Shown here one piece after another: positions 1 through 64,000 of a stretch of 64,000 bases of DNA. Numbering within the stretch: the stretch's first letter is position 1; every line of letters begins with the position of its first letter. Source of the DNA: Auanema rhodensis (Eukaryota; Animalia; Nematoda); contig OZ059899.1 in the NCBI GenBank assembly GCA_964057225.1, forward strand, positions 15,314,001-15,378,000. The letters are read 5' to 3'. The position numbers and the translations under genes are program-made. Below the pieces are notes generated by a model. That model saw only the letters and a program-made list of their open reading frames with translations, ran no database searches and was not told the DNA's origin.

Positions 1-65
1 CACGTACTACACTCACGTATTGCACGTACGATGTTCGCGTACTACACTCACGTACTAGACGTACA
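1..65. repeat. Right end of an ACGT-rich minisatellite (~35-bp period) inside a GPCR intron
   Basis: cgtactacactcacgta occurs at 3-19 and 38-54, with further cacgta/acgtac words; truncated by the window edge. Confidence 0.55.
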
Positions 66-164
66 CATATTATTTTTGCATTTTTTATTTATAATTAGCG
101 GTTGTATTCAATTAGTCTATCACAAATCATAAATTAGAAGAATAATAATTTTTTTTCTTTTCAG

Positions 165-2435
165 GCTTGTTGTTGGTGTTAGCTTTGAACGTGTTGTAGG
201 AGTCCGATGGCCGTTGCATCAGCTATCAAAGCCGTCAGGCCGACGGTTAGCTTCAGGTAATTCAAATATGCAATTGATTATATAAAAAACTTGTTTTGTA
301 TGATTATGGGGGGATTGTTTTTGATTTTTCTTTTTTTTTGCACAAAAAATATGATTTTAGTCGAATCATATTACTATTCTTTATTAGATTATATTAATTG
401 AAACATAAAAGGAATATACACACACATATATCTATATATATATATATAGTATATAATATAACTAACTATATGTAAATTATTTTTTTAAAATAAAAAATAG
501 ATAGAACATAAAATAAAATAAATTATAATAAGTTAGATATATAAAAAATATAATTGTTATGCAACATTTTTTTCTTGTTTTTATTCTTATTTTATATATT
601 ATAGGTTTAATATTATTAATGTCAGCATGTGCTATGCTTACATTCTATGATCATGTATCACATCATTGTGTTACAAAATCTCTTTGTAATCATACACAAT
701 TAATATCTACATGTTTAGATGTAGATTTAGAAGTGTAAGTTTATTTATTTATTTTATTTTTTTAAATTATTTTAATAATATTTTTTATTTTATTTTAAAT
801 AATACAATTTCAGATGGCATGGCAATCGTACTAATTGGACACCACCGTTTCTCAGACGATATGTACGATGGGCACGTGCAGCTCATGTCGTATTTGTGCT
901 CATAATTCCATTAATATTACTCATTATTCTTAATGTATTTTTACTTTATTATGTAAAAAATAGGTAATATATTTATATATATATATTTATTATTTTATTA
1001 TAATTACAGATCATTTTTCATGTATGCTTCTTTGGGAAAGGTTACAGAGCGTCTGCGTAAACCAGGAAATCCAACATTACCTTGCGTTGGAACGCTGTTT
1101 CGACGTCACAGTGACCAGGTATGAGTCTTTAAAAATGTTTTAAATATATATTTATTCATTTATAATCAATATATTTGTTTATAACTAACCATGGTAGGAG
1201 GCGGGGCGTTTGGTACACTTTTGCTCATCCCATTTTAAATTGAAAAAAATAATTAATCAACGGTCAAAAAAACAAATAAATTTATTAGATAAACTTGATT
1301 CTTATTTTTTTCAATTTGTTTCAAGTTTTTTTGTCTGTTTGGGAAATACCCATAAATAGCAGATCCTACAAACCTGAGATTGAGCAATCTCGTGCATACA
1401 TCAAGCTTGGGTAAGCCCCAATTTGTTAAACGCGCTCTAATATTAATCAAATTAAAAAAAAAGAGGGATGAATGAAAATATACTATCTATATTATATAGT
1501 TAATGTCTAATAATATAAGTTAAAGAAAAGCTATGTATTTGAAGTCTAAGCGTTTTGTATTAATTATCGTCTGACTATTCGTTAGTATAACTATAATTTA
1601 CCAAAAATATTTTTTTTCTTATGTAATATTTAAGTTTGCCTGTTTAACTATTCTTTGTTTTATTAAAAAAATATAATTTATTTTCTTTTTTAATTAAAAT
1701 ATTGATTAAAAACTATTGTCTTAACAGGTTCCGATACGTCCACTAACCGTAAGTATTTTTTTTCTGGACATAATGCCTTGTAGTTGTATTTTAAATTCTT
1801 TGACACACATAGTTAAATATATATATATTTTTTATTCAAAATATATATAATAGATTTCACTGATTAGTATAGTTTAATATAGTTAAATTTTGGTTTTCTT
1901 TTCTTGTCTTTGTCTTCCCTACATACATACATGTGTTTATGTCAATGTTTTGTCATTTGTCGTTTGTCTGTCTTGTCGTTGATTCACCTATGTATCAAAC
2001 ACATAAGTAACTATACATATATAGTTACTTATGTGTATGTTTATATATATATGTGCTTACATCTTATTAATAATCAGCTACATATAATCAACGTATCCGC
2101 TGCACTTTTTTTTTATTGCCAATTTATATTAATTTCCTTTTTTTTAACACATTTTTAACAACAAAAGCTATTCTTTTTTTCTTAAATAAAATAGAAATAT
2201 TCAAATATTTGCAGATTTTGCAGCAAAAAACGGAACATCGTGTTGCTGTTACTGTTTGTGCTGTTGTTACTTCGTTCACAATAACACAGGTAAACCATTA
2301 TTTATGAGTTATATCTTTTCTCATTTGACACTTTCTCATTTAAAACTCTTTTTTTCAAACATTTTTCATGTAAAAAAAAATATGTTTTATATGAATAAAG
2401 TCTGATATGAATATATATTATATTATATACATATA

Positions 2436-2479
<44 letters not shown>

Positions 2480-5400
2480 GTTTAGTTATATAAATCTTGA
2501 AAATTTTTGAAAAATTTCTTTAAAAATAATATATATTTATAAAGGAAAATATAGTGGTAACTGCAAAGCCATGCGTCATCGTAAATTTTGTTCAATCAAC
2601 CTTTTCTTGAAAAATCATTTTTCAGGCTCCATCTGCAGTAAATTTATGTATTAATACACTATGGCCAGATTTCAAAAATAACATTCATTGGAAGAATGAA
2701 TGGTTTGTTCTTTATTTTATTATAATTAAACTATATAATTAATAATGAAACTTATTTAATGAAATTAAGTAACAAAAATGATCTGAAAATCAAAATGAAG
2801 TTCAAATAACAGTTCAAATTGATTAAAATTCTTCTTTTTTTTTGTCAAAGTCATCATATATAGTTAATTATTCGAGCACAATGATTGAATTCATTCAAAG
2901 CTTACATAGATAGATGTTTCAATGAGTTTTTATAATATCACTGAACTTCCGTTAGATGTTACCAGACGTCTATTTATTAATTATATAGTATATAATATAC
3001 CAAAATCTATATTTGAATAGTTAATACCATAAGTTTTGAACGCGAAAAATTAATCAAGAACCTATTTCCTCATATAATAACATTTATTCATTATGAATTT
3101 TATAATATCGGTTTCACATAATTAACTTTAAAAAACTTGTTTTATATAATTTTGAATAATTTATAAAACAAACAGCTTGATTAATCATATTAACAACATT
3201 TCTTTAATAATTATTTTAAAGAAATAATATATTAGCTGTGCGCAAAAGTTTCCGTCCCTTCTCTCGCCCACACGAATCCGTTTCATATTTTTGAAATGTT
3301 TGTTCAAAAACTTTTGCGCATACCTAATATTTTTTTTTGTTTTATGAACGAGATCCTGTCGTTGAAAATATTGTATTATTCTTGAATATAATACCAAAAT
3401 CTTGTTTAACTTTTGCTTTATATGGCTTATGAAGAAATAAAAGGCAAGTTACACTAACAATACCATCAAGTGAAGCTCCACTAAATGTAAAATATAAAAT
3501 TCCTATAATTCCTATATTATAATTAATTTTATTTAGATAATATAATACCTCTTGGTGCTACTATATTAAAAAAGAATATATAACTATAAATAATTCCGGG
3601 AACAATATGTAATATAGTTGGAACTAAGATCTAAACATTCATTAGAATTTAAATATTCATTTTTGGCGCCTTTTGCTAACCTGTACTAAGAGATTTAATA
3701 GTAATCGAAATTGCATTTTCTTTGTTCGATTACTAAGATTTAAAGAATTTTTGTTTAAATAATAAACAGAAAAAGCTAAGAATAATAATGATGTTAATGT
3801 TAAAACTATACATGTAGATAACATTAATACTAACGTTGTATATAATATATCAGATGATGGTATATATGCCAACTTATACTGTCCCATTAGAGAAACAAAT
3901 TCTGGACATACCTAAAGAATAAGAAATTCAATTATTATATTATATATATATATTTATATTTTGAATAATTACCGATATAAGTTGTGAAGTAGCATCTTCC
4001 TCATCATATTCAGCTGATATTAAGGTTGCTGATATAGGATAGAATGATATACTTAATACAAGATAAATTAATAGTAAAATATGTGCTAGTTTAGGTATAG
4101 ACTGTCCATACATACATATATACATACGGTGTAAAGCTAATACAGAACCCATAGCTACAGAAAATGATTGTATAAATGTTTCAATTGATGAATCATACAT
4201 TGGACCTATAGATAAAAATCCAAAAGAAACATATATCATAGCTGGCATATAACCATAATTTATCTAAAAAAACAAATAATATTCTATATATAATTTTAAA
4301 AAAAATTAAATCATACACAAAATGTATTGAATAGTGAACAAGCAGCTATAGCAGTAGTAAATATATACATATATCTCTTATATTGTTTATCCATATGTGC
4401 TATATGTACATTATATAATATATAATAAGCATATAAGATAAGAGGTATAGTTAGGATTCCAATAGCATAATGTAATGGTACATACCATTCAGCAGGAAGT
4501 TCAGCTCGCGCTGGACATTCCGCCATCGCAATAACTGAATTCTATCTAATTGTTTCGTGATTTCAAGTTTATTCACATGAATACACATAATAATATTAAA
4601 TTAATATATTACATCTGTTAACTATATCTATCTATAACAAAAATAATTGATTGAGATTATAATATTATCAGGTGATAACTGTGATAAAAGAATCTGCAAA
4701 TTTATTATTTAATCATCAGCTGAGTAAAAAGTCGTTAGAAATCGAAAGAAGCTTATAATATATTATTATATAGTTAACTAGAAATATTATGTACTTTTGA
4801 AATTAGTGAACTGTTCACAAAAATTTGCATATTCATTTTGATCTTATTTTTAAATATTAAATTGATATAATCGGTTGTATATATGTATAGCTTATATGAT
4901 GACGTCATAATTAGCATACCTATTTGTAAACATTTCGAATAATATAAATAATCTTTAATCAATTATATAATTATAATATATTATTGTATTTAATTATAAT
5001 TAATTTTAAACATTTTTTTTTAATATATTTAACTATGCTAATTATAATTATATTATAGGTACACATTACAAGTTATAACATCATTTCTGGTTGTCTTCGG
5101 CAAAAGCTTCAATTTTGTTGTTTTCTGCTTAAGCTCATCAAGCTTTCGTCAACGTCTTCTAGTCAGCCTTCGATCCAAATATGGCCTCAAGGATGATAAC
5201 AGCAATAAGTATGTAGCTGTACGGACAGCAGTTTGTCCAGCTACTATGTCGTCACGAAAATCGAGGGGGTGAGATTGATCTGGCATGACTATACCGATCT
5301 CTCTTTCCTGTCTTTTATTGTTTCTCCCTTTTTTTTTCACCTCGTCTACTACATCATACCATTTTAATTATTTGAGCTTAATTATAAATATATTTATATC

Positions 5401-6817
5401 ATATAGCTAACTATAATGCTCAACTATTAATCTATATGATATAGTATATGAAAATACATATTATGTATACGTTTCACTGGGATATATTCCAGATTTAAAT
5501 CATTTTCAATTTGCCATTTGAAGAAAGAAACGTTCTTCATCTTCATCTTATGTAGTTTCCAATATCAGCAGGCCAACTTTAGACAAGTAGCTTTGCCTGA
5601 AAGTTTCCAACCTTGTTCCAACCTTAAAACTTTGTTTGGTGTCTCTCTATCAATTGAGAAAATTCAATCGACAATCACAAAAACTTCATTTTTCATTTCG
5701 CTTTCCACTTCCATAGCTATAACTATTGACCACATGACAACTCTTCCATCCAATATCCAATTTTCAGGATCAAAAAAATAAAATTCTTCTTCCTCAGTCA
5801 TTTATCTGATTTTTAAACTTTTTTTTTTGAAATGATTGAAAAAGAAATGAAATATATCAATCAATATGCTTAATTATGTCATTTTTATTATTATAACTAT
5901 AACTTGTAAATATTATTTTTACATAATTAATAATAATAATAAGTTATATTATACTTTATGTGTGCTGGATTTTGTTTTTTTTTTGTTTTTCAACTACAGG
6001 AGTTCAAACACGACTTACCTCAACATGTTTGTTCTAAGTTTCAGCATCGAAAGTATCAAAGGATTTTGGATAATTCACGTATATCTCCACGTGATAATTT
6101 TTATTTTCACGTCAAAATGACGCATAATGCGGTTGGTTTTCGAAGATCCAGCTGCAACTGTAGGCACAAACACATTTCGCTTTCTCTTCTTCTTCTTCTT
6201 TCGTTTTCTTTTCTTTTGCTTCTTACTGTTTTTCTTATTTTCTCAAAAAAAAGTATAGCGAATTCATTTAGTGTTTTCTGGATATTTTCCTTTAAAATCT
6301 GAGATATTATCTCAGTTACCATATCCGAATTTCAAAATTTCGAATTCATAGACATTTAAAAATAGATGAAAATTGTTCATCTTGATGATGTATTGCTGTC
6401 TATTTAAGGAATTACGTCACATATAATTAAAATGCTCACTTAGCGTATGATTTCTTTCAAGAAGGCTGATGACATTCTCAATAGAGCATAAATTCATCTG
6501 AATGTCCTCTTTATGCTTGTAGTCGGTGTCTACTAGTAGATCTAGCTGTAATCTTGTTTCACACATGCACACGTATCTTTATCACCTCCTCATCGTGCTT
6601 CTCCTACTTTTCTTTATAAAACTATAACTATATTAAATCACCAGCTCATTCACTTTCCTACACATCTATCTATGCATATTATAATTTTTTATTTTTAAGT
6701 AATAACTAATCAATATATGATTTCAGACGGTGCCAATCGGTTAATACACAATATACTCGATGTGACAGCCGAGATTCACGGGTTCTATCAGCAAAAAAAT
6801 CATTTCAAAGCATTTAA
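165..6817 (+). CDS. Class A (rhodopsin-like) neuropeptide-receptor-type GPCR, 5'-partial (TM3 to C-tail)
   Basis: Phase-compatible GT-AG exons: 165-256 (LVVGVSFERVVGVRWPL, TM3/ERY-like motif), 605-734, 814-963 (TM5 IIPLILLIILNVFLL), 1010-1118, 1728-1748 (microexon), 2215-2289 (EHRVAVTVCAVVTSFTITQ, TM6), 2626-2702 (APSA...), 5059-5208 (GKSFNFVVFCLSSSSFRQRL, TM7/helix 8), probable last exon 6727-6817 (RCQSVNTQYTRCDSRDSRVLSAKKSFQSI*). The choice of last exon is less certain. Confidence 0.85.
2443..2475. repeat. (AT)n microsatellite
   Basis: Perfect AT dinucleotide run in a GPCR intron. Confidence 0.9.
3232..3327. mobile_element. 96-bp Tc1/mariner-type MITE
   Basis: Terminal inverted repeats TTAGCTGTGCGCAAAAGTTT / AAACTTTTGCGCATACCTAA (18/20 match, 13-bp perfect core), flanked by TA at 3230-3231 and 3328-3329. 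The TTAGGT...CAAAAGT end resembles mariner TIRs such as Hsmar1/MADE1. Confidence 0.75.
3342..4526 (-). CDS. Serpentine chemoreceptor, Srh family (Str superfamily), nested antisense in a GPCR intron
   Basis: Exons 4526-4317, 4263-3973, 3911-3681, 3630-3549 and 3511 (or 3502)-3342 join in frame to ~325 aa with ~7 hydrophobic segments. Motifs LSNRTKKMQFRLLLNLLVQ (S..T..MQ......L..Q) and C-terminal DGIVSVTCLLFLHKPYK (cf. the Srh HG..ST......HKPYR signature). Intact ATG and TAA. Confidence 0.88.
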
Positions 6818-7469
6818 TTTGATACAAACTTTGGCTTTTTTCATCATCTGATCAATCATCAGCAGCAGCACTCTTAGCAGCATCATCATCATTACTATCA
6901 TCTATCATCATCTTCTAGTGTGTGTATATGTTGATATTTAACATTTAATTCTTGTTTCATCTATTGTATTTAACATTTATATCTTTTTCTCTTAATTATT
7001 TAATTATATACTATATAGTATAGTTAATATATACTAAAAGTAGACATTTTGTTTTAAAACATTGATTGATTGATTGAGTATATTTCTGAAAAATGACCAA
7101 AAAAGGGCTGCATTATAATATTCATAATAATAACAAGTTATATATAGTATATAGTATATAGTATATAGTATATATATATATATATACAAATATTAAGATT
7201 ATAAGAATAATCATAATTAATATTATTATTCAAAATGAGCCAATTTCTCTAATGATCTACCTTTGTCACACTTCTCAAACTCTTGGTTGTTCAATTTTTA
7301 TTTTAAATGTTATTGTATATTATGTATCATCATCATCATCATCAATATATATATTATATATTTTTTTTATTTTATCAACCAAACAAACTTTTCTGCTGCT
7401 GACCAATTATCTTTTGCCAGCTCTCACACATTGTATCAGTCTTTTTGTAAATTTTTCATGTTGTAATTC

Positions 7470-7870
7470 TTATTTTTCTTTATATAAACTAACTAATCTC
7501 TCTTTCTTTTTTCCTCTTTCTCTTTCTCTCTCTTTCTCTCTCTCTCTATCTCTCTTTCTTGAAATATTTTCCACAAAACTCTTCCTCTTCCTAACTTCAA
7601 AAGCAATGATAGGTTCGATTAATTGTGAAGATAATGAGAAATGTCTACTCATGGCTTCTTGTCGTCGCTCATCTTTTTTTCTTTCAAATCTTTCACAAAT
7701 GATTATCAATTGAAACGTGTTTACATCAACTACAAGAAAACATTTTCTTCAAATTATTATTATTTATCTTTGATTTTCTTATCATTTTTACCGATTCGAC
7801 TAATGTTCATATATCGGGTTAGGATAGGAAGGGTAAAGTGAGGTCCACGAGGTGTGAAGAAGATTCCCAT
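7470..7870 (-). CDS. Candidate small orphan gene (2+ exons)
   Basis: tttcag|acATG at 7870; exon 7870-7792; 62-nt intron (gtaaaa...ttttcttgtag); exon 2 from 7729 continues in frame into ORF 7470..7709 (MGIFFTPRGPHFTLPILTRYMNISRIVDVNTFQLIIICERFERKKDERRQEAM...). No recognisable homology, and the 3' part is GA-microsatellite derived. Confidence 0.3.
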
Positions 7871-8155
7871 GTCTGAAATTGTCGTTCAATTCTCTTCATT
7901 TACAGCTCAAACTATATTAAACCATACACATATAATAGCATAAATAAATATTATTTACATATATATTTATAATATATAAATATAAATATATAAGTTTTTT
8001 TCTGGTTTATAAGCACATCATACAAACATTCATCCAAATACGTATGTATATGCACACAATTTTCATCATTTTCAATCAAACACTTCTGAAATTTCGATTT
8101 GAAAAAAAAATCTTTTTCCATTTTCATTCACTTCTCATGATCTCTCGCCCCCCCC

Positions 8156-8199
<44 letters not shown>

Positions 8200-10721
8200 A
8201 GTTTATCTTTCTATGTTCCCAGTTTTTGACTCCCTTGCTCTCTTTTACTCAATTATGTTAGTTTTTCCCCTGTATTTAGCCTTTATCTTTCATTTGAATT
8301 GAATACGATGTATGTTTTGTAAATAATCCAATGTATAAACTATTTCAATTTGGATAGATAAACCATTTTTCAGTTATTTTTAAGTTTAATGTATAGCTAT
8401 ATCATATAATATGTGTATATTTTCATATTTTTATATAAAAAAAACAATTTTGTTCTGAGAAACGATGCGCTAACTCATCTTCCAGTCAAGGCTCGCAATG
8501 CTCTTGCTGCTTGCTGACTGATCACGCTCTTCCAATGCGGTGTCCTTCTTTTCTCTCAACTTTCAAAGTTTACATGTTCCATACACACACACACACACAT
8601 AACGTTCTGCTATTTCTATCGTCATATACACAAGGTAAATCGGTTACAAGCTGTAAATGGTACAGAGTGAAACAGAAATTTGATGTCAGAAAATGAATTG
8701 TTGATTTCCGGATGGTGTTGACAACTATGAAATAAGTTTTTATTTTTATATGATTGATCTATTTCCTCAACTAAATACAAAAGCAACTAAGATTCCAAAA
8801 GCATTGCTCATATAAATCAGAATTAAATAATATTTTGACAATTTGAGGAAATATATTGACCATTCTTTATTATGAAATTTGATTATTTTAGGAAATTGGC
8901 CATCATACATCTATTTCTTTTATTTTCTTATTTTCCATTTCTTTTTATACATATACACACTTATATATATATTTCCTTATCATTGTAATAATATAGATCT
9001 TAAGAGCATTATCAGAAACTTGAATTATAAAAAAAACTTAAATCAAATTTGAAAATGAGCTCCAATCATAACGACTGTTGTATACAAATTGACCTGTTAA
9101 CAATAAATAATAACTACTTCCGGGGAGGGGAAGGGATTGCGCAGACACAGAGTAGTATGTAGAAATGATTATTGATCCATTTTTTATCTTTTTATCCATT
9201 TTTTTATAATATTTTCATATAATACTACTATTTTCTTATTCAGTCTTGTATGCTTATTACTAATATTGACCTTTTTTCTGTCATTTTTTAACCCATTCCA
9301 AGCTTTGGTATGGGGCTAAAGCCCAAGAGATTAAATGTTTTTGCTATCGTCTCCGCTCTCGTCGTCGGCTCATCATAATCTGCTTTGTCTTGCGAACTAA
9401 TCGTATCATGTATGAATCGTTTTCTGCTGTTTTTGCAATTTTTGTTTAATTTTAAAAATGTTCTTTATCTCTCCTATGTCGCTCTTTGTCTTTTTTTTTT
9501 CACACGTACACACATGTTAGCTGTTTTCTTGTACATGCTCTTCATTTCGAACGGTCATCATATGCACATTGTGAAGTCGTCCATGATGATGACAATTGCA
9601 TTGCAACTGTAATTTGAGTTTGGTATGCCACGTTCGTATTCATCCTCCTTCTTCAACCATACTTTCTAGTTTGTTCGTGTTCCTCTCTTTTCTATTCACC
9701 TAGTTGTCATTCCCACTCCACTAAAGTGATGAAAAACGATTTTTCCCACTTTCAACACTAATTTACTCAGAACCTTCAATTTGAATCATCATAATTTGGC
9801 GGGGCGCCTTTATGCCTCCAGTCATGTCTTTTCCATCGTAGGACAACTGATAAGCCGATATGTGATGTTCTACTTTGAAATGATGTATTCAGAAATTTAC
9901 ACAGACACCGATTGATGCTGTCACTTATCACCTATCTCGCATCAAATCGATGATTCGCATTTCCATCATTCTTTTCCATATCTAGCAGTTTTTTTCGTCA
10001 TCACTACTTCAGATACACTATTTTGTTATATTTGTTATAGTTATATATATATATATATATGATGATGACGTGTCTTTAAAATATTTCAAAATTTAATTTT
10101 TTTGTCCGAAAAAATGCTGTGTACCTGTCCTTGTCCTTGCGCTCTTTCTCTGTTCCTCCCTCTATTCCTCTTTTCACACTTCTCTCTCTCTCTCTCCCTC
10201 TTTCTCTCTATCTTTTGTATTCTCTTCTTCTTATTTTTCTCTCCCTCTTTCTCTTTCTCTCTCTCTCTTTACAAAGTCTAAACGTTTTATTGGTAAAAGA
10301 AACAATTAGTCGTTTTCGTGATTCTCTCTTACCGCTTGTTCATCATTAACAATACCATCATTTTCTTCTTCAATCATTTACTTTTCTTCAAAAATTAAGT
10401 TTAACGCAACGTCAAACTTTCACGTTACGTGACTTTGTTGGGTGACGTTTACGTGGCAAAATGCCATTTTTTTGTCCAAATATTTTTATTTTTAAATGTA
10501 TTTTGAGGTATAGCGGTCTGTTTTATTAAATAGTCACAGTTAATTAATGCATTTTTCATTATTTTATATTTCTTTTATTTTTTATTTTCGAATATACTTT
10601 TGATCTATTATATGCATTATTTTAGATTAAAATAAGTTTTTGTTTCTGCCACTATTCTATCACATAAACATAGTCCAGTAAGTATCTCTACCAATTGCTT
10701 GTTCATATATATATAGCTCTA

Positions 10722-10730
10722 TTTTCCAGA

Positions 10731-10733
<3 letters not shown>
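10722..10733 (+). promoter_or_regulatory. Probable SL trans-splice (or 5' UTR intron) acceptor immediately before the putative formin ATG
   Basis: ttttccag|aATG: a nematode-type acceptor 1 nt upstream of the ATG at 10731. Confidence 0.45.
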
Positions 10734-26169
<15,436 letters not shown>

Positions 26170-26267
26170 CAAGATTTTTAGTTTTACCCCTTTCTTCATA
26201 GCTTCAAAACCCTTGTTTTGTGCCATATTTATGGGTTGTATCTTTCACTCGTTCTATTCTCTTTCTG

Positions 26268-26323
<56 letters not shown>

Positions 26324-26994
26324 TCTCTTTATTTGTTTCTTTAACAATTGTTTTAGTCAAAGCCAGCTAATTGTTGAACGTGTAAATGTGTGCCTTTACT
26401 CAATTACTTTGCACAATACTGGTTGATGCTTGCCTCCAACGAAGATATAATTTTTATAAAATCTTATTTATATATACATATAATATATGTATATATAGTA
26501 AATATATATATATCAATATATCTATATTTATATGTATAGTATATAATACATAAAATACATAATGTTTGATGAAAAGCCTGCTTAGAACAAATGTATATGA
26601 TTTTCAGTCTTATTGTTTATATTTTGTTTTTCATTCTCAATCTCTTGAACCAAATAGAGTTATTGTACTTGGTATTCAATTGAATTATATGCCAAATATG
26701 TATTATATACAGAAAATTGATATATCACTATCTCCTATCCTCTCCTCTCTCCCCCCTCCTATCCGGTGACACAAAAGTCAATGTTCATATAATTTTGTTC
26801 AGTTGTATATAGTTTCTTCCTTGCAAATGATTTCAACTTTTTTTTCTCACGCTTGTTTATTCTCTTTATTTCGCATAGTATGGAACATGTTGATTATTCT
26901 TTGCCGCCTCTTACCCGACCCTTCTTCATTTCTATTTTATCCTTTGGCCTTGTGATTTTGCCTGTTATGGTTATTGATATATAATCTATCAGAT

Positions 26995-27000
26995 AATAAA
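26995..27000 (+). terminator. Probable poly(A) signal of the formin
   Basis: AATAAA ~830 nt after the stop codon, followed by a T-rich tract at 27013-27027. Confidence 0.55.
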
Positions 27001-27060
27001 AGATTTATCAATTATTTATTTTTTTTTCGAAAAATAGAAAAATATGATCAAGCTAGCTTC

Positions 27061-30000
27061 AAGAATCGATGCTTCAAAATACGGCAGTAGTCACGCTGTG
27101 TCTTCTGAATGTTCGCATTTCTCCAAGACCATCATCGAAAATCAAATAAAAATACTTTGAGGTGGGGTATTCAGATGTGTAGATTCTGAATCTCCTAGTG
27201 AGATTTGGCTAGGACTTCTCGTGTTTCCGGAAAAACGGTTTATATCGACCCCATCCACAAGAATTGTTCACAAAAAAGTTCAGGCTGTGGACACGTTGTG
27301 TCCGGTGAATGTTCGCTTTGCTCCAAGACCATCATCGAAAATGAAATAAAAATACTTTGAGGTGGGGTATTCAGATGTGTAGATTCTGAATCTCCTAGTG
27401 AGATTTGGCTAGGACTTCTCCTGTTTCCGGAAAAACGGTTTATATCGACCCCATCCACAAGAATTGTTCACAAAAAAGTTCAGGCTGTGGACACGTTGTG
27501 TCCGGTGAATGTTCGCTTTGCTCCAAAACCATCATCGAAAATTAAATGAAAATACTTTGAGGTGGGGTATTCAGATGTGTAGATTCTGAATCTCCTAGTG
27601 AGATTTGGCTAGGACTTCTCCTGTTTCCGGAAAAACGGTTTATATCGACCCCATCCACAAGAATTGTTCACAAAAAAGTTCAGGCTGTGGACACGTTGTG
27701 TCCTGTGAATGTTCGCTTTGCACCAAGACCATCATCGAAAATTAAATGAAAATACTTTGAGGTGGGGTATTCAGATGTGTAGATTCTGAATCTCCTAGTG
27801 AGATTTGGCTAGGACTTCTCGTGCTTCCGGAAAAACGGTTTATATCGACCCCATCCACAAGATTTGTTCACAAAAAAGTTCAGGCTGTGGACACGTTGTG
27901 TCCGGTGAATGTTCGCTTTGCTCCAAGACCATCATCGAAAATTAAATGAAAATACTTTGAGGTGGGGTATTCAGATGTGTAGATTCTGAATCTCCTAGTG
28001 AGATTTGGCTAAGACTTCTCGTGCTTCCGGAAAAACGGTTTATTTCGACCCCATCCACAAGAATTGTTCACAAAAAATTTCAGGCTGTGGACACGTTGTG
28101 TCCGGTGAATGTTCGCTTTGCTCCAAGACCATCATCGAAAATTAAATGAAAATACTTTGAGGTTGGGTATTCAGATGTGTAGATTCTGAATCTCCTAGTG
28201 AGATTTGGCTAGGACTTCTCGTGCTTCCGGAAAAACGGTTTATATCGACCCCATCCACAAGATTTGTTCACAAAAAAGTTCAGGCTGTGGACACGTTGTG
28301 TCCGGTGAATGTTCGCTTTGCTCCAAGACCATCATCGAAAATTAAATGAAAATACTTTGAGGTGGGGTATTCAGATGTGTAGATTCTGAATCTCCTAGTG
28401 AGATTTGGCTAAGACTTCTCGTGCTTCCGGAAAAACGGTTTATTTCGACCCCATCCACAAGAATTGTTCACAAAAAATTTCAGGCTGTGGACACGTTGTG
28501 TCCGGTGAATGTTCGCTTTGCTCCAAGACCATCATCGAAAATTAAATGAAAATACTTTGAGGTGGGGTATTCAGATGTGTAGATTCTGAATCTCCTAGTG
28601 AGATTTGGCTAAGACTTCTCGTGCTTCCGGAAAAACGGTTTATTTCGACCCCATCCACAAGAATTGTTCACAAAAAATTTCAGGCTGTGGACACGTTGTG
28701 TCCGGTGAATGTTCGCTTTGCTCCAAGACCATCATCGAAAATTAAATGAAAATACTTTGAGGTTGGGTATTCAGATGTGTAGATTCTGAATCTCCTAGTG
28801 AGATTTGGCTAGGACTTCTCGTGTTTCCGGAAAAACGGTTTATATCGACCCCATCCACAAGAATTGTTCACAAAAAATTTCAGGCTGTGGACACGTTGTG
28901 TCCGGTGAATGTTCGCTTTGCTCCAAGACCATCATCGAAAATTAAATGAAAATACTTTGAGGTGGGGTATTCAGATGTGTAGATTCTGAATCTCCTAGTG
29001 AGATTTGGCTAGGACTTCTCGTGCTTCCGGAAAAACGGTTTATATCGACCCCATCCACAAGATTTGTTCACAAAAAAATTCAGGCTGTGGACACGTTGTG
29101 TCCGGTGAATGTTCGCTTTGCTCCAAGACCATCATCGAAAATTAAATGAAAATACTTTGAGGTGGGGTATTCAGATGTGTAGATTCTGAATCTCCTAGTG
29201 AGATTTGGCTAGGACTTCTCGTGTTTCCGGAAAAACGGTTTATATCGACCCCATCCACAAGAATTGTTCACAAAAAATTTCAGGCTGTGGACACGTTGTG
29301 TCCGGTGAATGTTCGCTTTGCTCCAAGACCATCATCGAAAATTAAATGAAAATACTTTGAGGTAGGGTATTCAGATGTGTAGATTCTGAATCTCCTAGTG
29401 AGATTTGGCTAGGACTTCTCGTGTTTCCGGAAAAACGGTTTATATCCACCCCATCCACAAGAATTGTTCACAAAAAAGTTCAGGCTGTGGACACGTTGTG
29501 TCCGGTGAATGTTCGCTTTGCTCCTAGACCATCATCGAAAATCAAATAAAAATACTTTGAGGTGGGGTATTCAGATGTGTAGATTCTGAATCTCCTAGTG
29601 AGATTTGGCTAGGACTTCTCGTGTTTCCGGAAAAACGGTTTATATCGACCCCATCCACAAGATTTGTTCACAAAAAAGTTCAGGCTGTGGACACGTTGTG
29701 TCCGGTGAATGTTCGCTTTGCTCCAAGACCATCATCGAAAATTAAATGAAAATACTTTGAGGTGGGGTATTCAGATGTGTAGATTCTGAATCTCCTAGTG
29801 AGATTTGGCTAGGACTTCTCGTGTTTCCGGAAAAACGGTTTATATCGACCCCATCCACAAGAATTGTTCACAAAAAATTTCAGGCTGTGGACACGTTGTG
29901 TCCGGTGAATGTTCGCTTTGCTCCAAGACCATCATCGAAAATCAAATGAAAATACTTTGAGGTGGGGTATTCAGATGTGTAGATTCTGAATCTTCTAGTG

Positions 30001-33000
30001 AGATTTGGCTAGGACTTCTCGTGTTTCCGCAAAAACGGTTTATATCGACCCCATCCACAAGAATTGTTCACAAAAAATTTCAGGCTGTGGACACGTTGTG
30101 TCCGGTGAATGTTCGCTTTGCTCCAAGACCATCATCGAAAATCAAATGAAAATACTTTGAGGTGGGGTATTCAGATGTGTAGATTCTGAATCTTCTAGTG
30201 AGATTTGGCTAGGACTTCTCGTGTTTCCGCAAAAACGGTTTATATCGACCCCATCCACAAGAATTGTTCACAAAAAAGTTCAGGCTGTGGACACGTTGTG
30301 TCCGGTGAATGTTCGCTTTGCTCCAAGACCATCATCGAAAATCAAATGAAAATACTTTGAGGTGGGGTATTCAGATGTGTAGATTCTGAATCTTCTAGTG
30401 AGATTTGGCTAGGACTTCTCGTGTTTCCGCAAAAACGGTTTATATCGACCCCATCCACAAGAATTGTTCACAAAAAAGTTCAGGCTGTGGACACGTTGTG
30501 TCCGGTGAATGTTCGCTTTGCTCCAAGACCATCATCGAAAATCAAATGAAAATACTTTGAGGTGGGGTATTCAGATGTGTAGATTCTGAATCTTCTAGTG
30601 AGATTTGGCTAGGACTTCTCGTGTTTCCGCAAAAACGGTTTATATCGACCCCATCCACAAGAATTGTTCACAAAAAAGTTCAGGCTGTGGACACGTTGTG
30701 TCCTGTGAATGTTCGCTTTGCTCCAAGAACATCATCGAAAATCAAATGAAAATACTTTGAGGTGGGGTATTCAGATTTGTAGATTCTGAATCTCCTAGTG
30801 AGATTTGGCTAGGACTTCTCGTGTTTCCGGAAAAACGGTTTATATCGACCCCATCCACAAGAATTGTTCACAAAAAAGTTCAGGCTGTGGACACGTTGTG
30901 TCCTGTGAATGTTCGCTTTGCTCCAAGAACATCATCGAAAATCAAATGAAAATACTTTGAGGTGGGGTATTCAGATTTGTAGATTCTGAATCTCCTAGTG
31001 AGATTTGGCTAGGACTTCTCGTGTTTCCGCAAAAACGGTTTATATCGACCCCATCCACAAGAATTGTTCACAAAAAAGTTCAGGCTGTGGACACGTTGTG
31101 TCCTGTGAATGTTCGCTTTGCTCCAAGAACATCATCGAAAATCAAATGAAAATACTTTGAGGTGGGGTATTCAGATTTGTAGATTCTGAATCTCCTAGTG
31201 AGATTTGGCTAGGACTTCTCGTGTTTCCGGAAAAACGGTTTATATCGACCCCATCCACAAGAATTGTTCACAAAAAAGTTCAGGCTGTGGACACGTTGTG
31301 TCCTGTGAATGTTCGCTTTGCTCCAAGAACATCATCGAAAATCAAATGAAAATACTTTGAGGTGGGGTATTCAGATTTGTAGATTCTGAATCTCCTAGTG
31401 AGATTTGGCTAGGACTTCTCGTGTTTCCGCAAAAACGGTTTATATCGACCCCATCCACAAGAATTGTTCACAAAAAAGTTCAGGCTGTGGACACGTTGTG
31501 TCCTGTGAATGTTCGCTTTGCTCCAAGAACATCATCGAAAATCAAATGAAAATACTTTGAGGTGGGGTATTCAGATTTGTAGATTCTGAATCTCCTAGTG
31601 AGATTTGGCTAGGACTTCTCGTGTTTCCGGAAAAACGGTTTATATCGACCCCATCCACAAGAATTGTTCACAAAAAAGTTCAGGCTGTGGACACGTTGTG
31701 TCCTGTGAATGTTCGCTTTGCTCCAAGAACATCATCGAAAATCAAATGAAAATACTTTGAGGTGGGGTATTCAGATTTGTAGATTCTGAATCTCCTAGTG
31801 AGATTTGGCTAGGACTTCTCGTGTTTCCGGAAAAACGGTTTATATCGACCCCATCCACAAGAATTGTTCACAAAAAAGTTCAGGCTGTGGACACGTTGTG
31901 TCCTGTGAATGTTCGCTTTGCTCCAAGAACATCATCGAAAATCAAATGAAAATACTTTGAGGTGGGGTATTCAGATTTGTAGATTCTGAATCTCCTAGTG
32001 AGATTTGGCTAGGACTTCTCGTGTTTCCGCAAAAACGGTTTATATCGACCCCATCCACAAGAATTGTTCACAAAAAAGTTCAGGCTGTGGACACGTTGTG
32101 TCCTGTGAATGTTCGCTTTGCTCCAAGAACATCATCGAAAATCAAATGAAAATACTTTGAGGTGGGGTATTCAGATTTGTAGATTCTGAATCTCCTAGTG
32201 AGATTTGGCTAGGACTTCTCGTGTTTCCGCAAAAACGGTTTATATCGACCCCATCCACAAGAATTGTTCACAAAAAAGTTCAGGCTGTGGACACGTTGTG
32301 TCCTGTGAATGTTCGCTTTGCTCCAAGAACATCATCGAAAATCAAATGAAAATACTTTGAGGTGGGGTATTCAGATTTGTAGATTCTGAATCTCCTAGTG
32401 AGATTTGGCTAGGACTTCTCGTGTTTCCGGAAAAACGGTTTATATCGACCCCATCCACAAGAATTGTTCACAAAAAAGTTCAGGCTGTGGACACGTTGTG
32501 TCCTGTGAATGTTCGCTTTGCTCCAAGAACATCATCGAAAATCAAATGAAAATACTTTGAGGTGGGGTATTCAGATTTGTAGATTCTGAATCTCCTAGTG
32601 AGATTTGGCTAGGACTTCTCGTGTTTCCGGAAAAACGGTTTATATCGACCCCATCCACAAGAATTGTTCACAAAAAAGTTCAGGCTGTGGACACGTTGTG
32701 TCCTGTGAATGTTCGCTTTGCTCCAAGAACATCATCGAAAATCAAATGAAAATACTTTGAGGTGGGGTATTCAGATTTGTAGATTCTGAATCTCCTAGTG
32801 AGATTTGGCTAGGACTTCTCGTGTTTCCGGAAAAACGGTTTATATCGACCCCATCCACAAGAATTGTTCACAAAAAAGTTCAGGCTGTGGACACGTTGTG
32901 TCCTGTGAATGTTCGCTTTGCTCCAAGAACATCATCGAAAATCAAATGAAAATACTTTGAGGTGGGGTATTCAGATTTGTAGATTCTGAATCTCCTAGTG

Positions 33001-36000
33001 AGATTTGGCTAGGACTTCTCGTGTTTCCGCAAAAACGGTTTATATCGACCCCATCCACAAGAATTGTTCACAAAAAAGTTCAGGCTGTGGACACGTTGTG
33101 TCCTGTGAATGTTCGCTTTGCTCCAAGAACATCATCGAAAATCAAATGAAAATACTTTGAGGTGGGGTATTCAGATTTGTAGATTCTGAATCTCCTAGTG
33201 AGATTTGGCTAGGACTTCTCGTGTTTCCGCAAAAACGGTTTATATCGACCCCATCCACAAGAATTGTTCACAAAAAAGTTCAGGCTGTGGACACGTTGTG
33301 TCCTGTGAATGTTCGCTTTGCTCCAAGAACATCATCGAAAATCAAATGAAAATACTTTGAGGTGGGGTATTCAGATTTGTAGATTCTGAATCTCCTAGTG
33401 AGATTTGGCTAGGACTTCTCGTGTTTCCGGAAAAACGGTTTATATCGACCCCATCCACAAGAATTGTTCACAAAAAAGTTCAGGCTGTGGACACGTTGTG
33501 TCCTGTGAATGTTCGCTTTGCTCCAAGAACATCATCGAAAATCAAATGAAAATACTTTGAGGTGGGGTATTCAGATTTGTAGATTCTGAATCTCCTAGTG
33601 AGATTTGGCTAGGACTTCTCGTGTTTCCGGAAAAACGGTTTATATCGACCCCATCCACAAGAATTGTTCACAAAAAAGTTCAGGCTGTGGACACGTTGTG
33701 TCCTGTGAATGTTCGCTTTGCTCCAAGAACATCATCGAAAATCAAATGAAAATACTTTGAGGTGGGGTATTCAGATTTGTAGATTCTGAATCTCCTAGTG
33801 AGATTTGGCTAGGACTTCTCGTGTTTCCGCAAAAACGGTTTATATCGACCCCATCCACAAGAATTGTTCACAAAAAAGTTCAGGCTGTGGACACGTTGTG
33901 TCCTGTGAATGTTCGCTTTGCTCCAAGAACATCATCGAAAATCAAATGAAAATACTTTGAGGTGGGGTATTCAGATTTGTAGATTCTGAATCTCCTAGTG
34001 AGATTTGGCTAGGACTTCTCGTGTTTCCGCAAAAACGGTTTATATCGACCCCATCCACAAGAATTGTTCACAAAAAAGTTCAGGCTGTGGACACGTTGTG
34101 TCCTGTGAATGTTCGCTTTGCTCCAAGAACATCATCGAAAATCAAATGAAAATACTTTGAGGTGGGGTATTCAGATTTGTAGATTCTGAATCTCCTAGTG
34201 AGATTTGGCTAGGACTTCTCGTGTTTCCGCAAAAACGGTTTATATCGACCCCATCCACAAGAATTGTTCACAAAAAAGTTCAGGCTGTGGACACGTTGTG
34301 TCCTGTGAATGTTCGCTTTGCTCCAAGAACATCATCGAAAATCAAATGAAAATACTTTGAGGTGGGGTATTCAGATTTGTAGATTCTGAATCTCCTAGTG
34401 AGATTTGGCTAGGACTTCTCGTGTTTCCGGAAAAACGGTTTATATCGACCCCATCCACAAGAATTGTTCACAAAAAAGTTCAGGCTGTGGACACGTTGTG
34501 TCCTGTGAATGTTCGCTTTGCTCCAAGAACATCATCGAAAATCAAATGAAAATACTTTGAGGTGGGGTATTCAGATTTGTAGATTCTGAATCTCCTAGTG
34601 AGATTTGGCTAGGACTTCTCGTGTTTCCGGAAAAACGGTTTATATCGACCCCATCCACAAGAATTGTTCACAAAAAAGTTCAGGCTGTGGACACGTTGTG
34701 TCCTGTGAATGTTCGCTTTGCTCCAAGAACATCATCGAAAATCAAATGAAAATACTTTGAGGTGGGGTATTCAGATTTGTAGATTCTGAATCTCCTAGTG
34801 AGATTTGGCTAGGACTTCTCGTGTTTCCGGAAAAACGGTTTATATCGACCCCATCCACAAGAATTGTTCACAAAAAAGTTCAGGCTGTGGACACGTTGTG
34901 TCCGGTGAATGTTCGCTTTGCTCCAAGACCATCATCGAAAATTAAATGAAAATACTTTGAGGTTGGGTATTCAGATGTGTAGATTCTGAATCTCCTAGTG
35001 AGATTTGGCTAGGACTTCTTGTGTTTCCGGAAAAACGGTTTATATCGACCCCATCCACAAGAATTGTTCACAAAAAAGTTCAGGCTGTGGACACGTTGTG
35101 TCCTGTGAATGTTCGCTTTGCTCCAAGAACATCATCGAAAATCAAATGAAAATACTTTGAGGTGGGGTATTCAGATTTGTAGATTCTGAATCTCCTAGTG
35201 AGATTTGGCTAGGACTTCTCGTGTTTCCGGAAAAACGGTTTATATCGACCCCATCCACAAGAATTGTTCACAAAAAAGTTCAGGCTGTGGACACGTTGTG
35301 TCCGGTGAATGTTCGCTTTGCTCCAAGAACATCATCGAAAATCAAATGAAAATACTTTGAGGTGGGGTATTCAGATGTGTAGATTCTGAATCTCCTAATC
35401 AGATTTGGCTAGGACTTCTCGTGTTTCCGGAAAAACGGTTTATATCGACCCCATCCACAAGAATTGTTCACAAAAAAGTTCAGGCTGTGGACACGTTGTG
35501 TCCGGTGAATGTTCGCTTTGCTCCAAGAACATCATCGAAAATCAAATAAAAATACTTTGAGGTGGGGTATTCAGATGTGTAGATTCTGAATCTCCTAGTG
35601 AGATTTGGCTAGGACTTCTCGTGTTTCCGCAAAAACGGTTTATATCGACCCCATCCACAAGAATTGTTCACAAAAAAGTTCAGGCTGTGGACACGTTGTG
35701 TCCGGTGAATGTTCGCTTTGCTCCAAGAACATCATCGAAAATCAAATGAAAATACTTTGAGGTGGGGTATTCAGATTTGTAGATTCTGAATCTCCTAGTG
35801 AGATTTGGCTAGGACTTCTCGTGTTTCCGCAAAAACGGTTTATATCGACCCCATCCACAAGAATTGTTCACAAAAAAGTTCAGGCTGTGGACACGTTGTG
35901 TCCTGTGAATGTTCGCTTTGCTCCAAGAACATCATCGAAAATCAAATGAAAATACATTGAGGTGGGGTATTCAGATTTGTAGATTCTGAATCTCCTAGTG

Positions 36001-39000
36001 AGATTTGGCTAGGACTTCTCGTGTTTCCGGAAAAACGGTTTATATCGACCCCATCCACAAGAATTGTTCACAAAAAAGTTCAGGCTGTGGACACGTTGTG
36101 TCCGGTGAATGTTCGCTTTGCTCCAAGAACATCATCGAAAATCAAATGAAAATACTTTGAGGTGGGGTATTCAGATGTGTAGATTCTGAATCTCCTAATC
36201 AGATTTGGCTAGGACTTCTCGTGTTTCCGGAAAAACGGTTTATATCGACCCCATCCACAAGAATTGTTCACAAAAAAGTTCAGGCTGTGGACACGTTGTG
36301 TCCGGTGAATGTTCGCTTTGCTCCAAGAACATCATCGAAAATCAAATAAAAATACTTTGAGGTGGGGTATTCAGATGTGTAGATTCTGAATCTCCTAGTG
36401 AGATTTGGCTAGGACTTCTCGTGTTTCCGCAAAAACGGTTTATATCGACCCCATCCACAAGAATTGTTCACAAAAAAGTTCAGGCTGTGGACACGTTGTG
36501 TCCGGTGAATGTTCGCTTTGCTCCAAGAACATCATCGAAAATCAAATGAAAATACTTTGAGGTGGGGTATTCAGATTTGTAGATTCTGAATCTCCTAGTG
36601 AGATTTGGCTAGGACTTCTCGTGTTTCCGCAAAAACGGTTTATATCGACCCCATCCACAAGAATTGTTCACAAAAAAGTTCAGGCTGTGGACACGTTGTG
36701 TCCTGTGAATGTTCGCTTTGCTCCAAGAACATCATCGAAAATCAAATGAAAATACATTGAGGTGGGGTATTCAGATTTGTAGATTCTGAATCTCCTAGTG
36801 AGATTTGGCTAGGACTTCTCGTGTTTCCGGAAAAACGGTTTATATCGACCCCATCCACAAGAATTGTTCACAAAAAAGTTCAGGCTGTGGACACGTTGTG
36901 TCCTGTGAATGTTCGCTTTGCTCCAAGAACATCATCGAAAATCAAATGAAAATACTTTGAGGTGGGGTATTCAGATTTGTAGATTCTGAATCTCCTAGTG
37001 AGATTTGGCTAGGACTTCTCGTGTTTCCGCAAAAACGGTTTATATCGACCCCATCCACAAGAATTGTTCACAAAAAAGTTCAGGCTGTGGACACGTTGTG
37101 TCCGGTGAATGTTCGCTTTGCTCCTAGACCATCATCGAAAATCAAATAAAAATACTTTGAGGTGGGGTATTCAGATGTGTAGATTCTGAATCTCCTAATC
37201 AGATTTGGCTAGGACTTCTCCTGTTTCCGGAAAAACGGTTTATATCGACCCCATCCACAAAAATTGTTCACAAAAAAGTTCAGGCTGTGGACACGTTGTG
37301 TCCTGTGAATGTTCGCTTTGCTCCAAGAACATCATCGAAAATCAAATGAAAATACTTTGAGGTGGGGTATTCAGATTTGTAGATTCTGAATCTCCTAGTG
37401 AGATTTGGCTAGGACTTCTCGTGTTTCCGGAAAAACGGTTTATATCGACCCCATCCACAAGAATTGTTCACAAAAAAGTTCAGGCTGTGGACACGTTGTG
37501 TCCTGTGAATGTTCGCTTTGCTCCAAGAACATCATCGAAAATCAAATGAAAATACTTTGAGGTGGGGTATTCAGATTTGTAGATTCTGAATCTCCTAGTG
37601 AGATTTGGCTAGGACTTCTCGTGTTTCCGGAAAAACGGTTTATATCGACCCCATCCACAAGAATTGTTCACAAAAAAGTTCAGGCTGTGGACACGTTGTG
37701 TCCGGTGAATGTTCGCTTTGCTCCAAGACCATCATCGAAAATTAAATGAAAATACTTTGAGGTTGGGTATTCAGATGTGTAGATTCTGAATCTCCTAGTG
37801 AGATTTGGCTAGGACTTCTCGTGTTTCCGGAAAAACGGTTTATATCGACCCCATCCACAAGAATTGTTCACAAAAAAGTTCAGGCTGTGGACACGTTGTG
37901 TCCGGTGAATGTTCGCTTTGCTCCAAGACCATCATCGAAAATCAAATGAAAATACTTTGAGGTGGGGTATTCAGATTTGTAGATTCTGAATCTCCTAGTG
38001 AGATTTGGCTAGGACTTCTCGTGTTTCCGGAAAAACGGTTTATATCGACCCCATCCACAAGAATTGTTCACAAAAAAGTTCAGGCTGTGGACACGTTGTG
38101 TCCGGTGAATGTTCGCTTTGCTCCAAGACCATCATCGAAAATCAAATGAAAATACTTTGAGGTGGGGTATTCAGATTTGTAGATTCTGAATCTCCTAGTG
38201 AGATTTGGCTAGGACTTCTCGTGTTTCCGGAAAAACGGTTTATATCGACCCCATCCACAAGAATTGTTCACAAAAAAGTTCAGGCTGTGGACACGTTGTG
38301 TCCGGTGAATGTTCGCTTTGCTCCAAGACCATCATCGAAAATCAAATGAAAATACTTTGAGGTGGGGTATTCAGATTTGTAGATTCTGAATCTCCTAGTG
38401 AGATTTGGCTAGGACTTCTCGTGTTTCCGGAAAAACGGTTTATATCGACCCCATCCACAAGAATTGTTCACAAAAAAGTTCAGGCTGTGGACACGTTGTG
38501 TCCTGTGAATGTTCGCTTTGCTCCAAGAACATCATCGAAAATCAAATGAAAAAACTTTGAGATGGGGTATTCAGATTTGTAGATTCTGAATCTCCTAGTG
38601 AGATTTGGCTAGGACTTCTCGTGTTTCCGGAAAAACGGTTTATATCGACCCCATCCACAAGAATTGTTCACAAAAAAGTTCAGGCTGTGGACACGTTGTG
38701 TCCGGTGAATGTTCGCTTTGCTCCAAGACCATCATCGAAAATTAAATGAAAATACTTTGAGGTTGGGTATTCAGATGTGTAGATTCTGAATCTCCTAGTG
38801 AGATTTGGCTAGGACTTCTCGTGTTTCCGGAAAAACGGTTTATATCGACCCCATCCACAAGAATTGTTCACAAAAAAGTTCAGGCTGTGGACACGTTGTG
38901 TCCGGTGAATGTTCGCTTTGCTCCAAGACCATCATCGAAAATCAAATGAAAATACTTTGAGGTGGGGTATTCAGATGTGTAGATTCTGAATCTTCTAGTG

Positions 39001-42000
39001 AGATTTGGCTAGGACTTCTCGTGTTTCCGCAAAAACGGTTTATATCGACCCCATCCACAAGATTTGTTCACAAAAAAGTTCAGGCTGTGGACACGTTGTG
39101 TCCGGTGAATGTTCGCTTTGCTCCAAGACCATCATCGAAAATTAAATGAAAATACTTTGAGGTTGGGTATTCAGATGTGTAGATTCTGAATCTTCTAGTG
39201 AGATTTGGCTAGGACTTCTCGTGTTTCCGCAAAAACGGTTTATATCGACCCCATCCACAAGATTTGTTCACAAAAAAGTTCAGGCTGTGGACACGTTGTG
39301 TCCTGTGAATGTTCGCTTTGCTCCAAGAACATCATCGAAAATCAAATGAAAATACTTTGAGGTGGGGTATTCAGATTTGTAGATTCTGAATCTCCTAGTG
39401 AGATTTGGCTAGGACTTCTCGTGTTTCCGGAAAAACGGTTTATATCGACCCCATCCACAAGAATTGTTCACAAAAAAGTTCAGGCTGTGGACACGTTGTG
39501 TCCTGTGAATGTTCGCTTTGCTCCAAGAACATCATCGAAAATCAAATGAAAATACTTTGAGGTGGGGTATTCAGATTTGTAGATTCTGAATCTCCTAGTG
39601 AGATTTGGCTAGGACTTCTCGTGTTTCCGGAAAAACGGTTTATATCGACCCCATCCACAAGAATTGTTCACAAAAAAGTTCAGGCTGTGGACACGTTGTG
39701 TCCTGTGAATGTTCGCTTTGCTCCAAGAACATCATCGAAAATCAAATGAAAATACTTTGAGGTGGGGTATTCAGATTTGTAGATTCTGAATCTCCTAGTG
39801 AGATTTGGCTAGGACTTCTCGTGTTTCCGGAAAAACGGTTTTTATCGACCCCATCCACAAGAATTGTTCACAAAAAAGTTCAGGCTGTGGACACGTTGTG
39901 TCCGGTGAATGTTCGCTTTGCTCCAAGACCATCATCGAAAATCAAATGAAAATACTTTGAGGTGGGGTATTCAGATGTGTAGATTCTGAATCTCCTAGTG
40001 AGATTTGGCTAGGACTTCTCGTGTTTCCGGAAAAACGGTTTATATCGACCCCATCCACAAGAATTGTTCACAAAAAAGTTCAGGCTGTGGACACGTTGTG
40101 TCCGGTGAATGTTCGCTTTGCTCCAAGACCATCATCGAAAATCAAATGAAAATACTTTGAGGTGGGGTATTCAGATGTGTAGATTCTGAATCTCCTAGTG
40201 AGATTTGGCTAGGACTTCTCGTGTTTCCGGAAAAACGGTTTATATCGACCCCATCCACAAGAATTGTTCACAAAAAAGTTCAGGCTGTGGACACGTTGTG
40301 TCCGGTGAATGTTCGCTTTGCTCCAAGAACATCATCGAAAATCAAATGAAAATACTTTGAGGTGGGGTATTCAGATGTGTAGATTCTGAATCTCCTAGTG
40401 AGATTTGGCTAGGACTTCTCGTGTTTCCGGAAAAACGGTTTATATCGACCCCATCCACAAGAATTGTTCACAAAAAAGTTCAGGCTGTGGACACGTTGTG
40501 TCCTGTGAATGTTCGCTTTGCTCCAAGAACATCATCGAAAATCAAATGAAAATACTTTGAGGTGGGGTATTCAGATTTGTAGATTCTGAATCTCCTAGTG
40601 AGATTTGGCTAGGACTTCTCGTGTTTCCGGAAAAACGGTTTTTATCGACCCCATCCACAAGAATTGTTCACAAAAAAGTTCAGGCTGTGGACACGTTGTG
40701 TCCGGTGAATGTTCGCTTTGCTCCAAGACCATCATCGAAAATCAAATGAAAATACTTTGAGGTGGGGTATTCAGATGTGTAGATTCTGAATCTCCTAGTG
40801 AGATTTGGCTAGGACTTCTCGTGTTTCCGGAAAAACGGTTTATATCGACCCCATCCACAAGAATTGTTCACAAAAAAGTTCAGGCTGTGGACACGTTGTG
40901 TCCGGTGAATGTTCGCTTTGCTCCAAGACCATCATCGAAAATCAAATGAAAATACTTTGAGGTGGGGTATTCAGATTTGTAGATTCTGAATCTCCTAGTG
41001 AGATTTGGCTAGGACTTCTCGTGTTTCCGGAAAAACGGTTTATATCGACCCCATCCACAAGAATTGTTCACAAAAAAGTTCAGGCTGTGGACACGTTGTG
41101 TCCGGTGAATGTTCGCTTTGCTCCAAGACCATCATCGAAAATTAAATGAAAATACTTTGAGGTTGGGTATTCAGATGTGTAGATTCTGAATCTCCTAGTG
41201 AGATTTGGCTAGGACTTCTTGTGTTTCCGGAAAAACGGTTTATATCGACCCCATCCACAAGAATTGTTCACAAAAAAGTTCAGGCTGTGGACACGTTGTG
41301 TCCTGTGAATGTTCGCTTTGCTCCAAGAACATCATCGAAAATCAAATGAAAATACTTTGAGGTGGGGTATTCAGATTTGTAGATTCTGAATCTCCTAGTG
41401 AGATTTGGCTAGGACTTCTCGTGTTTCCGGAAAAACGGTTTATATCGACCCCATCCACAAGAATTGTTCACAAAAAAGTTCAGGCTGTGGACACGTTGTG
41501 TCCTGTGAATGTTCGCTTTGCTCCAAGAACATCATCGAAAATCAAATGAAAATACTTTGAGGTGGGGTATTCAGATTTGTAGATTCTGAATCTCCTAGTG
41601 AGATTTGGCTAGGACTTCTCGTGTTTCCGCAAAAACGGTTTATATCGACCCCATCCACAAGAATTGTTCACAAAAAAGTTCAGGCTGTGGACACGTTGTG
41701 TCCGGTGAATGTTCGCTTTGCTCCTAGACCATCATCGAAAATCAAATAAAAATACTTTGAGGTGGGGTATTCAGATGTGTAGATTCTGAATCTCCTAGTG
41801 AGATTTGGCTAGGACTTCTCGTGTTTCCGGAAAAACGGTTTATATCGACCCCATCCACAAGAATTGTTCACAAAAAAGTTCAGGCTGTGGACACGTTGTG
41901 TCCGGTGAATGTTCGCTTTGCTCCAAGAACATCATCGAAAATCAAATGAAAATACTTTGAGGTGGGGTATTCAGATTTGTAGATTCTGAATCTCCTAGTG

Positions 42001-45000
42001 AGATTTGGCTAGGACTTCTCGTGTTTCCGCAAAAACGGTTTATATCGACCCCATCCACAAGAATTGTTCACAAAAAAGTTCAGGCTGTGGACACGTTGTG
42101 TCCTGTGAATGTTCGCTTTGCTCCAAGAACATCATCGAAAATCAAATGAAAATACATTGAGGTGGGGTATTCAGATTTGTAGATTCTGAATCTCCTAGTG
42201 AGATTTGGCTAGGACTTCTCGTGTTTCCGGAAAAACGGTTTATATCGACCCCATCCACAAGAATTGTTCACAAAAAAGTTCAGGCTGTGGACACGTTGTG
42301 TCCTGTGAATGTTCGCTTTGCTCCAAGAACATCATCGAAAATCAAATGAAAATACTTTGAGGTGGGGTATTCAGATTTGTAGATTCTGAATCTCCTAGTG
42401 AGATTTGGCTAGGACTTCTCGTGTTTCCGGAAAAACGGTTTATATCGACCCCATCCACAAGAATTGTTCACAAAAAAGTTCAGGCTGTGGACACGTTGTG
42501 TCCTGTGAATGTTCGCTTTGCTCCAAGAACATCATCGAAAATCAAATGAAAATACTTTGAGGTGGGGTATTCAGATTTGTAGATTCTGAATCTCCTAGTG
42601 AGATTTGGCTAGGACTTCTCGTGTTTCCGGAAAAACGGTTTATATCGACCCCATCCACAAGAATTGTTCACAAAAAAGTTCAGGCTGTGGACACGTTGTG
42701 TCCTGTGAATGTTCGCTTTGCTCCAAGAACATCATCGAAAATCAAATGAAAATACTTTGAGGTGGGGTATTCAGATTTGTAGATTCTGAATCTCCTAGTG
42801 AGATTTGGCTAGGACTTCTCGTGTTTCCGGAAAAACGGTTTATATCGACCCCATCCACAAGAATTGTTCACAAAAAAGTTCAGGCTGTGGACACGTTGTG
42901 TCCGGTGAATGTTCGCTTTGCTCCAAGACCATCATCGAAAATCAAATGAAAACACTTTCAGGTGGGGTATTCAGATGTGTAGATTCTGAATCTCCTAGTG
43001 AGATTTGGCTAGGACTTCTCGTGTTTCCGGAAAAACGGTTTATATCGACCCCATCCACAAGAATTGTTCACAAAAAAGTTCAGGCTGTGGACACGTTGTG
43101 TCCGGTGAATGTTCGCTTTGCTCCAAGACCATCATCGAAAATCAAATGAAAACACTTTGAGGTGGGGTATTCAGATTTGTAGATTCTGAATCTCTTAGTG
43201 AGATTTGGCTAGGACTTCTCGTGCTTCCGGAAAAACGGTTTATATCGACCCCATCCACAAGAATTGTTCACAAAAAAGTTCAGGCTGTGGACACGTTGTG
43301 TCCGGTGAATGTTCGCTTTGCTCCAAGACCATCATCGAAAATCAAATGAAAACACTTTGAGGTGGGGTATTCAGATGTGTAGATTCTGAATCTCCTAGTG
43401 AGATTTGGCTAGGACTTCTCGTGTTTCCGGAAAAACGGTTTATATCGACCCCATCCACAAGAATTGTTCACAAAAAAGTTCAGGCTGTGGACACGTTGTG
43501 TCCGGTGAATGTTCGCTTTGCTCCAAGACCATCATCGAAAATCAAATAAGAATACTTTGAGGTGGGGTATTCAGATGTGTAGATTCTGAATCTCCTAGTG
43601 AGATTTGGCTAGGACTTCTCGTGTTTCCGGAAAAACGGTTTATATCGACCCCATCCACAAGAATTGTTCACAAAAAAGTTCAGGCTGTGGACACGTTGTG
43701 TCCGGTGAATGTTCGCTTTGCTCCAAGACCATCATCGAAAATCAAATAAAAATACTTTGAGGTGGGGTATTCAGATGTGTAGATTCTGAATCTCCTAGTG
43801 AGATTTGGCTAGGACTTCTCGTGTTTCCGGAAAAACGGTTTATATCGACCCCATCCACAAGAATTGTTCACAAAAAAGTTCAGGCTGTGGACACGTTGTG
43901 TCCGGAGAATGTTCGCTTTGCTCCTAGACCATCATCGAAAATCATATAAAAATACTTTGAGGTGGGGTATTCAGATGTGTAGATTCTGAATCTCCTAGTG
44001 AGATTTGGCTAGGACTTCTCGTGTTTCCGGAAAAACGGTTTATATCGACCCCATCCACAAGAATTGTTCACAAAAAAGTTCAGGCTGTGGACACGTTGTG
44101 TCCGGTGAATGTTCGCTTTGCTCCAAGAACATCATCGAAAATCAAATAAAAATACTTTGAGGTGGGGTATTCAGATGTGTAGATTCTGAATCTCCTAGTG
44201 AGATTTGGCTAGGACTTCTCGTGTTTCCGGAAAAACGGTTTATATCGACCCCATCCACAAGAATTGTTCACAAAAAAGTTCAGGCTGTGGACACGTTGTG
44301 TCCGGTGAATGTTCGCTTTGCTCCAAGACCATCATCGAAAATCAAATGAAAATACTTTGAGGTGGGGTATTCAGATGTGTAAATTCTGAATCTCCTAGTG
44401 AGATTTGGCTAGGACTTCTCGTGTTTCCGGAAAAACGGTTTATATCGACCCCATCCACAAGAATTGTTCACAAAAAAGTTCAGGCTGTGGACACGTTGTG
44501 TCCGGTGAATGTTTGCTTTGCTCCAAGACCATCATCGAAAATCAAATGAAAATACTTTGAGGTGGGGTATTCAGATGTGTAGATTCTGAATCTCCTAGTG
44601 AGATTTGGCTAGGACTTCTCGTGTTTCCGGAAAAACGGTTTATATCGACCCCATCCACAAGAATTGTTCACAAAAAAGTTCAGGCTGTGGACACGTTGTG
44701 TCCGGTGAATGTTTGCTTTGCTCCAAGACCATCATCGAAAATCAAATGAAAATACTTTGAGGTGGGGTATTCAGATGTGTAGATTCTGAATCTCCTAGTG
44801 AGATTTGGCTAAGACTTCTCGTGTTTCCGGAAAAACGGTTTATATCGACCCCATCCACAAGAATTGTTCACAAAAAAGTTCAGGCTGTGGACACGTTGTG
44901 TCCGGAGAATGTTCGCTTTGCTCCTAGACCATCATCGAAAATCAAATAAAAATACTTTGAGGTGGGGTATTCAGATGTGTAGATTCTGAATCTCCTAGTG

Positions 45001-48000
45001 AGATTTGGCTAGGACTTCTCGTGTTTCCGGAAAAACGGTTTATATCGACCCCATCCACAAGAATTGTTCACAAAAAAGTTCAGGCTGTGGACACGTTGTG
45101 TCCGGTGAATGTTTGCTTTGCTCCAAGACCATCATCGAAAATCAAATGAAAATACTTTGAGGTGGGGTATTCAGATGTGTAGATTCTGAATCTCCTAGTG
45201 AGATTTGGCTAAGACTTCTCGTGTTTCCGGAAAAACGGTTTATATCGACCCCATCCACAAGAATTGTTCACAAAAAAGTTCAGGCTGTGGACACGTTGTG
45301 TCCGGAGAATGTTCGCTTTGCTCCTAGACCATCATCGAAAATCAAATAAAAATACTTTGAGGTGGGGTATTCAGATGTGTAGATTCTGAATCTCCTAGTG
45401 AGATTTGGCTAGGACTTCTCGTGTTTCCGGAAAAACGGTTTATATCGACCCCATCCACAAGAATTGTTCACAAAAAAGTTCAGGCTGTGGACACGTTGTG
45501 TCCGGAGAATGTTCGCTTTGCTCCTAGACCATCATCGAAAATCATATAAAAATACTTTGAGGTGGGGTATTCAGATGTGTAGATTCTGAATCTCCTAGTG
45601 AGATTTGGCTAGGACTTCTCGTGTTTCCGGAAAAACGGTTTATATCGACCCCATCCACAAGAATTGTTCACAAAAAAGTTCAGGCTGTGGACACGTTGTG
45701 TCCGGTGAATGTTCGCTTTGCTCCAAGAACATCATCGAAAATCAAATAAAAATACTTTGAGGTGGGGTATTCAGATGTGTAGATTCTGAATCTCCTAGTG
45801 AGATTTGGCTAGGACTTCTCGTGTTTCCGGAAAAACGGTTTATATCGACCCCATCCACAAGAATTGTTCACAAAAAAGTTCAGGCTGTGGACACGTTGTG
45901 TCCGGTGAATGTTCGCTTTGCTCCAAGACCATCATCGAAAATTAAATGAAAATACTTTGAGGTTGGGTATTCAGATGTGTAGATTCTGAATCTCCTAGTG
46001 AGATTTGGCTAGGACTTCTCGTGTTTCCGGAAAAACGGTTTATATCGACCCCATCCACAAGAATTGTTCACAAAAAAGTTCAGGCTGTAGTCACGTTGTG
46101 TCCGGTGAATGTTCGCTTTGCTCCAAGACCAATATCCAAAATCAAACAAAAACACTTTGAGGTGGGGTATTCAGATGTGTAGATTCTGAATCTCCTAGTG
46201 AGATTTGGCTAGGACTTCTCGTGTTTCCGGAAAAACGGTTTATATCGACCCCATCCACAAGAATTGTTCACAAAAAAGTTCAGGCTGTGGACACGTTGTG
46301 TCCGGTGAATGTTCGCTTTGCTCCAAGACCATCATCGAAAATTAAATGAAAATACTTTGAGGTTGGGTATTCAGATGTGTAGATTCTGAATCTTCTAGTG
46401 AGATTTGGCTAGGACTTCTCGTGTTTCCGGAAAAACGGTTTATATCGACCCCATCCACAAGAATTGTTCACAAAAAAGTTCAGGCTGTGGACACGTTGTG
46501 TCCGGTGAATGTTCGCTTTGCTCCAAGACCATCATCGAAAATTAAATGAAAATACTTTGAGGTTGGGTATTCAGATGTGTAGATTCTGAATCTTCTAGTG
46601 AGATTTGGCTAGGACTTCTCGTGTTTCCGGAAAAACGGTTTATATCGACCCCATCCACAAGAATTGTTCACAAAAAAGTTCAGGCTGTGGACACGTTGTG
46701 TCCGGTGAATGTTCGCTTTGCTCCAAGACCAATATCCAAAATCAAACAAAAACACTTTGAGGTTGGGTATTCAGATGTGTAGATTCTGAATCTTCTAGTG
46801 AGATTTGGCTAGGACTTCTCGTGTTTCCGGAAAAACGGTTTATATCGACCCCATCCACAAGAATTGTTCACAAAAAAGTTCAGGCTGTGGACACGTTGTG
46901 TCCGGTGAATGTTCGCTTTGCTCCAAGAACATCATCGAAAATCAAATGAAAATACTTTGAGGTGGGGTATTCAGATGTGTAAATTCTGAATCTCCTAGTG
47001 AGATTTGGCTAGGACTTCTCGTGTTTCCGGAAAAACGGTTTATATCGACCCCATCCACAAGAATTGTTCACAAAAAAGTTCAGGCTGTGGACACGTTGTG
47101 TCCGGTGAATGTTCGCTTTGCTCCAAGACCATCATCGAAAATTAAATGAAAATACTTTGAGGTTGGGTATTCAGATGTGTAGATTCTGAATCTTCTAGTG
47201 AGATTTGGCTAGGACTTCTCGTGTTTCCGGAAAAACGGTTTATATCGACCCCATCCACAAGAATTGTTCACAAAAAAGTTCAGGCTGTGGACACGTTGTG
47301 TCCGGTGAATGTTCGCTTTGCTCCAAGACCATCATCGAAAATCAAATGAAAATACTTTGAGGTGGGGTATTCAGATGTGTAAATTCTGAATCTCCTAGTG
47401 AGATTTGGCTAGGACTTCTCGTGTTTCCGGAAAAACGGTTTATATCGACCCCATCCACAAGAATTGTTCACAAAAAAGTTCAGGCTGTGGACACGTTGTG
47501 TCCGGTGAATGTTCGCTTTGCTCCAAGACCATCATCGAAAATCAAATGAAAATACTTTGAGGTGGGGTATTCAGATGTGTAGATTCTGAATCTCCTAGTG
47601 AGATTTGGCTAGGACTTCTCGTGTTTCCGGAAAAACGGTTTATATCGACCCCATCCACAAGAATTGTTCACAAAAAAGTTCAGGCTGTGGACACGTTGTG
47701 TCCGGTGAATGTTCGCTTTGCTCCAAGACCATCATCGAAAATCAAATGAAAAAACTTTGAGATGGGGTATTCAGATTTGTAGATTCTGAATCTCCTAGTG
47801 AGATTTGGCTAGGACTTCTCGTGTTTCCGGAAAAACGGTTTATATCGACCCCATCCACAAGAATTGTTCACAAAAAAGTTCAGGCTGTGGACACGTTGTG
47901 TCCGGAGAATGTTCGCTTTGCTCCTAGACCATCATCGAAAATCAAATAAAAATACTTTGAGGTGGGGTATTCAGATGTGTAAATTCTGAATCTCCTAGTG

Positions 48001-51000
48001 AGATTTGGCTAGGACTTCTCGTGTTTCCGGAAAAACGGTTTATATCGACCCCATCCACAAGAATTGTTCACAAAAAAGTTCAGGCTGTGGACACGTTGTG
48101 TCCGGTGAATGTTCGCTTTGCTCCAAGACCATCATCGAAAATCAAATAAAAATACTTTGAGGTGGGGTATTCAGATGTGTAGATTCTGAATCTCCTAGTG
48201 AGATTTGGCTAGGACTTCTCGTGTTTCCGGAAAAACGGTTTGTATCGACCCCATCCACAAGAATTGTTCACAAAAAACTTCAGGCTGTGGACACGTTGTG
48301 TCCTGTGAATGTTCGCTTTGCTCCAAGAACATCATCGAAAATCAAATGAAAATACTTTGAGGTGGGGTATTCAGATTTGTAGATTCTGAATCTCCTAGTG
48401 AGATTTGGCTAGGACTTCTCGTGTTTCCGGAAAAACGGTTTATATCGACCCCATCCACAAGATTTGTTCACAAAAAAGTTCAGGCTGTGGACACGTTGTG
48501 TCCTGTGAATGTTCGCTTTGCTCCAAGACCATCATCGAAAATCAAATAAAAATACTTTGAGGTGGGGTATTCAGATTTGTAGATTCTGAATCTCTTAGTG
48601 AGATTTGGCTAGGACTTCTCGTGCTTCCGGAAAAACGGTTTATATCGACCCCATCCACAAGAATTGTTCACAAAAAAGTTCAGGCTGTGGACACGTTGTG
48701 TCCGGTGAATGTTCGCTTTGCTCCAAGACCATCATCGAAAATCAAATAAAAATACTTTGAGGTGGGGTATTCAGATTTGTAGATTCTGAATCTCTTAGTG
48801 AGATTTGGCTAGGACTTCTCGTGCTTCCGGAAAAACGGTTTATATCGACCCCATCCACAAGAATTGTTCACAAAAAAGTTCAGGCTGTGGACACGTTGTG
48901 TCCTGTGAATGTTCGCTTTGCTCCAAGACCATCATCGAAAATTAAATGAAAATACTTTGAGGTGGGGTATTCAGATGTGTAGATTCTGAATCTCCTAGTG
49001 AGATTTGGCTAGGACTTCTCGTGCTTCCGGAAAAACGGTTTATATCGACCCCATCCACAAGAATTGTTCACAAAAAAGTTCAGGCTGTGGACACGTTGTG
49101 TCCTGTGAATGTTCGCTTTGCTCCAAGACCATCATCGAAAATTAAATGAAAATACTTTGAGGTGGGGTATTCAGATGTGTAGATTCTGAATCTCCTAGTG
49201 AGATTTGGCTAGGACTTCTCGTGCTTCCGGAAAAACGGTTTATATCGACCCCATCCACAAGAATTGTTCACAAAAAAGTTCAGGCTGTGGACACGTTGTG
49301 TCCTGTGAATGTTCGCTTTGCTCCAAGACCATCATCGAAAATTAAATGAAAATACTTTGAGGTGGGGTATTCAGATTTGTAGATTCTGAATCTCCTAGTG
49401 AGATTTGGCTAGGACTTCTCGTGCTTCCGAAAAAACGGTTTATATCGACCCCATCCACAAGAATTGTTCACAAAAAAGTTCAGGCTGTGGACACGTTGTG
49501 TCCTGTGAATGTTCGCTTTGCTCCAAGACCATCATCGAAAATTAAATGAAAATACTTTGAGGTGGGGTATTCAGATGTGTAGATTCTGAATCTCCTAGTG
49601 AGATTTGGCTAGAACTTCTCGTGTTTCCGGAAAAACAGTTTATATCGACCCCATCCACAAGAATTGTTCACAAAAAAGTTCAGGCTATGGACACGTTGTG
49701 TCCGGTGAATGTTCGCTTTGCTCCAAGACCATCATCGAAAATCAAATACAAATACTTTGAGGTGGGGTATTCAGATGTGTAGATTCTGAATCTCCTAGTG
49801 AGATTTGGCTAGGACTTCTCGTGTTTCCGGAAAAACGGTTTATATCGACCCCATCCACAAGAATTGTTCACAAAAAAGTTCAGGCTGTGGACACGTTGTG
49901 TCCGGTGAATGTTCGCTTTGCTCCAAGACCATCATCGAAAATCAAATACAAATACTTTGAGGTGGGGTATTCAGATGTGTAGATTCTGAATCTCCTAGTG
50001 AGATTTGGCTAGGACTTCTCGTGTTTCCGGAAAAACGGTTTATATCGACCCCATCCACAAGAATTGTTCACAAAAAAGTTCAGGCTGTGGACACGTTGTG
50101 TCCGGTGAATGTTCGCTTTGCTCCAAGACCATCATCGAAAATCAAATACAAATACTTTGAGGTGGGGTATTCAGATGTGTAGATTCTGAATCTCCTAGTG
50201 AGATTTGGCTAGGACTTCTCGTGTTTCCGGAAAAACGGTTTATATCGACCCCATCCACAAGATTTGTTCACAAAAAAGTTCAGGCTGTGGACACGTTGTG
50301 TCCTGTGAATGTTCGCTTTGCTCCAAGACCATCATCGAAAATCAAATAAAAATACTTTGAGGTGGGGTATTCAGATGTGTAGATTCTGAATCTCCTAGTG
50401 AGATTTGGCTAGGACTTCTCGTGTTTCCGGAAAAACGGTTTATATCGACCCCATCCACAAGAATTGTTCACAAAAAAGTTCAGGCTGTGGACACGTTGTG
50501 TCCTGTGAATGTTCGCTTTGCTCCAAGAACATCATCGAAAATCAAATGAAAATACTTTGAGGTGGGGTATTCAGATGTGTAGATTCTGAATCTCCTAGTG
50601 AGATTTGGCTAGGACTTCTTGTGTTTCCGGAAAAACGGTTTATATCGACCCCATCCACAAGAATTGTTCACAAAAAAGTTCAGGCTGTGGACACGTTGTG
50701 TCCTGTGAATGTTCGCTTTGCTCCAAGAACATCATCGAAAATCAAATGAAAATACTTTGAGGTGGGGTATTCAGATTTGTAGATTCTGAATCTCCTAGTG
50801 AGATTTGGCTAGGACTTCTCGTGTTTCCGGAAAAACGGTTTATATCGACCCCATCCACAAGAATTGCTCACAAAAAAGTTCAGGCTGTGGACACGTTGTG
50901 TCCTGTGAATGTTCGCTTTGCTCCAAGACCATCATCGAAAATCAAATACAAATACTTTGAGGTGGGGTATTCAGATGTGTAGATTCTGAATCTCCTAGTG

Positions 51001-54000
51001 AGATTTGGCTAGGACTTCTCGTGTTTCCGGAAAAACGGTTTATATCGACCCCATCCACAAGATTTGTTCACAAAAAAGTTCAGGCTGTGGACACGTTGTG
51101 TCCTGTGAATGTTCGCTTTGCTCCAAGACCATCATCGAAAATCAAATACAAATACTTTGAGGTGGGGTATTCAGATGTGTAGATTCTGAATCTCCTAGTG
51201 AGATTTGGCTAGGACTTCTCGTGTTTCCGGAAAAACGGTTTATATCGACCCCATCCACAAGATTTGTTCACAAAAAAGTTCAGGCTGTGGACACGTTGTG
51301 TCCTGTGAATGTTCGCTTTGCTCCAAGACCATCATCGAAAATCAAATACAAATACTTTGAGGTGGGGTATTCAGATGTGTAGATTCTGAATCTCCTAGTG
51401 AGATTTGGCTAGGACTTCTCGTGTTTCCGGAAAAACGGTTTATATCGACCCCATCCACAAGATTTGTTCACAAAAAAGTTCAGGCTGTGGACACGTTGTG
51501 TCCTGTGAATGTTCGCTTTGCTCCAAGACCATCATCGAAAATCAAATACAAATACTTTGAGGTGGGGTATTCAGATGTGTAGATTCTGAATCTCCTAGTG
51601 AGATTTGGCTAGGACTTCTCGTGTTTCCGGAAAAACGGTTTATATCGACCCCATCCACAAGATTTGTTCACAAAAAAGTTCAGGCTGTGGACACGTTGTG
51701 TCCGGTGAATGTTCGCTTTGCTCCAAGACCATCATCGAAAATCAAATGAAAACACTTTGAGGTGGGGTATTCAGATGTGTAGATTCTGAATCTCCTAGTG
51801 AGATTTGGCTAGGACTTCTCGTGTTTCCGGAAAAACGGTTTATATCGACCCCATCCACAAGAATTGTTCACAAAAAAGTTCAGGCTGTGGACACGTTGTG
51901 TCCGGTGAATGTTCGCTTTGCTCCAAGACCATCATCGAAAATCAAATGAAAATACTTTGAGGTGGGGTATTCAGATGTGTAGATTCTGAATCTTCTAGTG
52001 AGATTTGGCTAGGACTTCTCGTGTTTCCGCAAAAACGGTTTATATCGACCCCATCCACAAGAATTGTTCACAAAAAAGTTCAGGCTATGGACACGTTGTG
52101 TCCGGTGAATGTTCGCTTTGCTCCTAGACCATCATCGAAAATCAAATAAAAATACTTTGAGGTGGGGTATTCAGATGTGTAGATTCTGAATCTCCTAGTG
52201 CGATTTGGCTAGGACTTCTCGTGTTTCCGGAAAAACGGTTTATATCGACCCCATCCACAAGAATTGCTCACAAAAAAGTTCAGGCTGTGGACACGTTGTG
52301 TCCGGTGAATGTTCGCTTTGCTCCAAGACCATCATCGAAAATTAAATGAAAATACTTTGAGGTGGGGTATTCAGATGTGTAGATTCTGAATCTTCTAGTG
52401 AGATTTGGCTAGGACTTCTCGTGTTTCCGCAAAAACGGTTTATATCGACCCCATCCACAAGAATTGTTCACAAAAAAGTTCAGGCTATGGACACGTTGTG
52501 TCCGGTGAATGTTCGCTTTGCTCCAAGACCATCATCGAAAATTAAATGAAAATACTTTGAGGTGGGGTATTCAGATGTGTAGATTCTGAATCTCCTAGTG
52601 AGATTTGGCTAGGACTTCTCGTGCTTCCGGAAAAACGGTTTATTTCGACCCCATCCACAAGAATTGTTCACAAAAAATTTCAGGCTGTGGACACGTTGTG
52701 TCCGGTGAATGTTCGCTTTGCTCCAAGACCATCATCGAAAATTAAATGAAAATACTTTGAGGTGGGGTATTCAGATGTGTAGATTCTGAATCTCCTAGTG
52801 CGATTTGGCTAGGACTTCTCGTGTTTCCGGAAAAACGGTTTATATCGACCCCATCCACAAGAATTGCTCACAAAAAAGTTCAGGCTGTGGACACGTTGTG
52901 TCCGGTGAATGTTCGCTTTGCTCCAAAACGATCATCGAAAATTAAATGAAAATACTTTGAGGTGGGGTATTCAGATGTGTAGATTCTGAATCTCCTAGTG
53001 AGATTTGGCTAGGACTTCTCGTGCTTCCGGAAAAACGGTTTATTTCGACCCCATCCACAAGAATTGTTCACAAAAAATTTCAGGCTGTGGACACGTTGTG
53101 TCCGGTGAATGTTCGCTTTGCTCCAAGACCATCATCGAAAATTAAATGAAAATACTTTGAGGTGGGGTATTCAGATGTGTAGATTCTGAATCTCCTAGTG
53201 AGATTTGGCTAGGACTTCTCGTGTTTCCGGAAAAACGGTTTATATCGACCCCATCCACAAGAATTGTTCACAAAAAAGTTCAGGCTGTGGACACGTTGTG
53301 TCCTGTGAATGTTCGCTTTGCTCCAAGACCATCATCGAAAATCAAATGAAAATACTTTGAGAATGGGTATTCAGATGTGTAGATTCTGAATCTCCTAATC
53401 AGATTTGGCTAGGACTTCTCGTGTTTCCGGAAAAACGGTTTATATCGACCCCATCCACAAGAATTGTTCACAAAAAAGTTCAGGCTGTGGACACGTTGTG
53501 TCCTGTGAATGTTCGCTTTGCTCCAAGACCATCATCGAAAATCAAATACAAATACTTTGAGGTGGGGTATTCAGATGTGTAGATTCTGAATCTCCTAGTG
53601 AGATTTGGCTAGGACTTCTCGTGTTTCCGGAAAAACGGTTTATATCGACCCCATCCACAAGAATTGTTCACAAAAAAGTTCAGGCTGTGGACACGTTGTG
53701 TCCGGTGAATGTTCGCTTTGCTCCAAGACCATCATCGAAAATCAAATAAAAATACTTTGAGGTGGGGTATTCAGATGTGTAGATTCTGAATCTCCTAGTG
53801 AGATTTGGCTAGGACTTCTCGTGTTTCCGGAAAAACGGTTTATATCGACCCCATCCACAAGAATTGTTCACAAAAAAAGTTCAGGCTGTGGACACGTTGT
53901 GTCCGGTGAATGTTCGCTTTGCTCCAAGACCATCATCGAAAATCAAATAAAAATACTTTGAGGTGGGGTATTCAGATGTGTAGATTCTGAATCTCCTAGT

Positions 54001-55312
54001 GAGATTTGGCTAGGACTTCTCGTGTTTCCGGAAAAACGGTTTATATCGACCCCATCCACAAGAATTGTTCACAAAAAAGTTCAGGCTATGGACACGTTGT
54101 GTCCGGTGAATGTTCGCTTTGCTCCTAGACCATCATCGAAAATCAAATAAAAATACTTTGAGGTGGGGTATTCAGATGTGTAGATTCTGAATCTCCTAGT
54201 GAGATTTGGCTAGGACTTCTCGTGTTTCCGGAAAAACGGTTTATATCGACCCCATCCACAAGAATTGCTCACAAAAAAGTTCAGGCTGTGGACACGTTGT
54301 GTCCGGTGAATGTTCGCTTTGCTCCAAAACGATCATCGAAAATTAAATGAAAATACTTTGAGGTGGGGTATTCAGATGTGTAGATTCTGAATCTCCTAGT
54401 GAGATTTGGCTAGGACTTCTCGTGTTTCCGGAAAAACGGTTTATATCGACCCCATCCACAAGAATTGTTCACAAAAAAGTTCAGGCTATGGACACGTTGT
54501 GTCCGGTGAATGTTCGCTTTGCTCCTAGACCATCATCGAAAATCAAATAAAAATACTTTGAGGTGGGGTATTCAGATGTGTAGATTCTGAATCTCCTAGT
54601 GAGATTTGGCTAGGACTTCTCGTGTTTCCGGAAAAACGGTTTATATCGACCCCATCCACAAGAATTGCTCACAAAAAAGTTCAGGCTGTGGACACGTTGT
54701 GTCCGGTGAATGTTCGCTTTGCTCCAAAACGATCATCGAAAATTAAATGAAAATACTTTGAGGTGGGGTATTCAGATGTGTAGATTCTGAATCTCCTAGT
54801 GAGATTTGGCTAGGACTTCTCGTGCTTCCGGAAAAACGGTTTATTTCGACCCCATCCACAAGAATTGTTCACAAAAAATTTCAGGCTGTGGACACGTTGT
54901 GTCCGGTGAATGTTCGCTTTGCTCCAAGACCATCATCGAAAATTAAATGAAAATACTTTGAGGTGGGGTATTCAGATGTGTAGATTCTGAATCTCCTAAT
55001 CAGATTTGGCTAGGACTTCTCGTGTTTCCGGAAAAACGGTTTATATCGACCCCATCCACAAGATTTGTTCACAAAAAAGTTCAGGCTGTGGACACGTTGT
55101 GTCCGGTGAATGTTCGCTTTGCTCCAAGACCATCATCGAAAATCAAATACAAATACTTTGAGGTGGGGTATTCAGATGTGTAGATTCTGAATCTCCTAGT
55201 GAGATTTGGCTAGGACTTCTCGTGCTTCCGGAAAAACGGTTTATATCGACCCCATCCACAAGATTTGTTCACAAAAAAGTTCAGGCTGTGGACACGTTGT
55301 GTCCTGTGAATG
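27061..55312. repeat. Satellite DNA array, 200-bp monomer, ~141 head-to-tail copies
   Basis: ctccaagacc recurs at 27121, 27321, 27521 and so on. The phase is kept until a single +1 A at ~53872-53878; the last copy starts at 55122 and is cut at 55312. The left edge (27061-27120) is a degenerate partial monomer. Confidence 0.98.
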
Positions 55313-55368
55313 AATAATTTGAATAATTTTCATTTTTTTAATAAAAATAAGAAGAAGAATATAGAAAT

Positions 55369-55374
55369 TTTATT
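55369..55374 (-). terminator. Probable poly(A) signal of gly-5
   Basis: TTTATT on + (AATAAA on -) ~900 nt past the gly-5 stop, followed on the minus strand by U-rich sequence. Confidence 0.5.
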
Positions 55375-56266
55375 GTATTTTCTATATGGTTAACCTGAAG
55401 TGACATAACTGATGATAGAAAAACAAAACTCTGGAAAACATGAAAGTGGGTCACAGCTTATTCGATTATCACAGGGAGGACGGAACACGCGGAATACATG
55501 AAGTATAAAAGAGATGATCTATGAATCTCTAAATTTAAATTATAAATAAATATATATAGATATAGATATAATCCCCGAAATAAGTGAATATTTTGAATAA
55601 ATAATAACAGTTATTGACTAATCATGGGAATGACGTATTGCGAAGACTATATAGGTGCAAAGAAAATATTTCGAGCACCCTAGTTTTCCATAAAAAATAA
55701 GAAGAAAGGGGGAAAATAAATAGAAGAAAGGCACAAAACATGAATTTCATAGATTTATACTGGTGGGTGTTGAATGCTTGTTTGGTTGAGAATACTAAAT
55801 CAGACGTTCTAAGGCATCAGAACTGTAACTTATAAGGAAGAAAGAGTTGAGACACAATAGACATTGCTTCGGATTTCAACGCATATTGAGCTCATGATGT
55901 CTGCTTGTACACGTATATTAGTGTCACAGTAAATACGAAATACTCGAAATATCACAAAGTTAAAGTGCCAGAACCAACAAAAAGGAATACGATTCCCATA
56001 ATACTAGCAAGAATAGATTTTGAAATATAATTGAAATAAAGCAAATTCGATGACCAATCGCTGTAGCATAAGAGAAGTTGTACGGAATTTTCCCAAGTGA
56101 AATATATAAGAAGCCTATTACGTATGCTATAATGCTGGACAAGCGAGATATAACTGATGGAAAGTTGAAAAACGGTAATTAAAATGAAAAATTGACATGA
56201 CTTTTCCTATGGCCAGATGTTGTAAAAAGGAAAATATGGCACTGTTGCTTCCAAGTTTGATATTGT

Positions 56267-59200
56267 CTAAGTTGGAATAACTACTCCATACTGCTCAGCT
56301 TTAGCTTTGCTATATTCCTTGAAACGCCATTGCTGATATTTGTTGTTCGCTTCACATGGCTGCATCAACAAACGAGCTCCTTCTTTTGACATTTCCAAGC
56401 ACTTCTGAGAGACACCGTGAACTAAGCGGCCAGTCTGAATCATACAAGTTCTATGTTTCACAGTCAGATCGTGGATAAACCTCATGGTTATAACGCCATT
56501 CCTGATTACCCTTCATTCCATGACATGGGAAAATCATAACATCTTGACCGGCATAATCCACGCACGATTCATCTCGACGAATTTCTCCGTCCTTGGAGAG
56601 CATCCAGTACTGAAATCATTAGGTAAATCTTCTGAACTTTTGATTCAAAAAGCGCGCGCTAAATCCTGAAACTTGATCGAATTCCAATACTGATGATGAC
56701 ACCGGAAACCAGAAGTAACAAACCTGCATTTCTCAAAAATGTGAACTCAAAATCTCTCAACTAATCAAAAAAATTCAGATTTTGATGTTTTGATCAGTTT
56801 ATAGAACTACTTTTCTCGATTGGCACTCATTCTCGTTTGAACGAACTTATCGCGATCGTGACAAAATACTTTTGGACTTTCAAACCTGATTTCCTCCTTG
56901 ATTATGACAATGGAACATGGTGAATCGCTTCTTATCGCGCTGTTGATAATCAAGACATTGACGATTTCCACCTCCAGCATTTCTTAGCTTAAGTTAAGCG
57001 ATAATATGAACCTCAGATTTTTTTCGATGACTTTTCCCTACTGATTTCAAAAAATGGAGTTGGAAAATCAAAAGGTCTGGTCGAAAATTTGGAAATCAAC
57101 ATGTGTTAGATACAGAAAATTGCCAAAACACAAGAAAGTTAAAACAGAAAGTTAGATCCTTCACCTTAGACAGTCACACTTACAAACATTCTCTTGAGAA
57201 GCACATAGAAAACTCATACAGAGAAGTGTAAACCCAACCCTTCACAGTTCATCATTTCAATTATGTTACTCTAGGTATCCGGTGTATCGTAGAATCCGTT
57301 TTCAACATTTCGTCACGAAGCTCTGAAGTCTACCATCAGTTACTGATGCTAGAGCTATCAGAGCAAGCGTGAGCGAACTTGTTGAAATTCACATCAGTAG
57401 TGGCAGAATCATTGGCGTCCAGCTTCAAACCTGGTTTCCACCCTGCTCATGGCAAAGATAAGGTGATAAAGGCTTGCTCTCAGCTTCTTCTCCAACAGAT
57501 CCATCCATACAGTAAGAAGTAGCATGATTTCGTAACTGAAAGGCGCGCGCAATAACATAAGATAAAGCCTACCTGGTTGCCGCCCTGACCATGACAAGGA
57601 TATAATCCGACAGGCTTGTTCTTTTCATGTCTGTTAACCATGCAATCGAGACAACGGTAATTAGACCCTACTGCACCTTGGTTCCGCACCTCAAACAACG
57701 CGCAAAATATGGTTTTAGTAGATGTGGACATGATCATATTCACAAGGAAAAACATGACATAGGTAGGCTAGTAGCACAAGTATGTGTAATCAACAACAAA
57801 GGGTAAATATGTGACAAGTTAAAATTAGCAAAACAGCTTTCGTGATTAACGAAGGCATTGCGAATTAAAATCGAAAAATCTGTTGAAAAGATAAATTTGC
57901 GAGTGAAAAGATGTTCGTAGTGAATTTCAAAACACAGATACTAATGTGATTATTAAGACAGAGAACTGTAAATAGTCGAAACTATTATAAACATGAAAAT
58001 TAGAGCTTATTATCTATTGTATTACAAAGTTTTTTGTGGATTAAATATTTGTAATGATGTAAATGAAGTGAAATCATACTTGTGCCTCTATATAGTTAGT
58101 ATTAAGCTATTGTCAGTAGTAATGTTCAGTATTAGTATCATGCATTGATTAAGAAAATTGAAAACAGTTAGTTAGTTTGCCACAAAATACATGTTAGAGT
58201 GCTGTTAATATTCTACTATCAAACTATGAGCGCGCGGAACCAAATACGGAGGCTTAGACAAGGATACACCTTTGTCAACTCATATGAGATTTTTTAAACA
58301 AAAAAAGTAAAACATTAGCCAAAAAGAAGTTTGTATGAAAAACTCGTTGTCTCTGTTTTGCCGAATTGAACTCGATATAGGCATGCTAACATGTTAACAG
58401 ACAACGAAACAAGAACCAAGTAACCACGGAAATAGAAACTCAAAATTAAAACAACGACTGAGCAACTACCCAATATATCCCGTTATCATACGTTCAGAAC
58501 GTCAACCAGTATTTTCAAAGACAAATGTGTGGTTTGGAATAAGTTGCTGATGTTTATGCAACACCATAAACTGATTTTGTGCAATTTTGGTGTGGCATGC
58601 AAACAAAAAGTGATTCTGAATTGGCGCATGGTAAAAACGACAGGTTGTGCAAAATATAACAGAGGTTTTACATCAAATTTTGACAAGAAAAAGTTCAAAA
58701 GCGCTCATCATTAACATCAAAATGTCATCACAAAAGTGTTTTTAAAATTTCAAATTTTCATAGGACCAGTCAACTCAAATAAGGGTAAGGGTAAAAGCAA
58801 GGGGAAGGTTTTCCAATAATTTATAATATATACGTACCTCGCCCTTAGCAATAGATTCACCAGGAACAAATAATTCTGGGAAAATGTTGTCTAGATACCA
58901 TTTGAAAGATTTGCAGCCGAGATTCTTACGCAAAGCTTTGCGATCACTAACATCTCCGAAATCTCCCTAAATACAGTTTGAATGATAGGAAATAAAGAAG
59001 AAAAAGCTTACAATAGCATTATTGATTCTTTCGTAATAATATTCTTTGTATTCATCAAGCCATACTTCGGCAAGACGAACGGAATTTCTTTTCAAAACAT
59101 TGACTCCGGTTCTGTAATTTGGAATGTTTCCACATTCTTTTGCCAGAATGCTTTTACCTCCATTTGTATGGCGATCGCTTGCGGAAAACGTGGCCAACAT

Positions 59201-61371
59201 GGGAACAGGGAGCGATCTCAAGGGTACCTCCACACATCCAAATTTTGAAAGATAATTCAAGATTTTCGCCTCCCCAAATATCAAATCCTGGATCATAAGT
59301 TCCTAACTTTTCGAAATAGTTTTTGTCGATGGAGAAGAGACCACCAGCCATAGTTGGAGATCTGAAAAGCCAGAATATTACTATGGTCCTCCACACAAAG
59401 CCAAATACCTAACAGGATCAATAGCTCGTGTTCGATTCTTACGATCACGCTCTGGAATGGCATGCCAATTGAATTGCAATCCCCAATCAAATCCTCCAAC
59501 ATTTGTGAAATAAGCCTGAGAATTTAAAATAAGAAAATTAATTTCCTTTCTAAGAGTACCTTAGAATAATGATATTCGAACGTATTATCATCGATGACGT
59601 CAATAACTGGACAGACGACAGTAGTTGGATCGCGTTTAATTCGGTCAAGTAGGGGCTCAATCCATCCTGTAAAAACAAACAAAAAATAAGAGAAATTAGT
59701 TTATCGATTTACTAACCTTCCATACATTCACAATGGGAATCTAAGTATGTTAACACATCGCCTTGTGCAATTTCAGCTCCACGAAGACGAGCTCTGATCA
59801 ATCCTTCACGCTGCTTCATTCTTAGAATACGAACTTTAGGAAATTGAGCCATATAATCTTCGAGAGGTTCTGGAAAATATCAATTTAGTTGATACAAAAT
59901 ATGATTTGAAAATTACTTTTTGTATGTTCCATATCTGAGAAATCGTCGACTAAAATTACTTCCTTCAACAAATGATCAGGAGTTCGTTCGACAACTGAAT
60001 GGACAGTTCGTAATAGAACGGACCAAGCTTCATTATGGAAGCAAACAATCACAGAAGTATTGGGTAAATCTGAGTTGTAAACCTCAGTTCTACATCTGAA
60101 GAGATATAAACATGAATATTATGAAGAAAACTTCGTCGACATACTCTTTATCTATGTTTGTTGGCAATGTTCTATGAACAGAGATTAGATCAGAGGCATA
60201 TTGATTGAAAGCATTATCCAACATTCCTTTATCGAACTTCTTCTTCTCTTCTGGTGATAGTTTCTGGAAAAATCACAAAATTATGAGAAATATGAAATAA
60301 ATTTCTCACGTTCTTATTAATCTTAACAGCTTTTCCTTCTTCTCCTTCTTGGTTTGGATTACCGCGTTTGTAAATTGGAGAATCTGGACCAAATGGAACA
60401 AAGCCTCCTGGCTTTGGAATATTTGGATTCTCATTTCCAGAATCCGCTTTCACAGAATCGTCCGCAATATCGTTATCAACAACTGGCTCAATCGGATCTC
60501 CGATGCCCACAATTACCGGAGGCTGTCTGACAATTGGCTTGTGATGTCGTTCAGGCTTAATTGGCAAGTCATCAACCTGCAAGAAGAAAACGTTCAGCAA
60601 TTTCTATTAATTGGTACAAATTCAAAAACAACTCCATCAATCTTCGCTCTTGCCCCTTCACTCAAAACCTAGACTTTTCCTCTAAATTTCAATTAGGAAA
60701 TGTCAATGGTTTCTGTTTTTCAAAACATATATTAACTACAATTTCAAATAATATCCTTTTACTTTAAGTGAAGTGTTAAAGAATCCCAACATAAGCAGCT
60801 AATAGGTTTTATAATTCGTTGGCTAGACCCAGAGGAACATATACCTCCATCAGATAGACAAGGTTCTCTGGTAATCGGTTCTTCAGACAAACTGTCTATG
60901 AACAAGGTCGTCGTTCCTAGTTGAAGATGTTCTATTCTCTTTACATCCTTTTTGTTATTAACGGATGAAGGTAGGGTAATAAGGAGGAACACTTAAAGCA
61001 AACATAAATGACCAACAATTATATAAATTTCAATTAGAAAGGTATTCAAGTCATTCAAGAGTTTTACGAATAAATAAACTCCGATAATACAATCATGGTG
61101 TTTGCTTTAAAATCAGGCTAAAATAGCACTTGCCGCGTTGTGTTCCTTTAAACATCTGGTCACTTACTTTTACTAAACCGGGGATAAGTAAGTTTTTAAC
61201 CAAAAAAAGTTGAAATACATGAGGAAGTATGTTTGAAACAAGCAAAAAAAGTTGAACGCTCACCTGGGTATAGCTATTATCCGTGGCTGCGAAGTAGATT
61301 AGAGCACAAAACCAAACTATAGGAACAAGAAGAATAATCTTGATGACAAGAGACTTTTTCTTCTTCAACAT
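56267..61371 (-). CDS. gly-5: Polypeptide N-acetylgalactosaminyltransferase (ppGalNAc-T, GT27) with C-terminal ricin-type lectin
   Basis: Type II membrane N-terminus [30 protein letters not shown] (61371-61264); stem exon 60576-60310; catalytic motifs [69 protein letters not shown]; lectin [21 protein letters not shown]...[10 protein letters not shown]; stop at 56267. Closely matches my recollection of C. elegans GLY-5. Confidence 0.93.
56886..56987 (-). CDS. gly-5: gly-5 mutually exclusive lectin exon C (34 aa)
   Basis: cttaag|[34 protein letters not shown]|gtttga; 102 nt, phase 0-0. Confidence 0.85.
57431..57535 (-). CDS. gly-5: gly-5 mutually exclusive lectin exon B (35 aa)
   Basis: tttcag|[35 protein letters not shown]|gtttga; 105 nt, phase 0-0. 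Confidence 0.88.
57573..57689 (-). CDS. gly-5: gly-5 mutually exclusive lectin exon A (39 aa)
   Basis: tttgag|[39 protein letters not shown]|gtaggc; 117 nt, phase 0-0. Confidence 0.88.
58227..58243 (-). promoter_or_regulatory. Putative intronic RNA element complementary to the exon A 3' splice site of gly-5
   Basis: Pre-mRNA UUGGUUCCGCGCGCUCA can pair with UGAG|GUGCGGAACCAA (57693-57678): 16 bp with one G:U pair and one bulged G. Confidence 0.5.
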
Positions 61372-61549
61372 ATTGGAAAAGTAGAAAAATCCTAGTTATA
61401 GACGACTATATTAAGGTGAACCGGTATAGAAACCCAATTAAATTGCGGGTTTTAGTAGTGCTCTTGGAGAGTTATCTTAAGTGAGTAGAACCCGCTTCTC
61501 AACGGATGACGACAGTCTGATGGTATGCCGTCGTTTACACTTCGAGAGT

Positions 61550-61565
61550 CTGTAATAAAATAAAA
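61550..61565 (-). promoter_or_regulatory. Probable trans-splice or 5' UTR acceptor of gly-5
   Basis: Minus strand ttttattttattacag|actc at 61549, with no ATG in the 178 nt before the start codon at 61371. Confidence 0.4.
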
Positions 61566-64000
61566 TTAGATTTTGAAATAAGATTCCTACTTATAAGAAA
61601 TCAGGCCACAGCTAGTGCAAAAGCACCGCCTCCGGCATTGATATGTTCAACAAATAATATATCGCAAACCAAACGATTAATTGGCCGGAACTTGCTACTT
61701 GAATCATATTCACTCGTCATATGAGTCCTCATCACCTCTCATGGAAGTAAAAGATGAGGATATAATTATGACGTAAACGATATATGATTCAGTAATGCAA
61801 AACACATGTGGATATGAGGTTAAAGAACATATTCAATGAAGGATTGAAGACAAATTGAAGAAATTTAAAGATTAAACTAAAAATATTAAAAAACAAAGAA
61901 GAGGGCTATTACAAAGAAAAACTAAATTGGCTATTCGCGCTACTGTTATCGAACTGTCTGCTTACTTTTCTATTTACTTATAGACTGAGAACGATGAATA
62001 AAGAACATAATAAGTGCTTTTTTCATAGGAATTTAGTGAGAGGAAGCGATATAAGAAAGAAGTTTAGAAACAAAACAGATAAAATGAGAAAAAATTTAAA
62101 TATTTTATGGGAAAATGAGGAATTGTTTGATGAAGAGAACATGGAAATGATGTCTACCGGAAAAGGCGGAAGAGAAATGGCGAAAGCCAAAGATTGGACA
62201 GAGGCTCATTTGAAAAGAAAAAAAACGTTATTAGCATTGTTTGCTATTACAGAGTTTAATAGAATGAATTTAACTGAACTATTAGTCGCATGAACATCAA
62301 TAACCACAAATTCCTAATTGTTACTACAGTATCAAAGAAGACAATGTGAACAAGAGAGAGGACTGCTTAGAAGATGAATAAGGAAAGATAGCAAAAAACT
62401 CTTGACTAAACCGAAAATGTTACCGCTGTATAACAAATCAGAGCCAAAAATCGAATAAATGAGAACCGAATTTAGGAAAAGTAAGGTTTGCGAACCTTGG
62501 AAGGTCATAGCTATCTGCCTATGAATGAATATAGACGTCAATTAAAAAACTATTAGGAAATGTTAAATTAGTTGATGCTATAAGAAAGTAGGGAAAAACT
62601 GAAGATGAATTGTTATATAAGTTATAAAAGAAAAAATACATAATATGTGGAATAGTCGTTCAAATAAGAAGATAAAATAGTGATTGAAATAATTGAACTT
62701 ATATATATATATATATGGAAGAACAAATCGATAGACCCACAATATCAAATTCTCAAAGAAAACTGAATAAAAAAGTTGTAAATTTGACATTAGATAATGA
62801 AAAAACAATTGACAACGATTGCAACTTAACTGCCATACTGAAATATTTTAAAGGTGATATAAATGGAGAAAAGAAAATCTAGATCACCTTTCCTCTTACC
62901 CACACTTCACCCGTTGTAGCCTAGTTTTCAATTATCAACAATAAGAAACGGAAAGTGGATGTAAAACATGAAAAAATGAAACATGCTGAAAGAACGGTTA
63001 TGACGTGTTCTTAACGCATTTTCTGTTTGAGTGCAAGAGCATTGAAGGTAAGAAAGGGTGGAGTACAGGGCACAGTGAAGATAAGACACATTCAGTCCGT
63101 TGCAAATATATGTTATCATTTAAACACTCATGTTTGAACGGACTGAATGACTGTGACCTAGCGATAATAAGGCTGATGATCTATTCCTGTTATCGCATCT
63201 CCAATTTCGGAAACAGAGGAAGAACAGCATGAACATTAGAAAGCGACAAATTCAGTTGCGATCAGGTAGGATTCTTCTTCAAGATTAACATTTGCAATGA
63301 TTTATCATATCAAGCACAGTATTTGCTTCAGAATTTATGACAGCTGAAATTCTGAATCAACACTATGACTCGAATGTATATTGATTCATCATCTAGCAAT
63401 CCAAACGTAGTAAAAAAATGTTATCTTGTATAGTAAGCAAGGTAAATCGGGCAGCTTCATATCTTAGACATATCTACATGCCATATAACTGATATAAGAG
63501 AAACATTAAAAATAAGTTATTTCATTTATTGCCCCTAATTGATTATACTGAATAGAAATAAAACGTAAGAATTGACATGACGTGATGGCGAAAAGAATGA
63601 AAAGTTATGAAGATCATTTATAAAACAAATATTGATGAATAATTTAAGTCATTTACCCCTCTCATAGAAGTATACAGTAGCAGTATAGAAATCTACAAAT
63701 AATCAAAAGATGAAACATGAGCCGGCAACATGAGCCCAGTACTATCTATTCACCTGCATCAATAACGACCATATCATTAATAGTTTATATTGTTTTGTAT
63801 ATTTTAACAATGTGGTATCAAAAATATTATGCAAAGAACTCTTGTACTACCATTCGACTAATATTAGAATAAAATATAACCTAATAAAAAAAGGTGAAAG
63901 GTATAAAGAAAAAAAGCGAAAAAAAGAGAAAAAACAGAGTAATCTGCAAATGCACAACGGAACAGCCGATATACCACACGAAAACTGAAAATAACAATGA

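Follow-up and report, generated by a model that had tools for sequence, protein, structure and literature searches.

An inverted copy of an alternative exon in the upstream intron of a nematode gly-5 gene, and its possible part in exon choice

How does a nematode pre-mRNA settle on one exon out of three? The question is raised by a minus-strand gene in the window analysed here, the whole 64,000-nucleotide stretch of Auanema rhodensis DNA. Judging from its exon-by-exon translation and comparison, this gene is the orthologue of gly-5, a polypeptide GalNAc-transferase. The queries in our protein searches were single exons or open reading frames, or else database proteins, and exons were never joined into a spliced protein. 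With single exons and reading frames as queries the nematode GLY-5 orthologues, including GLY-5 of C. elegans, match exon by exon, and the closest named proteins (Auanema sp. JU1783, Necator and C. elegans) are about 71% identical. Three tandem homologous alternative exons lie in the ricin-B lectin domain, here called A, B and C, each of them a multiple of three nucleotides long (Table 1). This is the exon architecture of the C. elegans 9b/9c/9a cluster, for which mutual exclusivity has been demonstrated experimentally (PMC4165533). Exon A is 86% identical to C. elegans 9b across 28 aa and is bounded by the splice sites uuugag/G (acceptor) and CAG/guaggc (donor); the acceptor of exon C, cuuaag/C, is weak. 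A whole-genome search found A and B as the only exon-A-like exons in the species' own genome, and a search for relatives with the exon A reading frame returned only two distant fragments.

Part of the answer is probably spacing. The A-B intron falls below the limit of about 40 nt for steric exclusion between neighbouring alternative exons, and by analogy with C. elegans, where the 34-nt intron between 9b and 9c is reportedly never excised (PMC4165533), it is too short to be removed. Such a block explains why A and B are never joined, not how either of them excludes C. The original prediction, which concerned pairing, left this steric block out. Neither steric hindrance nor NMD, all three exons being 3n, explains everything about a one-of-three choice in nematodes. 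The choice likely matters for glycosylation. The alternative exons alter a loop of the lectin domain, and our argument is by analogy with Drosophila pgant9, in which a comparable loop switches substrate preference (PMC6115407).

The original prediction was that RNA pairing makes the choice. A single element in the upstream intron, 58227-58243, would be a docking site competing for selector-like partners, each alternative exon would have a complementary intronic partner, and self-complementary GC words would cluster around them. The words named for exons A, B and C and for the GC boxes are all there, on the minus strand. The pair claimed for exon A (58243-58227 with 57693-57678) comes to -25.9 kcal/mol and can be extended to 58253-58226 with 57694-57666, at -33.7 or -33.9 kcal/mol. 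In a first shuffle test with narrow windows the A pair was marginal (21/400), and with wider windows it was equalled in 2/300. In tests against the whole cluster, the dinucleotide-shuffled upstream intron equalled the energy of the extended pair in 2 of 300 cases and natural window segments did so in one of 104; when the target was restricted to the A acceptor window, none of 200 shuffles did. RNAduplex run on entire introns returned a meaningless global duplex, and seeded local duplexes were used instead. The best duplexes that the upstream intron forms with exon A are colinear in antisense order. The pairing with exon A is beyond chance, then, and it is larger than had been claimed.

Table 1. 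Features of the gly-5 exon cluster, in window coordinates and in the order of transcription
Feature	Position	Strand	Remarks
Upstream constitutive exon, 3' part	58838-58933	-	donor GT 58837-58836; 87.5% identity to C. elegans exon
Intron upstream of cluster		-	1148 nt; contains anti-A element
Anti-A element	58227-58515	-	within upstream intron; antisense to exon A in the transcript; partner 57693-57559
Anti-A block	58472-58509	-	aligns with 57606-57573
Anti-A block	58381-58420	-	aligns with 57643-57615
Anti-A block	58344-58357	-	aligns with 57657-57644
Anti-A block	58227-58243 (extendable to 58253)	-	aligns with 57693-57678; covers 3' splice site
Exon A	57689-57573	-	117 nt; orthologue of C. 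elegans gly-5 exon 9b
A-B intron	57572-57536	-	37 nt; carries GCGCGCGC at 57543-57550
GCGCGCGC box	57543-57550	-	A-B intron, 8-15 nt before B acceptor
Exon B	57535-57431	-	105 nt; orthologue of C. elegans exon 9c, 66% identity
Hairpin claimed for exon B	57489-57471 x 57369-57350	-	encloses B donor
Helix bracketing exon C	57284-57257 x 56727-56700	-	-28.7 kcal/mol; 3/300 shuffles; in whole-cluster fold
Exon C	56987-56886	-	102 nt; orthologue of C. elegans exon 9a, 62% identity
GCGCGCGC box	56652-56659	-	43-50 nt before constitutive acceptor
Downstream constitutive exon	56609-56481	-	93% identity to C. elegans

Its alignment indicates that the claimed element marks the end that has survived best in a gapped inverted copy of exon A, which we call anti-A. 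When exon A, extended by 15 nt at either end, was aligned by gapped local alignment to the antisense of the upstream intron, the result spanned the exon from UGAG/ to AACCAG with 108 matches and 15 mismatches, in blocks of 81-88% identity separated by insertions of about 100, 23 and 50 nt. The score is 64.0, which shuffles (42.1 +/- 4.5) reached once in 500, and none of 104 natural segments of the window matched it against exon A, the best of them scoring 51.4. In the direct orientation exon A and the upstream intron gave no significant alignment score. The result does not hang on the 16 nt originally claimed: with these masked on both sides the score is still 60.6 against 35.2 +/- 4.2, attained by none of 2000 shuffles (Gumbel p about 2.5e-4), so that exon A with its splice sites has an intronic complement beyond chance. 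Stiff gap costs weaken the score (12/500 shuffles at an extension of -1), as expected because the copy holds large insertions. The four top minus-strand blastn HSPs of anti-A are colinear and individually weak (E 0.07-0.8), so its significance rests on the colinear chain. The mismatches comprise 5 wobble-compatible transitions, 3 other transitions and 7 transversions, with no clear wobble bias in what is an uninformative test. A genome search found the upstream intron to be single copy, and Rfam held no family match for it. We also considered an antisense exon; anti-A has an in-frame stop, and this idea was ruled out because tblastn on the plus strand gave neither a coding signal nor similarity at the protein level.

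Would such a copy find its exon in the pre-mRNA? For 971 nt (58525-57555) RNAfold predicts that anti-A and exon A share 105 bp, in the minimum-energy structure as in the centroid, and 101 bp are retained when the whole cluster of 2256 nt is folded. The duplex is thus predicted to be favoured in its natural context, on the understanding that long-range minimum-energy folds are unreliable and indicative at best. Among the 146 nt of exon A and its flanks (57700-57555), 100 pair with anti-A at P>0.5. Shuffling the anti-A region and refolding left 15 +/- 21 pairs with a maximum of 79, and none of the 40 refoldings equalled the observed 105. The predicted duplex covers the 3' splice site of exon A, its body and its final bases at the donor.

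We compared the window with C. elegans, Pristionchus entomophagus, a nematode locus from a Logan assembly (L001) and insect pgant9-type genes, all of which have alternative lectin-domain exons. L001 has three, with an A-B intron of 26 nt; it matches Aphelenchoides and Panagrolaimus best, at about 70%, and it is distant from the species of the window. A metagenome scan yielded 80 loci, of which the nematode-like ones were a spliced transcript and a contig starting at the downstream exon, and the others that were examined looked non-nematode, so that the scan supplied no nematode genomic locus fit for use. Each alternative exon was aligned to each cluster intron at 8 loci, in both orientations for the nematodes and inverted only for the insects. 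In these roughly 100 tests z exceeded 3 just twice, and both times for exon A against the upstream intron in the inverted orientation: once in the window (z 6.5) and once in L001 (z 4.8). The remaining control tests gave z of 2.9 or less. The copy in L001 (L001 2113-2262) is almost unbroken and sits in the corresponding upstream intron. It scores 61.8 against 37.1 +/- 4.8, attained by none of 1000 shuffles and none of 176 natural segments, and its predicted fold has 103 bp between copy and exon where shuffled versions have 20 +/- 13 (0/100).

The exon A sequences of the window and of L001 share only 50% nucleotide identity, and either copy matches the exon A of its own species alone. The copies are therefore the product of two independent gains or of long co-evolution with the exon. 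L001 also has a helix of -49.6 kcal/mol and about 35 bp that runs from 46 nt past the upstream donor to 24 nt before exon C and overlaps the 5' end of its anti-A copy, which tells us that predicted RNA structure recurs at the gly-5 exon cluster. The exon-against-intron alignments found no anti-A copy in C. elegans (z 2.2), in Pristionchus (z 0.1) or in the four insect loci, so the copy, lacking in two of the nematodes, is not a general nematode feature. Long-range duplexes of up to -41 kcal/mol do occur in C. elegans and Pristionchus, where they are borne by repeats, and they were set aside because other segments of the same loci equal them.

What becomes of the docking scheme? Competing structures with docking and selector elements are known from Dscam1 exon 6, 14-3-3zeta and Mhc (Graveley 2005, Yang 2011), and the original prediction pointed to these insect genes. 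Its general idea of an RNA-pairing layer over the cluster is plausible, but the docking/selector arrangement itself is unsupported, there being no common docking site with a significant selector for each exon. Some observations do speak for it. The CGCGCGC core of the upstream element can also pair with the GC boxes before exon B and before the constitutive exon (-25.2 and -23.7 kcal/mol), a GCGCG stands 10 nt upstream of the A acceptor as well, and such boxes are extremely rare elsewhere. The clustering of GC words is in fact real: three GCGCGCG sites occur in the 64 kb and every one falls in the cluster, the expected number of matches being 0.29, and no shuffle equals the observed count; GCGCGCGC has 2 sites in the window against 0.02 expected and 179 in the 181 Mb genome, many of the latter within a repeated element. 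The alternative pairings, however, consist of a 7-bp core only, and in the whole-cluster fold they are absent (0 pairs). A docking site should find a selector beside every variable exon, and the upstream element is strong with A only (-33.9 kcal/mol) and has no partner at C. Selectors should be intronic and leave the splice sites free, and this partner takes in all of exon A together with the AG of its 3' splice site. What makes the upstream element pair with exon A is its origin as an inverted copy of that exon, and the element has no counterpart in C. elegans or Pristionchus. We believe a docking site is very unlikely on these grounds, and that exon masking together with loop-out helices fits better.

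The pairings proposed around exons B and C fare unevenly. The hairpin in exon B is present at -21.5 kcal/mol, but it is only marginal against chance (16/300 shuffles) and is missing from the minimum-energy fold of the whole cluster. The 7-mers offered for exon C, at -9 to -11.5 kcal/mol, are what chance provides, 156 of 300 shuffles doing as well. Two further helices could loop exons out, each of nominal significance only. One is the helix bracketing exon C in Table 1. The other would join the two GCGCGCGC boxes, which are self-complementary (-19.8 kcal/mol) and whose pairing would enclose exons B and C; this 8-bp helix forms in the 2256-nt fold. The C. elegans locus showed no enrichment of GC boxes in its cluster introns (2/4 of the locus total), and none at the corresponding places.

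Putting these observations together, we propose that a duplex of anti-A with exon A represses or tunes the use of exon A, and that the steric block and the loop-out helices complete the choice; we give this reading a probability of about 0.45. Anti-A would be transcribed some 530-940 nt ahead of exon A and would anneal to it over about 100 bp with interruptions, so that the 3' splice site, the interior of the exon and its terminal bases next to the donor would all be buried. With exon A and its 3' splice site both paired, the effect to be expected is masking, which is repression, unlike the activation brought about by Dscam selectors. Exon A would otherwise be favoured as the first to come, so the duplex would lower or adjust its use. 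A and B would never be joined, by reason of their 37-nt spacing. When A is used, the GCGCGCGC boxes (57543-57550 with 56652-56659) may loop out B and C together, and the helix 57284-57257 with 56727-56700 may loop out C and so favour B. What the analysis establishes is sequence, statistics, predicted folding and recurrence in L001; annealing in vivo and a fall in exon A inclusion are inferred. A bolder version would call anti-A an 'anti-exon', a built-in antisense mask that sets exon choice, kept complementary to the first mutually exclusive exon by compensatory change or gene conversion since before two major nematode lineages parted, or else acquired twice under selection, and accompanied by rare (GC)4 boxes that loop out the other exons. 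We regard this version as unlikely.

The strongest objection to masking is probably that anti-A does nothing. An inverted duplication, for example by a template switch in replication, could be decaying in the intron as a neutral relic with no effect on splicing. This would sit well with its insertions of about 100, 23 and 50 nt, its in-frame stop and the lack of protein-level similarity, with the missing wobble bias and with the absence of a copy from C. elegans and Pristionchus. It is also true that neutral processes alone can leave a complement confined to the exon, only the exon side being constrained. Yet a second, distant nematode repeats the arrangement in exon, intron and orientation alike, and the results for C. 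elegans, Pristionchus and the four insect loci make clear that copies of this kind are uncommon as background. The 81-88% identity of the blocks despite large insertions suggests that the blocks are maintained, and the best-kept block is the one that matches the 3' splice site. As far as the sequences go, a neutral relic accords badly with independent gains and with co-evolution alike, so we regard the relic as an unlikely explanation.

Two other readings seem weaker still. A classical ADAR target is an imperfect intramolecular dsRNA formed by an exon and an intronic complement, and recoding edits are rare in nematodes. The predicted exon-intron dsRNA of about 100 imperfect base pairs does resemble that architecture, so anti-A could be an editing-site complement for recoding exon A, or a Dicer or small-RNA substrate, with any effect on splicing being secondary. 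We find this highly improbable given the rarity of recoding, and a duplex that takes in the acceptor as well as the terminal exon bases beside the donor goes further than editing needs. The last alternative is that there is nothing to explain, and that chance short antisense matches to a G+C-rich exon were strung together by a permissive alignment. The weakness of the individual HSPs, the reliance on cheap gap extension and a composition of exon A that favours its being a duplex target all invite this suspicion. We give it hardly any credence, however, since no shuffle in 2000 and no natural segment in 104 attains the score, the direct-orientation control is flat, the control tests of about 100 reach z of 2.9 at most, the refolding controls stay under the observed count in the window (0/40) and in L001 (0/100), and L001 replicates the finding independently.

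Masking of an exon by pairing is a known type of mechanism. Sequestration of an exon by secondary structure is described for exon 6B of chicken beta-tropomyosin and for the inverted-repeat constructs of Solnick (Cell 1985, cited in PMC4039745). There, and by prediction here, a mutually exclusive exon and its splice sites are paired with the upstream intron, and repression or skipping is the expected outcome. The partner in the window differs in that the entire exon can still be recognised in it in inverted form, and it is predicted to form about 100 bp from 530-940 nt away, and the gly-5 arrangement, known here from sequence, is a nematode one that recurs in a second nematode. With the docking/selector systems, for which an origin by tandem duplication has been modelled (PMC6071210), the window shares long-range pairing of a flanking intron with elements of the variable exons, and the helix of about 35 bp in L001 is docking-like. 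It differs from them in lacking a common docking site with a selector for each exon, in that the exon itself is paired and should be masked, and in having an element that is not conserved across genera. ADAR editing-site complements are alike in that an intronic complement and an exon are predicted to form imperfect dsRNA; the complement in the window differs in lying upstream and in spanning the whole exon with both splice sites.

The loop-out part has its own precedents in human ATE1, with competing and loop-out helices (PMC7797038), and in C. elegans, where reverse-complementary matches promote exon skipping (PMC8330042). In the window too self-complementary intronic boxes bracket sets of exons, and as in ATE1 the GC box after exon A is able to pair either upstream or downstream. 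The cores in the window are unlike those of ATE1 and C. elegans in being 7-8 bp of pure GC and in being predicted from sequence. The short-intron block of C. elegans 9b/9c (34 nt, PMC4165533) has its likeness in the 37 nt of the window and the 26 nt of L001; in Pristionchus the A-B spacing is 155 nt.

The literature we searched held no description of RNA structure at gly-5, as the original prediction had supposed, and no RNA-structure mechanism for a mutually exclusive exon cluster in nematodes; PMC4165533 names none for gly-5. A whole-exon antisense copy in two distant nematodes is a concrete and readily testable hypothesis for exon choice. It also suggests that control of splicing could evolve simply through inverted duplication of an exon, a course different from the origin by tandem duplication that has been proposed for docking/selector systems (PMC6071210).

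One of the words assigned to pairing may have another use. The UUAUCGC upstream of the exon C acceptor belongs to the motif AUCGCUUAAC at 57002-56993, and AUCGC[AU]UAAC is found at the identical offset before exon C in C. elegans. This conservation suggests a branch site or a protein-binding site rather than a pairing element.

A near-perfect helix in the gly-5 locus of a distant nematode (L001) looks like a docking/selector arrangement, in which competing RNA pairings choose one exon as in insect Dscam1. One arm lies in the intron shortly past the upstream donor and the other in the stretch shortly ahead of exon C, and the helix overlaps the 5' end of the inverted copy of exon A in that locus.

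Coordinates of features in and beside gly-5
Feature	Location	Remarks
AUCGC[AU]UAAC motif	window 56993-57002	minus strand; C. elegans counterpart L018:15834-15843
Exon B and C donors	window 57430-57423, 56885-56878	C. elegans L018:14386-14393, 15954-15961
GC-rich palindromic repeat and related copy	L018:13620-13750, 15343-15381	C. elegans; upstream intron, 9c-9a intron
(CCATCC)n-like and (GGATGG)n-like tracts	L019:5864-6226, 6762-6802	Pristionchus entomophagus; upstream intron, A-B intron
Helix	L001:2090-2129 x L001:2817-2854	~35 bp; -49.6 kcal/mol
Tandem satellite	window <=53000-55312	200-bp unit; directly 3' of gly-5

The GC-rich pair of C. elegans could, by its predicted folding, bracket 9b and 9c (the counterparts of exons A and B) at -33 to -37 kcal/mol, and this pairing is no stronger than others within the same locus. 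The two tract types of P. entomophagus flank exon A (-41 kcal/mol), but similar tracts are scattered across the locus. Invertebrate contigs, Lepidoptera-like and Drosophila-like ones among them, carry alternative lectin-domain exons of the gly-5/pgant9 type in tandem; no inverted exon copy occurs in the insect loci (L002-L017), L058 or related metagenome loci.

The AUCGC[AU]UAAC motif stands 6-17 nt upstream of the weak exon C acceptor in A. rhodensis and C. elegans alike, and may be a branch site or a STAR-protein-type element. In both species the shared donor sequence of exons B and C reads GUUUGAA, GUUGGAA or GUUUGGA, whereas that of exon A is different (GUAGGC or GUUAGU).

The satellite unit is repeated at least 11.6 times with 97% identity, and the array accounts for the repeated short ORFs listed for the window.
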